Origin: Deltaproteobacteria bacterium
GTDB taxonomy: Bacteria > Desulfobacterota > Desulfobulbia > Desulfobulbales > JAGXFP01
NCBI GenBank assembly: GCA_020056965.1
Contig: JAGVGT010000021.1
Location: forward strand, 30,717-94,716
Direction of reading: 5' to 3'
DNA: 64,000 bases
Positions 1 to 64,000 of this stretch are shown in pieces. Made by a program: the position numbers and the translations under genes. The stretch's first letter is position 1; each line of letters opens with the position of its first letter. Below the pieces are notes generated by a model, which did no database searches, was not told the DNA's origin, and saw nothing but the letters and a program-made list of their open reading frames with translations.

Positions 1-65
1 CAAGGGCAAATGAACCGTTTTTGGCTCAGGTTTTGCGGCGGGCGCCGGGGCAAAGAGTTATTGAC

Positions 66-395
66 TCAGGCCGGTAACTGGCTTTGCACGTAGGTGTTGA
101 TTTTCTGCTCGTCGGCTTCCTGTAAAAACATGAAAGTGACCGCCGTTTCCAGGCCGTTGCCTTTGGCAATCTCTTCCACCACCCAGCCCATCACCCGGAT
201 CGGTTCGGTTTCCCCGGTCAGGGTGAATTCCAGAAACACTTCCTTGGCTCCGTGGCCGGCAGTACTGCCGGGTTTGGTATATCGCATGCCGGCGTTGCTC
301 AAATTGATCGCCCGGGCCTTGGCGGTACCGGCCACCAATTTTTCGGATACCGTCACATCCAGCCCGACCCGGATTCCCTCCCGCCGCTCATTCAT
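66..395 (-). CDS. PilZ-domain protein (c-di-GMP receptor-like)
   Basis: 109-aa ORF. It has an RxxxR motif (RREGIR) near the N-terminus and an N-x-S-x-x-G motif (NLSNAG), which together form the PilZ signature. Confidence 0.7.
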   Translation of the reverse strand: MNERREGIRVGLDVTVSEKLVAGTAKARAINLSNAGMRYTKPGSTAGHGAKEVFLEFTLTGETEPIRVMGWVVEEIAKGNGLETAVTFMFLQEADEQKINTYVQSQLPA

Positions 396-483
396 TGTTC
401 CTGCTCCTTGTGGTGATGGTGGCCACTACTGGTTTTTTTCGGTAATGCGTTTGGTCAAGAACACATCTGGCCTTAATCATCTT

Positions 484-849
484 TCAATGACAAGGAACTG
501 TATGAACCTCAATCTCCACCTGCAGTTTCGTTTGTAGCACTTTTAGGATCGAATTCAGGATATCCATGGTTGGATTGCCTTTGGCGGATAGCCTCCGATG
601 GAGGCTCTTGCTGGGCCGGGCGGTCTCCAGGGCCAGTTCCTCAAAGCCAAGGGTGGCGTTGACCAACTCCCGTAAAACCAGGCGGGCGACCTCGGGATCA
701 CCATTTAAGAACAGCGACACCGCCTCATCCAGCAAGGCTTGCGCAAAGGCAGAATCCTGCCGCACCCGCGCATTTATCGTTTCTTTATAATTTCTGGTCA
801 GGGCCATCAGACTCACCCACCATTTTATGTTTTCTATCTTGCCAGACAT
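484..849 (-). CDS. HigA-family addiction-module antidote protein (antitoxin, HTH)
   Basis: Sequence resembles the putative addiction-module antidote family (…LHRRLSAKGNPTMDILNSILKVL…). Its ATG at 849 overlaps the stop of the upstream toxin remnant as TAATG. An alternative start is Met15 at 807. Confidence 0.7.
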   Translation of the reverse strand: MSGKIENIKWWVSLMALTRNYKETINARVRQDSAFAQALLDEAVSLFLNGDPEVARLVLRELVNATLGFEELALETARPSKSLHRRLSAKGNPTMDILNSILKVLQTKLQVEIEVHTVPCH

Positions 850-1035
850 TATTTGTGTAAGGCTTCCGCGACCTTGATATCGGCCCGATTGTCGCTTCTT
901 AGTGCCGCCCCCGAAGAGAATGATCAGTTTCCGCTCCTCGGCGGCCAGGTATATCCGGTATCCCGGACCCCAGTCGATTTGATACCCGCCATCTTCCCGG
1001 GTATACTCGTCCTTCTTTTGAAGGTGACCTTTATG
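849..1035 (-). pseudogene. Decayed RelE/HigB-type addiction-module killer gene (N-terminally truncated and frameshifted)
   Basis: Hand translation of the minus strand gives HKGHLQKKDEYTREDGGYQIDWGPGYRIYLAAEERKLIILFGGGTKKRQS. After a 1-nt frame change it continues ADIKVAEALHK-stop. A TAA at 1036-1038 cuts off the N-terminal half. The IDxGPGYRIY…GG.K..Q..DI..A pattern is typical of this toxin family. Confidence 0.6.
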
Positions 1036-1443
1036 TTACCAGCAGGCAAGCTTTCGTGTGGCTGATGTTGTCTTTCGTTTCAGAGCGCTTCTTTTTAAAA
1101 AAGTAAAACTAGAATAGCACTACTAAAATCTAATCGTGGCATAGCTACTACATTCAAGTTGCAAATTCAATTAGCGCTTAAGTTTTACATCAAAACCTAC
1201 AGATACCACACTGTGGCAGCAAGTGCTACGTACTAGTGCGTACTTTATTCTTTATTTACAATTAGTTGGTGCGCATTTTTTTGTTAGTAATCATTATCCT
1301 GATTTTCCATTATTATTTTGTGAATTCAACTATTTGGTTGATTTGTTTGCCTTGGTTTTTATAGAATGCTCGTTGGCGTTTCGACCATCTACCTAATTCT
1401 GGAGGGTAGAAAACCTTCACTTGTCATATAGCTGCATATTCGC

Positions 1444-2796
1444 ATGGTACCTACAGAAGAACTACAGGGGTTGTTAAATGGTTTGGCCAATCTGGATGAC
1501 AGTGGTTTATCCCTGCTTTCATCGTTGGCCAAGAGCAATAAAACGACTGCTGTCGTTCAGGGTAAAGTCCGGATTTGTATTTTAGAGGTTGAACGGCATG
1601 ATGATTATCTCCCCAGTATCTCCGTCTGCCTCAAAAATTATCGGCCATATTTCCAGGTAAGCACTTCAAGAAATTATTCAGATGCCCTCGACATGCTTGG
1701 CTCCGGAGAGGCTGTCACTTTGGTCATTATTGACCTGCGCCTCCCGGGAGTCGACGGGTTCAAACTCCTAGCCAAACTTTTTTGTGATTTCCCCAAGATT
1801 CCAGTGATTGTTTTACTGAGTAAGATTGATCCGGAATGGAGAGTTAATCTTGCGTCATTCTGTAACCTAGGCATGCTCAGTCACCCCCTAGATCTCAATG
1901 ATTTGCAGGATGTCATTGAAGAGCGGCTCGAGAATAAAGACGACTGGACCGGCAAAGCTAATGTGCTTGGCGCACTTCTGGCCCTGTTAGAAAACGAACA
2001 GAAGACTACTCTGATGGCGCTATCTTCTGGTTCGCAGAGCGGTTCATGTTTTGTGCGTAACGGCCAAATTATTGATGCCATCTGTGGTGACAAGAGCGGA
2101 GAAGGGGCGTTATGCGAATTATTGGGATGGCAGCGTCCTGAGGTGCTTTTTACTGATTTTGCTGATCCTAAAATTAAGCGAAAAATTAACCAATCAATCA
2201 TCGCGTTCGTAAGCGGGCAGGTTGCGTGCCTACGAAAAGTTGAAACAAATGATTTATCCATGCCAGGCGGTAGTGAAGAATTTTCTGGAAAAGGGCCAGG
2301 CAAACCTATAGAATCTCAGAATGTGTCAAACATCTTCAGGGGTGAAGGTGAGAAGACAGGAAAAAGAGTTACGAATCACGACGTCGGGGCTGCTGTCGGC
2401 CCAAAAAACTTAAAGGAGGAATCGATTATGGCATTGGAAAGCTATCTGGAAAGATTTAAAAAAATTAATGGTTACAAGGCATCGGCAATAATGAATTTTA
2501 CTGGTGAGATTCTTGCCCAGGATTCCAATGACCCAAATATTGATCTGGGCATGGTAGGCGCAACCTTCAACGATATCTTTCGGACCGCCCATGAAGCCTC
2601 AGACAAGATCGGCCTCGAGGCCTGTCGTGAGGCTGCCATCAGCACACCGAAAGGCATAATCATCATGCGTTGCTCTGGAATTAAGGCTAAAGTTCATTAC
2701 CACACCATCGCCATTTTCAGCGCCGACGGCAACCAGGCGCTAGCCAAAATGGAAATGGAGAAGATGATCCCGGCAGTTATGGACGAGTTGGGTTGA
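1444..2796 (+). CDS. Multidomain signalling protein: degenerate receiver, then a PATAN (DUF4388)-like domain, then a C-terminal Roadblock/LC7 domain
   Basis: 450 aa. The receiver-like segment has an acceptor Asp context (VIIDLRLPGVDG) but no N-terminal DD pair, and reads HP where KP is expected. The middle segment (SGSCFVRNGQIIDAICGDKSGEGALCELLGW) resembles DUF4388/PATAN. The C-terminus (GYKASAIMNFTGEILA…TFNDIFRTAHEAS) is Roadblock/LC7-like. Confidence 0.65.
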   Translation: MVPTEELQGLLNGLANLDDSGLSLLSSLAKSNKTTAVVQGKVRICILEVERHDDYLPSISVCLKNYRPYFQVSTSRNYSDALDMLGSGEAVTLVIIDLRLPGVDGFKLLAKLFCDFPKIPVIVLLSKIDPEWRVNLASFCNLGMLSHPLDLNDLQDVIEERLENKDDWTGKANVLGALLALLENEQKTTLMALSSGSQSGSCFVRNGQIIDAICGDKSGEGALCELLGWQRPEVLFTDFADPKIKRKINQSIIAFVSGQVACLRKVETNDLSMPGGSEEFSGKGPGKPIESQNVSNIFRGEGEKTGKRVTNHDVGAAVGPKNLKEESIMALESYLERFKKINGYKASAIMNFTGEILAQDSNDPNIDLGMVGATFNDIFRTAHEASDKIGLEACREAAISTPKGIIIMRCSGIKAKVHYHTIAIFSADGNQALAKMEMEKMIPAVMDELG

Positions 2797-2822
2797 TAGC
2801 TATTTTGTCTGTGGAGTAATAA

Positions 2823-3251
2823 ATGGTCAATCCAGACAGGGCTAAGCCTAAAGACACCTATGATCATATAGATCACGAGGAAGAACTCCTTGGGGGTTAT
2901 TTGTCGAGGCTACAGAAAGTTAAAGGGTATATGGCTTCGGCCATTATGACTTTCCGCGGAGAACTACTTGCAAGTCATTCGTCTGATTCCTTGATTGACT
3001 TGCAAGTAGTTGCCAAGACCTTTAACGATATATTCAGGACAGCCCATGAGGCTTCTGAAAAGATCGGCCTTGAGGCATGTCTGGAAATCGTTATTAGTAC
3101 TCCCAGGGGCAGTATCATCATGCACAGCCCCGGGGTAGATGCCTTGATTCATTTTCACCTCCTGGCTATCATTTCATCCGACGGTAGTCTGGCCTTGGCC
3201 AAGATGGAACTGGACAGAATGACGGCACCAATTTTAGCAGAACTCTCCTGA
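2823..3251 (+). CDS. Roadblock/LC7 (MglB-like) domain protein, paralog of the C-terminus of the upstream gene
   Basis: 142 aa. It shares long identical strings with residues about 330-450 of the upstream ORF (TFNDIFRTAHEAS.KIGLEAC, LALAKME). Confidence 0.7.
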   Translation: MVNPDRAKPKDTYDHIDHEEELLGGYLSRLQKVKGYMASAIMTFRGELLASHSSDSLIDLQVVAKTFNDIFRTAHEASEKIGLEACLEIVISTPRGSIIMHSPGVDALIHFHLLAIISSDGSLALAKMELDRMTAPILAELS

Positions 3252-3337
3252 TATTGAGGTGTGGAGGGCGGGTGAGCCTCCCCCCACACCTTGTCTTTAT
3301 TCCAATTGCTGACATCCATACCCTTAAAGAGTGCAAG

Positions 3338-3685
3338 ATGAATGTCGTCGGAGAAATCAAGTGGTACCTTGACGGTGACTATGCCCACTTGAGGTTTTCC
3401 GAGGGAATCGGATCGTTCTCCATCGATACGGTGATGGTTCCCGCAATTCATCGTAGCAAGGGGATAGGTGGTAAACTGATCGGACATATCTTGATCCTGG
3501 CCGATCAACTCGGAAAACAGGTGCGACTCTCGGCCCGACCGATTGGCGATACGTCCGAAGAACGTCTGCAAAGGTTGATTGCCTACTATCAAAGGTTTGG
3601 TTTTTACGTTGAAGACCGGGGCAACTCGATTGCATATATGGTTAGAGACGTGCCAACGACCTTTAAGCCGGAGATTGTTGAGTAA
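3338..3685 (+). CDS. Small GNAT-like acetyltransferase-fold protein
   Basis: The ATG at 3338 lies inside the 3254..3685 track ORF. A motif-A-like segment is present (VPAIHRSKGIGGKLIGHILILADQLG), followed by YYQRFGF. Confidence 0.5.
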   Translation: MNVVGEIKWYLDGDYAHLRFSEGIGSFSIDTVMVPAIHRSKGIGGKLIGHILILADQLGKQVRLSARPIGDTSEERLQRLIAYYQRFGFYVEDRGNSIAYMVRDVPTTFKPEIVE

Positions 3686-3931
3686 GCAGGGATTGGAGAG
3701 TGAACAGAGGGCTTAATGTGCTCAGGGGACTAACTTGACTCCTGAAAAGACAACTGTTGTCGCGGTTTAGGGGAACTACCGCTACTTTCAGCCGCTACGC
3801 CTTAGCGCCGTCCGGCATCCGGATTTTTGGTTCAGAGCCCAACGATCAATTTGAACGGCTCAGGGGTTCAACCGTAAAAGTTATCCCCCAGTCGGCAACT
3901 TCCATAGCGGGTGCTGGTCGAAAGATGCCAA

Positions 3932-5506
3932 TCATTCCCACTCAATGGTCCCAGGCGGTTTGCCGGTAATATCATAGACCACCCGCGAAACTCCACGCAC
4001 CTCATTGCAAATCCTCCGCGTTACATGATCGAGAAAATCGTATGGAAGATGGGCCCAGCGGGCGGTCATAAAATCGATGGTTTCCACGGCACGTAAAGCA
4101 ATTACATGCTCGTACTGGCGATTATCACCTACAACTCCCACCGACTTGATCGGCAGGAAAACCGTAAAGGCCTGAGAGGTTTTGTCGTAGAGGTTGTAGT
4201 TGCATAGCTCTTCGATAAATATGTGGTCCGCCAGACGCAGGGTGTCGGCATATTCCTTGTGGACTTCTCCAAGAATTCGAACCCCCAGACCTGGACCTGG
4301 AAAAGGATGCCGGTGAACCATTTCGGAAGGGAGTCCAAGCTCCAGGCCGATTTTGCGCACTTCATCCTTGAATAATTCCCGCAAAGGTTCAACCAGTTTG
4401 AGTTTCATATATTCAGGGAGACCACCAACGTTGTGGTGGGATTTGATGACCTTGGCCTTGCCGGTTTTGGCGCCGGCCGATTCGATCACATCGGGATAAA
4501 TGGTCCCCTGGGCCAGCCATTTGACGTTGGAGAGCTTTTCCGATTCCTCGTCAAAGACCTCGATGAAGGTATTGCCGATAATTTTGCGTTTTTGTTCGGG
4601 GTCAGCCACTCCTTTAAGCTTGCTGAGAAAACGCTGCTCGGCATCGACCCTGAGTACTTTTACTCCCATGTGTTGGGCGAAGGTGGTCATCACCTGATCG
4701 CCTTCCTTGAGGCGCAACAGGCCATTGTCGACAAAAACACAGGTCAGTTGCTTGCCGATGGCCTTGTGCAGTAAGGCCGCCACCACGGAAGAGTCTACCC
4801 CGCCGGAGAGGCCGAGAAGCACATCGTCGTTCCCGACCTGGGTTCGGATCTTATTAATTGAATCTTCAATGATATTTCCAGGAGTCCAGAGTCGGTTGCA
4901 ACCACAGATATCGTGGAGGAAACGCTCGATAATCCGCTGCCCCTGGCGGGTGTGGGTCACTTCGGGATGAAACTGAAGTCCGTAAAAGCCTCGCTTTTCA
5001 TCGGCTATGCCGGCAAAAGGGGCGCTATCGGTCTCACAAATGGCCATAAACCCGGCCGGCAGCTTGTTGACCCGATCACCATGGCTCATCCAGACATCGA
5101 GCAATCCGTACCCTTCGGGACTGGTGTGATCTTCAATATCTTTGAGCAACCGCGAATGGCCGTGGGCGCGGAGTTGGGCGTAACCATATTCGCGATGAGT
5201 GGCCGGTTCGACCTCGCCACCAAGCTGGGCGGCCATGGTCTGCAGGCCGTAGCAGATGCCGAGTACCGGTACCCCGAGTTTAAAAACAATGTCGGCAGCC
5301 CGCGGGGTCGCTTCCGCATGGACAGATTGCGGTCCGCCGGAAAGAATAATCCCTCGGGGTGCGAAGTTGCGAATATATTCGGGATCGATGTCCCATGGGC
5401 AAAGTTCACAATAAACCCCGGCTTCACGGACCCGCCTGGCGATGAGTTGGGTGTATTGCGAGCCAAAATCCAGGATAAGTATCCTTTCGCTGTGAATATC
5501 CATCAT
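3932..5506 (-). CDS. guaA: GMP synthase (glutamine-hydrolysing)
   Basis: 524 aa. N-terminal [23 protein letters not shown]-PPase SGGVDSSV motif and C-terminal GTIEWE are all present. Confidence 0.95.
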
Positions 5507-5544
5507 GATTCCTTGAGAGAGAGCTTTCGCTGGTGGCCTTGGCG

Positions 5545-7011
5545 TTAACCCAGGCGATAATTTGGGGCTTCCTTGGTGATAATGACGTCATGGACGTGGC
5601 TTTCTTTGAGTCCGGCGGCGGTAATTTGGACAAAACGCGCCTTTTTGCCCAGTTCGGCGATGTTTTTGGCGCCAACGTAACCCATTCCCGAGCGTAAACC
5701 GCCCAGTAGTTGATAGATCATGGCGGAAAGGGGGCCACGATAAGGCACCTTGCCCTCAATTCCTTCCGGGACATACTTGGCCGAGCTTTCGACATCGCTT
5801 TGAAAATATCGGTCACTGCTGCCCTGTTTCATGGCGCCCAAGGAGCCCATGCCCCGGTAGCCCTTGTAGGTTCGGCCCTGATAAAGAAAAGTATCGCCGG
5901 GGGATTCATCGGTGCCGGCAAAGAGTCCGCCGATCATGACCACATTGGCACCGATGCCGATGGCTTTGGTAATGTCACCAGAGAACTTGATGCCGCCATC
6001 GGCGATCAACGGGATGCCATGCTTTTCGGCGACCTGGGCACAATCATCGATGGCGGTCATCTGCGGCACTCCGACTCCGGCGACTATCCTGGTGGTGCAG
6101 ATCGATCCCGGCCCGACTCCGACTTTGATGCAGTCGGCCCCAGCCTTGATCAGATCCTCGGCACCCTTGGCGGTGGCAATATTGCCGGCGATAACCGGCA
6201 GATTGGGGAAGGCAGCCTTGATCTCCCGTAAGGTGTTAAGTACGTTCAGGGAATGGCCGTGGGCGGAGTCAAGTCCGACGATATCGACACCAGCCTTGAT
6301 CAGTCTTTCCACCTGCTCCAGGTAATTGCCGCCAATGCCGATGGCGGCGCCGACCCGTAAGCGACCAAAGCTGTCCTTGGCGGCCAGCGGATATTTTTTT
6401 ATTTTTTCCAAATCCTTGATGGTAATCAGACCACACAGGGAACCGTCTTCCTCAACCACCAGCAATTTCTCGATCCGATGTTCGTGCAGCAGGGCCTTGG
6501 ATTGCGCCATGGTTATTCCAGGCCTGGCGGTGACCAAATTTTTGCTGGTCATGGCGTCATCAACCTTGAGGTCCAGGTCGGTGACAAAACGCAGGTCCCG
6601 ATTGGTGACGATGCCGACCAGTTTATTGTCGCGGTTGAGAACCGGTACGCCGGAAATCCGATAGGAGTTCATGATCTCCTTGACCTCGCCGACGGTCTGG
6701 CCGGTTCGGACGGTAATGGGGTCCACGATCATCCCGGATTCGGATTTCTTGACCTTTTCCACCTCGATGGCCTGTTCCTCAAAGGTCATGTTTTTGTGGA
6801 TTATCCCTATACCACCCTCCCTGGCCATGGTGATGGCGGTCCGATGTTCGGTAACCGTGTCCATGGCGGCGCTGACCAAGGGGATATTCAGGGAAATTTC
6901 CTTGGTCAGCATGGTGGCCAGGTTGACATTGGACGGCAATACTTCTGATTTAGCGGGGATCAGCAGCAGGTCATCGAAGGTATAGGCTGGTCTGATTTTA
7001 TCGGGATTCAT
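5545..7011 (-). CDS. guaB: IMP dehydrogenase
   Basis: 488 aa. Tandem CBS region and catalytic [11 protein letters not shown]-type loop ([21 protein letters not shown]) are present. Confidence 0.95.
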
Positions 7012-7210
7012 TGATTGCTCTCCGTCAGATATGAAATGGTTTGTCGCGACCCGGGTTTATCGGTAAAGCAGGATCAGACAACAGGTGGGGCTGGGGTCAG
7101 AAATGCTAAGCTGTTATTATGGTAATAATCTGGCCATTCTGGGTAGCCCAGACGGCATAAGGGGCCGCAAGAGAAGGGCCTGAGTTGCACAAGTTATTTT
7201 CGAACGATAA

Positions 7211-7561
7211 CTAAGCCCTTGTAATACTCAATAGGATGCCTTCCATAAGTCCAGCATCGGAAACCATCATACCTTCACAGCCAATTGTTGCAAGAACCTC
7301 TTGATATATTTCCAAGCCGAGGATGAGTATATCTTCCCGACCGGCTTCAAGCCCCTTGCATTCTTTGAGCTGCGTTGGGCTGAGAGCGGCAAGCGAATTG
7401 TAAATTTCGGCGATACCCTGTCTGGTTAGGAAGTAGCCTTGGATTTTGTCAGTTTCATGACTCGCTACCAGGGCACTTGCTCGGTCCGGAAAAGCGACTA
7501 GCAGGCGGAAGCTGTTGCTTCCAAGGTCGATGGCGGCAGCGATAACCTGGTCATTAAGCAT
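7211..7561 (-). CDS. Miniature Ppx/GppA-family ORF (possible internally deleted remnant)
   Basis: 116 aa. It starts with the Ppx/GppA phosphate-1 motif (AAIDLGSNSFRLLVA) and ends with the end of that domain (REDILILGLEIY…VSDAGLMEGILL). About 190 aa normally found between these segments are missing. Confidence 0.5.
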   Translation of the reverse strand: MLNDQVIAAAIDLGSNSFRLLVAFPDRASALVASHETDKIQGYFLTRQGIAEIYNSLAALSPTQLKECKGLEAGREDILILGLEIYQEVLATIGCEGMMVSDAGLMEGILLSITRA

Positions 7562-7665
7562 TGATTAGCTGTTGGGTATATAATAGAGTTCAGCGGATTA
7601 TTGTAATATGTAGCAGTGGTACAACGAAATTAATTTATCACACGCGAGGAGGCGTTCTAAAACTA

Positions 7666-8289
7666 ATGGAACAGGCTGTGACATTGTCCATTAATCCCGA
7701 TAACCCGCAGATACGTTTGATCCGGCAGGTGGTGGAACAACTGCGCCAGGACGGGGTTATCTGTTACCCTACCGATACCGGCTACGGCATCGGTTGCGAT
7801 ATCTTTAATCAAAAGGCCGTCAAGCGTATATACCAGATCAAGCAACGGCCTAAGGATAAGCCGTTCAGTTTCATGTGTGCCGACCTGAAAGATCTAAGCC
7901 GGTACTGTTATGTATCAAATACCGCCTATCGTCTGATGAAAAAGAATTTACCTGGCGCCTACACCTTCATCCTGCCGACCATGAAAATAGTCCCCAAGAT
8001 TCTTATCACTCGTCAGAAAACAGTAGGAATCAGGGTGCCTGATAACGCAATCTGCCGGGCGCTTATTGAGGAATTGGGTAATCCGATCTTGACCACCAGC
8101 GCTGCCACAATCGACGAGGGAAAAACTTTGACTGAAGTCTATGAAATAGAAGAGCGGTTGGGCAGGCAGCTCGATTGCATTATTGATGGTGGTTCGGTGT
8201 ATCCGTTCCCATCGACGATCATTTCACTGCTTAACGACGAAATAGAAATACTCAGGCAGGGGAAGGGTGACACGGCAAACTTTGAATAA
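7666..8289 (+). CDS. tsaC: L-threonylcarbamoyladenylate synthase (YrdC/Sua5 family)
   Basis: The ATG at 7666 is preceded by GAGGAGG. YPTDTGYGIGCD and a KGRP-like QRPKDKPFS motif are present. Confidence 0.85.
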   Translation: MEQAVTLSINPDNPQIRLIRQVVEQLRQDGVICYPTDTGYGIGCDIFNQKAVKRIYQIKQRPKDKPFSFMCADLKDLSRYCYVSNTAYRLMKKNLPGAYTFILPTMKIVPKILITRQKTVGIRVPDNAICRALIEELGNPILTTSAATIDEGKTLTEVYEIEERLGRQLDCIIDGGSVYPFPSTIISLLNDEIEILRQGKGDTANFE

Positions 8290-8344
8290 CCTTAAAACAT
8301 TGTCCACCCACTTCACGCTCCACGATTAAGCGGAGGGTAAAGGG

Positions 8345-8629
8345 TTATTTTTTACCGGCTAGGGGATCCTTCAGAGACTTGCTCATAGTAAAATGAAGGG
8401 TGCTACGCTCGGGAATGTTCATGATTTCACTGGTTTTGGGATTTTTAGTGCTCCGCGCTTTGCGCTTACGGACACTGAAGCTGCCGAAACCCCGGATTTC
8501 AACCCGCTGCCCCTCAATCAGTGCTTCGATAATTGACTCCAGAATAATATCAACGGCTGTAGCAATATCTTTTTTAAGGTAACCATCCATTTGCGAGGTC
8601 ACCTTGTCGATCAGGTCTTTTTTAAGCAT
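8345..8629 (-). CDS. ihfB: Integration host factor beta-like protein (HU/IHF family)
   Basis: 94 aa with the IEIRGFGSFSVRKRKAR…NPKT motif. It lies downstream of rpsA, as in the conserved rpsA-ihfB arrangement. Confidence 0.75.
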   Translation of the reverse strand: MLKKDLIDKVTSQMDGYLKKDIATAVDIILESIIEALIEGQRVEIRGFGSFSVRKRKARSTKNPKTSEIMNIPERSTLHFTMSKSLKDPLAGKK

Positions 8630-8678
8630 GGTAGATATTTCCTTTTACCGACCCGATGTTATGAGGCGGTTATACATC

Positions 8679-9599
8679 TTATGGTTTGAAATTAAGTTCG
8701 TATGACAAGGTTGGATACAAAGCGCTCAGGTTCTGCCAAGTTGTTTCGCCACTGTTTCCAACCAGTAGTCTCAACAACGAGAAATCTTTCTCAGAGGAAT
8801 AAACCAGCGGTGGCAGTTCGGTTTTCATCCCTGCCAGTTTGCTGGCCACCATTATGGCATCGGTGAAGTTCCCGAACTGATCGATCAAACCTAATTTAAG
8901 GGCTTGTTCGCCGGAGAAAATCCGCCCATCAGCCAATGTCAATGCTTGTTCGTGGGAAAGGCTTCGGCTTTCTGCCACCGCTTTGACGAACTGCTGGTGG
9001 ACATTATCGATTATATCCTGCAGCAGGGCTTTTTCCTCAGCGGTCATGGGACGATTCATTGCGCCGATATCTTTAAGCTTGCCGCTTTTTACGATCTCGC
9101 TGCGATAGCCGATTTTATCAAAAATCTCGGTCAGATTGGGGAACTTGACGATCACCCCAATGCTACCCGTCAAGGTTCCCGGGCTGGCTATGACTTTGCG
9201 AGCACCAAGGGCCGCATAATAACCGCCTGAAGCAGCGAGAGAACCCAAGGAAGCCACAACCGGTTTAATGCGGTCGGTTCTTTTGACTTCTTCAAATATC
9301 TCCTGGGAGGCGCCTACCGCTCCACCCGGGCTGTCAATTCGCAGAACAACGGCTCGGATTTGTCGATCCTTGCGAAACTCGGTCAGTTCACGAATAGGCT
9401 TCTCAGCTGAGGTGATCAAGCCTCTGATCTCAACTACTCCGATCTTACCGGAACCGAAGAACTCCTGGCCCTGTTCCGCGGAAGGGAACAGGGCCAGGAA
9501 TACCTTTATCGCTAACCAAGAGCAAACGAAGAGTACGCCCAAGATGACGACGATGCTGACGAAAGGGTGCTTTCGCCGAATGGTGTCCATATTGAACAT
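8679..9599 (-). CDS. sppA: Signal peptide peptidase SppA (36K type)
   Basis: 306 aa with an N-terminal TM helix, VLRIDSPGG, and the S49 catalytic Ser context (SLAASGGYY). Confidence 0.85.
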   Translation of the reverse strand: MFNMDTIRRKHPFVSIVVILGVLFVCSWLAIKVFLALFPSAEQGQEFFGSGKIGVVEIRGLITSAEKPIRELTEFRKDRQIRAVVLRIDSPGGAVGASQEIFEEVKRTDRIKPVVASLGSLAASGGYYAALGARKVIASPGTLTGSIGVIVKFPNLTEIFDKIGYRSEIVKSGKLKDIGAMNRPMTAEEKALLQDIIDNVHQQFVKAVAESRSLSHEQALTLADGRIFSGEQALKLGLIDQFGNFTDAIMVASKLAGMKTELPPLVYSSEKDFSLLRLLVGNSGETTWQNLSALYPTLSYELNFKP

Positions 9600-9619
9600 G
9601 GTCGGCTGGAAAGGTCGAA

Positions 9620-11359
9620 TTAGGCCTTGCTTTCCCCTTCTGCCGCCTTATCGCGGGTCACCATTTCTTCCTTGAGCAAATCACCGATCGTGGTCGGTGC
9701 CTTACTGGTGGTTTCCTTGATTTTATAGTCGTTATAGCTGGCCTGGCCTGAGTCATCGGTCAAGGCCTTGATGGACAGACCGATTTTGCGGTCCTTGGCG
9801 GAGACGTTGATGACCTTGGTCTGGATGGTGTCACCGACATTGTAAAGACCCACAGGGGTTTCTACTTTGTCTTTGCTGATTTCGGAGACATGGATCAAGC
9901 CCTCAATGCCTTCCTCCAGCTCAACAAAGACGCCGAAGTCGGTAACGTTGGTGATCTTACCATCCACGCTGGAACCGAGCGGGTATTTCTCCACCGCAGC
10001 CAGCCAAGGATCAGGCTCAAGCTGCTTGATACCCAAGGAGAATCGCTCATTTTCCCGATCAATTTTCAATACCACAGCCTGGATGGTTTCAGCCTTGCTG
10101 TATTTTTCGGAAGGATGTTTGATTCGTTCGGTCCAAGAGAGGTCGGAGACATGGATCAGACCGTCGATGCCTTCCTCGATACCAATGAATATCCCGAAGT
10201 CGGTGATATTCTTGATTTTACCCTCAATGATCGAGCCAACCGGGTAGTTCTCGGAAACCAGATCCCATGGGTTGGGCTGCAATTGCTTCATGCCCAGGGA
10301 AATACGCTTGGCACTGGCGTCGATATTGAGAATCTGCACCTCGACCTGATCACCGATATCGAGAATCTTGGAAGGATGCCGGGTTTTCTTCGACCAGGAC
10401 ATTTCAGAGATGTGAATCAAACCTTCAACGCCCTCTTCCAGTTCGGCGAAAACACCATAATCAGTGGTGCTGACCACGGTGCCGGTGGTTTTGGTGCCGA
10501 CCGGATAGCGCTCTTGTACGGATTTCCAAGGATCTTCCTTGAGTTGCTTGACACCCAGGGAGACCTTATCGGTATCCTTGTCATACTTGAGGACCTTGAC
10601 CTCAATCTCGTCGCCGACCTTGAACAACTTGGAGGGGTGAGATACACGGCCCCAGGAAAGGTCGGTGATGTGGCAGAGGCCGTCCATGCCGCCCAGGTCG
10701 ATGAAGATACCGTAGTCGGTGATGTTGGTGATCGAGCCCTTAACGACAGCGCCTTCCACCAGGGTTGAGCGCATTTCGGTGCGAAGTTTGTTGCGTTCTT
10801 CCTCAAGGATGGCCCGGCGAGAAATAACCACGTTGTTTCTTTTGCGGTTATATTTGAGCACCCGGAAGTCAAAGGTCTGGCCGATGAGACTGTCCATATC
10901 CTTGACGGGGCGAAGATCGATTTGTGAGTAGGGGAGAAAGGCTGGTACGCCGATATCGACAGAAAGACCACCTTTGACCCGGCTGTCGATGCGACCCTGA
11001 ATGGTGCCGTTCTCTTCCTGAATTTTCGCAATCGCTTCCCAGACTTTGATGCCGATAGCCTTTTCGCGGGAGAGCTTGATGCCGCCTTCGGCTTCCCTCT
11101 TTTCGACGAAAACGTCGAAGGTGTCGCCGATCTTCACATCGGCGGCTTCGCCGTCGGTCTTAAATTCGGAGAGCGGGATGGTGCTTTCGGATTTGTCTCC
11201 GATGTCGATGATGGCCAAGTCCTTGGTCAGACCGATCACGGTGCCACAGACGACCTCGCCGACATCAGCCACTTTTACCTGGCTGCTTTCGAAGAGTTGC
11301 GCGAATGACCCTAATTCGGCCATTGCATTGGTTGGGGTTGTGCTTTTAGTGGTTGCCAT
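9620..11359 (-). CDS. rpsA: 30S ribosomal protein S1
   Basis: 579 aa with six repeated S1 domains (recurrent G.V..IT.FG.F+.L..G+.GL+H+S). Confidence 0.95.
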   Translation of the reverse strand: MATTKSTTPTNAMAELGSFAQLFESSQVKVADVGEVVCGTVIGLTKDLAIIDIGDKSESTIPLSEFKTDGEAADVKIGDTFDVFVEKREAEGGIKLSREKAIGIKVWEAIAKIQEENGTIQGRIDSRVKGGLSVDIGVPAFLPYSQIDLRPVKDMDSLIGQTFDFRVLKYNRKRNNVVISRRAILEEERNKLRTEMRSTLVEGAVVKGSITNITDYGIFIDLGGMDGLCHITDLSWGRVSHPSKLFKVGDEIEVKVLKYDKDTDKVSLGVKQLKEDPWKSVQERYPVGTKTTGTVVSTTDYGVFAELEEGVEGLIHISEMSWSKKTRHPSKILDIGDQVEVQILNIDASAKRISLGMKQLQPNPWDLVSENYPVGSIIEGKIKNITDFGIFIGIEEGIDGLIHVSDLSWTERIKHPSEKYSKAETIQAVVLKIDRENERFSLGIKQLEPDPWLAAVEKYPLGSSVDGKITNVTDFGVFVELEEGIEGLIHVSEISKDKVETPVGLYNVGDTIQTKVINVSAKDRKIGLSIKALTDDSGQASYNDYKIKETTSKAPTTIGDLLKEEMVTRDKAAEGESKA

Positions 11360-11535
11360 TAGGTTGTTTCCTCCGTCCTAGTTATAGAAAGCGGTTTATA
11401 TACCAGAGAGAACGATCAAAAACAATATTTTCTTGTGAAAAACCCCCGCCCGAGGAAAACACCAAATAATAGGTGGCGGCAAATGTTTCGTTAGCCAAAA
11501 GTTGTCGCGGAAATTTCCAGATGGGGCGGGTAGGC

Positions 11536-12468
11536 TCAGACGGCGGCTTCGATGGTCGGGGCGAAAACCATCCGATTACGACCGGTGGCCTTGGCTTGAT
11601 ACATTGCTGCGTCCGCCCGGTTAATCAGCGCGAGGACATCTTCTTCTCGGTAGCCGTTGATGGGGGTGAATTCGGCTATCCCCAAACTCAAGCCGGTATT
11701 GTCGAAGCTACTGTCGGAGAATGACTTGATGATCCGCTCGCCAACCATGGCTACCTGTTCCCTGGTGATGTGGGGGGTGACCACCGAAAATTCATCGCCG
11801 CCATGGCGGAAAACCAGATCGACATCCGCCCTGGTGCACTTATGGAGAATAGCGCCAACGGCCATCAGCAACAGATCCCCGCGCTGATGGCCGTGCCGGT
11901 CGTTATAAGATTTGAAATTATCGACATCCAACATGATCAAAAAAAGAGGATAATTTTGCCGTTGAGCCCGGTGCAACTCTTCTTTGATTTTTTGGTCGAA
12001 ATAACGCCGGTTGTACAATTCGGTCAGGGGATCGCAGTTGGACAGGTGTTCGAGTTTTTTTACAAGTTGATGTTCTCTGATGATGCGGTTGATCTTGGCC
12101 TCCAGCTCATCGGTGTTGAAGGGCTTGGAGATGAAATCACTGGCCCCTGCTCTGATGACATCCATATAACTGAAGGTGCCGGTATAGCCGGTAACCACAA
12201 TGACATCGGTCCGTGGGTAATTTTTTTTCACATGTTCGAGAAGTTGCATGCCGTCAATCTCAGGCATCATCATGTCGGTAATGACTAGCTCAAATTCCTC
12301 TTTCTGGAGCAAGGCAATGGCTTCCCGACCATTGTTGGCGGCTACCGGCTTGAAGCCGAAGGAGTTAATTGAGATTCCCAAGAGTTCCAGAACCAAGGGG
12401 TCATCATCAACGATCAGGATGCGGATATTATGGGCGGGTCTATCGGGCTCGGTGTCTGTAGTAGTCAT
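11536..12468 (-). CDS. Response regulator receiver fused to GGDEF diguanylate cyclase
   Basis: Start chosen at the ATG at 12468 (MTTTDTEPD…RILIVDDD). The GGDEF motif is intact ([10 protein letters not shown]). The track ORF extends further upstream into the Nudix gene. Confidence 0.85.
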
Positions 12469-12880
12469 CCATAATCTCTTGATGGTCGAAAGCCAGTGGG
12501 GGCAGATTTGCCCTGGTAAAAACCGCTGCCTCAGCCGCATCGTCACCAGCCTGAGGGATGCCCTGCGCGGTAGCGAGGAACACGGTCGAGATAGTGTGCC
12601 TTCTGGAATCGCGGCTTGGGTTTGAATAGGTGTGAAATTGCTCAAGCAGTTTCACCCGCAAGCCCGTTTCCTCAAAAGCCTCCCGCACCGCCGCAGATTC
12701 AAGACTTTCGCCGTACTCAACGAATCCCCCCGGCAAGGCCCAACCGGGAGGAGGGTTGCTTCTCCTGATCAGAACAACACCGTCACCCATTTCGATTATA
12801 ACATCGACAGTGGGAACCGGGTTGCGGAAGCTTTCCAGCTCCTTGCCACAATGTGGGCAAAGCGCTCTTGGTGAATCCAT
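12440..12880 (-). CDS. NUDIX hydrolase with N-terminal zinc ribbon
   Basis: Nudix box [24 protein letters not shown] and an N-terminal CPHCG. The ATG at 12880 is preferred. The track start at 12907 is a TTG. Confidence 0.8.
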
Positions 12881-12894
12881 TTTCTCAGATATTT

Positions 12895-13467
12895 CTACCG
12901 AAAACAAAGTTCCCGGATCTCCGCCCAGGTCTCAACCGACCGATGCGTGTGGCGGCCGCGGTTCCATGGCTGACTGTAGACAATGGGGATAATCCCAGGT
13001 TCGGCAGCCAACAGGTTGCAGGTCAGGTGGCGGTCGTCAATAAAATAGTTCAAACCAAGCCGTTTGATGTGGGCGGTTTTGCCGTCGTGGTCGCCGGTAG
13101 CGATCAGCCTGGCCGGGGAGAAAGATTCGCTACCAAGGTGCTTTTCCAGCCAAGCCGCGATGGGTTTCGGGTCGGGCCGGGCGGTTATGAAAGTCAAGGG
13201 ACCGACCTTTGCCATTTCTCTGAGGACGACCATGGAGTCCTGAGTGGGCCGAAGATCGATTTCCAGCGGGGTGAGCAGAAGTCGCTCAAAAATCTCGGCA
13301 ATGACCTCCCCAGGCATGGGGAGACAATCTTCGACTGTGAAATCGGTTATCTCCTCCAAAAGAACATTAATAGAATAATCCTCTCGGGCCAGTCGGATGA
13401 ACGCTTCAGTGGTGTCGGCCACAACTCCGTCTATATCAAAACCGAGTTGGCTGCAAGGGATGCGCAT
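12895..13467 (-). CDS. HAD-superfamily 5-prime-nucleotidase-like hydrolase
   Basis: 190 aa with HAD motif I ([11 protein letters not shown]) and an NT5C-like layout. Confidence 0.65.
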
Positions 13468-13778
13468 TTCGTTAGTTGGTTGATTTTACCTCACTAACAG
13501 CGCGAGGGGTAGGCCGGTTTTGGATTTAAATTTATTTTACTTATGATGCCGTATACTGAGATGGGCGTCAAGCTTAAGCCGTAATTTACCTATGCGGTCT
13601 TCGATAATGGTCCATGGTTGGCGTCTGGTCGCTTGACAAATATGTTTAAAGAAGTCATATTCTCCGCTGCTCTTTTGACTGATCCGGGCGCTAACCCTCG
13701 GTTTTGGTGCGTTTTCTACCTTCGCTTCCGCCCGTGCGGCCTCCTTTGCCCAGCATTTTTTTTAAGGTTACTCAGCCA

Positions 13779-14774
13779 ATGAAACTACCCCCGTTGAAAA
13801 TCGGACCGTTTGTTGCCCCCATCCCCCTTATCCAGGGCGGGATGTCCATAAGGGTTTCTACCTCTGCCCTGGCTATCCCGGTTGCCGAGTGCGGCGGGAT
13901 TGGTACCATTGGCGGCTCCGCCATCCCGGTCGAGGAACTTAAGGCCGATATCCGCCGGGCCAAAGCCGCCACCAATGGCGTGGTCGCGGTCAATATCATG
14001 TTCGCCATGAAGAATTTTTACAATCTGGTCATGGCCTCAATCGAGGCCGGTGTCGATATGATCGTCACCGGGGCCGGTTTTTCGCGGGATATTTTCAAAA
14101 TCGGCGAGGAAACCAATACCCCCATTGTTTCCATTGTTTCCTCCCCGGCCTTCGCTCGGCTGGCGGAAAAGCTCGGGGCGGCGGCGATCATTGTCGAGGC
14201 CAAAGAGGCTGGTGGCCACCTAGGCACCGATCGCGCCCTGCGGGAAATTTTTCCGGAGATTCGCAAGGTGGTGACCAAGGTCCCTTTGATTGCCGCCGGC
14301 GGCATTACCAATGGCTACGAAATGGCCGAGATGATGGACAAATATGGCGCCGATGGAGTGCAGATCGCCACCAGGTTTGTCTTGACCAAGGAATGCTCTG
14401 TGGACGAAAGTTTCAAACAGGCCATGCTTAAAGCCAGGAAAGAGGATGTGGTTTTGATCCGTTCGCCAGTCGGGTTGCCAGGCCGGGCTATCCGTAACCC
14501 TTTTGTCGAAAAACTCAGACACGAAGGTCAGGGGCTGGAGGCCAGAAAGTGCGTCTACAAGTGCCTCAAGAAATGCGACCATGTCTACTGTATTTCCGAA
14601 AGGCTGATGCAGGCCAGAGACGGCAATGTCGAAGATGGGTTGGTTTTTTCCGGTGAGAATGTCTATAAAATCCATGACATTCTGACGGTCAAAGAGGTCT
14701 TCGATCAATTTGTCAGCCAAGCCGAGTCGGTATACAAGGAAAATACCGAATGGCCGGTTGTGGTGCCAGCCTGA
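13779..14774 (+). CDS. Nitronate monooxygenase / FabK-like FMN oxidoreductase
   Basis: ATG at 13779 (MKLPPLKIGPF…IPLIQGGMS). TIM-barrel NPD family motifs are present (EAGGHLG, AAGGI). Confidence 0.75.
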   Translation: MKLPPLKIGPFVAPIPLIQGGMSIRVSTSALAIPVAECGGIGTIGGSAIPVEELKADIRRAKAATNGVVAVNIMFAMKNFYNLVMASIEAGVDMIVTGAGFSRDIFKIGEETNTPIVSIVSSPAFARLAEKLGAAAIIVEAKEAGGHLGTDRALREIFPEIRKVVTKVPLIAAGGITNGYEMAEMMDKYGADGVQIATRFVLTKECSVDESFKQAMLKARKEDVVLIRSPVGLPGRAIRNPFVEKLRHEGQGLEARKCVYKCLKKCDHVYCISERLMQARDGNVEDGLVFSGENVYKIHDILTVKEVFDQFVSQAESVYKENTEWPVVVPA

Positions 14775-14873
14775 TGGGGCTTTCGCGGGAAGCCCTCGCT
14801 CTCGGGGGCTTCTCCTTGGCCGCCACAGCCATAACACCAGCCAAGACTCCTTTCTGCGTTCGCCTCACCCAGG

Positions 14874-16205
14874 ATGTCTGAACCTTCTCGCCCGAGCATA
14901 CCGGTTGAGCTGCCCCCGCCCCTGATTATTTCGCGGGATCAGCACCCTGTGTCCAGGAAAGACATCGATATTGAAGCCCTCAAGGTCATGTACCGCCTGC
15001 GCGATGCCGGATTCGCCGCCTACCTGGTGGGCGGCGGGGTACGGGATCTCTATCTGGGCAAAACCCCCAAAGATTTTGATATCAGCACCGATGCACGGCC
15101 CGGAGAGATTCGGAAGATTTTCCGTAACAGCCGGATCATCGGCAAGCGCTTCCGGCTGGTCCAGGTCTTCTACCGGGGCAACAAGATCATCGAGGTTTCC
15201 ACCCTTCGCAGTCTCAGTGAGCATGACCTAGACGGCTCCGAAGAAGTTCTGCCCGCCAACAACACCTTCGGGACCGTGGCCGAAGACGCCTGGCGCCGAG
15301 ATTTGACCATCAATGCCCTGTTCTATGATGTCGACAATTTCACGATCCTCGATCACGTGGGCGGAGTTGAGGATCTGCATAATGGTATAATCCGGATGGT
15401 CGGCGACCCGGGGCGCCGGATCAGGCGTGATCCGGTCCGGATCATGCGGGCCGTGCGGCATGCCGCCCGGATCAATTTCACCATCGAGCCCGCAACCTGG
15501 CAGGCGATCAAGGACCATCTCGATTATCTCCTGCATTGCCCGGAGTCACGGATCAGGGACGAGCTGTTCAAGGACCTGAAAAGCGGGGCGAGTAGCGCCT
15601 GGGCGGCTCTGGCCATGGACTGCGGACTGTTTTCGGCAATTTTCCCCTTTTATCCCCAGCCCTTGGCTCCGGAGACCAGGCAGGGAGTGCTGGCCAACCT
15701 GGCGGTGGCGGATCGCCTGCAGGCCGAGGGTGTGGTTCTGCCCGAGCATTTTCTGCTGGCCTTGCTGCTGTTGCCCTGGGCTTTACGGGAACTAAATCTT
15801 CTAGAGGCACCGAGCCAGGGGCAGGTCGGGTTTGAATTTGCCCGGGAGATTCGTACCCGCCTGGATCAACTGTTGGCAAAATTGAACTTTACCAAGGCCC
15901 AGAAAGAGGGGATTGTCGTCCTGCTCGTCACGCTGCCGAGTTTTGTGGCCCATGCCGGCAAGGAAAGCATGCCCAAGTGGTTGCTACGAAAAAGTTATTT
16001 CCCCGAAGGTTTGCTCTTTTATCAGACCTATCAGGAGGCCTTGGGAGGGGCGCCGGTCAAACCCGAGAAAGTCGTGGTGTCCGAAGCGCCTGATCAGGAG
16101 GTCAGAAAACCCGCCCGTGAAAGACCAGGCCGGCGCCGCTCCGGGCGTACTCCAGCCGTGCTTAAAGAGTCCGACGGAGGGATTTTCGGGTTCAAGAAAA
16201 AATGA
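14874..16205 (+). CDS. pcnB: Poly(A) polymerase I / tRNA nucleotidyltransferase family
   Basis: 443 aa with YLVGGGVRDLYLGKTPKDFDI, RDLTINALFYD, and a basic C-terminal tail. Confidence 0.85.
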   Translation: MSEPSRPSIPVELPPPLIISRDQHPVSRKDIDIEALKVMYRLRDAGFAAYLVGGGVRDLYLGKTPKDFDISTDARPGEIRKIFRNSRIIGKRFRLVQVFYRGNKIIEVSTLRSLSEHDLDGSEEVLPANNTFGTVAEDAWRRDLTINALFYDVDNFTILDHVGGVEDLHNGIIRMVGDPGRRIRRDPVRIMRAVRHAARINFTIEPATWQAIKDHLDYLLHCPESRIRDELFKDLKSGASSAWAALAMDCGLFSAIFPFYPQPLAPETRQGVLANLAVADRLQAEGVVLPEHFLLALLLLPWALRELNLLEAPSQGQVGFEFAREIRTRLDQLLAKLNFTKAQKEGIVVLLVTLPSFVAHAGKESMPKWLLRKSYFPEGLLFYQTYQEALGGAPVKPEKVVVSEAPDQEVRKPARERPGRRRSGRTPAVLKESDGGIFGFKKK

Positions 16206-17122
16206 ATACGGCCCTTGATCTTGCCAAATGGCGCCAGCTTGGTCTGTCTGAACTTATGCGGCTGGCCTTGGCGCAAAAACTTTCCAGCCGCGGCAACCAG
16301 GTTTCTCTCTGCAGTATCATCAACGCCAAATCGGGTAAATGTAGCGAAGATTGCCGTTTTTGCGTCCAGTCGTCGCACTACCGAACCGCGGCACCGGTTT
16401 ACCCCTTGAAAAGTATCACGGAAGTGGTGGCGGCCGCGCGCGAGGCCAAAAATGCCGGGGCGGCCAGATTTTCCCTGGTCACCAGTGGTCGCGGGCCGAG
16501 TGCGAAAGAACTGGTCGGGGTTGTTGAGCTGGTCCAGGCGATCCGGGCGGAAGTCCCGATCCAGGTCTGCGCCTCTTTAGGAATCCTCGACCAGAAGGGC
16601 CTGCAGATCCTCAAAGCGGCGGGGGTAAGCCGCTATCATCACAATCTGGAAACCTCCCGGGAATACTTCCCGCAGGTGGCCACCACCCACACCTTCGCGG
16701 AACGAGTAGCCACGATTCGGGCCGCCCAGGCGGCCGGCCTGGAGGTCTGCGCCGGGGGAATCTTCGGACTCGGTGAAAGCGAGGATGACCGGATTTCCCT
16801 GGCCCTCACCCTGAAAGAACTGGGAGTCGACTCGGTTCCCCTCAACGTCTTATTGCCCCTGCCCGGCACCCCCATGGCCGCCATGAAGCCCCTGGTAGTG
16901 GCCGAGATCATACGCTCCCTAGCCCTTTATCGTCTGATCCTGCCGGAGGTGCCAATCCGTTTGGCAGCCGGTCGGGAAAGCACTCTGACCGATTTCTTGG
17001 GGATGGCTTTCATGGCCGGGGCCGATGGCATGATGGTCGGCGGCTATTTGACCCAGAGAGGGCGCCAGCCCGATGCAGATCAACATTTTGTCGCGGAAAT
17101 CCTCCGGATATGGACTTCCTGA
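16202..17122 (+). CDS. bioB: Biotin synthase
   Basis: 306 aa with the radical-SAM CSEDCRFCVQS motif. ATGA overlap with pcnB. Confidence 0.9.
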   Translation: MNTALDLAKWRQLGLSELMRLALAQKLSSRGNQVSLCSIINAKSGKCSEDCRFCVQSSHYRTAAPVYPLKSITEVVAAAREAKNAGAARFSLVTSGRGPSAKELVGVVELVQAIRAEVPIQVCASLGILDQKGLQILKAAGVSRYHHNLETSREYFPQVATTHTFAERVATIRAAQAAGLEVCAGGIFGLGESEDDRISLALTLKELGVDSVPLNVLLPLPGTPMAAMKPLVVAEIIRSLALYRLILPEVPIRLAAGRESTLTDFLGMAFMAGADGMMVGGYLTQRGRQPDADQHFVAEILRIWTS

Positions 17123-18294
17123 AACGCCGGCTGGCGGAATACCTCGCCGCCGGCCGTTATCGGCGCCTACAGCCGGTGGTCGAACGGCTTGATGGCCGGC
17201 TGGTCTTGGCCGACAGCGATGACCGACCACTGCTGGACTTTTCTTCCAACGATTATCTGGCCCTGTCGCAACACCCGCAACTGATCAAGGCCAGTCGTGA
17301 GGCCTTAGAAAGGTATGGTGTCGGGGTAGGGGCGGCTCGACTGATGAGTGGTGATCTGGCCCTTTTTCACCAGTTGGAGAGAGAGGTCGCCGACTTCAAG
17401 GGCTGTCCGGCAGCCCTGCTCTTCGGGAGCGGCTACATGGCCAATGTCGGGATGATCCCCGCCTTGGTCGGCCGCGGCGATGTGGTTTTTACCGACCGCC
17501 TTGATCATGCCAGCATTTATGACGGGTGCCGCCTGGCCGGCGCTAGATTGCTGCGATTTCGCCACAATGACCTGGAACATCTCGAATCACTGCTGAATAA
17601 AGAGCGGGGAACGGGCCGCGGGCTGGTGGTGGTAGAGTCTCTCTACAGTATGGATGGCGATATTGCCCCTTTGGCCGAGCTGGTGGAACTGAAAAATCGC
17701 CATTCCTGTTTGCTGATGGTGGACGAAGCCCATGCCACCGGGCTTTACGGAGAGCAAGGCGGCGGTCTCATCCAAGCGGCCGGGCTGGAGGGTGAGGTGG
17801 AGGTGGTCATGGGCACCTTCGGCAAGGCCTTGGGCAGCTATGGCGCTTATGTCGCCGGTTCGCAGACCCTGCGCGACTACCTGATCAACCGGGCCCGCAG
17901 TTTCATATACTCCACCGGTCTGCCCCCGGCGGTGGTGGGCGCCTCGCTGGCGGCGGTCAAGTTGGTACGCAGCAGCCCCGATCTCCGGCAGCAGCTGGCC
18001 GAGAAAGCCGCCTATTTCAAGGAATGCCTAAGAGCGGCGGGCCTACCGGGAACTGCCGGGCCATCACACATCGTGCCGGTCATGGTTGGTTCCGGGACCA
18101 TCGCGCTCAGTCTGGCCGAGGAATGTTGCCGCCAGGGCCTGTTTGCAACGGCGATCCGCCCCCCTACCGTGCCGGAAGGTACAGCCCGGGTCAGGTTTTC
18201 GGTGACTATCCACCATCAAAAAGCTGATCTGGCCGAGGCCGCCCGCTTATTGATGGACGCCTGCCGGACCTTGGCGATCAGCGCCTCTTTTTAA
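17110..18294 (+). CDS. bioF: 8-amino-7-oxononanoate synthase
   Basis: 394 aa PLP enzyme (DEAHATG, GTFGKALG). It overlaps the end of bioB. Confidence 0.9.
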   Translation: MDFLKRRLAEYLAAGRYRRLQPVVERLDGRLVLADSDDRPLLDFSSNDYLALSQHPQLIKASREALERYGVGVGAARLMSGDLALFHQLEREVADFKGCPAALLFGSGYMANVGMIPALVGRGDVVFTDRLDHASIYDGCRLAGARLLRFRHNDLEHLESLLNKERGTGRGLVVVESLYSMDGDIAPLAELVELKNRHSCLLMVDEAHATGLYGEQGGGLIQAAGLEGEVEVVMGTFGKALGSYGAYVAGSQTLRDYLINRARSFIYSTGLPPAVVGASLAAVKLVRSSPDLRQQLAEKAAYFKECLRAAGLPGTAGPSHIVPVMVGSGTIALSLAEECCRQGLFATAIRPPTVPEGTARVRFSVTIHHQKADLAEAARLLMDACRTLAISASF

Positions 18295-19135
18295 CGATTT
18301 TTCTCTCGTCTGGTTCCGGTTGGCAGCCCGGGCAGTAATAACTGGCCCGTCCACCCAAACGTACTTTTTTGATCGGTTTTTGGCAGATGGGGCAGGCTTC
18401 GCCTTCCCGGCCGTAAACCTGAAGCCTGGTCTGGAAATAGCCTTTTTCGCCGCGACTGTTGACATAGTCGGAAATAGTGGTGCCGCCGCAAGCGATGGCG
18501 GCCTTGAGGATCAGCCGGCTGTTGGTGACGATCTTTTGCCACTGTTGAAGGCTGAGGTGACCCGCCGGGGTGGCGGGATTGACCCCGCTAACATGAAGGA
18601 TTTCGCTGGCGTAGATGTTGCCGATGCCGGTCACCACCCGGTTGTCCATCAGAAGATTTTTCACTGGTAGGGCGCGGCCCCGGGCCTGGCCGGCCAGGTA
18701 GTCGGCGTTGAACTCCGGCCGGAAGGGGTCCGGTCCCAGTTCACCGAATACTTCCGCCGGATTTTCGCCGGGCGCCAGGACCTGGATGGAACCGAACCGC
18801 CGGGTGTCGTGGAAGCGCAACTCCAGGCCATTGTCCAGCAGCCACCGGGCATGATCATGCTTGGCCGGCGCAGTTCCGGCCGGAAAGAAATTCAAGCGCC
18901 CGGTCATCCCCAGATGCACCACCAAACAGGCCGAAGAGTCCATATCCAGCACAATGAACTTGGCAACTCTTCTTACCGCCTTGATTTTCCGGCCGGTAAT
19001 CCAGGCCGAGAGTTGCTGGGCAGGGAGAGGTAGGCGCATTTTCTGGTGACTGAAAATGGCGGCGGTAATTGTTCTACCCACCAAATTAGGGACCAGACCT
19101 CGGCAGATCACTTCTACTTCGGGTAACTCGGGCAT
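18278..19135 (-). CDS. mutM: Formamidopyrimidine-DNA glycosylase
   Basis: 285 aa with N-terminal MPELPEVE and a C-terminal zinc finger (CPICQ…YYCPGCQ). Confidence 0.95.
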   Translation of the reverse strand: MPELPEVEVICRGLVPNLVGRTITAAIFSHQKMRLPLPAQQLSAWITGRKIKAVRRVAKFIVLDMDSSACLVVHLGMTGRLNFFPAGTAPAKHDHARWLLDNGLELRFHDTRRFGSIQVLAPGENPAEVFGELGPDPFRPEFNADYLAGQARGRALPVKNLLMDNRVVTGIGNIYASEILHVSGVNPATPAGHLSLQQWQKIVTNSRLILKAAIACGGTTISDYVNSRGEKGYFQTRLQVYGREGEACPICQKPIKKVRLGGRASYYCPGCQPEPDERKIVKKRR

Positions 19136-19333
19136 GGAGGACTCATAGTGGATGGTTTACTGAAGGCCAGAGAAAACTCTTATCAGGAATATAAGCGCCT
19201 TTAGCGGGATGGTGGTAAAAAAACATCCGCCCGGGAGAAAATTTTCATGACACCAAGAAAATACATGCTATCTTTAGCGATCCTTTGGCCCGACAGGGTT
19301 TGTGGTTATCCGCCGAAGATGTGGGGGAAGTAA

Positions 19334-20164
19334 ATGAAAGTAAGATGTCCCGATTGTGGTAGCAGAGGTTCATTAAATGCCGAACTGGCTGGCCAGATGG
19401 CCCGTTGTTCGCAATGCGGGGGCAAGTTTGTGGCCAAGGAGGACTTATCAAGTGGCGACGGCGTTAAATGGTACTACGCCGAAGGTGATCAGAAAATAGG
19501 GCCACTCAACGAAGACGAGTTTGCCTTGCTGGTTGGGGCTGGAACCATAGCTCCCGAGACCCTGGTCTGGAGGAAGGGTATGCGCGGTTGGCAAACCCTG
19601 ACGGAGACCAGAGGGGAAGAGACGGTGTTTATTCCCCATGTGGAAGAGGCGGATAATCAGGTGCCGAGTGCCGAATCCAAGCCAATGGCGGAGGCGCAAG
19701 AGATCCGCACGGCTGTTACTCCGGCCGGCTGGTCGACGGGCTTGGTTTACGCCGGCCGCGCCAAGCGCTTCTCGGCCAAGATGATCGACTTTGTTTTCAT
19801 GTTTACCCTGGCCACCATGATTGATGGCTTGAGTCGGCGACTGTTCCCGGCTGTTCAGGGTGCTGGCGGTGATATCGACAAGGTATACATCGTCACCATG
19901 CTGATCGACATGCTCTTGGGGATGATTTACCTGACTTGGTTTGTCGGGAAATTCGGGGCCACCCCGGGGAAGATGGTTTTCAATCTCAAGGTTGTTACTT
20001 CTTCGGGCGGCAAGGTTGGCTACCGTCAAGCCTTTGGTCGCTACTGGGCCGAGTCCGTCGTCATCTGGCTGACCCTCATGCTCGGTTATCTGCCGGTCCT
20101 CTTTGATTCGCAAAGGCGCGGTCTCCACGACCGGCTCTGCAACACCAGGGTCGTGCAACTTTAA
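19334..20164 (+). CDS. RDD-family membrane protein with N-terminal zinc ribbon and GYF_2-like domain
   Basis: 276 aa with CPDCG…CSQCG, then WYYAEGDQKIGPLNEDEF…WRKGMRGWQTL, and a C-terminal TM region ending in the RRGLHDRL (RDD) motif. Confidence 0.7.
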   Translation: MKVRCPDCGSRGSLNAELAGQMARCSQCGGKFVAKEDLSSGDGVKWYYAEGDQKIGPLNEDEFALLVGAGTIAPETLVWRKGMRGWQTLTETRGEETVFIPHVEEADNQVPSAESKPMAEAQEIRTAVTPAGWSTGLVYAGRAKRFSAKMIDFVFMFTLATMIDGLSRRLFPAVQGAGGDIDKVYIVTMLIDMLLGMIYLTWFVGKFGATPGKMVFNLKVVTSSGGKVGYRQAFGRYWAESVVIWLTLMLGYLPVLFDSQRRGLHDRLCNTRVVQL

Positions 20165-20397
20165 TGGCCCAGCTTACCCACTTCTGGGTACGGCGTTCGA
20201 TCCACTGCGTTGAGCCGCACTTTTTTCATTCAACCTACCGAGTCGACAACTCATTCGCGGTTCGCTCCCGGGTCCTTATAACTATTACTTTGCTCTCTTA
20301 ACCGGTCCGATAAACGGTTGCCAGTCGGGTAATTTTGGTCGTAACTTCGCGGCGAACGCCTGTGGCGGTTGCTGTTCCTGGGGACTTTCCCCCATTC

Positions 20398-23300
20398 TCA
20401 GCTTTTCCCCGAGAACCGGCAGGCCCTTTTTAGACACTCCCGATTCAGTCCGGACTGGTCGCAGGCCCGTTCATCCCGGATCGGCATGGATACTCCCCAC
20501 ATTTCCTCGGCAATGACGGCCGCTTGCTGCAGGGCGCCTAAGGCCTCCCGCCGGCAACAGCGCGCCCCCTTGGTCTCAGCCAGCTTGCTCAAAACCCGGC
20601 CGGTAATTTGCTGCGCCTTTTGTCGGGCTCCCGGGGTCAGAGGGGTGGCCTCCAGGATCACCGCGAAGGCGATACCCACCCCCAAGCCCGCCCCGCACCC
20701 GCCCCAAAATCCGCAAACCCCACCGGGAATCGTGCGGCCCCGGTCGATGCCGGTAATAATCCGATCAGCGCCGAGCTGGCCGCCATTGTTCCGGTAAACG
20801 GCCAGGATGACGCCGGGAACCATGGCATGGTGTTCCGGGCCGTGCATGGCCAGAGCCGGATGGGAGCGAAGCAGGTGCAGTAGGGCGAAAAGGTCGGTTT
20901 CGCCGGTGGTGGAGCAGATCCGTTTGATCACCTCCAGCCCGCCCTCCAGGTGGCAGCGGTCGCAGACAAAATGGGTGGCGCAGGAAACCTCGGTGGTGAC
21001 TCCGACCCCGCAATAATGGCAGGTGGCCGGCTCGGGGCGCGAAAGATAGCGGACTTCCCCGCCACAGACCAAGCAACCCCGGGCCTGTCTTGGCACTGGT
21101 GCGACCGGGCTTTGATCTGGTGAAAAAAGCATCGGCACCTTCAGTAGACTTGGGGTCGGCCGATTCTCCGGTGGGGCACAACAGGAGCCGGTTGTCGGCA
21201 GTGATTCTTGACTGTCCCCACAACAACTATTGGTGGCGGTCTGGTTGAGCACGCCTCCCTGCGAGTCGAGCCTGAATACGGTCTCCCCAAGCTGTCCGGC
21301 CAGTCTGCTTGATACCCTGGCCGGGCGCCCCCTGAACAGAAGACTACCGTCTTCGCCGGCCAACGCCGCCATGGGGCCACGATAAACCACAGCCATGTCC
21401 TGGTCGGACGGAGCCGGCTTCCGGCAGCTGAAAGTGAGCGAAAAAAAACGGGTGCGCCCCTCTTGGCGGTAGGGGAAGCGCTTGAGCAGTTGCGCTTCGG
21501 CAAAACCGACCGCCCGCAGCATGGCCAGGAGTTGTTCCTGCTGCAGGGCGCCCCCCAGACATTCGCCCCGGAACTTCAAATTGTTCTTGATGGCTACCGG
21601 GATGCTGGTATCGGTGACAATATCGGATACCACCAGTCGGCCGCCGGGTTTGAGGACTCGATAGATTTCGTGAAAGGTGGTGCGTTTATCGGGGCTGAGA
21701 TTGATCACGCAGTTGGAGATGACCACGTCGGCTGTGGCCTCCGGCAGAGGCAGCTCTTCCAGGTAGCCTTGCCGGAACTCGACGTTGTCATAGCCAAGTT
21801 CGCCAACCACGCTGACCTGGGATTTTCTGGCCAGTTCGAGCATCTCCGGAGTCATATCGATCCCGAACACCTTACCGGTCGGACCGACCTGGGCGGCGGC
21901 GAGGAAACATTCGACGCCGCTGCCGCTGCCCAGGTCCACCAGGATTTCTCCGGGTTGCGGAGCGGCATCTTGAACCGGGCTGCCGCAGCCGTATGACCTT
22001 TTCCGCGAGTCCAGCGGGATAAAGGTCAGACCGGCCTCGCCTGGCCCGAAGGGGTTGACGATTTCCGCATTGGTCTGGCGGGCGGCCCGGCCGTAAAATT
22101 CCTGCACCGACCGGTGTCCGCTGCCGCCCGGCAGCGAAATCACGCAGTTACAGTGGGTGAGGGAGACGCTCCGGCCGCCGTCCGGGCAATCATGGCGGAC
22201 ATCACCCATCCGCAGGATGAACTCGGCCGGGTTGCGGACGGGGTAACGGCCCGCCTTGCTGCTGATCAGCCAGAGGGCCAGCGATTCGTAGAGCTCCAGG
22301 TAGGGATCGTGGCCGACAAATTCGCCACTGCGCAGATAACTGTGGTCCAGGTCGCCGCCACCGGTCAGGAAGCTGAGCGGCCTCGCCGCAGCTTCCTGAG
22401 CGTCGATCAGCGAGGTGCCGCGGATTTTTTTTAAGACCGGGCTGTGGCGCCAGACCTCTTCCAGCCCTGCGGTCAGCGGGCCGCAGTTCAGTTCGGCCAG
22501 GCCGACCAAGGCGGGTGAGGGGTAGATGTTGCCATCCGGACCCACCGCCACTGATTCCCAGGCGGTGTTGCTCAGGTCAAAACGGGTGCCGGGGGCACTG
22601 AAGATCTGGCTGCGAATGGTTTCAAGATTGTCGATGCTCACCCCCCGGACGGCGGCTATAGTTTCGGCCAACCGTAGTTGCTGGAAGATGCGGGATGGTT
22701 CTACGAACAGCTCTTCACCACCCCGGCCGCGCATCAGGTGCCAGAGGAAATGCAGGTTGCCGACCCCATGGTCGGCGGCCAGGGCGGTGATGGCCGGCAG
22801 GTCGTCAATATTGACCAGGTTGATCGCCACCGACAGGGTGACCAGAAATCCTTCCTGGCGCAGCGTGCCAAGAATGTTCAGAAGGCGCCGAAAGGTGCCG
22901 GAGCCGCGGAGCTGGTCATGGTGGGGTTCCAGTCCGTCCAGGCTGAGCTGCAAGTGCAGGCGCTCCTTGGGCAAACGGGCCAGTTCGTCAAGATATTGCT
23001 CCAGGAGCAGGCCGTTGGTCAGGATAACGACATGGACTTCCGGATCGGCCAAGAGGTCCTTGAGGATTTGGAGAAAACCCGGATAGATAAAAGGTTCGCC
23101 ACCGGTGAAGTAGAAAAGAGCGCTCCCCAGCGCCCTGGCCTCCCGGATTCCTTGCGCCAGCAAATCGGGGGCAAGGCTCTGGCTTTGGGCCGGCGAGCAG
23201 TCAAACAGGCAATGGCGACAGCTCAGGTTGCATCTGGAGGTAAGATGGAACCAACATTCCTTGAGCGAGGTCAGCTTCAGGTGGGCGTTCCGACCCAGAT

Positions 23301-23517
23301 ATCGGGATTCCTGAGGATCAACGGCCAGCTGGTTTTCCAGCTGGCCGCGGGCCAGCATTTCGGCCGGACTGCTGGGTTGTTGTTCCAGCCGGTGGATGGC
23401 TTCCGGGCCGGGCACCAGCCAGTCCGGGCGGGTCGGGTGCACGTAAATGGTCGCGCCCTCGAAGTCCAGGCGCTGCCAGTGGTCGAGCAGAGAGGGATAG
23501 ATGCTGTTCATGGTCAT
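20398..23517 (-). CDS. Tri-domain fusion: radical-SAM domain, ArsM-like SAM methyltransferase, and a Cys-rich DUF5714-like C-terminal module
   Basis: 1039 aa.
- Radical SAM: CNLSCRHC (residues 96-103, nt 23209-23232) followed by FTGGEP.
- Methyltransferase: residues about 468-700 (nt 21418-22116) read like arsenite methyltransferase ([65 protein letters not shown]).
- C-terminal module: residues 815-1039 (nt 20401-21075) carry CxxC…CxxC…CDRCH, then HGPEHH and [13 protein letters not shown]. Confidence 0.75.
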
Positions 23518-23715
23518 GACTTGTTGTTTGCGATGAGTTCTGGTAATGGCTAGATTTGACGGCGGGCTGAATACTAATACCTGACTACAGCTTTTGCATC
23601 AAGAGCTTGCCGGCCATCCCGGCTTTTCAGCAGTTACTGCAACGAGAACTGGCTTCCGTGCCGCTCTGGCCAGGTTTTATCGGCGGCCTGGCGCAAAATG
23701 TTCCGGAGGAAATTG

Positions 23716-24303
23716 ATGACCACCCAGAAAGAGTTACGCCAACAGATTCTGGCGGTAAGGGACGAACTGTCCGCCGGTGAAATCGAAGCGAAAAGCGCGG
23801 CCATCACCGAGCTGCTTTTTAAGACCGAGGTATTCCGGGATTGTCGCTCGGTGATGTTCTATGCCGCTTTCCGGAGCGAGGTGCAAACCAAGGGGGTTAT
23901 GTCCCGGTGTATGGAACGAGGCGTTCGGTTGGCCCTGCCGGTGACCCTCCCGGCCAGTCGGGGGCTGCAACCCCGGCTGGTCACCGATCTGGCCCTGGAC
24001 CTGCGCCCCGGATATTGCGGCATTGCCGAGCCCGATCCGGCCAAAACCAAGACAATCGATCCAGCCGTCATCGAGGCGGTGATGGTACCGGGCAGCGTTT
24101 TCGATTTGCGGGGTGGCCGGCTTGGTTATGGCGGCGGCTTTTATGACCGCTTCCTGGCGCAGGAAGCCCCGCAAGCCCTGCGGATCGGGCTGGCCTTTGC
24201 CCTGCAGGTGGTGGCAGGAGAACTGCCTCTGGCCGCACATGACCAGCGGTTGGATTACCTGGTGACCGATGAGCGGGTCTATGCCTTTTCCAGAATAGAA
24301 TAG
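23716..24303 (+). CDS. 5-formyltetrahydrofolate cyclo-ligase
   Basis: Preferred start is the ATG at 23716 (MTTQKELRQQIL). The family C-terminus is present (GGRLGYGGGFYDRFL). Confidence 0.85.
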   Translation: MTTQKELRQQILAVRDELSAGEIEAKSAAITELLFKTEVFRDCRSVMFYAAFRSEVQTKGVMSRCMERGVRLALPVTLPASRGLQPRLVTDLALDLRPGYCGIAEPDPAKTKTIDPAVIEAVMVPGSVFDLRGGRLGYGGGFYDRFLAQEAPQALRIGLAFALQVVAGELPLAAHDQRLDYLVTDERVYAFSRIE

Positions 24304-24330
24304 GCCTGGCGCGATCAGGAGGCGGGGTCT

Positions 24331-25620
24331 TCAGGCGATAAACTGAACCTGATTACGCCCTTCCTCTTTGGCTATGTATAAAGCGTTATCGGCCCGATAG
24401 ACCAGGCCGTCGAGAGAATCTCCCTCCTGCAGTGACGACACGCCCAGGCTGATGGTTATGGCGATGGATTTACCATCTTCGCTCGCGGTGGAGTTTTCCG
24501 CGATCACCAGGCGCAGACGTTCGGCGGTTTCCAGGGCTTTGCTCAGTTCGGTGGTGGGCAGCATAATCAAAAATTCCTCGCCGCCGTAACGGCAGATGAG
24601 ATCGTAATTGCGCAGAACCGAGGTCAGGTTGGCAGAGACAGACTGGAGAACCCGGTCCCCGACCTGATGGCCGAAGTTGTCATTGATCCTCTTGAAGTAA
24701 TCAATATCGACCAGGATGATTGACAGGGGTTGCGGCACCCTTAGGCTGCGGGAGATCTCCTGTTGGATTCTGCGGATGCCCTCACCCCGGTTGAGGATGC
24801 CGGTAAGAGAGTCGGTGGTGGCCAATTCCACCAGCAGGTGCTCGGATTTTTTCAGGTCTTTGACGAAATGGTGCGAGATGTAGATGATTACCGAGAGCAA
24901 CAGGAACAGCAGAGTGATGGCGGCGATGATCGTATAAATCCTGGCCTGGTTAATTTCGTGAATGACTCTCTGGGCCGGAACCGAGATGCTGATGCCGCCG
25001 CGGATATCACCGAGCTTATAACCTTGCGATTCGTGGCACAGCAGGCACTCTTTCTGGGTAACCAAGGGGGCCATATAACGGAACATCGGGCCGGCCGGAG
25101 CATTGTCCATCTGATAATATTCCGCGGCCCCAGCTTCGAATTTCTCCAGGGCGGTCCGCTCAAACCCGTCGGGCCGGTTATCCGGGTTCAGGGGGTTGAG
25201 GCTGGTGATGTCGATGATGAAATTTTGTTCCTTCTGGGCCAGCGCGGAGATCATTCTGGTAATTACGGCGTGGTTGCGCAGGACATAGCGTTCGCCATCC
25301 TGATCGGTAATGACGGTTTTCAGCCCGGGGATGGTTTCCAGGTTGGGATCGGCTCGCATGTCCGGCAACATCTTGACGTAGACCCCTTTCTGATTGATGA
25401 TCCAGTGTCGGGTCTGCACAATCTCTTCAAAAAAAGCCCTGGCCTCATGGAGCAACTGGTCGTGGATGAGCTTGGTGGTCCGGCTGTAAAAGCCCCAGAA
25501 GATGACGATGATCAGGAGCGTGCTGACCAGGGAGATTATCCCCACGTACCTCTTGACGAATTCCGAACTTGAGGAGGCCGGGTGGTTGCTGCCGGTATCG
25601 TTGGAGGCGGAAGGCTTCAT
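24331..25620 (-). CDS. Sensor diguanylate cyclase (DUF3365-type heme-binding periplasmic domain, TM helix, GGDEF)
   Basis: 429 aa with CLLCH followed by GDIRGGISISVP (DUF3365-like), a TM helix, and an intact GGEEF motif (RYGGEEFLI). Confidence 0.8.
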   Translation of the reverse strand: MKPSASNDTGSNHPASSSSEFVKRYVGIISLVSTLLIIVIFWGFYSRTTKLIHDQLLHEARAFFEEIVQTRHWIINQKGVYVKMLPDMRADPNLETIPGLKTVITDQDGERYVLRNHAVITRMISALAQKEQNFIIDITSLNPLNPDNRPDGFERTALEKFEAGAAEYYQMDNAPAGPMFRYMAPLVTQKECLLCHESQGYKLGDIRGGISISVPAQRVIHEINQARIYTIIAAITLLFLLLSVIIYISHHFVKDLKKSEHLLVELATTDSLTGILNRGEGIRRIQQEISRSLRVPQPLSIILVDIDYFKRINDNFGHQVGDRVLQSVSANLTSVLRNYDLICRYGGEEFLIMLPTTELSKALETAERLRLVIAENSTASEDGKSIAITISLGVSSLQEGDSLDGLVYRADNALYIAKEEGRNQVQFIA

Positions 25621-25959
25621 ATCTTGACGCTGAGCCGTTGTAAGATAATAATCTGGTCGTTCTGGTACCCAAACGGCCTAAGACCTTTTGGGAAGGGCCA
25701 AAATCACCCAAGTCAGGTTGCAAACCGCATCTAACTTGCCGCCTGGTAAGGCAGGAGCGATTAATCCTGGCATGGCGCTAACCCACGCATCGTATTTAAT
25801 TAATTAGTGTAATTACGCCGCACTTATTACCATAAATTATTTGCATTGGGTAATTTTTTGCACTAAGTGAGAGAGTTCTTGACGGTGCAAGGTCGGCGGG
25901 TGTGGCTGTTTGCGGGAATTGAGCCGGTTTTATGGGGTGGTTTTTTCTAGGAGTCAGAT

Positions 25960-27027
25960 GTGGCAAAAACGGCGGTACTGAAAAGCGACCTTTTTCTGGG
26001 CCATGACCCTGGTATTGCCCATGTTGAGAACCCCAGTCGCTTGGAGGTGATCTACGATGGCCTCAAATCGCTGACCGGTCTTGACAATCTCCTCTTCCCC
26101 GCCCCGGAACCGGCGACCCGCGCCGATCTGCTCCGGGTCCACACCGCCGAACACGTGGACCGGATCGCCGCCACGGCCGGCAAACCCTATGATTTTCTGG
26201 ATTCCGATACCGCGACCTCGGCCAACTCCAATGCCGCGGCCTGTCTGGCGGCCGGGGCGGTAATCGACGCCGCCCGCCTGGTGGCGGCAGGCTCGGCGGC
26301 CAACGCTTTCGCTCTGGTCCGGCCGCCCGGCCATCATGCCGAACGGGGCTATGCCAAGGGTTTTTGCCTGTTCAATAACGTGGCGGTGGCGGCGGCCTTT
26401 GCCTTGCGAGAGTTGGGACTCAAGCGAATCCTGATCATCGATTGGGATCTGCACCACGGCAACGGCACCCAAAACTCTTTTTACCAGACCGACCAGGTCC
26501 TCTATTTCTCCACCCACATGTACCCCTACTATCCTGGTTCCGGGGCGCTGCAGGAGCAAGGGTCCGGCCGGGGCGAAGGTTACAACGTCAATGTGCCGCT
26601 GTCCGGCGGCATGAATGATCTGGCCTACGCGAGCATCTTCAACGAGGTGCTGGCGCCCATCGCCCGGCAGTATGAACCGGAGATGATCATGGTCTCGGCC
26701 GGTTACGACATCTATTACGGTGACCCCTTGGGCACCATGGCGGTCACCGAGGTCGGTTTCGCCTACCTGACCAAGGTGGTGAAGGACCTGGCCGCCGAGC
26801 TCTGCTCTGGCCGGTTGCTCCTGACCCTGGAGGGGGGCTACAATCTCACCGGGCTGCGGGATGGGGTCCTGGCCAGCCTGGGAGAGCTGGCCGGAATGGC
26901 TGAGTCGGCGGAGACCGCCGCCAAGATGGCGGCCCTGACCGAGGCCGGTTTTGGCCGTCCGGGCGGGCTGGCCGCCGATTCCCTGGCGACCCTGCGTCGG
27001 GCCTACTCGCCCCATTGGCGGATTTGA
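25960..27027 (+). CDS. Histone deacetylase-family (class II-like) deacetylase
   Basis: 355 aa with a GTG start. Motifs RPPGHHAE, DWDLHHGNGTQ and GGYN are present. Confidence 0.85.
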   Translation: MAKTAVLKSDLFLGHDPGIAHVENPSRLEVIYDGLKSLTGLDNLLFPAPEPATRADLLRVHTAEHVDRIAATAGKPYDFLDSDTATSANSNAAACLAAGAVIDAARLVAAGSAANAFALVRPPGHHAERGYAKGFCLFNNVAVAAAFALRELGLKRILIIDWDLHHGNGTQNSFYQTDQVLYFSTHMYPYYPGSGALQEQGSGRGEGYNVNVPLSGGMNDLAYASIFNEVLAPIARQYEPEMIMVSAGYDIYYGDPLGTMAVTEVGFAYLTKVVKDLAAELCSGRLLLTLEGGYNLTGLRDGVLASLGELAGMAESAETAAKMAALTEAGFGRPGGLAADSLATLRRAYSPHWRI

Positions 27028-27125
27028 AGTTCGCCCTGAGGAATTCCTCGGACCCGGATTGGACCTCGCCCAGCCGGCCGGAGAATGTTTGACTTGCCAA
27101 CGCTTTTACGTTAATTGTTCAGCCC

Positions 27126-27410
27126 ATGAAGATAACGCGCCAAGAAGTGCAATATGTCGCCCGCCTGGCCCGTCTCCAGCTTGATGAGACCGAGGCCGAG
27201 GCCATGACCGGCCAGCTGGACCGGATCCTCTCCTACATTGATAAACTCAATGAACTGGACACCTCCGCAGTGGCGCCGACCACCCACGCCATCGCCATGG
27301 TCAACGCCTTCCGGGAGGATGAGTTAGGACCATCTCTGCCCCGCGCCGAGGCCCTGGCCAACGGCCCGTTCCAGAACGGCGAGGCCTTTGTGGTGCCCAA
27401 GATTCTTTGA
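27126..27410 (+). CDS. gatC: Asp/Glu-tRNA(Asn/Gln) amidotransferase subunit C
   Basis: 94 aa with the typical GatC N-terminus (VARLARLQL.E.E) and LDT. Confidence 0.9.
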   Translation: MKITRQEVQYVARLARLQLDETEAEAMTGQLDRILSYIDKLNELDTSAVAPTTHAIAMVNAFREDELGPSLPRAEALANGPFQNGEAFVVPKIL

Positions 27411-27516
27411 TTTGCGGTCACAGTCGGGCGGCGGTTTAACGAGTGCGGAGAAAGCGGATCCCTTCCGGAACAGGGTCCGCTCTTTTTTTTAAGGCGGTCG
27501 GGAATTTTAGAACTGG

Positions 27517-28989
27517 ATGCAGCAGATCATGGCGATACAAGAGCTTAATATTCACGAGTTGCAGGCCCGGCTGGCCGGCGGCGATCTTTCCTCGCTCGAG
27601 GCCACCCAGGCCGTGCTGGCCCGGATTGACCTGGTCGAAGCCCGGGTGGGGGCATATACCACCCTCGACCGCGAGGGCGCCCTGGCCCAGGCGGCGGTTG
27701 CCGACCGCAGGCGGGCGGCCGGCGAGTCCGGTGACTTGCTCGGGGTGCCGCTGGCCCTCAAGGATATTGTCTGCACCAAGGGGCTCCGCACCACCTGCGG
27801 TTCACGGATGCTGGAAACCTTCGTGCCGCCCTATGACGCGGCGGCGGTTGAAAAGCTGAAGGCGGCCGGCGCGGTGATCCTCGGCAAGCTCGGCATGGAT
27901 GAGTTCGCCATGGGCTCCTCCACCGAGACCTGCGCCTACGGCGTCCCCAAGAATCCCTGGGACCTCAGCCGGATCTGCGGCGGCTCCAGCGGCGGTTCGG
28001 CGGCGGCGGTGGCGGCCGATGAATGCTTCGGCGCCCTGGGCTCCGATACCGGCGGCTCGATCCGCCAGCCCGCCTCCCATTGCGGGATCGTCGGTTTGAA
28101 GCCCACCTACGGGCGGGTCTCCCGCTACGGCCTGATCGCTTACGCCTCGTCCCTTGACCAGCTGGGACCGATGACCAAGGATGTTCTCGATTGCGCCATC
28201 CTGCTCAAGGCCATCAGCGGTTACGACCGCCGCGACTCCACCTCGGTGGACCGGCCGGTCCCGGATTACCCGGCCACCTTGGCCGCCGGGGTAAAGGGTT
28301 TGCGGGTGGGAATTCCCCGCGAGTATTTTGAGGAGGGGCTTGACCCCGAGGTCGAAGCGGCGGTGCGGAATGGCATTGCGGCCCTGCGCGAGGCTGGGGC
28401 CGAGGTGGTCGAGGTCTCTCTGCCCCATACCGGCTACGGGGTGGCGGCTTACTACATCATCGCTCCGGCCGAGGCCAGCTCCAACCTGGCCCGTTACGAC
28501 GGGGTCCGCTTCGGCCATCGCACCAAAGAGGCCGACACCCTTCTGGAGATGTTCCAGAAGAGCCGGGCCGAGGGCTTCGGGGCCGAGGTGCAACGGCGGA
28601 TCATGATCGGCACCTACGTGCTGTCGGCCGGTTATTACGACGCCTATTACCGCAAGGCCCTGCAAGTGCGGACCCTGATCGTCGAGGATTTCCGGGCGGC
28701 CTTCGAAAAATGCGATGTCCTGGCCTCGCCGGTGGCGCCTACCCCGGCCTGGCGGATTGGCGAGAAGATCGACGACCCCTTGAGCATGTATCTTTCCGAT
28801 GTCCTGACCATCTCCTCCAACCTGGCCGGAGTGCCGTGTCTCTCCTTGCCCTGCGGCTTCAGCGCCACCGGGCTGCCCATCGGCATCCAGCTCCAGGCCG
28901 CCCATTTCGAGGAAGAGCGGCTGCTGCAGACCGCCTTTGCCTTGGAGCAGGCCCTGGGACTGGCCGCTCGCAAACCACCTTTAGCTTGA
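27517..28989 (+). CDS. gatA: Asp/Glu-tRNA(Asn/Gln) amidotransferase subunit A
   Basis: 490 aa with the amidase signature [13 protein letters not shown]…[12 protein letters not shown]. The start may be Met5 at 27529. Confidence 0.95.
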
Positions 28990-30143
28990 TGAGCCCCATG
29001 AAACTCAAGGTCCCCGCCAATATCCAGAGTCTGATCCCCTACCCCCCCGGCAAACCCATCGAGGAGCTGGAGCGGGAGTACGGGATCACCGGTTCGATCA
29101 AACTGGCCTCCAACGAGAACGGCCTGGGCCCGTCGCCCAAGGCGCTGGCGGCCATCGCCGCGGCCCTGACCAAGCTGCACCGCTACCCGGACGGCAGCAA
29201 CTACTATCTGGCCACCCGGTTGGCCGAAAAACTCGGGGTGGCCCCGGCCGAACTGGTCTTCGGCAACGGCTCCAACGAGGTCATCGAGTTGTTGATCGCC
29301 GCCTTTCTTGCACCGGGCGACGAGGTGATCACCAGCCAGCCGACCTTCCTGGTTTACCACACCATGGTCCAGGCCAAGGGCGGGGTAAACCGGGTGGTGC
29401 CCTTAAAGAAGCTGGCTCCGGCCGAGGTGCTGACCAGCACCACCGGCGGCGCCCCGCTGGGGGTGGTCCATGACCTGACGGCGATCCTGGCCCAGATCAC
29501 CGACCGGACCCGGCTGATCTTCCTCGACAACCCCAACAACCCCACCGGCACCATCTTCGGCCGAGACGAATTCGAGGCCTTCCTGGCCCAGGTGCCGGAG
29601 CAGGTGATCGTGGTGCTGGACGAGGCCTATGTCGATTTCGTCGCCCATGCGCAGCGCATCGATGTTCGGCATTACCTGGCCGGGCCGGTGGCGGTGGTGG
29701 GGTTGCGGACCTTTTCCAAGGCTTACGGCCTGGCCGGGCTGCGGGTCGGTTACGGGATCATGAACGCTGAGCTGGCCGGCTACCTGCACCGGGTGCGGCA
29801 GCCCTTCAACGTCAACCTGCCGGCCCAGGTCGGCGCCCTGGCGGCCCTGGACGACGACGACTTTTACCGCCAGACCCTGGCCCACACCGGGGCCGGGATC
29901 GCCTGGTTGACCAAAGAGATTCAAGGGTTGGGCTGCCAGGTCTTCGATACCCACACCAACTTCTTCCTGATCGATGTCGGCGGCGACGGCCGGGCCTTCT
30001 ACGAAAAGCTCCTGCGCCTGGGGGTTATTGTCCGGCCCATGAGCGCCTACGGTTACCCCGGTTATATCCGGATCACCGTTGGCACCGAGGCGGAAAATCA
30101 GCGGCTGGTGAAGGCCATGGCCCAAGTCTTGGCCGAGGTGTGA
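28989..30143 (+). CDS. hisC: Histidinol-phosphate aminotransferase
   Basis: The ATG at 28989 overlaps the gatA stop (TGATG). Motifs LASNENGLGPSP, NPNNPTG and RTFSKAYGLAGLRVGY are present. The longer track ORF start lies inside gatA. Confidence 0.9.
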   Translation: MSPMKLKVPANIQSLIPYPPGKPIEELEREYGITGSIKLASNENGLGPSPKALAAIAAALTKLHRYPDGSNYYLATRLAEKLGVAPAELVFGNGSNEVIELLIAAFLAPGDEVITSQPTFLVYHTMVQAKGGVNRVVPLKKLAPAEVLTSTTGGAPLGVVHDLTAILAQITDRTRLIFLDNPNNPTGTIFGRDEFEAFLAQVPEQVIVVLDEAYVDFVAHAQRIDVRHYLAGPVAVVGLRTFSKAYGLAGLRVGYGIMNAELAGYLHRVRQPFNVNLPAQVGALAALDDDDFYRQTLAHTGAGIAWLTKEIQGLGCQVFDTHTNFFLIDVGGDGRAFYEKLLRLGVIVRPMSAYGYPGYIRITVGTEAENQRLVKAMAQVLAEV

Positions 30144-30258
30144 CAGGAATGAGTAAAATCGCTAGAGAAATAACGGCTGGCACGGCTTATCAATTAGATA
30201 CACCGTTCACCTTGAGCTTGTCGAAGGGCGGCCCAACTGGTTATCTGGTCAAGCAAAT

Positions 30259-30945
30259 TTGCCAACCTTAAGCGAGATCGTCACCATCGATGGCCCCTCC
30301 GGGGCCGGCAAGAGTACGATCAGTCGCCAGCTGGCCAAGGCGCTGGGCTATACCTACCTGGATACCGGAGCCATGTATCGGGCCGTGGGGCTGGCGGCGC
30401 AGCGCGCCGGCCTACCCTTGGTAGAGAGCGTCGCTCTGGCGGCCCTCCTGGCCCGGCTCGACCTCAACCTGCTGGCGGTTGACGGCGACACCGGGGTGAC
30501 CCTGAACGGCGAGGATATCTCGGCGGCCATCCGCAGTCCGGAGATGGCGATGATCGCCTCCCGGGTCTCCGCCCTGCCCATGGTCCGGACCTATCTCACC
30601 GAGCTCCAGCGGCGGATCGGGGCCCAGGGCGCGATCGTGGCCGAGGGGCGTGATATGGGCACGGTGGTCTTCCCCGGGGCACCTCACAAGTTTTTTTTGG
30701 ATGCCAGTCCCGCCGAACGTGCCAAGCGGCGGGTTTTGCAGCTGCGCCAGCAGGGGCGGCAGGTGGACGAGCCAGAGATCCTCGCCCAGATCATTGAACG
30801 GGACCAGGCCGACAGCGCTCGCGCCCTGGCCCCCTTGAGACCGGCGCTTGACGCCGTCATTGTCGATTCTTCCCATCTGGATATTGCCGGGGTGGTGGCC
30901 TTGATGCTGGGCCATGTCAAGCGCACCGGCCAAGGAGCCCCATGA
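30259..30945 (+). CDS. cmk: Cytidylate kinase
   Basis: 228 aa with ITIDGPSGAGKST and YLDTGAMYRA. The start codon is TTG. Confidence 0.9.
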   Translation: MPTLSEIVTIDGPSGAGKSTISRQLAKALGYTYLDTGAMYRAVGLAAQRAGLPLVESVALAALLARLDLNLLAVDGDTGVTLNGEDISAAIRSPEMAMIASRVSALPMVRTYLTELQRRIGAQGAIVAEGRDMGTVVFPGAPHKFFLDASPAERAKRRVLQLRQQGRQVDEPEILAQIIERDQADSARALAPLRPALDAVIVDSSHLDIAGVVALMLGHVKRTGQGAP

Positions 30946-31955
30946 GCAACACCCTGCCCGATTTTATTACCGCCCTGCTGCGGCCGAAGGCCTATCCCCA
31001 TCCGGCCGGCGAGATCAAACTGGTCCAGACCCATATCTCCTACGTGTTGCTGGCCGGCGACTTCGTCTACAAGATCAAGAAGCCGGTCAACTTCGGCTTT
31101 CTCGATTTCACCAGCCTGGAAAAACGGCGCTTTTTCTGCAACCGTGAGTTGGAGTTGAACCGTCGCCTCTGCCCGGATCTCTATCTGGGGGTGGTGGCAA
31201 TTACCCGGGCGGGCCAGAAATTCTCGCTGGACGGCCCCGGCGAGGTGGTGGAGTACGCTGTCAAGATGGCCCGGATGGACGAGGCGCAGATGATGGGCCG
31301 GACCATCGAGGCCGGGCAGCTCGACGCGGCCACCCTCGATAAGATTGTCGAGATCCTGGTGCCCTTTTACGAAGGGGCCGAGGGCGGGGCAGTGCTGGCC
31401 GGCTTCGGCACCCCGGAGTCGGTAGCGGTCAATGTCCTGGAAAATTTCCAGCAGACCGAGGACTTTATCGGCTGTGCATCCTTGAGTCCCGCGCAGTTCC
31501 AGGCCATCGGCGATTATGCCCGCGCCTTCCTGAAACATGGCGAGCTGTTCGCGGCCCGGATCGACGGGGAGCGGATCCGCGATTGTCACGGCGATCTCTA
31601 TTCGGCCAATATCTGTCTCTCCGAGCCGATCCAGATCTTCGACTGTATCGAGTTCAACGAGCGTTTCCGCTACTGCGACGTGGCCAGCGACGTGGCCTTT
31701 CTGGCCATGGATCTCGATTATCATAACCTGCCGGATTTATCGCGCCATTTCATCAACCGCTTTGTCGAGCGCTCCGGCGACCGGGGGCTGTTGGCGATGC
31801 TCGATTTTTACAAGTGCTACCGGGCCTACGTGCGGGGCAAGATCGGCCTCTTCACCGCCCACGCCCCGGAGGTTGACGCCACCACCAAGGCCGCCTCTCT
31901 GGCCCAGGCCGGCCGTTATTTCCAGCTGGCTGAGCGCTATGCCTCGGCACCCTGA
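30942..31955 (+). CDS. Aminoglycoside-phosphotransferase-fold (protein-kinase-like) protein
   Basis: 337 aa with ATGA overlap to cmk. ETHISYVLL-type N-terminus (VQTHISYVLLAGDFVYKIKKPV) and catalytic region DCHGDLYSANI. This corresponds to the N-terminal half of proteins often annotated as bifunctional APH/ATP-binding. Confidence 0.7.
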   Translation: MSNTLPDFITALLRPKAYPHPAGEIKLVQTHISYVLLAGDFVYKIKKPVNFGFLDFTSLEKRRFFCNRELELNRRLCPDLYLGVVAITRAGQKFSLDGPGEVVEYAVKMARMDEAQMMGRTIEAGQLDAATLDKIVEILVPFYEGAEGGAVLAGFGTPESVAVNVLENFQQTEDFIGCASLSPAQFQAIGDYARAFLKHGELFAARIDGERIRDCHGDLYSANICLSEPIQIFDCIEFNERFRYCDVASDVAFLAMDLDYHNLPDLSRHFINRFVERSGDRGLLAMLDFYKCYRAYVRGKIGLFTAHAPEVDATTKAASLAQAGRYFQLAERYASAP

Positions 31956-32514
31956 GGTCTGGGTCTTCTTCGGCCTGATCGCCAGCGGCAAGAGTTATCT
32001 GGCCGAGGCCTGGGCAAACCGGCACGGCTTTGCCCATCTCAACTCCGACCGGGTCCGCAAGGAACTGGCCGGCGCGGCTTCGGTCAGCGGCCGGGGCGAG
32101 GCCCCCAACCAGGGCATCTACACCCCGGAGTTCTCCCGGCGCACCTACGACGAGTTGCTGCAGCGGGCCGCGGCACCCCTGGCCGCAGGGCAATCGGTGC
32201 TGCTCGACGCCTCCTACCAGAGTCGGGCCGAACGGGACCGGGTCAGAAATTGGGCGGCTGGGCTGAACGTACCGGTGTATTTTGTCCAGTGCATTTGTCC
32301 CGAGGAAGAGGTAAAAAGACGACTGGGACTCCGGGCTGCCGATCCCCATGCCGCCTCCGACGGCCGCTGGGAGATCTTAGAGGTCCAGAAGAGCCGTTTT
32401 GAAACTCCGGCCGAACTGGAGCGGGCGCAATTGCTGACCCTGACCACGAATCGGCCGGTCGAGGTGTTGATGGCCGAACTTGATAAGATTTTTGAGGTAA
32501 CCAACCATGTCTAA
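31939..32514 (+). CDS. P-loop kinase-like ATPase (AAA_33-like)
   Basis: The ATG at 31939 is in the frame of track ORF 31537..32514. Walker A is FFGLIASGKSYLAE. It overlaps the upstream gene by 17 nt in a different frame. Confidence 0.65.
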   Translation: MPRHPEVWVFFGLIASGKSYLAEAWANRHGFAHLNSDRVRKELAGAASVSGRGEAPNQGIYTPEFSRRTYDELLQRAAAPLAAGQSVLLDASYQSRAERDRVRNWAAGLNVPVYFVQCICPEEEVKRRLGLRAADPHAASDGRWEILEVQKSRFETPAELERAQLLTLTTNRPVEVLMAELDKIFEVTNHV

Positions 32515-32932
32515 CCGCATCTATGTCCTGAAGTTCCCCAAAGATACCATCGACCAGCCGATCATCTGCAAGCTGGTCAAGAAGTACGGCGTGGAGTTCA
32601 ACATCCTCAAGGCCGACATCAACCTCCAGCAGGAGGGGGTGATGGTTTTGGAGATGGTCGGTCACAAGACCAAGGTTGACGAGGGCATCAAGTACCTGAA
32701 GGATGTCGGGGTGCTGGTTGAGCGGGTGGCGGCCGGGATCCGCCGCGATGACGAGAAGTGCTTCCAGTGCGGGGCCTGCACCGGCATCTGCCCGACCGGG
32801 GCGCTGCATATCCGGCGCAGCGACATGGCGGTGCTCTTCGATCCCGACAAATGCACCGGCTGCGGCCTCTGCGTCGGGGTTTGCCCGGTCAAGGCCATGG
32901 CCGTTTCCCTGCAAGGCTCGACCGGGCTCTAG
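32507..32932 (+). CDS. NIL domain fused to 2x[4Fe-4S] ferredoxin
   Basis: 141 aa. N-terminal NIL-like segment (VLKFPKDTIDQPIICKLVKKYGVEFNILKADI) and two CxxCxxCxxxCP motifs. Confidence 0.8.
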   Translation: MSNRIYVLKFPKDTIDQPIICKLVKKYGVEFNILKADINLQQEGVMVLEMVGHKTKVDEGIKYLKDVGVLVERVAAGIRRDDEKCFQCGACTGICPTGALHIRRSDMAVLFDPDKCTGCGLCVGVCPVKAMAVSLQGSTGL

Positions 32933-32973
32933 TCCGGACGCCCAAACCATGCCACCCGGCTTCCTCCGGGCCT

Positions 32974-33016
32974 AAAAAAACCCCGATTGCCCAAGGCAAC
33001 CGGGGTTTTGTATTTT
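32974..33016. terminator. Bidirectional intrinsic terminator between convergent genes
   Basis: 11-bp stem (ccccgattgcc/ggcaaccgggg, one mismatch) with a 3-nt loop, flanked by A7 upstream and TTTTGTATTTT downstream. Confidence 0.7.
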
Positions 33017-33030
33017 GGGGCAGGCGGGGA

Positions 33031-33180
33031 TTATTTACAGCTGCAGCGGCAACCGCAACCGGACGCCTTCTTCTCCTCCTGCTTGACCATCACCTCGGCC
33101 TCGCCGCAGGCCGTGCATTTCTTGGGTTTGCAGCGCATCTCCACCTTGGCCCCACACTTCGAACACTTGAACTCAGCCAT
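33031..33180 (-). CDS. Small Cys-rich protein (49 aa, 9 Cys), absent from the ORF track
   Basis: Hand translation gives MAEFKCSKCGAKVEMRCKPKKCTACGEAEVMVKQEEKKASGCGCRCSCK-stop. It is below the shortest ORF listed in the supplied track (60 aa). AAGGAG lies 6 nt upstream of the ATG. Codons are GC3-rich like the neighbouring genes. The gene sits between a promoter and a terminator. Confidence 0.65.
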   Translation of the reverse strand: MAEFKCSKCGAKVEMRCKPKKCTACGEAEVMVKQEEKKASGCGCRCSCK

Positions 33181-33254
33181 CTTGATCTCCTTTTTTGAAA
33201 TTTGTTATGGGTAATCAGGGTAATTGCTTCCAACAGGAATGCTTACTGACAGTG

Positions 33255-33284
33255 ATTGTAATTACGCAGACCCACACTTGTCAA
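33255..33284 (-). promoter_or_regulatory. Sigma-70-type promoter for the small Cys-rich ORF
   Basis: The minus strand reads TTGACA-N18-TACAAT (-35 at 33284-33279, -10 at 33260-33255), about 70 nt upstream of the ATG at 33180. Confidence 0.5.
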
Positions 33285-33474
33285 GTTATCGCTCGGCCAG
33301 CCGGCGGCGCTGGCCCTCGCCGCCGGCCGGAGAACGCTCCGGCTAACAGTAAGCACGTTTGCGGCCTGGATGCCCACCGAGGCGCACAAGCTTTAGCTGT
33401 TAACTGAAGCCAGCGGCTTTAACCGGTGGAGTATTCACTGAAATGGGAGTCGATATGCATAGATGGAAAATTTT

Positions 33475-33511
33475 GGAAACAAAAAACCCGCAAACCATTT
33501 CTGGTTGCGGG
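33475..33511 (-). terminator. Intrinsic terminator downstream of tRNA-Leu
   Basis: Stem cccgcaaacca/tggttgcggg with one bulge, followed on the minus strand by TTTTTTGTTT. Confidence 0.7.
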
Positions 33512-33548
33512 CTTAATGTCCATCAGAGGAGGGTGATGGATGTGTTTC

Positions 33549-33633
33549 TGGTGCCGAAGGCCGGACTCGAACCGGCACGGGTCGCCCCGCTGCCCCCTCA
33601 AGACAGTGTGTCTACCAATTCCACCACTTCGGC
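33549..33633 (-). tRNA. tRNA-Leu (anticodon GAG)
   Basis: The reverse complement GCCGAAGTGGTGGAATTGGTAGACACACTGTCTTGAGGGGGCAG…GGTTCGAGTCCGGCCTTCGGCACCA folds as a class II tRNA with a long variable arm. The anticodon loop is TTGAGGG and CCA is encoded. Confidence 0.9.
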
Positions 33634-33651
33634 TACCTTTGTAATCTTGCG

Positions 33652-34041
33652 TTAACGTGCGACATTATTTTGCCCGGGGAACTGTGCTGGAACCGGGCTG
33701 GAGTTATCGGTCGAGTTGCTGGAAGGCATTGGTACCTTAACGGGTCCTGTTTCCAGCGGTTGTTCCGTTGGAAGGGCTGTGGACAAGGGCGCATTCTGCA
33801 TAACCGAACGAGTACCGGATTTTGCTGAAATATAGGCTAAGGTTATAGAGGTTACCATGAATATGATGGCGGCGGCAGTGGTAACTTTATTAAGCAACGG
33901 TACAGGGCCTTCCGAGCCGAAAACTGTATTGCCGCCCCCGAAGGTTGCCCCGATGTCTGCTCCCTTGCCGTGTTGCAAGAGGACAATGACGACCAGGAAA
34001 AAGCAGACAACAACATGGATTATGGTGATAATTGCAGGCAT
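33652..34041 (-). CDS. secG: Preprotein translocase subunit SecG
   Basis: 129 aa with the SecG N-terminus (VVIVLLQHGKGADIGATFGGG) and a second TM helix. Confidence 0.85.
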   Translation of the reverse strand: MPAIITIIHVVVCFFLVVIVLLQHGKGADIGATFGGGNTVFGSEGPVPLLNKVTTAAAIIFMVTSITLAYISAKSGTRSVMQNAPLSTALPTEQPLETGPVKVPMPSSNSTDNSSPVPAQFPGQNNVAR

Positions 34042-34083
34042 GATTGGTTTCCACCAAAAAACAATACCTTCCTGCAGGGAAGG

Positions 34084-34836
34084 CTAAAAGTGCATGATGC
34101 GGGAAAATGAGCCGGGTTGCAAGGCCGCTCCGCCAACTAAGGCGCCATCAATATCATCCTGATCCATAAGAATCCCGATGGTGTCAGGAATAACCGAGCC
34201 ACCATACAGTATTCTGATTTGACTGGCAACGCTTTTCTCGAACAGGTTGACAAGTACGTGGCGAATGAATTTGTGCGCCTCCTGCGCTTGAATCGGCGAG
34301 GCGGTTTTGCCGGTACCTATTGCCCACACTGGCTCGTAGGCGATCACCAACTGATTGGGATCGGCAATAGATATTTCTTGGAGGCCACCTTTGAGCTGAC
34401 CCTCCAGAACGCTCATGGTCCTGTCTGCTTCTCGTTCCTCTAATTGTTCGCCGATGCATAGAATCGGAATAACACCTTGCGAGACAGCGCCTTTGACCCG
34501 CCGGTTGATTAACTCGTCTGTTTCACCGAATATATGTCGGCGCTCCGAATGACCGATAATTGCCATTGTGCAGCCGAGGTCTTTGAGCATGGGTGGAGAA
34601 ATTTCACCGGTAAAGGCACCTTGGGAAGCCCAGCCAATATTCTGGGCTCCCAGTATAATGTTGGATCCACGGATGGTGTCAGCGACAGCCGCCAGGGCGG
34701 TAAAGGGTGGGGCTAGCATCACTTGCCGATCAACAAGGTCGGTGGAGGCCGCGACGATGGCCTTCGCCAGGGCGGTCGCTTCACCAATAGTGGTGTGCAT
34801 CTTCCAGTTGCCGGCGATCAGGGGAATCCTGGGCAT
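34084..34836 (-). CDS. tpiA: Triosephosphate isomerase
   Basis: 250 aa with IAGNWKMH, IIGHSERR, AYEPVWAIGTG and YGGSV. Confidence 0.95.
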   Translation of the reverse strand: MPRIPLIAGNWKMHTTIGEATALAKAIVAASTDLVDRQVMLAPPFTALAAVADTIRGSNIILGAQNIGWASQGAFTGEISPPMLKDLGCTMAIIGHSERRHIFGETDELINRRVKGAVSQGVIPILCIGEQLEEREADRTMSVLEGQLKGGLQEISIADPNQLVIAYEPVWAIGTGKTASPIQAQEAHKFIRHVLVNLFEKSVASQIRILYGGSVIPDTIGILMDQDDIDGALVGGAALQPGSFSRIMHF

Positions 34837-34846
34837 TGCTCGTCTC

Positions 34847-36058
34847 CTACTTCCGGTTATGCTCTTGCAAAGCTGTGACGCCGGGCAGTTCTTTGCCCTC
34901 CATCAGCATCAGGAAGGCACCGCCACCGGTGGAGATGTAAGATATATTGTTGGATTCGCCGGCCCGATGGATGGCAACATCGGTGTCGCCCCCGCCGACG
35001 ATGGTCAGAGCATGTGATGATGCCAGCCGCTGGACCATGGCCAGGGTTCCCCGTGAAAAGGCATCCATCTCAAAGGCGCCCATGGGGCCGTTCCAGATTA
35101 TAGTCTTGGCATCGTCCAGCGCCTCGGAGAAAAGCAGGGTCGTGGCTGGGCCGATGTCTAGGATCATCCACTCCTCCGGAACTTCTTGGGATGTGACCCG
35201 TTTAGTTTCGGCGCGGGCATCGAACTTGTCGGCCACGATGCAGTCTACCGGCAGGTATAGTTTGACACCTTGCTTGCCAGCTTGCGCCACCAGTTCTCGG
35301 GCAGTAGCGAGAAGCTCGTCCTCGATCTTGGATTGTCCTACCCCGTATCCCAAGCTTTTTAGAAAGGTGTTGGCCATGGCCCCGCCGATAATCATCTTGT
35401 CAACCCGTTCCATGAGGTTGCGCAAGGCGCCGAGTTTGCTGGAAACCTTGGCGCCGCCGACAATGGCCACCAGTGGGCGCATGGGGTTGCCAACCGAACG
35501 GTGGAAATAGTCCATCTCCTTCTGGAGCAGAAATCCCGCGGCCGCTTCCTTCATGAAAGGCGGGATCCCGACCACCGAGGCATGGGCCCGGTGGGCAACG
35601 GCAAAGGCGTCGTTAATGTAGACGTCGGCCAGGGCGGCCAACTCTCTGGAAAAATTTTCGTCATTGGCCTGTTCTTCCGGATGAAAGCGCAGGTTCTCCA
35701 GCATGATCACTTCGCCCGGTTGCATGGCCGCGACCATGGCCTGCACTTCGGGGCCGATGCAATCATCTGCCAGTTTGACATCTTTGCCGATCAGTCTGGA
35801 CAGCCGTTTGGCCGCCGGGGCCATGCTGAATTCTTCCACCCGCCGGCCCTTGGGGCGGCCCATGTGGGAAATGATGATCACCCTGGCGTTTTCGTCCAAG
35901 GCATAATTGATGGTAGGCAGCACCCCTCTGATCCTGATGTCGTCGGTGATATTCCCATGCTCATCAAGAGGGACGTTGAAATCCACCCGGATCAGTAGCT
36001 TTTTCCCTTTTATATCGAGATCCCTGATGTTCTTCACAAGAAAGTCTCCATGGTGCAA
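34847..36058 (-). CDS. pgk: Phosphoglycerate kinase
   Basis: 403 aa with RVDFNVP, HMGRPKG and STGGGAFL. Confidence 0.95.
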
Positions 36059-36113
36059 GTTGTTGTTTGGGGCTGGGACGGGTCGCTAATAGTCGGCTCG
36101 GGCTGAGCGTACA

Positions 36114-36569
36114 CTAAGGGGCTGACAATGCCATGCACAGGGCGTCATCCTTAGGGTCAGTATAATAATTGGGCCGTCGGCCTGTCATCTCAAAAGCATG
36201 TTTTTCGTAAAGCGCCAGGGCGGCGGTGTTTTGGGCTCGCAACTCCAGGTAAAAGCGGCAGACTCCTTGTCGTTTAGCCAAGGCAATGAATGATTGCAAC
36301 AGAAGGCACGCTACTCCTTGGCGGTGGTTCTTCCTGGTGGTGGCAATTTTCAGGATTTCCGCCTCGCCAAGCATCAGGCGCGCCATGAGAAAGCCGACCA
36401 AGAAGCCATCGGCCGCAGGGCGGCAAATCAATTGCAGTGCCCCCGGATAAGCGAGTTCCTCGGCCAGTTGCTTGGGGCTCCAAGGTGAAGGCGATTGGTT
36501 CTCGATAAGATAAACGGCCGGCAGATCGGCGGTGGTCATCGCCGCGACCTGCCAGTGAGTTTCGCTCAT
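36114..36569 (-). CDS. rimI: Ribosomal-protein-alanine N-acetyltransferase-like GNAT
   Basis: 151 aa with a RimI-like layout (ILKIATTRKNHRQGVACLLL…LELRAQNTAALALYEKHAF). ATGA overlap with gap. Confidence 0.7.
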   Translation of the reverse strand: MSETHWQVAAMTTADLPAVYLIENQSPSPWSPKQLAEELAYPGALQLICRPAADGFLVGFLMARLMLGEAEILKIATTRKNHRQGVACLLLQSFIALAKRQGVCRFYLELRAQNTAALALYEKHAFEMTGRRPNYYTDPKDDALCMALSAP

Positions 36570-37774
36570 ACCATCTGTTCGGCTATGGAAACCGTGCGAT
36601 CGCCGAGCATGTTGGTGTAGCTGCCCAGTTCGTTGTCGTACCAGCCGTAAATAACCGCCTGAGTAACCGGAATCTCCAGCTTGTTCTGGCCGGTGCAGCT
36701 GAGTCCGGCCTTCTCTAGGTTTACCCGGATATTGGCGGTTCTGGTATGGGTCTCCGTTCCTTCAATCACGGTGGCGGCAAAGGGCATGCCGATAATGTCG
36801 GAAGAGACGTTCTGCTCCTCGGTGTAAACCAGGTAAGGTGAACTGGCGGAAAACTCCCGGTAAATGGTGTTGATCCGATCACGCTTCAAGGGCTGCCGGG
36901 GGTCGTCCTGGATATTAAGGACCAAGACGATCAAAGAGCCGGTCGAGGTGGGGATGCGGACTGATTCGGCGATGAAACCGATGCTCTTCATCTCCGGAAT
37001 GACCAAGACCAGGGCCTTGGCCGCGCCGGTGGTGGTCAGGATGATGTTGTTCAGAATTGACCGGTTCTTGCGCAAGTCCGTGGCGCCGGCATTGGGCAAC
37101 CGGTCCAGAACCTGCTGGCTGCCGGTGGCGGCATGGACGGTGACCATTGAGGCGCTGAGGAAGTTTTCGGCGCCAAGTTGATCCAGCAGAGGCTTGATCA
37201 TGAAGGAGAGGCAGGTGGTGGTGCAGGAGGCTGCCGAGATCAGACAGTGCCTGGAGGGAATATAATCCTCACCGTTAATGCCCATTACCGTGGTGACGGC
37301 GTCTTCGGGCATTTCCAGCCCCTTGCTCTTGATTTTGAAGGGGGCCGACAAGATGGCCTTTTCGGCCCCGGCCTGCAAGTGCCCCCGCAAGGCGCCCTTG
37401 GGGCTGTCGGGTGGGGCGGTCGGGTCGTTGAAGACCCCGGTCGTGTCAACCACCAGGCGGACGCCGTTTTCCTTCCATTTAATATCCTTGGGATTGCGGG
37501 CTTCGCGGAGAATAGTGACCGGGACGCCGTTGACGACCATGGTGCCGGTGGTTTCATTCAGTTCTTCGATGACTCGCGAGGCCTTGAAGCCATGAAGGTA
37601 GTTTTCCAGGCGGCCGTATGAACTGTCGCGCTCGATGGTTGCGGCGATGTCCTGAATCCCCTGTCCGACTTCCCGCCCCAAGTTGACGACGACCGAGGAA
37701 AAGTGTTTTCGGCCGACATGATGCCAGAGGGACAGCTTGCCGATCCTGCCTAATCCGTTGATGCCCAGTTTCAT
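36566..37774 (-). CDS. gap: Glyceraldehyde-3-phosphate dehydrogenase, long (about 400 aa) form
   Basis: 402 aa with an NAD-binding N-terminus (GINGLGRIGK) and the catalytic SAASCTTTC. It is about 65 aa longer than canonical GapA. Confidence 0.8.
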   Translation of the reverse strand: MKLGINGLGRIGKLSLWHHVGRKHFSSVVVNLGREVGQGIQDIAATIERDSSYGRLENYLHGFKASRVIEELNETTGTMVVNGVPVTILREARNPKDIKWKENGVRLVVDTTGVFNDPTAPPDSPKGALRGHLQAGAEKAILSAPFKIKSKGLEMPEDAVTTVMGINGEDYIPSRHCLISAASCTTTCLSFMIKPLLDQLGAENFLSASMVTVHAATGSQQVLDRLPNAGATDLRKNRSILNNIILTTTGAAKALVLVIPEMKSIGFIAESVRIPTSTGSLIVLVLNIQDDPRQPLKRDRINTIYREFSASSPYLVYTEEQNVSSDIIGMPFAATVIEGTETHTRTANIRVNLEKAGLSCTGQNKLEIPVTQAVIYGWYDNELGSYTNMLGDRTVSIAEQMV

Positions 37775-37986
37775 TGGTGACTAGCTCCTCGCGGAAATTC
37801 TTGTTCAGGGTTGCTCAGGTCGGACCTGAAAGAAGAGTTGTTGAACCGCGAATATAAGTAGAGGGTCGCCTTCAGGCAAGAAAAAGTTCCAAATCTTTGC
37901 TGAAGGTCAGCTTGTCACGATTGCTTGTTTCCAATGATGACTATCGGTCACTCTATTTTAGAGTTGCCTGTGAAGATAGATTTGAG

Positions 37987-38014
37987 TTGACAATATCCGG
38001 CCGCAAGATATATT
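37987..38014 (+). promoter_or_regulatory. Sigma-70-type promoter upstream of tRNA-Met
   Basis: TTGACA-N16-TATATT. The -10 element ends 23 nt before the tRNA 5-prime end. Confidence 0.55.
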
Positions 38015-38037
38015 CACGCGATTGACTTGTGATGTGC

Positions 38038-38114
38038 GGGCCTATAGCTCAGTTGGCTAGAGCCGCCGGCTCATAACCGGTCGGTCCCTGGTTCGAGTCC
38101 AGGTAGGCCCACCA
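38038..38114 (+). tRNA. tRNA with CAT anticodon (Met; lysidine-modified Ile2 cannot be excluded)
   Basis: GGGCCTATAGCTCAGTTGGCTAGAGCCGCCGGCTCATAACCGGTCGGTCCCTGGTTCGAGTCCAGGTAGGCCCACCA folds as a cloverleaf. The anticodon loop is CTCATAA. Confidence 0.9.
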
Positions 38115-38311
38115 GTTTGGGCTTTGGCAACAATAACTTGGTAATTGGCTGTTGATAATGGTCTTGATGAGTTCTTCTTGGGGAATAAGCAGTAAACCTC
38201 ATAAATTTCTGAGAGCCGGGGTAGCTTGAAAGCCATCCCTCTCTCCATAAAGTTCGGATCAAGGATCCGAACTCCGCGGTCCAAGGGTGAAGACCCTGCC
38301 GGACCAGGAAA

Positions 38312-38350
38312 AGGTGCAAACGCCCAAGCGTTGCGCCTTTTTTCTTTTAT
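38312..38350 (+). terminator. Strong intrinsic terminator about 200 nt downstream of tRNA-Met
   Basis: 10-bp GC-rich stem (ggtgc[a]aacgc / gcgttgcgcc, one bulge, one G-U pair), loop CCAA, then TTTTTTCTTTT. Confidence 0.7.
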
Positions 38351-38371
38351 CAGGGCGAAAATTACAGGGTA

Positions 38372-39190
38372 ATGGCTGCGGTGGTTTGTGTCCGTGATCT
38401 CATAACCGTTCTTGACAAGTTTGCCGCGCCTGCCTTAGCCGAGGGCTGGGATAATATCGGTCTGATGGTCGGCGAGCCTGATTTGGAAATTAGTGCGATC
38501 CTGATTGCCTTGGATCCGACCTTGGAAGTTCTGAATGAGGCCAAGGAAAAGGGGTGCAATACTATTGTTACCCATCACCCCCTGATTTTCAAGGGGCTGA
38601 AGTCCTTACGCACCGACCAGCCGGAAGGGCGAGTCCTGACCAGGGCTTTGACCGACCGGCTGGCCATTATCGCTTGTCATACCAACCTCGATAAGGTGCC
38701 GGGGGGAGTCAACGAGATGTTGGCGGCGCATCTGGGATTGGTCAATTGCCGGGTTCTGGTTCCAGATTCTGCGGCATCTGAGTTGAGCAAGGTTGGATTT
38801 GGCCGCATCGGCGACCTGCCGGTTCCCCTGAATTTTGAAGATTTCAAGGGATTAATCCGGGAAAGGCTGGATCTGCAGGTTGTGAAAGTCGCAGGTCCTC
38901 CCCCGGCTGAAATTACCACGGTGGCGGTGTGCGGCGGCAGTGGCTCCGAATTGGCTCCGGCGGCCAGGGTAGGCGGAGCCCAGATCTACCTGTCGGGCGA
39001 GATTAAGCATAGCATGGCCCGATGGGCCGAGAGCGTGGAGTTCTGCATCGTCGATGGCGGCCATTTTGCCACCGAAAATGTCATGGTGTCTGGTCTGGCC
39101 AAGCTGATCCAGAGTGGCTTTGCCGAATTGGATTTGGCGGTGGCTGTGTTGACCACGGAAAGCCAGACCTGCCCGTTTAGGTATTATTGA
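38372..39190 (+). CDS. Nif3-like dinuclear metal-centre protein (YbgI/GTP cyclohydrolase 1 type 2 homolog)
   Basis: 272 aa with WDNIGLMVG, TIVTHHPLIF, CHTNLD and GGHFATE. Confidence 0.85.
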   Translation: MAAVVCVRDLITVLDKFAAPALAEGWDNIGLMVGEPDLEISAILIALDPTLEVLNEAKEKGCNTIVTHHPLIFKGLKSLRTDQPEGRVLTRALTDRLAIIACHTNLDKVPGGVNEMLAAHLGLVNCRVLVPDSAASELSKVGFGRIGDLPVPLNFEDFKGLIRERLDLQVVKVAGPPPAEITTVAVCGGSGSELAPAARVGGAQIYLSGEIKHSMARWAESVEFCIVDGGHFATENVMVSGLAKLIQSGFAELDLAVAVLTTESQTCPFRYY

Positions 39191-39263
39191 AGGAAATTGG
39201 ATAAGTTCTTATTTGTCGATTGGCCAGGCCAGCGGTTGGTATGGATAATTTCAGTAAAGGGAG

Positions 39264-39983
39264 TTGCAATTGAAAGAGCAAATAAACAATTTAAGAGAGT
39301 TGCAGGAGGTCGATCTCGAAATTGACCGGATCGATGCGGCGATCACTACTGGTGATGAAGAGCTGCAGGAACAGCGCACGTCCATCGAGAAGCTGCAGGG
39401 TGCCATTGCCGAATACCGAGAGAAGCTGGCGCTAGGCGCCGAGCGTCGGCAGCTCCTCGAGTCTGAGGTTCAGGAGGCCCAAGCCCTGATCAAGGACCGT
39501 CAGAACAAGATGATGAAGGTCCAGACCAACCGTGAATACCAGAGTCTTCTCAAGGAGATCGAGGACGCTAAGAATGCCAACCGCCAACGCGAGGAAGAGT
39601 TGGTGCGGCTTCTTGAGCAGGACGAGTATCTCCAGAAAAAGGACGAAGAGCAATCAGCCCTTCTGGTAGGAGAAGAGGCCAGCCTTGCCGAGCAGACTGC
39701 CAGTCGGGAGGCGGAAACGGTCAAGTTTGCTGCCAAACGTCAAAAGATGAATAAAGACCGGGAAGCCAAGGCCAAAAAAATCAAGGCCGATTTGTTACGC
39801 AAATACGAGCTGATTCGGGCCAAGCGTGACGGTTTGGCCATGGCTGGGGTGAATAAAGGCGTCTGTTACGGTTGCTATATGAACGTTCCCCCCCAGCTTT
39901 ATAATGAGTTGCTCCGGGAGGACAAGATGCATATCTGTCCTACCTGTAACCGGATGCTTTATCATAGCCCTGATAAAGAGTAG
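39264..39983 (+). CDS. Coiled-coil protein with C-terminal C4 zinc ribbon (COG1579/DUF164 type)
   Basis: 239 aa with a long heptad-rich region, then CYGCYMNVPPQ…CPTCNRMLY. It follows Nif3 and precedes rnpB. The start is uncertain (TTG at 39264 or 39270). Confidence 0.75.
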   Translation: MQLKEQINNLRELQEVDLEIDRIDAAITTGDEELQEQRTSIEKLQGAIAEYREKLALGAERRQLLESEVQEAQALIKDRQNKMMKVQTNREYQSLLKEIEDAKNANRQREEELVRLLEQDEYLQKKDEEQSALLVGEEASLAEQTASREAETVKFAAKRQKMNKDREAKAKKIKADLLRKYELIRAKRDGLAMAGVNKGVCYGCYMNVPPQLYNELLREDKMHICPTCNRMLYHSPDKE

Positions 39984-40084
39984 GTTTTTGTAGTTGGTGA
40001 GGGTGGGGAATGAGGTGATGATTTCAAGACCACAGTCCCAGGGCGGGAATCTTGCTTTGGGTCCTACCACAATAAATTTTAAGA

Positions 40085-40466
40085 GTTAACTGGTGCGGGT
40101 GCATGATCGCTTCGGCGCAAGCCGGGGAGGAAAGTCCGGACTCCACAGGGCAGGATGGTTCGTAACGCGAACTGAGGGAAACCTCAAGGAAAGTGCCACA
40201 GAAAATATACCGCCTCGGGTTTCTCGAGGTAAGGGTGAAATGGTGAGGTAAGAGCTCACCGCTTTCCTGGTGACAGGAAAGGCATGGTAAACCCCATCCG
40301 GAGCAAGACCAAATAGGGGAACAATCTCGCGTTTCGGCGCGAAACGGGCGGCCCGTCCGTAGTTCCCGGGTAGGTTGCAGGAGGTGCCGGGTGACCGGCA
40401 TCCCAGATAAATGATCATGCCCCTCTTCTGGGGGACAGAATCCGGCTTACAGCCCGCTCCAGTTAT
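40085..40466 (+). ncRNA. rnpB: RNase P RNA, bacterial type A
   Basis: Conserved blocks GGAGGAAAGTCCGGACTCCACAGGGCAG, GTAAGGGTGAAATGGTGAGGTAAGAGCTCACC, GGTAAACCCCATCCGGAGCAAGACCAAATAGGGG and ACAGAATCCGGCTTACAG. P1 pairs AACTGG…CCAGTT. The ends are approximate. Confidence 0.9.
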
Positions 40467-40578
40467 TTTGGTCGTCCTCGCAAAAGCCGCGAGAACGACG
40501 GACAGTGTCAGCCATCCGTTGATTTAGTTTTGGCCAACTTGGCCGATTTGGCTTTTTGCGAGTTCGTTATTTTTCGAT

Positions 40579-41772
40579 ATGTCCAAGGTCGCAGTCATAA
40601 TCCCTGCCGGTGGCTTAGGGCTTCGGATGGCGGCCGGTCGGCCCAAACAGTTTTTAGAACTGGGCGGCTTACCGGTTCTGGCCCGAACCGTGGCGTTGTT
40701 TCGTGAGCTTCCCGAGATCCGCGAGATCATAGTCGCGGCACCTTCCTCGTACCTTCAAGAAACCCGTGAGATGCTGGAGCGCTTTACCCCGGGAGCAGTA
40801 GTCCTGGTGACCGGAGGGGAAACCCGGCAGGAATCAGTGCGGGCCGGGTTAGCTGTGGTCTCCCCGGAAATAGAGCTGGTGGTGGTTCATGATGGTGTCA
40901 GGCCATTGCTTGAACCGAAGTTGGTCAGGGACTGCCTGGCCGCCGCCACCGAAAGCGGAGCAGCAATGTTGGCCATCCCGGTCAAGGACACCGTCAAAGA
41001 GGTGAACGCCGGGATGGTGGTGGCGCGGACGATTGATCGGCAAGACCTGTGGTTGGCGCAAACCCCGCAGGTGGCCCGTCGTGAGCTCCTGGCCGAGGCC
41101 TTTGCTTCGGCACTTCGGGAAGACTTTGTCGGAACCGACGAGGCCGCTCTTCTGGAAAGGATTGGTTGTAAGGTTCGGATTGTCATGGGAGCAGAACGGA
41201 ATCTAAAAATTACCCGGCCCGAGGATTTGGCCCTGGCCTCGGCGCTATTGAAAGAGCGAGCAGCAGTCGTCGGTCCCAGCGCCATCAGGGTAGGCCACGG
41301 TTATGACGCCCATCAACTCGGTCTGGAGCGTCGTCTGGTGCTGGGCGGGGTCGATATTCCTTTCGAGCGCGGCCTGATTGGCCATTCGGATGCCGATGTT
41401 TTGCTGCATGCCCTTTGTGATGCCATGTTGGGCGCGGCTGGACTAGGCGACATTGGTCGCCATTTCCCTGATAGTGACCCGGCCTTAGAGGGTATTTCTA
41501 GTCTCTGCCTGCTGGAAAGGGTTGTTGAGAAATTGTCTGCCCAAGCGTTCAAGCTGCTCAATGCTGATGTCACGGTTGTCGCCCAGCGCCCCAAGCTTTC
41601 GCCATACTTCCCGGCCATGCAGGAAAATATCGCCCGGGTCTGCCTGATTGGGCTGGACTGCATCAACCTTAAGGCGACTACGACCGAGAAAATGGGTTTT
41701 ACCGGCCGGGAAGAGGGAATTGCCGCCCATGCGGTGGTTTTGATTGAGCAAGGCGGGAGCAAGGTTTGGTAA
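40579..41772 (+). CDS. ispDF: Bifunctional IspD/IspF (MEP cytidylyltransferase / MEcPP synthase)
   Basis: 397 aa with the IspD N-terminus (VIIPAGGLGLRM) and the IspF half (RVGHGYDAHQL…IGHSDADVLLHA). Confidence 0.9.
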   Translation: MSKVAVIIPAGGLGLRMAAGRPKQFLELGGLPVLARTVALFRELPEIREIIVAAPSSYLQETREMLERFTPGAVVLVTGGETRQESVRAGLAVVSPEIELVVVHDGVRPLLEPKLVRDCLAAATESGAAMLAIPVKDTVKEVNAGMVVARTIDRQDLWLAQTPQVARRELLAEAFASALREDFVGTDEAALLERIGCKVRIVMGAERNLKITRPEDLALASALLKERAAVVGPSAIRVGHGYDAHQLGLERRLVLGGVDIPFERGLIGHSDADVLLHALCDAMLGAAGLGDIGRHFPDSDPALEGISSLCLLERVVEKLSAQAFKLLNADVTVVAQRPKLSPYFPAMQENIARVCLIGLDCINLKATTTEKMGFTGREEGIAAHAVVLIEQGGSKVW

Positions 41773-41869
41773 GGGCGCAGGGGCTTGATGGTTTCGTATT
41801 TGATCGCCCTGCCCATGCGCGCTCTTTTTCTTGGTTGACTTTATAACTTGCGCACGAGGTTGTCCTTAA

Positions 41870-42571
41870 ATGACTGCTGGATCAAGTAAGATTTGCGTAT
41901 CCATAGCTGAAAATGATTTGTCCCGGGCGCTGGTTCTGGCGCAGGAAGCTACAGCGTTGGCGGATGTTCTGGAGATTCGCCTGGATGTCTTGGCTGTACC
42001 GGATTTTACTCCCTTCCTCGAAAATCTTCCTGGCGCGGCGCTACTTTTTACCTGCCGGCCGGAATGGGAAGGGGGAGGATTTCGAGGCTCCGAGGAGGCC
42101 AGGGTCGAAATACTTGCGGCTGCGGCTGCGGCTGGGGCTGCCTATGTTGATATAGAACTGCGTACCGCTATTGAATTGCGAACCTCGCTGATCAAGAGAG
42201 CCCAGCCGAGTGGTGCCAAGGTCATCGTTTCCTGGCACGATTTCAAAACCACGGCCTCCACGCAGGCGCTGGTGTCAATCCTCCAGGAACAGTGCCGGAG
42301 TGGCGCGGATTGGGGCAAGATTGTCACTACTCCCCGCGATTTTCGCGATGTCCTGCGAGTCCTGAATCTGCAGGACATCGCAGCGGAAATAGGCTTTCCT
42401 CTGTGCGCCATTTGCATGGGAAAAATTGGAGTAATCAGCCGGGTCGCCACCATGGAATTGGGTGGGGTGTTGACTTATGCCGCGCCGGATGGGGGGACAG
42501 TCGCCGCCCCTGGGCAACTGTCGGCTTCCGCGATGCGTAAAATACAGGAGCTTTTGCGTGCCGACGATTGA
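41870..42571 (+). CDS. aroD: 3-dehydroquinate dehydratase, type I
   Basis: 233 aa with the EIRLD motif and a type I-like layout (IVSWHDF, KIV). Confidence 0.8.
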   Translation: MTAGSSKICVSIAENDLSRALVLAQEATALADVLEIRLDVLAVPDFTPFLENLPGAALLFTCRPEWEGGGFRGSEEARVEILAAAAAAGAAYVDIELRTAIELRTSLIKRAQPSGAKVIVSWHDFKTTASTQALVSILQEQCRSGADWGKIVTTPRDFRDVLRVLNLQDIAAEIGFPLCAICMGKIGVISRVATMELGGVLTYAAPDGGTVAAPGQLSASAMRKIQELLRADD

Positions 42572-43382
42572 CGGACTAACCGAGATATACGGGATCATGG
42601 GTCTCCCGGTTGCGCATAGCCTCAGCCCGGCCATGCACAATCGGGCCTTTGCCGAATTAAACTTGAATAAAGTATATCTTCCCTTCCCTGTCACTGAAGT
42701 CGAGGCGGCGCTCAAAGGTTTTAGGGCGCTGGGAGTGCGGGGCGTAAGTGTCACCATCCCCCATAAGCAGGCGGTTATTCCCTTTCTCGATTCCGTCGAT
42801 CCGGTGGCAGCCGCCATCGGGGCGGTCAATACCTTGGTAATTGGCGCCGAGCGCATCCACGGCCTCAATACCGATTGGTTGGGGGCCACTCGGGCCTTGG
42901 CTCAAGTCATGGAGCTGCCCGGACGGCGAGTCTTGTTGCTGGGGGCTGGTGGTTCGGCCCGGGCCATCGGTTTCGGTTTAAAGGAAAGGGGCGTCGAGGT
43001 GGTCCTGGCCAGCCGGACTCCCGAACGCGGACAGCAGTTGGCCAAAGATCTGGCCTGTGAATGGCACGATTTGCGTGACGTTGCCGGGATCAGCGCCGAG
43101 GCCCTGGTCAATGCCACCTCGGTTGGCATGGCCCCGGAGATTGAGCGGTTGCCGGCTCCGGCCTTGGATCTTTCGGCCTTCCGGGTAGTCATGGATATTG
43201 TCTATTCTCCGCTCGAAACCAGGTTGTTGCGGGAGGCCGCCCAGGCTGGCTGCCTGGTCGTGAACGGCCTGGAGATGTTGCTCTTCCAAGGTGCGGCCCA
43301 GTTTGAAATCTGGACCGGTAAAGAGGCGCCGCTGGCAGTGATGCGAAGTGAGCTGCTAGGCCGGATTCCCAAAAGCGAGTGA
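42558..43382 (+). CDS. aroE: Shikimate dehydrogenase
   Basis: GTG at 42558 after CAGGAG. Motifs SLSPAMHN, GVSVTIPHK, NTDW and GAGGSARA are present. It overlaps the end of aroD by 14 nt. Confidence 0.85.
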   Translation: MPTIDGLTEIYGIMGLPVAHSLSPAMHNRAFAELNLNKVYLPFPVTEVEAALKGFRALGVRGVSVTIPHKQAVIPFLDSVDPVAAAIGAVNTLVIGAERIHGLNTDWLGATRALAQVMELPGRRVLLLGAGGSARAIGFGLKERGVEVVLASRTPERGQQLAKDLACEWHDLRDVAGISAEALVNATSVGMAPEIERLPAPALDLSAFRVVMDIVYSPLETRLLREAAQAGCLVVNGLEMLLFQGAAQFEIWTGKEAPLAVMRSELLGRIPKSE

Positions 43383-43385
43383 CCC

Positions 43386-44666
43386 ATGAAAGAAATTGCC
43401 CCGCGCCAGAAAATTGAAGCGATTATCCGGGTACCCGGTTCCAAGAGCATCACCCAGCGTGCCTTGATTGCCGCCGCTTTGGCGGAGGGGAATAGTCGTC
43501 TCATTGGTCCCCTGGCCAGCGAAGACACCAAATATACCGCCAAGGCCTTGCGGGCCATGGGAATCAAGGTTCTGGACAAAGATTCAGACTGGATCATAAC
43601 CGGTTGTGGCGGCCGAATTATGTCGCCGCGGCGGGAAATTTTCCTCGGAAATAACGGTACCGCCACCCGTTTTCTCACCTCCGTTGCCGCCTTGGGGCAT
43701 GGGGTATTCACCATCAACGGCAGCAAACGCATGACGGAGCGGCCCATCCGGCCCCTGATGGAGGCTTTGGCGGGTTGGGGGGTGGCGATTCGCAGCCTCC
43801 ATGATACGGGTTGTCCGCCCTTGGAAATCAGGGCCGCCGGCATTATTGGCGGTAAAACTCTGCTCCCCGAGGGTAAGAGCAGTCAGTATCTCTCGTCTTT
43901 ACTGCTGGTGGCGCCCTATGCGGTTCATCCCGCAAGTCTCGAGGTCGCCGGGGAAATCCTGTCGAAACCGTACGTGCATATGACTTTGGCGGTAATGAAG
44001 GAGTTTGGTGTCAAGGTCAAAGCCAGCCGTAACCTCGACCATTTCGAAATTCCGTCCGGTAAATATAGCCCCAGAGAGTACCGGATCGAGGGTGACGCCT
44101 CCAGCGCCTCTTATTTTTGGGCGGCGGCGGCGGTGACCGGCGGTCGGGTGACAGTGGCCAATGTGCCGGAATGCTCTCTGCAGGGTGATGCCGAACTGGT
44201 GGAGATCCTGGCCAGGATGGGTTGCCGGGTGGAAAAATCCGGCGTCGGCATCACGGTTCAGGGTCCGCAAGATCTTAATGGCATTGAGGTGGATATGGGC
44301 AACTGCCCTGATGTGGTGCCGACCCTGGCCGTGGTTGCGGCCCGAGCCCAAGGGCGGACGGTGATCAGTAATATTGCCCATCTGCGGATCAAGGAATGTG
44401 ATCGGCTCCACGTGATGGCCACCGAACTTGCCAAGCTGGGCGTCAAGGTTGAAGAACGGCCGGATGCCTTGATCATTGATGGTCAGGGGAGCAAGGCCGA
44501 GCTGCACGGTGCTGAGATCAAAACTTACAAGGACCACCGTATTGCCATGAGCTTTGCGGTGGCTGGCCTGTACGTCCCCGGTGTGAAGGTGCTGGGCGAG
44601 GAATGCGTAGGGAAATCTTTTCCTGATTTTTGGGAAAGATTTGCTGAGCTTTACGTAAAATCCTAA
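43386..44666 (+). CDS. aroA: 3-phosphoshikimate 1-carboxyvinyltransferase (EPSP synthase)
   Basis: 426 aa with PGSKSITQRAL, LGNNGTATRFL and KECDRL. Confidence 0.95.
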   Translation: MKEIAPRQKIEAIIRVPGSKSITQRALIAAALAEGNSRLIGPLASEDTKYTAKALRAMGIKVLDKDSDWIITGCGGRIMSPRREIFLGNNGTATRFLTSVAALGHGVFTINGSKRMTERPIRPLMEALAGWGVAIRSLHDTGCPPLEIRAAGIIGGKTLLPEGKSSQYLSSLLLVAPYAVHPASLEVAGEILSKPYVHMTLAVMKEFGVKVKASRNLDHFEIPSGKYSPREYRIEGDASSASYFWAAAAVTGGRVTVANVPECSLQGDAELVEILARMGCRVEKSGVGITVQGPQDLNGIEVDMGNCPDVVPTLAVVAARAQGRTVISNIAHLRIKECDRLHVMATELAKLGVKVEERPDALIIDGQGSKAELHGAEIKTYKDHRIAMSFAVAGLYVPGVKVLGEECVGKSFPDFWERFAELYVKS

Positions 44667-44678
44667 GAAGGAAGAAAT

Positions 44679-45035
44679 TCAGGCTGGTTTGGTCTGCTCA
44701 TTGAAGGCCTTGAGGAAATCACGAAGTATGACCATTCCTTCCGGCCGGACATCAATAAATTCGACGCCGGCGCAATGGGACTCGGTTGTACAGGATTTGC
44801 AGTGCGCCACCCGCCCCCTGAACTCGAATAGGTTGTTGCGCAGACCGATGGTAATCAGGAGTTGTTGCCCCATTGCCAAAGGGACATGCGTTTCCAAAAG
44901 GATGCCTTTCTCGCTGACATTCAAGGTTCTGGCCATGGCGCGTTCAATTTCCCGGCCGGACTCATCCACGAGGACGTAATCAAGCAGGTTGAGAGTATCC
45001 CTGCGAGTGCTGCTGCGATTTTCAATCCCACTCAT
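44679..45035 (-). CDS. PilZ-domain protein
   Basis: 118 aa with RSSTR (RxxxR) and NVSEKG (N-x-S-x-x-G). Confidence 0.65.
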   Translation of the reverse strand: MSGIENRSSTRRDTLNLLDYVLVDESGREIERAMARTLNVSEKGILLETHVPLAMGQQLLITIGLRNNLFEFRGRVAHCKSCTTESHCAGVEFIDVRPEGMVILRDFLKAFNEQTKPA

Positions 45036-45189
45036 CGGCCTTAATTACCATGTTTGAATTAGTATGAATGGTTTAGTTTATTTATCCAAATCATTCAATG
45101 TTTATTAGGACGATATTGTTGGAGATTTTGCTGTTCGCCCTGTTCGCGAGACGCTATGAACCTGCATAAATTTGTCCGCGATTCCACGT

Positions 45190-46818
45190 TTATTCCAGGC
45201 CTGCTGCCCGCAAGATTGCCCGGACTTCCGGGGCGTCATCGTCAACAATTGCTTCAACCTCGGGATGGCCGGACAGGTGGCGAAGCATGGTTCCGGACAG
45301 ATGTTTGCCAAGTTGCACCCCCTCCTGATCAAAAGAATTGATGTTCCAGATGAAGCCCTGAAAGGCAATCTTGGTTTCGTAAATGGCCAGTAGTTCACCC
45401 ATGGTGCCGGGGGTCAAGCGCTCGGCCAGGAGCAGTGAACTGGGGCGGTTGCCCGGGAAAGCCCGATTGGGGTTGGTATCAGCTTTGCCGCTGGCCAGGG
45501 CCAGGACCTGGGCCAGCAGGTTGGCAACCAGCTTTTCCTGGGAGGTGGAATGTTCGATCTCCAGGTCTTCGTTGTACTGATTTTGGAGGAAGCCAATGAA
45601 TTCGGTGGGAACTATGGTGGTGCCTTGGTGGAGTAACTGATAGAAGGCGTGCTGCCCGTTGGTGCCGGGTTCACCCCAGACAATCGGTCCGGTCTGGTAG
45701 TTTACCTTTTCGCCGTGCCGGTTTATCGACTTGCCGTTGCTTTCCATATCACACTGCTGCAGGTGGGCGACGAAACGGATCAGGGCTTGGCTGTAGGGCA
45801 GGACCGCCAGGGTTGGGTAGTTTAGAAAGTTGCGGTTCCAGATGCCCAGCAAAGCCAGCAACAATGGCAGGTTCTTGCGAATGTCCGGTTGTTCAGCCGC
45901 CAGGTCCACCCGCGAAGCGCCCTGGAGGAATTCCCGGAAATTTTCGTAACCAATGGCGAAGCCCAGAAGCAACCCACCGACCATGGAAGTTACGCTGTAG
46001 CGGCCCCCGATGTAGTCGAACATGTGGAAGGTGCGTAGGTACCTTTTTGGGTCATCCATGGGGCTGCCGGCCCCGGTGACGGCCAGAAAATGGCGGCTTG
46101 GTTCCAGCCCGGCTCGGCGGTAAGCATTGCGGACCAGTTCTTCGTTGGTCATGGTCTCCAGAGTGGTTCCGCTCTTCGAGACGACATTGACCAGAGTGTG
46201 GCTGAGGTCAAGCTCCCGGAGAACGGCCGCGGCGTCGTCTGGATCAACATTTGAAATGAAATGCACTCGGCGCTGGTCAAGCCGGAATGCGCTGAGGGCC
46301 ATGTAAATAGCCCGGGGTCCCAAGTCGGAGCCGCCGATCCCCACATTGATCAGATCGGTGAAAGGTTCGCCTTTGGAGTTGGTGATGCGGCCGCCGTCCA
46401 AGTCGTCCAGGAATATCTTGAGTTTGTCGCATTCCTTGCGGGCCTGCGCGGTGGCTTCGGGGTGATCCGGGTCGGGTCGAAACAAGTCGCGGCCGGCGGT
46501 ATGTAAAACCTGGCGATTTTCCGAGGGCCAGCCGACTATTCTGTTAAGGACTGCGCCTCGTTTCATGCGTAAAAACTGGCCGGTTGCCTCACTCTGATCG
46601 GCCAGTTCTTGGAGCGTGGTTAGTGTGCTTTCGTCGATTCTCTGAGTGGCGTAAAGCAATTTGAAGCTGGCTGTTCGACAGGTGAAGGCGGCGATGCGGG
46701 CAGGGGTCAGGGCGTTGGGGGTGTTTAAGCTAAAAGGCCTCTCGGCCAAAGACTTTAAGGCACCCCAAGCGGGAAGTTGATCGGGGGCGTGGTATAAATC
46801 GTCCATGCGGTTTCCCAC
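45190..46818 (-). CDS. pgi: Glucose-6-phosphate isomerase
   Basis: 542 aa with GIGGSDLGP, SKSGTTLET and the PGI family signature region. Confidence 0.9.
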   Translation of the reverse strand: MGNRMDDLYHAPDQLPAWGALKSLAERPFSLNTPNALTPARIAAFTCRTASFKLLYATQRIDESTLTTLQELADQSEATGQFLRMKRGAVLNRIVGWPSENRQVLHTAGRDLFRPDPDHPEATAQARKECDKLKIFLDDLDGGRITNSKGEPFTDLINVGIGGSDLGPRAIYMALSAFRLDQRRVHFISNVDPDDAAAVLRELDLSHTLVNVVSKSGTTLETMTNEELVRNAYRRAGLEPSRHFLAVTGAGSPMDDPKRYLRTFHMFDYIGGRYSVTSMVGGLLLGFAIGYENFREFLQGASRVDLAAEQPDIRKNLPLLLALLGIWNRNFLNYPTLAVLPYSQALIRFVAHLQQCDMESNGKSINRHGEKVNYQTGPIVWGEPGTNGQHAFYQLLHQGTTIVPTEFIGFLQNQYNEDLEIEHSTSQEKLVANLLAQVLALASGKADTNPNRAFPGNRPSSLLLAERLTPGTMGELLAIYETKIAFQGFIWNINSFDQEGVQLGKHLSGTMLRHLSGHPEVEAIVDDDAPEVRAILRAAGLE

Positions 46819-47019
46819 TCCTGAAATTATCTGCCGCTGTAAACGGAAGGATGCAATTGATGGCTGATTATATTACGCTTTCGGTCAAATTCGCCTATCT
46901 TTTTGCGGGATAGTGGTGGAAAAGGTTTGGTCGGTACCCCGGTCGATAAAGGTGGGTTCCGCTCTGGCACGGCGATCCTGGTTGCCAGATTTTCTGAGGG
47001 AGCGGTGAGGAAAGCGATA

Positions 47020-48825
47020 ATGATTAATAATCTGCTTTATATTTTGGTGGTGATTGTCGCCCTTGAGACGCGGGAGATAACCATTGCGCCGGGCCTGCCA
47101 TGGTTGCAGGCCTTGACGTTTTTTTTGCTCAAGGGTGTGTTCTTCTGGTTATCGCTACGTTTGTACCGGGTTATCCGAAAAATACGGGGCTCGGCGGATT
47201 ATTTTCGAGCGGAGAGCACTCTTTCTGCTTTGGCGGTCCTGGTATTTCTAGGCGATGTCTACCTACTCGACCTGCATTATTATCTTGGGTTTTTGCCATT
47301 CATTAAACAGATGCCGATGTTGGCCAGCCTCGTCGGTCTGGCGTTGTTCTATCTCTACCTGAGCCTGGTTTGGCTCATGTTACGTAAGGATTATGAAAAC
47401 GTCTTCACGGTAATTCGCCCCCCCCACGCTTTTCTGGGTGAGCAGTTCAGGAATTCCGCGGTAGTGGCGATGCCTTGGCTGATGTTATCGCTTTTATACG
47501 GTTTTCTTGTTCTGGTGCCGATCCCAGCCTGGCAGATGTTCCTCTCGGGAGATTGGGGCGAACTGGTGATCTTTGTTGGCTATCTCATGACTTTGCCGTA
47601 CTGGTTCCCTGGGTTTCTGGCGAAGATGATGGGATGCCAACCGTTGCCGCCTGGAGAAGAACGGCGGCGGATTGAGACTTTCTGCCTGCGGCAGCGCATT
47701 GTCTTTGGGGAAATCTATTCCTGGCCGTTATTTGGGGGCAGGGTCTTATCGGCCGGAGTCTTGGGCTTTGCCGGGAGATTCCGCTACCTCCTTTTGACTC
47801 CTGCCTTGCTCGAGGTGGCGAAGACCGAGGAATTGGAGGCGGTAATCGCCCACGAAATCGGCCATGTCAAAAAACACCATCTTCTCCTCTACCTCTTGTT
47901 GTTCATGGCCTTCGGGATGTTTCTCCAATTCGGTTTGGAACCTATGCTGCAGGCATTTATGGGGGCAGAATTTTTCTTGGTACTGCTTTTTGATTTTGAG
48001 GGTGCTCCAGCGGCACTGGCGCCTTTTATTGCCGGGATCCCTCTGCTGGTTACACTCCTGCTTTATGTGCGTTTTATTTTCGGGTTTTTCATGAGGAATT
48101 TTGAACGCCAGGCGGATCTCTACTCGTACCGGGTCATGGGTGGGGCCGGGCCACTGGCCAGCATCCTGGAGAAGATCGCCTGGCTGGGTGGGAATATTCG
48201 TGAACGTCCCAATTGGCATCATTTCGGCATTGGTCAGAGGGTGGACTACCTGAAGGATTGCGAAGTGGGGAAGCGAAAACCTTTCTGGCATGAGTTCAAG
48301 GTTTACAGCGCCCTCGGTGCTTTCGCATTAGTTTTTATAGGAGTGTTAATAACTACTTGGCAGCTTAGTAATTATTTGAATCTTACAGCCCGGCCCGGGG
48401 CGGAGTTTGCGGAGGGGTTTGTGGCCCGCAAGGTTGAAACCGAACCCGACAACCCCCTCTGGCTTCACCTGCAGGGTGACATGTTGGCAGGGCAAAAGCG
48501 CTATGACGAGGCGGTGGCTGCTTACGAAAAGAGTCTGTCGTTTCAACCGAACAACCCTGAGGCCCTGAACAACCTGGCCTGGTTGTATCTGACCGCCGAG
48601 AAAAAGGGGTGGCGCGACCCGGTCCGGGCCTTGGAGCTGGCGCGAAAGGCTACGGCGATCAACGCCCGCAGTCATATCCTGGATACCTTGGCTGAGGCGC
48701 AGTGGCAGACCGGCGATTCTTCCCAGGCAGTGGCGACCGAGCGTCGGGCGCTTGACGGTGCCCGTGAAAATCGGGAGTATTACCGGGGCCAACTGGAAAA
48801 ATTTCAAGCCGGGCCATTTTCCTAA
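47020..48825 (+). CDS. M48-family zinc metallopeptidase with multi-TM N-terminus and C-terminal TPR repeats
   Basis: ATG at 47020 after GTGAGGA. HEIGH motif (VIAHEIGHVKKHH) and TPR-like C-terminus (AYEKSLSFQPNNPEALNNLAWLYL). Confidence 0.8.
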   Translation: MINNLLYILVVIVALETREITIAPGLPWLQALTFFLLKGVFFWLSLRLYRVIRKIRGSADYFRAESTLSALAVLVFLGDVYLLDLHYYLGFLPFIKQMPMLASLVGLALFYLYLSLVWLMLRKDYENVFTVIRPPHAFLGEQFRNSAVVAMPWLMLSLLYGFLVLVPIPAWQMFLSGDWGELVIFVGYLMTLPYWFPGFLAKMMGCQPLPPGEERRRIETFCLRQRIVFGEIYSWPLFGGRVLSAGVLGFAGRFRYLLLTPALLEVAKTEELEAVIAHEIGHVKKHHLLLYLLLFMAFGMFLQFGLEPMLQAFMGAEFFLVLLFDFEGAPAALAPFIAGIPLLVTLLLYVRFIFGFFMRNFERQADLYSYRVMGGAGPLASILEKIAWLGGNIRERPNWHHFGIGQRVDYLKDCEVGKRKPFWHEFKVYSALGAFALVFIGVLITTWQLSNYLNLTARPGAEFAEGFVARKVETEPDNPLWLHLQGDMLAGQKRYDEAVAAYEKSLSFQPNNPEALNNLAWLYLTAEKKGWRDPVRALELARKATAINARSHILDTLAEAQWQTGDSSQAVATERRALDGARENREYYRGQLEKFQAGPFS

Positions 48826-48836
48826 AAGGAGCAAGA

Positions 48837-49358
48837 GTGGTGGAGCGGGGAATCGTCATCATCAATACCGGCAACGGCAAAGGTAAAACCACCGCTGCCT
48901 TCGGGCAGGCCTTGCGGGTGGCTGGACACGGTATGCGGGTCTGCATCATCCAGTTCATCAAGGGGCAGTGGGTGACCGGCGAGGGGAAGGCTGTAAAATT
49001 GTTGGGGGGCCGAATTGAATTGCATGTCTGTGGGACCGGCTTTACCTGGCAGGCGGACCGTGAGCAAGTGATCGAGGCGGCGCTGGTCGGCTGGCGCCTG
49101 GCGCGGGAGAAAATTTCGGCCGGAGCCTACCGGCTGGTGGTGCTGGATGAGTTGACCTATCTGATTAACTACGGGATAATCAGTGAGGATGAGGTTAGGG
49201 AGGTACTGTCGTCTCGCCCGGAGGGGGTGGATATTGTCATCACTGGCCGTGAGGCTGGAGATGGTTTGATTGCCGTGGCTGACTTGGTCACCGAGATGCG
49301 CGAAATTAAACATCACTACCGACAGGGAGTGGCGGCGAGAAAGGGGCGTGAATTCTGA
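48837..49358 (+). CDS. cobO: Cob(I)yrinic acid a,c-diamide adenosyltransferase
   Basis: 173 aa with a GTG start after AAAGGAG. P-loop NTGNGKGKTTAAFG and DELTY are present. Confidence 0.85.
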   Translation: MVERGIVIINTGNGKGKTTAAFGQALRVAGHGMRVCIIQFIKGQWVTGEGKAVKLLGGRIELHVCGTGFTWQADREQVIEAALVGWRLAREKISAGAYRLVVLDELTYLINYGIISEDEVREVLSSRPEGVDIVITGREAGDGLIAVADLVTEMREIKHHYRQGVAARKGREF

Positions 49359-49366
49359 GGGCAAAG

Positions 49367-50077
49367 TCAGGGCAGGGCGATCAGACTTTGTAGTTCGAGT
49401 TCGGCCAGCGATTGGTTCTTGATCAAGGCCGTGCCGATCAGTGAGCCTAAGCGTTCGGCTTCTGCTAGTTGTTCTTTGGAGTGCCCGAAGCGCTTGTAAT
49501 ATCTGCCGATTAGTAAAGATCTTTCCGGGGCTCGGCCGGCAATCTTCAGAAATACCCCGAGTGTGCGCCATGGCTCTGGGGCTGGATGCGAAAAAATGAT
49601 TTTGTTCGGAACCACCGCGCCGCAGGCAATCAGAAGCCTTTTCAGCCCCAGCCAGTGCAGGCGCCAGTAACCGCGACAGGAGATCAGCGGCAGAACGGTT
49701 TGCCCTCCGAAAAGCCGGGAACCGAAGCGGTCGATCAGGTCCAGGACCGGCCCGCTGGGATTGTACGACCAGGTGGGGCCAGCCAGAATGAGGAGATTGT
49801 AGTCGGCCCGGTTCGTTCCATCCGGATCTCGGATCGATAAGCGTTGGCGGCCGAAAGTGGTCAGCATCATTTTGATGGTGGGCAGGATGGCCCCGACCGG
49901 GAAACGGGGAGGATTCAGCGGGCGTATCTTCTCAAGCGCCACCTCAACCCCCTGTTGTCTAAGGCCAATGCTTAAATGATTTAGCAGGCCGGAAGTTTGG
50001 CCGCTGAAGGAGTAGTAAATGATCAGGACTCGTGGAGGGTTCTGGGCGTCTGTTCCTAGCCTTTCCATGAAAAGCAC
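49367..50077 (-). CDS. Flavodoxin-fold protein of unclear function
   Basis: 236 aa. The N-terminal VLIIYYSFSGQT is typical of flavodoxin-like folds. I recognised no further family motif. Confidence 0.45.
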   Translation of the reverse strand: MLFMERLGTDAQNPPRVLIIYYSFSGQTSGLLNHLSIGLRQQGVEVALEKIRPLNPPRFPVGAILPTIKMMLTTFGRQRLSIRDPDGTNRADYNLLILAGPTWSYNPSGPVLDLIDRFGSRLFGGQTVLPLISCRGYWRLHWLGLKRLLIACGAVVPNKIIFSHPAPEPWRTLGVFLKIAGRAPERSLLIGRYYKRFGHSKEQLAEAERLGSLIGTALIKNQSLAELELQSLIALP

Positions 50078-50160
50078 CTTGCTTGCACTGAGGTTTTCAG
50101 AGTAGCTGATAATATATTAACCCGGCTGATTGTCCATAGTTTTTCTGATCAGTCAGTTCG

Positions 50161-51585
50161 GTGGGGCCGCCAGAGCCAGCTTTCAACCTTAAGCAGCGGA
50201 GAAGCAATTTGGAGAAGGAATATGATGTGATCATTGTCGGCGCCGGTTTGTCTGGTCTGTGCGCGGCCTTTTTTCTGGAAAAATATTGTCCGGCGCTGCG
50301 GGTGGTCCTGATTGATCAGGCCTCTCGTCCGGGCGGGGCGATTCGCACCTTTCGGGAAAATGGCTATCAGGCGGAGTGGGGCCCCCACGGCTTTTTGAAT
50401 AATGTTCTGGAGAGTCGGCAAATCCTGGAGTCCACCGGGTTGGATCGAGAGATGCAAACTGCCCCTTTGGGAGACTTCCATCGCTTCATCTGTCATCACG
50501 GGCGTCTGGTCCCGTTGCCCCAGAGCCCTAAGATGCTGCTTTCCACGCCGCTGCTTTCCCCGGCCGGAAAACTCAGGCTCTTGGCTGATCTCTGGAAGAA
50601 ACCGCGCATCGAGGACCAGACCATCGGCGAGTGGGCTGCCTACCGCTTCGGGCGCGGGGTTTTGCCCATGGTGGATGTGGCGGTCACCGGTACCTTTGCC
50701 GGTGATCTAAACCGGCTGAGCATTGACTCGGTAATGCCGGGCGTACGCAACCTGGAAAAGGAGGCTGGTTCGGTTCTTCGCGGTTTGAAGAGAAAGAAAA
50801 ATGCCGGGGCAGGTGACGTCAGGACATTGCCGGCCATGGTGAATTTTCCTGGGGGTATGGAAAGATTGGTCGAAGTTCTGGGGCAAAATCGAGAGATGCT
50901 TCTTGGTCGATCAGTAAAGGAACTTATCCGTGGTGAAGGTGGGTTGTGGCGAGTGGTAACCGCCCAGGGTGAGCTCCGAGCCGCCTCTCTGATCATGGCA
51001 TTGCCGGTCAACCCCGCGCTGAAACTACTTTCCGTATTGGATAAGCCTCCGGTTAGCGCCATCCCTGGGGCACGGATTGCCAATGTTGTTATGGCCTTTG
51101 ACAGCAAGGCCCAAATCCCCAGGGGGTTTGGGTATCTGGCGCCGGAGTCCGAGCAGCGTTTTGCTTTGGGTGCGATGTTTTCTACACATATGTTTAGCGG
51201 AAGATGTCCGGAAGGGCAAATCATGATCGAGGTGCTGGTCGGAGGCAGGCGTCATCCGGAAAGATTGGAATTATCCGATGATGAAATAGTCGCCATGGCC
51301 TATGCTGATCTTGGTCAGCTGCTGACCTTGCCCACCGCACCAGTGTATGCAAAAGTGTTACGGCCCGAAGGGGAAATCCCGCAACTGGAGATGGATCACC
51401 CGGTGTTGTTGCGATGGCGGCGGCAAATGGAGGCGAAATGGGAGGGATTACATATCAGTGGTTTTGGCTGGGATGGAATCGGTATGAACGATATGGCGAA
51501 GACAGCAGCCCGGACCGTGGAGGCACTGGCAGCCGGCCACGGTCGTAGTGATACCAATGCGGCGGTTCGGCCGGTCTACTTTTAG
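50161..51585 (+). CDS. FAD-dependent protoporphyrinogen/coproporphyrinogen oxidase-like (HemY family) protein
   Basis: Dinucleotide-binding DVIIVGAGLSGL followed by PGGAIRTFRENGYQAEWGPHGF, which is a HemY-like pattern. A TTG at 50209 with an upstream GGAG is a plausible true start. Confidence 0.7.
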   Translation: MGPPEPAFNLKQRRSNLEKEYDVIIVGAGLSGLCAAFFLEKYCPALRVVLIDQASRPGGAIRTFRENGYQAEWGPHGFLNNVLESRQILESTGLDREMQTAPLGDFHRFICHHGRLVPLPQSPKMLLSTPLLSPAGKLRLLADLWKKPRIEDQTIGEWAAYRFGRGVLPMVDVAVTGTFAGDLNRLSIDSVMPGVRNLEKEAGSVLRGLKRKKNAGAGDVRTLPAMVNFPGGMERLVEVLGQNREMLLGRSVKELIRGEGGLWRVVTAQGELRAASLIMALPVNPALKLLSVLDKPPVSAIPGARIANVVMAFDSKAQIPRGFGYLAPESEQRFALGAMFSTHMFSGRCPEGQIMIEVLVGGRRHPERLELSDDEIVAMAYADLGQLLTLPTAPVYAKVLRPEGEIPQLEMDHPVLLRWRRQMEAKWEGLHISGFGWDGIGMNDMAKTAARTVEALAAGHGRSDTNAAVRPVYF

Positions 51586-51665
51586 TTCAGTGGGACGGGA
51601 TTGGATGACATGTCTTAACAAGATCGGCTCTAACGATAAGTGGAAAAAATGTCGTCGTCCGGTGT

Positions 51666-53003
51666 CTAGGTCAGTTCCTTGCGGATTTTATCGGTGAGCA
51701 GTTCGATCTGACCCCGGACGCTGCCACTGCTGTTTATCGCCTCGGAGATGACCCGAATGGCGTGGACCACGGTGGAGTGGTCGCGGTTGAAGGTTTTTCC
51801 GATATCGTTCAAGCCTTCGCCGGTCAGTTTTCTGGCCAGGTACATGGCCACGTGTCGTGGGAAGGTAACGGTCCTCTTGCGGGATTTGGAGAGGAGGTCG
51901 TCGACCGGGGTATCGAATTGTCTGGCGATATAGTCCCGGATATTTTCGGCAGAAAGCAGCATCCCTTCGCTACCCACGATATTGCCGACAATTTCCTTGA
52001 CCAGGTCCATGGTGGGTTGACATCCCAAAATGCCCATCCGGGCCTTCACTCCTACGATGGCGCTTTCCACCCGGCGGATGTCACCCTTTATGGTTTCCGC
52101 CAAGAAGGTTATGACCTCGTCATCCAGATTTAACCCGCTGTTTTCGGCCTTCTTTCTGATGATATGGAGTCTGGTGCGAAGATCGGGGGGGTTGATGGTG
52201 GCGATCAGGCCACCCGACAACCTGGAGCGGAACTCCGGTTCAATATTGGGGATATTCCGGGGCGCCAGTTTGCTGGTGAGGATCACCCTTTTTTCCTGCT
52301 TTAAGAGAATATCCAGAACGGCAGCCAGTTCTTCCTGGGTCTTGATACGCCCGGAGAGGGCATGAACATCCTCGATCAGCAGGACATCGCTCTGGTGGTG
52401 ATATTTTTCCTTGAACTGATCCATGGTGTTGTTGCGGATGTTGGTGACCATCTCGGCGGTGAGTTGTTGCGCAGTAAGATAGTGCAGGCGCGTTGATGGT
52501 GACTCGGAGAGAATTTTGTGGGCGACGGCATGGGTAAGGTGACTTTTGCCCAGACCAGGCCCGGCCTCGATGAAAAGGCAGTGCCCAAGGCTGTTGTCAT
52601 TGTTGGCCAGCGCTGCGCAGGCGGTGCGGGCCATGAGATTAGATTCGCCGACCATGAACTCATCAAAGGTGAAACGGGGGTGCAAGGTTTTGATGGTCGG
52701 TTTCCAGCGGTGCAGGCTGGGTAGGGACAACTGTTTGTTGATTTCAGTCGGTTGAGTTGAGTTCTGTTCCCGCTCGGAGGCCACGGTGATATTGATCTGG
52801 GTAGTTAAGGCTAGATCGGAGAGGCACTGGCTGATCAGGGGTAGGAGATTTTCCTGAACCCATGAGCAGACGAACCGATCCGGCGCAACCAGTTCAATGG
52901 TTTCGGCAGTATCTACCCGGCATAGCAGCGTTGATACCCAGAGATCCATCGTGCTGGAGGGGATCAGCGTGCGCAGGCGTTCTTTGATTGTTTCCCAGGG
53001 CAT
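51666..53003 (-). CDS. dnaA: Chromosomal replication initiator DnaA
   Basis: 445 aa with AAA+ Walker A (GPGLGKSHL), box VII, and the C-terminal DNA-binding domain (GKTFNRDHSTVVHA). Confidence 0.95.
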   Translation of the reverse strand: MPWETIKERLRTLIPSSTMDLWVSTLLCRVDTAETIELVAPDRFVCSWVQENLLPLISQCLSDLALTTQINITVASEREQNSTQPTEINKQLSLPSLHRWKPTIKTLHPRFTFDEFMVGESNLMARTACAALANNDNSLGHCLFIEAGPGLGKSHLTHAVAHKILSESPSTRLHYLTAQQLTAEMVTNIRNNTMDQFKEKYHHQSDVLLIEDVHALSGRIKTQEELAAVLDILLKQEKRVILTSKLAPRNIPNIEPEFRSRLSGGLIATINPPDLRTRLHIIRKKAENSGLNLDDEVITFLAETIKGDIRRVESAIVGVKARMGILGCQPTMDLVKEIVGNIVGSEGMLLSAENIRDYIARQFDTPVDDLLSKSRKRTVTFPRHVAMYLARKLTGEGLNDIGKTFNRDHSTVVHAIRVISEAINSSGSVRGQIELLTDKIRKELT

Positions 53004-53965
53004 AATTTATTTGGATTTATCAATTTAGTTCGGGAGGAATAGAGAATCCCGTGTGGCGATGTGGGTTAAATAATGGGAAATCGCTTCGGCCGCAAAATCG
53101 GCCTGAAGTGATTTGGGCCGGGCCGGGAAATTCCATGTTCTTTGGGGCGTCTCTTGACTGGGCTGGGGAGGGAAGGCGTATGGGTATTTAACTAGCTGTA
53201 TTCGCGATGTTCAGGCGGTTGCCCTCAAAAGGCGTCTAATTATCCGTGGTTATGGCATAATGTGCTTTTTATGATCAAGAAAGAAAATTATTAAACGCTT
53301 GTTATCTTTGAATAGCTGCTTTTTTCTAGCAAATACTCATCATTTTGCGCAACCAATTGAACTTGCAGGATAATAAAAATCCATCGTTTATTAATTGTTA
53401 TTTGCAGGGAATAATAAGGCTCTATATGATTAAGAATCCTTTCTGGATAAGGGTTTTATGGTATCGACGATCGTGGGAACCCCACCAGTATGGGCAGCTT
53501 GGTTCCGTGAGGTTTGGGTGTCCTGTAAAATAGGATATTAAGGGGTTAGCGGTGGAATAAGGTGGTTTTTTTGAATAATCCTGCAAATTATAGTTGTAGA
53601 TCTAGCGTGTTGTCTTGGAAATTCATAGGGTTCCCTCGAATTGGAAGAACCACTCTTGATTAGAGCGCTTTATCTGCTGAAGTTTCATGAGCCAGTTGCG
53701 GTCTGCATAATTGTTTGAATGATCTGGGGTCAGACTAGTAGGATTGATGCTACGAGGGATTGGTTTGCCGGAATTATGAAGGGTAGAGGGGGCGATTTTT
53801 TAAGTAATCGGTCATCCCTTGCTGTGGCGCATAAAGTAAATGGTTGACGACCTTGGGCTGTTCTCTTACCTTTTGCGTTCTGTGGGCATCCAAGCTGATT
53901 GTGCGCATAGGATGGTGCTGCTGTTCCGCCATCACTTAACCCTTATGGGGCCTGAAGGAGTAGCC

Positions 53966-54211
53966 GTGAGCCGGATGATGCTTAGAAAAATGCTGAAGAA
54001 CCAGTCCGGGACCATCACTGCCGTCAAGGTGGCGGGAGAGCTGGGGCGGCGGATTCGCGAAATGGGTCTGGTGCCCGGCACCAAGGTCACTATTCAGGGG
54101 CGAGCCCCCCTCTATGACCCGGTGGCCCTGCGGGTCATGGGAGGCACATTGACCCTTCGGAATAACGAAGCCGATCTCATCGAGGTCGAAGTCGAAGAGT
54201 CTAGCGAATAA
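53966..54211 (+). CDS. feoA: Ferrous iron transport protein A
   Basis: FeoA SH3-like core (GTITAVKVAGELGRRIREMGLVPGTKVTI…). GTG at 53966 after GAAGGAG; ATG at 53975 is an alternative. The track ORF start at 53840 is probably too far upstream. Confidence 0.8.
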   Translation: MSRMMLRKMLKNQSGTITAVKVAGELGRRIREMGLVPGTKVTIQGRAPLYDPVALRVMGGTLTLRNNEADLIEVEVEESSE

Positions 54212-54237
54212 CTGCTCGGGCGGCTGGATTTAAGAAA

Positions 54238-56436
54238 ATGATCGATGTAATAAAATTGGCTTTGGCCGGTAATCCCAATGCGGGCAAAACTACCCTTTTC
54301 AATAGCCTGACCGGGTCCCGGCAACATGTCGGTAACTACCCCGGGGTTACGGTTGAAAAAAAAGAGGGGTTTTACCGGGTTTCGCCGGATCAACAGGTAA
54401 GGGTGGTTGATCTGCCCGGCACCTATTCGCTCACTGCCTACTCGGTTGAGGAGGTGGTGGCCCGCGACTTCCTGATCCACGAACAACCAGAGGTGGTAAT
54501 TAATATCACCGATGCCGCCAACCTGGAGCGGCATCTCTATCTGACCTGTCAGTTTCTCGAGCTGGGTGTGCCGGTTGTCATCGCCCTCAACATGATTGAT
54601 GTCGCTAGAGATAGGGGCATCTCTATTGATGTCGAAAAGCTCTCCAGGCTACTTGACGTCCCTGTCGTGCCGATCTCGGCCCGTTCCGGTGAAGGGGTTG
54701 AGGCGCTGATGCAAGAGGCTATGACGGTGGCTTCGGCCGGTCGGGAATGGCAGGAGATCAGACTTTCTTACGGGGATGACCTCGATTCGGCGCTCCTGGA
54801 AATGACGAATTTGATCAGCGCTAACTCTTTTCTCACCGACATCTATCCGGCTCGCTGGCTGGCCTTGAAGTACCTGGAGAGTGACAGCCAAATCGTCGAG
54901 AAGGGGAGGGAGTTTGCTGAGCTGAGTGGTTTGCGCAGTGTTGGTGAGCAGCTGGAGAAGATGGTCGCCGTGGTAAGCAACCACCTACAGGTCACCCTGG
55001 AAACGGTACCGGAAGCCCTGATCGCCGACCATCGTTATGGCTATATTAAATCCATTATCCGTCAAGGGGTGGTTAGCCGTTCGCATGACGAGGAACGGAT
55101 TTATGCCTCCGACCGCATTGATCGAGTGGTGACCAATCGGGTAATGGGGCCATTGATCATGCTGGCGGTGCTCCTGGGTCTCTATCAGTTTACCTTCACC
55201 TACAGTGCCCTGCCGGTGGCCTGGCTGGAAATCGGCTTCGGTTGGCTTACCAGGGTCATCGAGCATTCCTTGCCTCCAGGGCACCTCAGGTCTCTCCTGA
55301 CATCGGGGATTATTGGCGGAGTCGGTGGGGTCCTTGGTTTTGTGCCGTTAATCATGTTCATGTTTTTCGGTATCGCCATTTTGGAGGATTCAGGTTACCT
55401 GGCGAGAGTGGCCTTCATGATGGATCGTATTTTCAGGATCTTTGGCCTGCACGGCAGTTCGGTAATGCCTTTCATCCTCTCAGGGGGTATCGCTGGCGGC
55501 TGCGCGGTTCCCGGGGTTATGGCGACCCGCACGTTGCGTTCGCCCAAGGAGCGGATGGCCACTTTGCTTACCGCGCCCTTCATGAACTGCGGAGCCAAGT
55601 TGCCGGTATTAGCCCTGCTGATTGGGACCTTCTTCGCTGGAAACCAGGCGGGCATGATGTTTATGCTGACCATGCTGTCGTGGGTTGTGGCCCTGTTGGT
55701 GGCCAAGCTGCTCAGGGTGACGGTTCTGCGCGGCGAGCCGACCCCTTTTGTCATGGAGTTGCCTACTTACCGCTTACCAACTTTTAAAGGGCTGGCTATC
55801 CATACGTGGGAGAAGACCTGGCAGTATGTCCGCAAAGCCGGCACCGTCATTCTCGGGGTCTCAATCCTGCTCTGGGCAACGATGACTTTCCCGGGACTGT
55901 CCACCGAGGAAGAGTATTTGTTTGACCAACAACGGCAACAGATGCAGGCCGAATATGGCGGAGTGGTTGGATCTGTTGCTCTCCAGGAAAAGCTTGCTCG
56001 ACTGGATGGGGCGCGGGCCGAGCAGGCCCTGCAGCATTCGGTGGCAGGCCGACTCGGGCGCCTGTTGGAAGGAATTACTTGGATGGCCGGCTTTGACTGG
56101 CGCACCAATATCGCTTTGGTGGGAGGGGTCGCCGCCAAAGAGATAGTCATTTCCACCTTGGGGACCGCATATTCCCTCGGCGCGGTTGGTCAGGAAGCCG
56201 ATGACTCTCTCTCAAAGACCTTGGCAATGGCCCCGAACTGGAACCGGGTCAAGGCCTTGAGCCTGATCCTTTTCATCATGTTTTATTCTCCGTGTTTTGT
56301 CACGGTTGTCTGTATCGTCCGGGAAACCGGCTCCTGGAAATGGGGCGCCTTCTCCATAGTCTTCAATACCACCTTCGCTTTTTTGCTGGCGACAGTCATC
56401 TATCAGGTGAGTCTCGCTCTGGGGCTGGCTGGTTGA
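54238..56436 (+). CDS. feoB: Ferrous iron transporter FeoB
   Basis: 732 aa with the N-terminal G-domain (GNPNAGKTTLFN, DLPGTYSL) and a polytopic membrane domain. Confidence 0.95.
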   Translation: MIDVIKLALAGNPNAGKTTLFNSLTGSRQHVGNYPGVTVEKKEGFYRVSPDQQVRVVDLPGTYSLTAYSVEEVVARDFLIHEQPEVVINITDAANLERHLYLTCQFLELGVPVVIALNMIDVARDRGISIDVEKLSRLLDVPVVPISARSGEGVEALMQEAMTVASAGREWQEIRLSYGDDLDSALLEMTNLISANSFLTDIYPARWLALKYLESDSQIVEKGREFAELSGLRSVGEQLEKMVAVVSNHLQVTLETVPEALIADHRYGYIKSIIRQGVVSRSHDEERIYASDRIDRVVTNRVMGPLIMLAVLLGLYQFTFTYSALPVAWLEIGFGWLTRVIEHSLPPGHLRSLLTSGIIGGVGGVLGFVPLIMFMFFGIAILEDSGYLARVAFMMDRIFRIFGLHGSSVMPFILSGGIAGGCAVPGVMATRTLRSPKERMATLLTAPFMNCGAKLPVLALLIGTFFAGNQAGMMFMLTMLSWVVALLVAKLLRVTVLRGEPTPFVMELPTYRLPTFKGLAIHTWEKTWQYVRKAGTVILGVSILLWATMTFPGLSTEEEYLFDQQRQQMQAEYGGVVGSVALQEKLARLDGARAEQALQHSVAGRLGRLLEGITWMAGFDWRTNIALVGGVAAKEIVISTLGTAYSLGAVGQEADDSLSKTLAMAPNWNRVKALSLILFIMFYSPCFVTVVCIVRETGSWKWGAFSIVFNTTFAFLLATVIYQVSLALGLAG

Positions 56437-56567
56437 ATGGACCGCCGGGGGCTGCCCGGGAGATTAGGGGTTTAACGTTGACACGCGGTCTAGGCCAACT
56501 ACTCCAATTCTAGGCATTCTGGACTGATATTGTTGATCGGGCTGGGGCCGGTCTTGCTGATTAATGG

Positions 56568-56596
56568 TTGCCGAAGCAGGGGAATTGAGTTATAGA
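56568..56596 (+). promoter_or_regulatory. Sigma-70-type promoter upstream of tRNA-Arg
   Basis: TTGCCG-N17-TATAGA. The -10 element ends 16 nt before the tRNA 5-prime end. Confidence 0.5.
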
Positions 56597-56612
56597 ATGC
56601 ACTTCAAATTTG

Positions 56613-56689
56613 GCACCCGTAGCTCAGCTGGATAGAGTACCTGACTACGAATCAGGTGGTCGCATGTTCGAATCATGCCGGGTGCACCA
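56613..56689 (+). tRNA. tRNA-Arg (anticodon ACG)
   Basis: GCACCCGTAGCTCAGCTGGATAGAGTACCTGACTACGAATCAGGTGGTCGCATGTTCGAATCATGCCGGGTGCACCA. The anticodon loop is CTACGAA and CCA is encoded. Confidence 0.95.
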
Positions 56690-56696
56690 GTAAATC

Positions 56697-56735
56697 AAGG
56701 ACTTAGGCCAAGTGGCTTAAGTCCTTTTTTGTTTT
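56697..56735 (+). terminator. Intrinsic terminator after tRNA-Arg
   Basis: 13-bp stem (aaggacttaggcc / ggcttaagtcctt, one G-U pair), loop AAGT, followed by TTTTTTGTTTT. Confidence 0.75.
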
Positions 56736-56905
56736 ATGCACTCTTGGGTCACTCGCATAAAACAATCCGCAATAAATCCCCATTCCCAAGACACGATCAG
56801 AGCGACGTTTAGCCTTACCGCCTGGTAATTTCGCTACGTTAGGATTCCGATTCTCTCCCGTTATTCTGGCAAATTATACGATTGCGGTATAATCGGTTGT
56901 TGCGT

Positions 56906-57778
56906 TCAGCTGGTTTTGTGCTTCCGCGGGCGACTGGGCATGGCACCGGCCTGTCTGCTCAAGCTCCGCAATAGATGTTCGGCCATGAAGACGTGGTTGC
57001 TGACCTTGATCAGAGAGTCGTACCAATCGATCAACTCTCGACTAGAGGAATCCCCGGCACTGGAGAGATTGTCGTACAATGCCTCATCCGGGTAACCCAA
57101 GGCCAGGTTGGTGATTGCGGCGGATATGCGGTCATGGAAAAGTTTTTGATGCCGGAACGGATCCTGGTTCACCGAACGGTTACGAGCAATCTCTTCTACC
57201 AAGGGCAGTATGGTGGTTAAACATTCCCGAAGAGGAAGGCCGACAGCCTTCGAGGCAGCGACTTCGTCGCTGATTTGTTGGAAAGGAGCCCGGAAATGGT
57301 CGATCCCTTTCTCGTCCTGAATTACCTTGCCGACGGGAGGCCAAGACTCGCCACTGTGAAAGCGCAGGGCAAAGGCCGTAATAAAAAATTCCCTGATTCG
57401 GTCAGAGGCCAGGTGCAGCTTGTTTGTCGTATCAGCAAAGTGGTAGCTGAAGGAATAACCGCTATCGTTCAATAATGAGTCGGTGGCGTCATGATAGAGG
57501 CAGGCAAAGCCAAGAGAATGTCTGGCGCTTCTCATCAGGATGGTGAATTCATCGCCCAATCCCACTAGCTTCTTATGCTCCGGTGGACTCTCCTGCCACC
57601 TGGCATGCCCGAGGTACTCAGGATCCTGCTCGCCGTTACTTAGCCAGCCGTATTGATTCAACTCATAGAGGCCGCTGACATTGAAAAATTGGCGCATTTC
57701 CTCATCGAGATATTCGACCAACTTTTCCCGGCTAATGAATTTTATCTGCCCCATCGGTTCCCCCAAGTGCTTCGACAT
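56906..57778 (-). CDS. Hypothetical protein, no family recognised
   Basis: 290-aa ORF. Met9 at 57754 has a better Shine-Dalgarno sequence (GGGGGA). The only suggestive feature is an R-x5-H string (RHQKLFH) in the C-terminal third. Confidence 0.5.
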   Translation of the reverse strand: MSKHLGEPMGQIKFISREKLVEYLDEEMRQFFNVSGLYELNQYGWLSNGEQDPEYLGHARWQESPPEHKKLVGLGDEFTILMRSARHSLGFACLYHDATDSLLNDSGYSFSYHFADTTNKLHLASDRIREFFITAFALRFHSGESWPPVGKVIQDEKGIDHFRAPFQQISDEVAASKAVGLPLRECLTTILPLVEEIARNRSVNQDPFRHQKLFHDRISAAITNLALGYPDEALYDNLSSAGDSSSRELIDWYDSLIKVSNHVFMAEHLLRSLSRQAGAMPSRPRKHKTS

Positions 57779-57974
57779 TTAGGCAGTTGTAATTTATTAC
57801 CACCGCCGGAAGCAAAACTTTCCCACCATCAAAAGGAAATGGAGGTTAACGAAAAGTGGGCGGTAATGATATGGGGGGACGCCGTATTCTGTATAGGGTT
57901 ACGCCCTACTTTCTGGCCACGAGGAATCTCCGGCCAATGGGTCGGAATCTGAAGTGGGGCAGGTCTTCGTGGTC

Positions 57975-59279
57975 TCAGATGATGTAATAGGCTCGAAGTT
58001 GACGGAAGGTGGTCGAAACCACCACTTTGGAGACAATGATGGCGGGAATGGCAAAGAGCATGCCGGCAAATCCGAAGAGTAGCGTCCCACCCATTACCCC
58101 CAAGATAACGATCAGGGGATGGAGGTTGACAGCGCTACCCAGGATGTAAGGTTGAAAAATAGCATTATCGGCGAGGTGGACCAGGAAAACTGACGCAGCT
58201 ATGGCAAGGATCAGATTGGTATCGTTAACAAAGGGCAAAAGCGGCGAAATCTCTTCGGCCATGACGGCATATATAATGCCCACGATCAGGCCAATGGCTG
58301 TCCCCAGGAAGGGGATGGCATTGGCGATTCCGGCGATGGCGCCGATTATAACGGACCAACGAGGGTCCACCCCGATCAGAAACAAACAGAGGGAAAAGCT
58401 CGCGCCGACCAGGAGGCACTCCATGGCGGTGCCGCGCAGGTACCGCCCCAGAGCCGTGTTGATATTGTCGATGAGCGTAAGGGTCAGTTCGAAATAGCGG
58501 TTGGGTACGCTGCGGATCAGGCCTTGCTTGAGCCGGCCGTCATCGAACAGCAGGGTCAGGAAGACCAGAGGCGTGACCAGCCAGAGTGAGGCCGTGCTGA
58601 TTATGGTCCGAAGCAGGGAGTGGTGGTGCCCTGCCTGGCTTGGGGCAAAGAAAACTTCGGTGGCGCTGGCTTCCCCTTGGCCGGGTATTTTAGGTTGTTC
58701 CCGGTCGCGGGCCTGATTGGCTTGATGGTATTGCCAGTATTTTTCCGGCACCGGTCGACCTCGCAGATTGTCGGTGGCCTCATGATAACTGGTGAACAAC
58801 TGCTGATCCTCGGCGGAGAGGGCCAGGATTGTATCAATTTTCTCCCGTATGGGCTCCAGCTCTGGCCCTGCCAGGGAATACAGCCAGTTACCGCGGTGTT
58901 TTTCGTTGTCCAGACCCATCAAACGGTTGAATTTATTATTTACTTTATAGCGGGCCCGGACTTGTAGTTCCAGCTCGGTCTGCTGGTCGGGGATGATGCT
59001 GCTGGCCAGACGGAGAGCTGAGAAGAGCAGGAGGCAGAAGAATCCGGAGAGGCAGAGAATAGCCCAAAAATGGGAAAATCCCTTATCCTTGAGATAGCCG
59101 ATCAGCGGCAGGCAGAGATAAGCCATGACGGCGCCAATGGCCAGCGGCAACATCAAGCCGCGCAAAGCCCAGAGCAGAGCTAGCCCCCCCAAGCCTGCTA
59201 TCGTGAGCGCCACTGCATAGACTATGCGACCGCGGCGTTCCCGCCGGCGGTTTTCTTCACTGCTCAGATAACTGGACAT
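57975..59279 (-). CDS. AI-2E (PerM/YhhT, UPF0118) family membrane protein with an enlarged soluble loop
   Basis: 434 aa with multiple TM helices and the family C-terminal core (IGAIAGIANAIPFLGTAIGLIVGIIY…LHPLIVILGVMGG). A hydrophilic segment of about 130 aa spans residues about 95-225. Confidence 0.75.
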   Translation of the reverse strand: MSSYLSSEENRRRERRGRIVYAVALTIAGLGGLALLWALRGLMLPLAIGAVMAYLCLPLIGYLKDKGFSHFWAILCLSGFFCLLLFSALRLASSIIPDQQTELELQVRARYKVNNKFNRLMGLDNEKHRGNWLYSLAGPELEPIREKIDTILALSAEDQQLFTSYHEATDNLRGRPVPEKYWQYHQANQARDREQPKIPGQGEASATEVFFAPSQAGHHHSLLRTIISTASLWLVTPLVFLTLLFDDGRLKQGLIRSVPNRYFELTLTLIDNINTALGRYLRGTAMECLLVGASFSLCLFLIGVDPRWSVIIGAIAGIANAIPFLGTAIGLIVGIIYAVMAEEISPLLPFVNDTNLILAIAASVFLVHLADNAIFQPYILGSAVNLHPLIVILGVMGGTLLFGFAGMLFAIPAIIVSKVVVSTTFRQLRAYYII

Positions 59280-59763
59280 TGGCGTTCTTGAGGCGGGTGC
59301 CGATGATTACCGCCAAGGCGCGGTATACACTCAGACCAATCTGGGGAGAGGTGGTCAGCAGGTGATCCAGGTCGGTTCGGGAAATGGCGTAGATATCGGT
59401 GGGCTCAACAGCCATGGCTGAGGCGGAGCGGGGTGAGTCGTCCAGCAGGGCAAGTTCTCCGAAAAAGTCGCCGGGATTCAGGGTGGCGACGATGGTTTCG
59501 CGGCTGTCCGGGCCGTAATCAATGATGTTGACCTTGCCGGTTTTGATGATGAACATGGCGGCGCCCGGCTGCCCCTTGAGGAAGACAAATTCACCGTCCT
59601 GATAGGTTCGGTGGTGAATGATGCCGGAGAGGTTTCGCAGTTCCCGCCTGGATAGCGCGGCAAACAGTGGTGAGTTGCCCAGAGAATCGAGCATCGTGCG
59701 GGTTCGGTCATGGTCGCCACGGTGGAAGACGGTGATCCACAACGGGTGATTTTTTCTGATCAT
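59257..59763 (-). CDS. Stand-alone cyclic-nucleotide-binding (CAP effector) domain protein
   Basis: 168 aa with FLKGQPGAAMFIIKTGKV…GDFFGELALLDDSPRSASAMA, the cNMP-binding signature, and no HTH. Its 3-prime end overlaps the AI-2E gene start by 23 nt. Confidence 0.8.
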   Translation of the reverse strand: MIRKNHPLWITVFHRGDHDRTRTMLDSLGNSPLFAALSRRELRNLSGIIHHRTYQDGEFVFLKGQPGAAMFIIKTGKVNIIDYGPDSRETIVATLNPGDFFGELALLDDSPRSASAMAVEPTDIYAISRTDLDHLLTTSPQIGLSVYRALAVIIGTRLKNANVQLSEQ

Positions 59764-59908
59764 CGTGGTCTTCCTTGTTGCCGGACGGCGAATTCAGCGT
59801 AAGGCCTACCCGGTAAGGCTGATTTTATCCGGGGTGATAAATTCCCCACGGCCCCATCGTTTGAGTAAATTTGGTCAGGAGTAACCGCATCGGCTCCATC
59901 TTGCCCGA

Positions 59909-60892
59909 TTACGCGTAAGCCTGCAAGGCCTTCTGTAGTTCCTCCTGCAGGTCGGCGGCAAGTTCCGGCGGCGCCAAGACCTTTACCCCGGCGCCCCAGG
60001 ATAACACCCAACGTTTGACCTCGAAGAGATGATTGCTGGTGAAGGAGAGCAGTATTCCCCCGTCTGCCTGTCTCTCTAAAGCCTGGTCTCGGTGCCACTC
60101 CCTTTCCTCGACATAGGGGCGATGTTGCGGTGAAAAGAGAATCTTCACCACAAAATCGCGATCTCCTTGAAAGATCCCGAAATGGTGACCGGAAAATTTT
60201 TCGAAAGAGAACTCGGCGGGGATGACGAAGTCCTCACCACTGGTCCGAACCGCTCTGACCCTGGAGATGGCGAAGGTCCGGACTTCCCTGCGTAGATGAC
60301 AGTGGCCGATCAGGTACCACTCGCCCTGGAAGCTCACGATGTGATAGGGATCGACCAGTCGGTCGCTGCCGTCTTCATCCCCTGGTTTGAGATAATGGAT
60401 GGCAAGCTGGCGGCCGTGGCGTAAGCCTTCGGCAACTTTGTCCCAGATCGTCGGATCAATGGCCGAGCGACTTTCCGGGAATACCGTCATCCGCTCATCC
60501 ACCCAGGCTGGGTCCACCGAAATGCGTTCCGGCAGGGATGCCTCAATTTTTTTGAACACCGAGGCCAACTTGTGATAGAGAGGGCTGTTCTCGTACTGGC
60601 GGAGGGTTTTGCGAGCCAAGGAGATCGCGAACAGGTCGCTTTCGCTGATATGCATGGCCGGCAGGCTGTAGCTGGCTTCGGTGTAAAGATAGCCGTAACG
60701 CCGGCAATCGTAGGCTATGGGAGCGTCGCACTGGTTTTTTAGATAGTCGATATCCCGCCTGATGCTCTTGGCGCTTACCTCGTAGGCGGTGGCCATAGTG
60801 GCGCAGTTGGCCAGTCGGCCGCTGTGCATGCCGTCCCGGATCATGCGGTCGATGAAGATCAGTCGTTGTAGCTGGGCTTTATTACCGGTCAT
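59909..60892 (-). CDS. WYL-domain transcriptional regulator (HTH, WYL, C-terminal extension)
   Basis: 327 aa with an N-terminal wHTH (VSAKSIRRDIDYLK) and the WYL core (DPYHIVSFQGEWYLIGHCHLRREVRTFAISRV). Confidence 0.85.
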   Translation of the reverse strand: MTGNKAQLQRLIFIDRMIRDGMHSGRLANCATMATAYEVSAKSIRRDIDYLKNQCDAPIAYDCRRYGYLYTEASYSLPAMHISESDLFAISLARKTLRQYENSPLYHKLASVFKKIEASLPERISVDPAWVDERMTVFPESRSAIDPTIWDKVAEGLRHGRQLAIHYLKPGDEDGSDRLVDPYHIVSFQGEWYLIGHCHLRREVRTFAISRVRAVRTSGEDFVIPAEFSFEKFSGHHFGIFQGDRDFVVKILFSPQHRPYVEEREWHRDQALERQADGGILLSFTSNHLFEVKRWVLSWGAGVKVLAPPELAADLQEELQKALQAYA

Positions 60893-60952
60893 GGCTCCGT
60901 ACTCTCCGTCGGTATCGAAAAAAATATCCCGCCCATAAAAAAACCTCTGCCC

Positions 60953-60971
60953 TGGGACAGCGGTTGTCCCA
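60953..60971. promoter_or_regulatory. Candidate operator: perfect 7-bp inverted repeat TGGGACA-N5-TGTCCCA in the divergent promoter region
   Basis: Read directly from the sequence. It lies 61 nt upstream of the WYL gene start and overlaps a plausible plus-strand promoter, TTGTCC-N17-TATGTC (60964-60992). Confidence 0.45.
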
Positions 60972-61028
60972 CCCTTAACGTTATCCTATGTCCGAAATCT
61001 GGTCAAAACATTAATTCGGAGGAAGGTC

Positions 61029-61229
61029 ATGGAACGAAGTGGTTACTGGCGGAGCTACACCAAGGGCTGGGATAAGGAAAAGCGGGTCTGGCATCCCATT
61101 GATCTGGACGAAAAGAGCGGGGCCTTTGCCGCATCGCCGCCGGTCTACTATTGTGGGCGGTTCCTGCAAATGGAGAACTATCTGGCGGTACCGACCTTTC
61201 TGCGGCTCGGACGCCGACTGGCCGTCTGA
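61029..61229 (+). CDS. Small hypothetical protein (66 aa)
   Basis: The ATG is preceded by GGAGG at a 5-nt spacing. Codon usage looks coding-like. The gene is divergent from the WYL regulator. No family recognised. Confidence 0.5.
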   Translation: MERSGYWRSYTKGWDKEKRVWHPIDLDEKSGAFAASPPVYYCGRFLQMENYLAVPTFLRLGRRLAV

Positions 61230-61340
61230 GCCGCAGAAAGGCCGGCAGATTCGGGTTTATCTCCGGAGTTGGAACTGCTATGCTCGCGAAGTGCGGCACG
61301 GCAGCCGGCCGGAGACCGGGACAGAGAAGGGGAGGAAGCG

Positions 61341-61691
61341 GTGGAAAATTTCGAGGAACAGTGGAACCTGGAGATGGCATTGGCGGTGCTGGGCAGCGAA
61401 ACTGTCGATGGTGGCCTGTGGGCCGAGGCGGTTAAGTGGCTCCTGCTCTATGGGCCGCCGGGCCTGCACGAGGTGCTGGCCGCCGCCTCATCAGCTTCCT
61501 TTGCCCAGTGTTTCCCCGGGGTGCGGGTCAGCGGCCATGGTGACTCCGGCCAACCGTATTACGCGATTGCCGATCTGGCCGAGGCCCTAGGCGTTCCGGT
61601 CGCGGAGGCCGCCGAACGATTGGTCGAACTGCAGTCCACCCTCGGGGTCGAATTCCTGGTGGAAGCTGACCGGGTTTACAAGGTTAACTGA
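61341..61691 (+). CDS. Small hypothetical protein (116 aa from GTG)
   Basis: GTG at 61341 after GGGGAGGAAGCG. It is in the same frame as 61029..61229. A possible HTH-like stretch is present (YYAIADLAEALGVPVAEAAERL). No family recognised. Confidence 0.5.
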   Translation: MENFEEQWNLEMALAVLGSETVDGGLWAEAVKWLLLYGPPGLHEVLAAASSASFAQCFPGVRVSGHGDSGQPYYAIADLAEALGVPVAEAAERLVELQSTLGVEFLVEADRVYKVN

Positions 61692-61743
61692 GGTCCGGCG
61701 GGGCGGGCAATTCTTCCCGCTCCGCCGGTCGGTCGTCTGCTTC

Positions 61744-62697
61744 TCAATCGAGCAGCCTTTTCTGGCCGGTCAGTTTCTGCAGCCGGCCGATTTCCTGGGT
61801 GACCTCCAGTATCCCCAGGTATTCCCCTTCATCTCTGTAGACCGGAAAGTAGCGGATCAGCACCTTTTCGCCGCGGAAATCGATCCAGAACTCGGCGGTC
61901 TCCATGGTTCGGTTCTTGAACCCCTCGACGATCTGGGCCACCATATGCACGCTTTTTTCCGGATGGCATTTGTCCACCTTACGGCCGATGACCGAGCGGG
62001 TACGGGGAAAGATCTTTTCTTTGTCCAACCGGTTGAAATAGGCCACGGTGTCGGCGTCGTCCACGAAGGTGACCTCGAAGGGCAGGGTCTCCATGATCGC
62101 GTGCAGCTGCAGGTAGGAAAGGTTTTCAATCAATCTCCCCTTTTTGCTCGTGCCGCCTTCCACCTCACCGACCATGGTGGTGAATTTCTCCCAGGCCTCC
62201 GGCCCGTACGCATCAAGATTGATCTTTCGGCACTCTTCCAGAAGTTTTTCGGCGTCTCCTGCCCGCATGACCTGACGGGCCATGGGATAGAGGATATCGT
62301 TTTCCTTCCAGATGTGTTCGGCCCGGATCTTCAGATATTCCAGACCTTCGCGACGGAATTTGCTGACCACCTCTGGCGCGGCCTTGCCCAGTCCGGCCAG
62401 GCTGGCCGCCATCTGCTGGAGCAGCTGGCGCTCGGCCTGATGTTCCATGAGCATGACCCCGAGGGGGCCGCCCTGTGAGGGGATGCCTCGCTCCTGCATG
62501 AGCGGGAAGAGAAATTCTTCTTCCTTGCGGTTGTGGATTTTGTCGCCGAACTCCATAAGAAAATCGAGGGCCCGGCCGATCTGGAGCTGGTCGCCGGCGG
62601 GCAGCTCTTCCAGGTTGGTTTTCAGGACTGCCATGGCCCGTTCGATCAGTTCATGTTCGGCGATTAGAAAATCGTCCCATCTGGTGAATTCGCCCAT
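61744..62697 (-). CDS. Hemerythrin-like domain, DUF438 and PAS-like domain protein
   Basis: The ATG at 62697 is preceded by GGAGG at a 5-nt spacing. N-terminal hemerythrin/HHE-like helices are present (IAEHELIERAM…MEHQAER). The DUF438 core reads LPFEVTFVDDADTVAYFN…KCHPEKSVH. Confidence 0.75.
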   Translation of the reverse strand: MGEFTRWDDFLIAEHELIERAMAVLKTNLEELPAGDQLQIGRALDFLMEFGDKIHNRKEEEFLFPLMQERGIPSQGGPLGVMLMEHQAERQLLQQMAASLAGLGKAAPEVVSKFRREGLEYLKIRAEHIWKENDILYPMARQVMRAGDAEKLLEECRKINLDAYGPEAWEKFTTMVGEVEGGTSKKGRLIENLSYLQLHAIMETLPFEVTFVDDADTVAYFNRLDKEKIFPRTRSVIGRKVDKCHPEKSVHMVAQIVEGFKNRTMETAEFWIDFRGEKVLIRYFPVYRDEGEYLGILEVTQEIGRLQKLTGQKRLLD

Positions 62698-62908
62698 CTG
62701 TGCCTCCAAATATTTGGGTTGCTTACGCAAGACTTCCGCCGGATTCCGATGGTTCGAATGCGTCCGGGCTATGGTCAAGCCATTATTCTGGCCCGAGGAA
62801 CTTGTTAAGGGCCTGATTTGATATTACTATGGCACACGATGCCGCGCGCCTGCCTTGATTTTAGTCAAGGAGGTCTTTTTTTTCAGAAAATTACCAGGCG
62901 GAAATGCC

Positions 62909-63433
62909 ATGAAGAAACACTACCTTGTCCCCATTATTATTCTGCTGTCGTTGGCGACCCTGCTGGCTGGCTGCGATCGCTCTCGCAAGGAGCCTGCCAC
63001 CTTTTCGAACACGGCCATCGGCAAACCGGCCCCGGATTTTGTGCTTAAGGACACCAAAGGCAAAACCTGGCATCTGGCCGAACTTAAAGGCAAGGTGGTG
63101 TTCGTCCATTTCTGGGCCACTTGGTGTCCGCCCTGTCGAGGAGAGTTGCCAGCCATACAGGCGTTGTCACCGTCGCTACCGCCGGAGGCCTTCCAGATTC
63201 TGGCCATTCTCAGCAACGATCAGGCCGAAGTGGCCGAGAAGTTTGCCGACGGGATTGGTTTCGCCGCGCCGATTCTGCTCGATCCGGAAAACCAGGCATC
63301 CAAGGCATACGGGACCACCGGGGTGCCGGAAACCTACATCGTTGATAAAAACGGCGTGCTGCGAGAGGCCATTATCGGTGCCATGGACTGGAATTCCCCG
63401 GCGGCCCGCCGAATGCTGGCCAACTATCTTTAG
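62909..63433 (+). CDS. TlpA/ResA-like thiol:disulfide oxidoreductase lipoprotein
   Basis: ATG at 62909. Signal peptide with a lipobox (LLAGC) and thioredoxin motif (FWATWCPPCRGELP). Confidence 0.85.
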   Translation: MKKHYLVPIIILLSLATLLAGCDRSRKEPATFSNTAIGKPAPDFVLKDTKGKTWHLAELKGKVVFVHFWATWCPPCRGELPAIQALSPSLPPEAFQILAILSNDQAEVAEKFADGIGFAAPILLDPENQASKAYGTTGVPETYIVDKNGVLREAIIGAMDWNSPAARRMLANYL

Positions 63434-63435
63434 GA

Positions 63436-64000
63436 ATGGCCACTCCGGTCGAGATTCTGACCTGCTACCGGGCTTTGGGCGATTATTGCGATGCTCTAGC
63501 GCAGCGGGTGCGGGAAAGGTTCGGAACGGCCTGGCAGTGCCGGGCCGGCTGCGGCGGCTGCTGCCAGCTGAGTACGGTCTGCGGTCTGGAGGCGGTGGCC
63601 CTCCTTCAGGCTGGGTTGGGGTCCCGATTTTCCGGTCAAATCGGGAGCGGAAATGGCCGCTGCTGTTTGCTTAGGGAAGATCGCTGTCTGGTCTACGAAC
63701 ACCGGCCGCTGATCTGCCGGACCCATGGTCTGCCTCTGGTCAGCGAGACCTTGACCGGGGGAGAAGTGGACTGCTGCCCCTTGAACCTGCCGGCCCTGGC
63801 GGAGGTTGCGGAGTTAGAGATGGACTTGGTCCTGAATCTGGACCGACTAACCGAAAATCTGATGCGCCTCAACCTGGCCTTTTTTCTGGTTCTGGGGCGA
63901 CCGGAACTGGCCGAGGCCCGATTCGCCTTGACCTCGCTGGTTTCCGGTGACAATCTGCCTCCGGAACTGCTGGCGGTAGCCGGGCTTTCCCAACCACCCT
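63436..64000 (+). CDS. YkgJ-family CxxCxxCC cysteine-cluster protein (partial, runs off the window)
   Basis: Hand translation from the ATG at 63436 gives MATPVEILTCYRALGDYCDAL…CRAGCGGCCQLS…CCLLREDRCLVYEHRPLICRTHG. There is no stop before position 64000. It is not in the track because it is open-ended. Confidence 0.65.
   Translation, partial: MATPVEILTCYRALGDYCDALAQRVRERFGTAWQCRAGCGGCCQLSTVCGLEAVALLQAGLGSRFSGQIGSGNGRCCLLREDRCLVYEHRPLICRTHGLPLVSETLTGGEVDCCPLNLPALAEVAELEMDLVLNLDRLTENLMRLNLAFFLVLGRPELAEARFALTSLVSGDNLPPELLAVAGLSQPP

What the first reader, a model, noticed from the sequence alone, without database searches (positions are those of the whole stretch)
59909..61691. WYL regulator facing a two-gene module of unknown small proteins, with a perfect palindromic operator in between
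- A full-length HTH-WYL regulator is transcribed divergently from two small ORFs (66 aa and about 116 aa). Both have excellent Shine-Dalgarno sequences and no recognisable family.
- The 136-nt intergenic region contains a perfect inverted repeat, TGGGACA-N5-TGTCCCA (60953-60971).
- That repeat overlaps a plausible promoter, TTGTCC-N17-TATGTC, for the small-ORF operon. This is the geometry expected for a repressor operator.
- WYL regulators (for example PafBC, CapW, BrxR types) typically hold stress, DNA-damage or anti-phage modules silent until a nucleic-acid-derived ligand appears.
- Taken with the cNMP/AI-2E pair and the orphan gene on the other side, down to tRNA-Arg, this 5-kb stretch is the best candidate in the window for an undescribed inducible system.
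Basis: partly seen in the sequence, partly recalled or inferred. Interest (0 to 1): 0.6.

Follow-up and report, generated by a model that had tools for sequence, protein, structure and literature searches.

The report
Damage-sensor regulator driving an FtsZ-tail mimic
A DNA-damage-type (WYL) regulator sits back-to-back with a 66-residue protein whose only conserved part copies the tail that the division protein FtsZ uses to dock onto its partners, so this is probably a new kind of inducible cell-division brake rather than an anti-phage system.

Summary
There is a full HTH-WYL-WCX regulator (59909-60892, -), a perfect palindrome TGGGACA-N5-TGTCCCA (60953-60971) and two real small genes (66 aa; 116 aa from GTG 61341).

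They co-occur in all 23 related loci with readable flanks, across different neighbourhoods. orf116, the cNMP/AI-2E pair and the 282-aa orphan come and go.

The regulator's closest solved relatives are the ssDNA-sensing damage activators PafBC and DriD, and four key DriD ssDNA-contact residues are conserved. The box (GGAC-N7-GTCC) resembles the DriD/DdaA box (CGAC-N7-GTCG). It lies exactly 10 bp upstream of a conserved TAnnnT hexamer with no -35. That is the signature of PafBC/DriD-activated promoters, not of a repressor operator.

The 66-aa protein varies except for its C-terminus, [ED]xYL[ADE][VI]PT[FY][ILM]RRG. This matches the FtsZ C-terminal peptide (E. coli DYLDIPAFLRKQAD), including the residues critical for FtsA, ZipA and MinC binding.

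Best reading (inferred): a damage-induced FtsZ-tail decoy that delays division, analogous to DriD-DidA and DdaA-AciT. No such decoy was found in the literature. No defence genes are present.

The parts
59909..60892 (-). HTH-WYL-WCX transcription factor of DriD/PafBC type, 327 aa
   Evidence: Pfam WYL 4.1e-21 and WCX 6.5e-19. Closest solved relatives are PafBC 6sj9 (2.6e-14) and DriD 9cu3/9pfq/8tp8 (about 1e-11), ahead of CapW 7tb5 (2.3e-6). DriD ssDNA-contact residues Y168, R178, Y192 and R204 correspond to Y167, R178, Y193 and R205. These are conserved in 26-29 of 29 homologues.
60953..60971 (.). 19-bp palindromic box TGGGACA-N5-TGTCCCA (core GGAC-N7-GTCC), the presumed binding site of the regulator
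   Evidence: Perfect inverted repeat and unique in the window. Conserved as T[GA]GGAC(A)-N5-(T)GTC[CT][CT]A next to WYL homologues in more than 25 loci. In L039 it stays with the small ORF although the regulator gene is 2.7 kb away. Same half-site type and spacing as the DriD and DdaA boxes (PMC13010146).
60982..60987 (+). -10-like hexamer TATCCT of the small-ORF promoter, exactly 10 bp after the box, with no -35 element
   Evidence: Box-N10-TAnnnT is found in 20 of 21 loci with readable sequence. Comparable to the PafBC motif tGTCgg-N10-tAnnnT (PMC8635444). Inferred, no TSS data.
60934..60943 (+). A-tract (CATAAAAAAA) 10 bp upstream of the box, about -60 to -51 of the predicted small-ORF promoter; possible UP-like element
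   Evidence: An A/T tract is seen at the same place in nearly all orthologous loci (sequences). Its role is an inference.
60978..61006 (-). Putative sigma-70 promoter of the regulator gene: -35 TTGACC (61006-61001), 17-nt spacer, -10 TAACGT (60983-60978). The box would lie at about +1 to +19.
   Evidence: TTGAC[TC]-N17-TAnnnn is conserved in the window, L001, L002, L005, L008/9 and L020 (sequences). It is less clear in the more distant subclade. Not detected by the strict consensus scan. Inferred.
61018..61023 (+). Shine-Dalgarno sequence GGAGGA of the 66-aa gene
   Evidence: Read directly from the sequence. GGAGG is conserved upstream of the orthologous starts.
61029..61229 (+). 66-aa protein: variable body with a conserved FtsZ-tail-like C-terminus
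   Evidence: About 58 clusters, all small proteins annotated as hypothetical. Divergent from, or in L039 near, a WYL gene in 23 of 23 informative loci. Protein-level selection shown by synonymous codon variation.
61173..61226 (+). C-terminal motif ENYLAVPTFLRLGRRLAV (residues 49-66), an FtsZ C-terminal-peptide mimic
   Evidence: Family consensus [ED]xYL[ADE][VI]PT[FY][ILM]R[RQL]G against E. coli FtsZ DYLDIPAFLRKQAD (PMC4117426). The only PDB hit of the family profile is the B. subtilis FtsZ tail LDIPTFLR 369-376.
61341..61691 (+). orf116: a conserved hypothetical protein downstream, possibly co-transcribed here, but not a core part of the module
   Evidence: 26 homologues. Present in only a subset of loci. 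AF2 model pLDDT 80. No significant fold match, though the C-terminal roughly 40 residues resemble a (w)HTH.

Best explanation
This is a three-part regulatory module conserved in Desulfobulbales-type Thermodesulfobacteriota.

1. A homodimer-type HTH-WYL-WCX transcription factor related to DriD and PafBC senses single-stranded DNA through its WYL domain (inferred from conserved contact residues).
2. It binds the palindromic box TGGGACA-N5-TGTCCCA. The box occupies about -41 to -23 of a -35-less promoter for the 66-aa gene (box-N10-TATCCT). The ligand-bound regulator therefore most likely activates that gene, in the PafBC/DriD manner.
3. The same box lies at about +1 to +19 of the regulator's own sigma-70-like promoter, which would give negative autoregulation.
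4. The induced 66-aa protein carries a copy of the FtsZ conserved C-terminal peptide at its extreme C-terminus, after a variable linker.
5. It would act as a decoy that competes with FtsZ filaments for FtsA and other tail-binding proteins. That would untether or destabilise the Z ring and delay division until the damage signal fades.

Shown here: the anatomy, the conservation, the co-occurrence and the motif identity.

Inferred: ssDNA sensing, the sign of regulation, FtsA binding and division inhibition.
For: Module conservation
- The small ORF lies next to a WYL gene in 23 of 23 informative loci, in several different neighbourhoods.

Regulator
- PafBC and DriD are the best solved relatives.
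- Equivalents of DriD Y168, R178, Y192 and R204, whose combined mutation abolishes DriD's ssDNA-stimulated operator binding (PMC9186387), are conserved.

Box and promoter
- The box GGAC-N7-GTCC compares with DriD CGAC-N7-GTCG and DdaA CGACAATATGTGTCG (PMC13010146).
- Box-N10-TAnnnT with no -35 occurs in 20 of 21 loci.
- This matches the PafBC hybrid promoter tGTCgg-N10-tAnnnT (PMC8635444).
- It also matches the rule that DriD sites sit at an identical distance from the -10 and lack a good -35 (PMC13004042).
- In L039 the box stays with the small ORF although the regulator gene has moved 2.7 kb away.

Small protein
- Only the C-terminal motif is conserved.
- It matches the FtsZ tail at Y371, L372, I374, P375, F377, L378 and R379, including I374 and L378, which are critical for ZipA, FtsA and MinC binding (PMC4117426).
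- The FtsZ tail is the only PDB match at E <= 10 among 177,635 sequences.
- Free FtsZ C-terminal fragments (residues 354-383) inhibit E. coli growth in vivo (PMC10769210).

Precedent
- WYL regulators already control damage-induced small division inhibitors: DriD-DidA (PMC4211646, PMC9186387) and DdaA-AciT (PMC13010146).
Against: - There is no experimental or expression data.
- The PDB matches to the FtsZ tail are not statistically significant on their own (E 0.34 and 1.7).
- I could not retrieve the FtsZ or FtsA of these genomes to check that the host tail matches.
- Monomeric FtsZ tail peptides bind their partners weakly (Kd tens of uM; PMC4117426, PMC10769210). A decoy would need high expression, avidity or extra contacts.
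- The box-to--10 distance (10 bp) resembles heterodimeric PafBC rather than homodimeric DriD, whose box ends at -36. A palindromic dimer site at -41 to -23 could equally block RNA polymerase.
- The HTH could not be aligned to DriD or PafB.
- DriD residues R176 and R207 are not conserved.
Confidence: 0.5

Rival explanations
1. The WYL protein is a BrxR/CapW-type repressor that keeps a toxic stress or anti-phage module (the two small ORFs, perhaps with neighbours) silent until a nucleic-acid ligand releases it.
For: - The box overlaps the core promoter region of the small ORF (about -41 to -23) and the start of the regulator's own transcript, where a bound dimer could block RNA polymerase.
- PADLOC WYL models match the regulator (1e-38).
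- BrxR-family proteins bind palindromic operators and repress (PMC9186387, discussion).
Against: - None of the four neighbouring proteins scanned (orf66, orf116, the 290-aa ORF = 282-aa orphan, and the cNMP-binding protein) matches a defence protein beyond the generic cNMP-binding domain.
- No viral relatives were found.
- The locus is vertically syntenic, not an island.
- orf116 is not conserved with the module.
- The closest solved relatives are activators of the damage response, not CapW.
- The fixed box-to--10 distance and the missing -35 are typical of activator-dependent promoters (PMC8635444, PMC13004042).
Confidence: 0.15
2. The module is regulated as proposed, but the conserved C-terminus is not an FtsZ-tail decoy. 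It could be a membrane-targeting amphipathic helix, a protease degron, or a peptide that feeds back on the WYL regulator itself.
For: - The C-terminal segment is the most amphipathic part of the protein (muH 0.6-0.9) and is basic.
- Most members end in hydrophobic residues (…ITIAV, …RLAV), as degrons often do.
- The FtsZ resemblance rests on an 8-to-11-residue motif without statistical significance.
Against: - Invariant Y-L-x-[VI]-P-T-[FY]-x-R-x-G across about 60 otherwise divergent proteins is far more specific than a membrane helix or degron needs.
- A central Pro-Thr is unusual in membrane-targeting helices.
- The match covers the FtsZ residues known to contact partners (PMC4117426).
Confidence: 0.2
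3. The protein does use an FtsZ-like tail to dock on FtsA or the divisome, but as an adaptor or recruiter rather than an inhibitor. Its N-terminal motif (MExxxYW or EF[VI]EGF[LM]AA) would bring another factor or activity to the division site under stress.
For: Two alternative conserved N-terminal motifs exist in the family. This suggests a second interaction surface besides the tail.
Against: - The N-terminal motifs are short, differ between subclades and have no recognisable partner.
- No third conserved gene accompanies the module.
- Known WYL-controlled small proteins in this context are inhibitors (PMC4211646, PMC13010146).
Confidence: 0.15

Closest known systems
DriD-DidA (Caulobacter crescentus) and DdaA-AciT (Acinetobacter): WYL-activated, SOS-independent division checkpoints
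   Same: - A homodimer-type HTH-WYL-WCX regulator of the same length as DriD (327 aa).
- Conserved ssDNA-contact residues.
- A palindromic xGAC-N7-GTCx box.
- A target promoter with a fixed box-to--10 distance and no good -35.
- The target is a small protein of about 60-70 aa.
   Different: - The box is GGAC/GTCC, not CGAC/GTCG.
- The box ends 10 bp from the -10, against roughly 23 bp for DriD.
- The regulator and its target are adjacent and divergent here.
- The effector is unrelated to DidA or AciT, shows no hydrophobic stretch in the window protein (not checked with a predictor), and carries an FtsZ-tail motif. DidA acts through late divisome proteins, not through an FtsZ-tail mimic.
PafBC (mycobacteria) and SiwR: WYL activators acting at a -26 element by sigma adaptation
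   Same: - PafBC is the best solved sequence relative (6sj9, 2.6e-14).
- The promoter architecture is TGTC-containing element, then N10-11, then TAnnnT, with no -35.
- The GTC triplet lies at about -28 to -26.
   Different: - PafBC is a fused or heterodimeric two-WYL protein that reads a single half-site. This regulator is a single-copy protein with a full palindrome that extends to about -41.
- The spacing is 1 bp longer.
- The regulon here is unknown apart from the adjacent gene.
FtsZ conserved C-terminal peptide (CTP), E. coli DYLDIPAFLRKQAD and B. subtilis LDIPTFLR
   Same: - The motif is Y-L-[D/A/E]-[I/V]-P-[A/T]-[F/Y]-[L/I/M]-R-[K/R].
- It lies within 6-9 residues of the C-terminus (16 in one member, P0052).
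- It follows a variable, poorly conserved linker.
   Different: - There is no tubulin/FtsZ GTPase domain, so the protein cannot polymerise like FtsZ.
- Thr always replaces the Ala of the E. coli tail, as in B. subtilis.
- Gly follows the basic residues.
- The motif is followed by a short hydrophobic tail (ITIAV or RLAV).
BrxR/CapW WYL repressors of BREX/CBASS defence systems
   Same: An HTH-WYL architecture, a palindromic operator near a divergent or adjacent promoter, and probable autoregulation.
   Different: - No defence system is adjacent.
- Sequence similarity is weaker (CapW 7tb5, 2.3e-6, WYL domain only).
- The promoter architecture points to activation.
SulA, YneA, SidA, MciZ and phage Kil/Gp0.4: small division inhibitors
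   Same: Small size and presumed stress-inducible expression. The presumed outcome is a block of Z-ring function.
   Different: There is no sequence similarity. All of those act on the FtsZ core or polymer interfaces, or on late divisome proteins. None is described as mimicking the FtsZ tail (my own knowledge; literature searches found none).

Membership tests
HTH-WYL-WCX transcription factors (DriD/PafBC/DdaA class) | WYL domain | tested here: met
   PF13280, 4.1e-21, residues 150-216. The W192-Y193-L194 motif is present.
HTH-WYL-WCX transcription factors (DriD/PafBC/DdaA class) | C-terminal WCX / dimerisation extension | tested here: met
   PF25583, 6.5e-19, residues 248-323. Aligns to the DriD C-terminal domain through residue 326.
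HTH-WYL-WCX transcription factors (DriD/PafBC/DdaA class) | N-terminal winged HTH DNA-binding domain | tested here: inconclusive
   Only sub-threshold Pfam hits (HTH_11 0.051; HTH_DeoR 0.063), and no alignment to the DriD or PafB HTH. The PADLOC WYL model covers residues 28-311. The helix SAKSIRRDIDYL, with K42 and R46, is conserved in 26-29 of 29 homologues.
HTH-WYL-WCX transcription factors (DriD/PafBC/DdaA class) | ssDNA-contact residues of the WYL domain (DriD Y168, R176, R178, Y192, R204, R207) | tested here: met
   Y167, R178, Y193 and R205 are conserved here and in 26-29 of 29 homologues. W206 corresponds to F207 and Y240 to F241. R176 corresponds to S and R207 to A, so those two are not conserved (PMC9186387). 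This is a partial match covering the four residues of the inactivating multi-mutant.
HTH-WYL-WCX transcription factors (DriD/PafBC/DdaA class) | Palindromic box with GAC/GTC half-sites at a fixed distance from a -10, with a poor or absent -35 | tested here: met
   GGAC-N7-GTCC, then box-N10-TAnnnT, in 20 of 21 loci. Compared with PMC13010146, PMC13004042 and PMC8635444.
HTH-WYL-WCX transcription factors (DriD/PafBC/DdaA class) | ssDNA binding, and transcription activation after DNA damage | not testable with these tools
   Needs EMSA or fluorescence polarisation with ssDNA, plus RNA-seq or reporter assays with and without mitomycin C.
BrxR/CapW defence-associated WYL repressors | Located next to, and controlling, a phage-defence system (BREX, CBASS, etc.) | tested here: not met
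   PADLOC gives no defence hit for orf66, orf116 or the orphan. The cNMP protein matches only through its generic cNMP-binding domain. The neighbours are FeoB, tRNA-Arg, an AI-2E transporter, hemerythrin-PAS and AhpC.
FtsZ (as a protein family) | Tubulin/FtsZ GTPase domain | tested here: not met
   No Pfam or NCBIfam hit for the 66-aa protein. It is too short to hold such a domain.
FtsZ conserved C-terminal peptide (motif-level mimicry, not family membership) | Consensus …YL[DE][IV]P[AT]F[LI]R[KR]… at the extreme C-terminus after a variable linker | tested here: met
   Family motif compared with the E. coli FtsZ tail (PMC4117426) and the B. subtilis tail. The motif ends 6-9 residues before the stop codon in 57 of 59 members (12 and 16 in two).
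FtsZ conserved C-terminal peptide (motif-level mimicry, not family membership) | Binds FtsA, ZipA, MinC, SepF or other tail receptors | not testable with these tools
   Needs binding assays or a complex prediction with the host FtsA.
Known damage-induced division inhibitors (SulA, SidA/DidA, YneA, AciT) | Sequence homology to one of these families | tested here: not met
   No hit in Pfam, NCBIfam, PHROGs or PADLOC. Exhaustive profile search returns only small uncharacterised proteins.

The most novel reading that the evidence does not exclude
A natural FtsZ-tail decoy. This would be a damage-induced protein of about 65 aa that stops cell division not by attacking FtsZ, but by presenting a free copy of FtsZ's C-terminal docking peptide. 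The free copy would out-compete FtsZ filaments for FtsA and other tail receptors. Expression would be switched on by a DriD/PafBC-like ssDNA-sensing WYL activator from a -35-less hybrid promoter. That would be a new mechanistic class of bacterial division inhibitor and a new SOS-independent checkpoint in Thermodesulfobacteriota.
Probability: 0.4. Interest if true: 0.85.

Novelty: new variant of a known kind. Interest (0 to 1): 0.72.

Why it matters
WYL-controlled, SOS-independent damage checkpoints are so far known from Caulobacter, Acinetobacter and mycobacteria. This locus would extend them to sulfate-reducing Desulfobulbales-type bacteria.

It would also add an effector with a mechanism not described for any natural inhibitor: molecular mimicry of the FtsZ tail.

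The FtsZ tail is the hub through which FtsA, ZipA, MinC, SlmA, ZapD, SepF and ClpX all read FtsZ. A natural decoy would show that cells exploit this hub for checkpoint control. It would provide an evolved peptide scaffold for probing or inhibiting the FtsZ-FtsA interface.

The idea is directly testable with a few constructs: peptide-FtsA binding, filamentation on induction, and point mutants at P55, F57 and L58.

The promoter is also of interest. A full palindrome placed like the PafBC -26 element sits between the DriD and PafBC modes of activation.

Tried and rejected
- **FtsZ among weak hits.** I tried to show FtsZ proteins among the weak hits of the motif profile in the 5.8-billion-protein index. 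max_evalue is capped at 10, and at E <= 10 only family members appear.
- **Viral motif scan.** The protein-pattern scan of viral contigs found 7 pattern matches but no relatives.
- **Metagenome scan.** The pattern matched at least 600 stretches, but only 4 were confirmed against the first query sequence. It therefore gives no usable co-occurrence statistic.
- **Host FtsZ and FtsA.** Neither is in the window or the loci fetched up, and the caps left no way to fetch them.
- **N-terminal membrane helix.** The idea that the N-terminus of the small protein is a membrane-targeting amphipathic helix is not supported by hydrophobic-moment values.
- **HTH alignment.** No alignment of the HTH to DriD or PafB was obtained, so I do not equate K42/R46 with PafB R46/R50.
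- **Second box inside the small-ORF coding region.** In L009, L033 and L034 this is explained by codons for G-[QR]-x-M-S. It is absent in the window, so I treat it as chance.
Rejected, because the -10 position is not conserved.
- **Known RNA elements.** Rfam finds none in 56000-64000 apart from tRNA-Arg.
Full report
**1. Observation**

- ORF 59909-60892 (-) encodes a 327-aa protein with WYL (4.1e-21) and WCX (6.5e-19) domains and a weakly scoring N-terminal HTH.
- A 66-aa ORF lies divergently at 61029-61229. A 116-aa ORF starts at GTG 61341 and ends at 61691. Both have GGAGGA ribosome-binding sites.
- The 136-nt spacer holds a perfect inverted repeat, TGGGACA-N5-TGTCCCA, at 60953-60971. It is the only exact GGACA-N5-TGTCC in the window.
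- Neither small protein matches Pfam, NCBIfam, PHROGs or PADLOC. The one exception is a sub-threshold wHTH hit for orf116.
- No Rfam family lies in the region.

**2. Both small ORFs are real genes**

- orf116 has 26 homologues at 43-91% identity, 18 of them 115-117 aa, which fixes the GTG start.
- A profile of the 66-aa protein finds about 58 clusters in the 5.8-billion-protein index.
- It also finds 58 representatives in an exhaustive scan of 1.84 billion proteins. All are 39-119 aa, unnamed or annotated only as hypothetical, apart from one spurious repeat protein.
- Across 21 loci the invariant residues of the C-terminal motif (L, P, T, R, G) are each encoded by 3-6 different synonymous codons. 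Selection therefore acts on the protein.

**3. What is conserved together**

A scan of species-representative genomes with the regulator returned 27 loci. The closest (53-71% identity) are Desulfobulbales, Desulfurivibrionaceae and other Thermodesulfobacteriota MAGs. Mapping the window's proteins onto these loci, and onto contigs found through the small protein, gave three results.
- The 66-aa gene lies divergently next to a WYL-WCX gene wherever the flank is readable. These are the window, L001-L010, L020, L029-L034, L036, L038, L042 and L043.
- In L039 the WYL gene sits 2.7 kb away, behind three inserted genes.
- That makes 23 of 23 informative loci, in several different neighbourhoods: Tad pilus genes in L029, a GIY-YIG gene in L004 and a pseudouridine synthase in L006.

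- orf116 is missing from many of these loci, and in L007 it lies about 5 kb on the other side.
- The cNMP-binding/AI-2E pair is absent in L008, L009, L031 and L032.
- The 282-aa orphan is lineage-restricted and variably placed.

The module is therefore regulator, box and 66-aa gene. It is not a two-gene operon or a 5-kb system.

**4. The regulator**

- Its best solved relatives by sequence are PafBC (6sj9, 2.6e-14) and Caulobacter DriD (9cu3, 9pfq, 8tp8, about 1e-11). Both are ssDNA-sensing activators of SOS-independent damage responses. CapW is much weaker (2.3e-6).
- I mapped the DriD numbering through the HMMER alignment. Every DriD residue named in PMC9186387 is recovered at the expected position, which validates the mapping.
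- DriD Y168, R178, Y192 and R204 correspond to Y167, R178, Y193 and R205 here. Mutating those four together abolishes DriD's ssDNA-stimulated operator binding.
- W206 and Y240 correspond to F207 and F241. R176 and R207 are not conserved.
- The four key residues are present in 26-29 of 29 homologues.
- ssDNA sensing is thus plausible but remains an inference.

**5. The box and the promoters**

The palindrome is conserved as T[GA]GGAC(A)-N5-(T)GTC[CT][CT]A. It occurs next to WYL homologues in more than 25 loci, including distant ones whose divergent gene is something else entirely: a tandem AAA ATPase in L011-L013 and unknown proteins in L014-L016. Its core, GGAC-N7-GTCC, has the same half-site type and spacing as the DriD box (CGAC-N7-GTCG) and the DdaA box (CGACAATATGTGTCG) (PMC13010146).

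On the small-ORF strand:
- The 19-bp box is followed by exactly 10 bp and then a TAnnnT hexamer in 20 of 21 loci. In the window this is TATCCT at 60982-60987.
- A -35 hexamer cannot exist there, because the box occupies that position.
- This is the signature of WYL-activated promoters. The PafBC motif is tGTCgg-N10-tAnnnT with no -35 (PMC8635444). DriD sites lie at an identical distance from the -10 in promoters that lack a good -35 (PMC13004042).
- In L039 the box-N10-TACCCT stays directly upstream of the small ORF although the regulator gene has moved away. The box therefore belongs to the small gene's promoter.
- An A/T tract 9-13 bp upstream of the box recurs in nearly all loci (about -50 to -60). 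It could be a UP-like element. This is my reading of the sequences.

On the opposite strand:
- The closer subclade shares TTGAC[TC]-N17-TAnnnn. In the window this is TTGACC at 61006-61001 and TAACGT at 60983-60978.
- This places the box at about +1 to +19 of the regulator's own transcript, which is a classic autorepression geometry.
- The strict consensus scan calls neither promoter, so both remain inferences.

**6. The 66-aa protein**

Alignments show a variable body and two alternative short N-terminal motifs (MExxxYW, or EF[VI]EGF[LM]AA). One segment is near-invariant: [ED]-x-Y-L-[ADE]-[VI]-P-T-[FY]-[ILM]-R-[RQL]-G, ending 6-9 residues before the stop codon in 57 of 59 members.
- In the window it reads ENYLAVPTFLRLGRRLAV (residues 49-66). 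Other members read ERYLDIPTYLRRG, EKYLDIPTYLRRG and QYLDVPTFLRRG.
- This is the FtsZ conserved C-terminal peptide. E. coli FtsZ ends in KEPDYLDIPAFLRKQAD (from NC_000913.3; PMC4117426). B. subtilis FtsZ carries LDIPTFLR at 369-376.
- The match covers Y371, L372, I374, P375, F377, L378 and R379. [quoted passage not shown]
- Searching the family profile against all 177,635 PDB sequences at E <= 10 returns one hit, that B. subtilis FtsZ tail. This holds for the whole-protein profile and for the 20-column motif profile. E is 0.34 and 1.7, so the result is suggestive and not significant alone.
- The protein has no FtsZ core, so it is a mimic of the tail and not an FtsZ.

**7. Mechanism proposed**

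- The FtsZ tail tethers FtsZ filaments to FtsA and other partners.
- Free C-terminal FtsZ fragments (residues 354-383) inhibit E. coli growth in vivo (PMC10769210).
- WYL regulators of this class already drive small damage-induced division inhibitors: DriD-DidA (PMC4211646, PMC9186387) and DdaA-AciT (PMC13010146).
- The most economical reading is that ssDNA from DNA damage activates the regulator, which turns on the 66-aa protein.
- That protein would act as a tail decoy and delay division, and the same box would damp the regulator's own promoter.

Shown: anatomy, conservation, motif identity and co-occurrence. Inferred: the ligand, the sign of regulation, the binding partner and the phenotype.

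Weak points are the low affinity of monomeric tail peptides (PMC4117426), my inability to retrieve the host FtsZ and FtsA, and a box position that could also serve repression.

**8. Rivals**

- Repressor of a defence or toxic module. This is disfavoured by the absence of defence genes, the vertical synteny, the relatives of the regulator and the promoter architecture.
- C-terminus as a membrane helix, degron or feedback peptide. This is possible, but the motif is more specific than those roles need.
- Divisome adaptor rather than inhibitor. This cannot be excluded.

**9.

- orf116 folds (pLDDT 80) into a helical domain plus a C-terminal (w)HTH-like unit, with no significant structural neighbour.
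- The 282-aa orphan is an all-helical bundle with no informative match.
- Neither is tied to the module by co-occurrence.

**10. Novelty and verdict**

- The regulatory logic is a new variant of a known kind: a WYL-activated damage checkpoint with a small division inhibitor.
- The effector mechanism, a natural FtsZ-tail decoy, is not described in the papers found by three literature searches, nor to my knowledge.
- The family is small and confined to Desulfobulbales-like lineages.
- Interest is fairly high because the hypothesis is specific, surprising to cell-division specialists and cheap to test.

Noticed in passing
window 60947-60960 (-) plus T-tract 60934-60946: In the regulator's 5' leader, a short hairpin overlaps the right half of the box (CTGTCCCAGGGCAG) and is followed by AGG + T7. 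The scan flags it as terminator-like. A T-tract 8-10 nt after the box recurs in orthologous loci. It could be a leader attenuator, or on the other strand an UP-like A-tract for the small-ORF promoter.
   Followed up: partly
L011-L016 (upstream of the WYL homologues): More distant WYL homologues (48-54% identity) keep the same GGAC-N7-GTC[CT] box but face different divergent genes. These are a 743-aa tandem AAA ATPase (L011; the L013 copy runs off the contig end) and unknown 172- and 283-aa proteins (L014, L015). L012 has the box but a different upstream region, and in L016 the divergent gene was not resolved. L014-L016 carry two boxes. This regulator/box family therefore drives varied cargo.
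   Followed up: partly
L039 1405-3562: In one distant locus three genes sit between the regulator and the small ORF: a 103-aa protein, a 424-aa AAA_23/SMC_N-like ATPase and a 190-aa protein. All are on the regulator's strand. This may be a repair or defence cassette recruited into the same regulatory unit.
   Followed up: no
window 56906-57754 (-), 282 aa: A lineage-restricted all-helical protein, with 56 homologues that all lack a Pfam domain. It lies directly downstream of the WYL gene in L008, L009, L031 and L032, and after the cNMP/AI-2E pair elsewhere. The AF2 model (pLDDT 79) has no informative fold match.
   Followed up: partly
window 57975-59763 (-): A stand-alone cNMP-binding protein (168 aa) overlaps by 23 nt the start of an AI-2E family transporter (434 aa), a likely operon. 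In some relatives a response regulator (Response_reg + GerE) follows. The cNMP domain gives weak PADLOC hits to Pycsar/TIR effector models, through the shared domain only.
   Followed up: no
window 61744-63433: A hemerythrin-PAS_10 protein (344 aa, -) and a lipoprotein-like AhpC/TSA redoxin (192 aa, +) are divergently arranged. This pair is syntenic with the module in many relatives and may form an oxygen or oxidative-stress unit.
   Followed up: no
window 54238-56689: FeoB (732 aa) is followed by tRNA-Arg(ACG) at 56613-56689. The tRNA does not mark an island boundary here, because the flanking synteny is conserved in relatives.
   Followed up: partly
L009 5741-5755; L033 6118-6132; L034 4849-4863: A second box-like GGAC-N7-GTCC lies inside the small-ORF coding region and encodes G-[QR]-x-M-S. 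It is absent in the window and is probably a by-product of codon choice.
   Followed up: partly
window 60991-60996 / 61015-61020: A 6-nt inverted repeat, TCCGAA/TTCGGA, lies in the predicted 5' UTR of the 66-aa gene. Its right arm overlaps the Shine-Dalgarno sequence, so it might occlude translation. Conservation was not checked.
   Followed up: no
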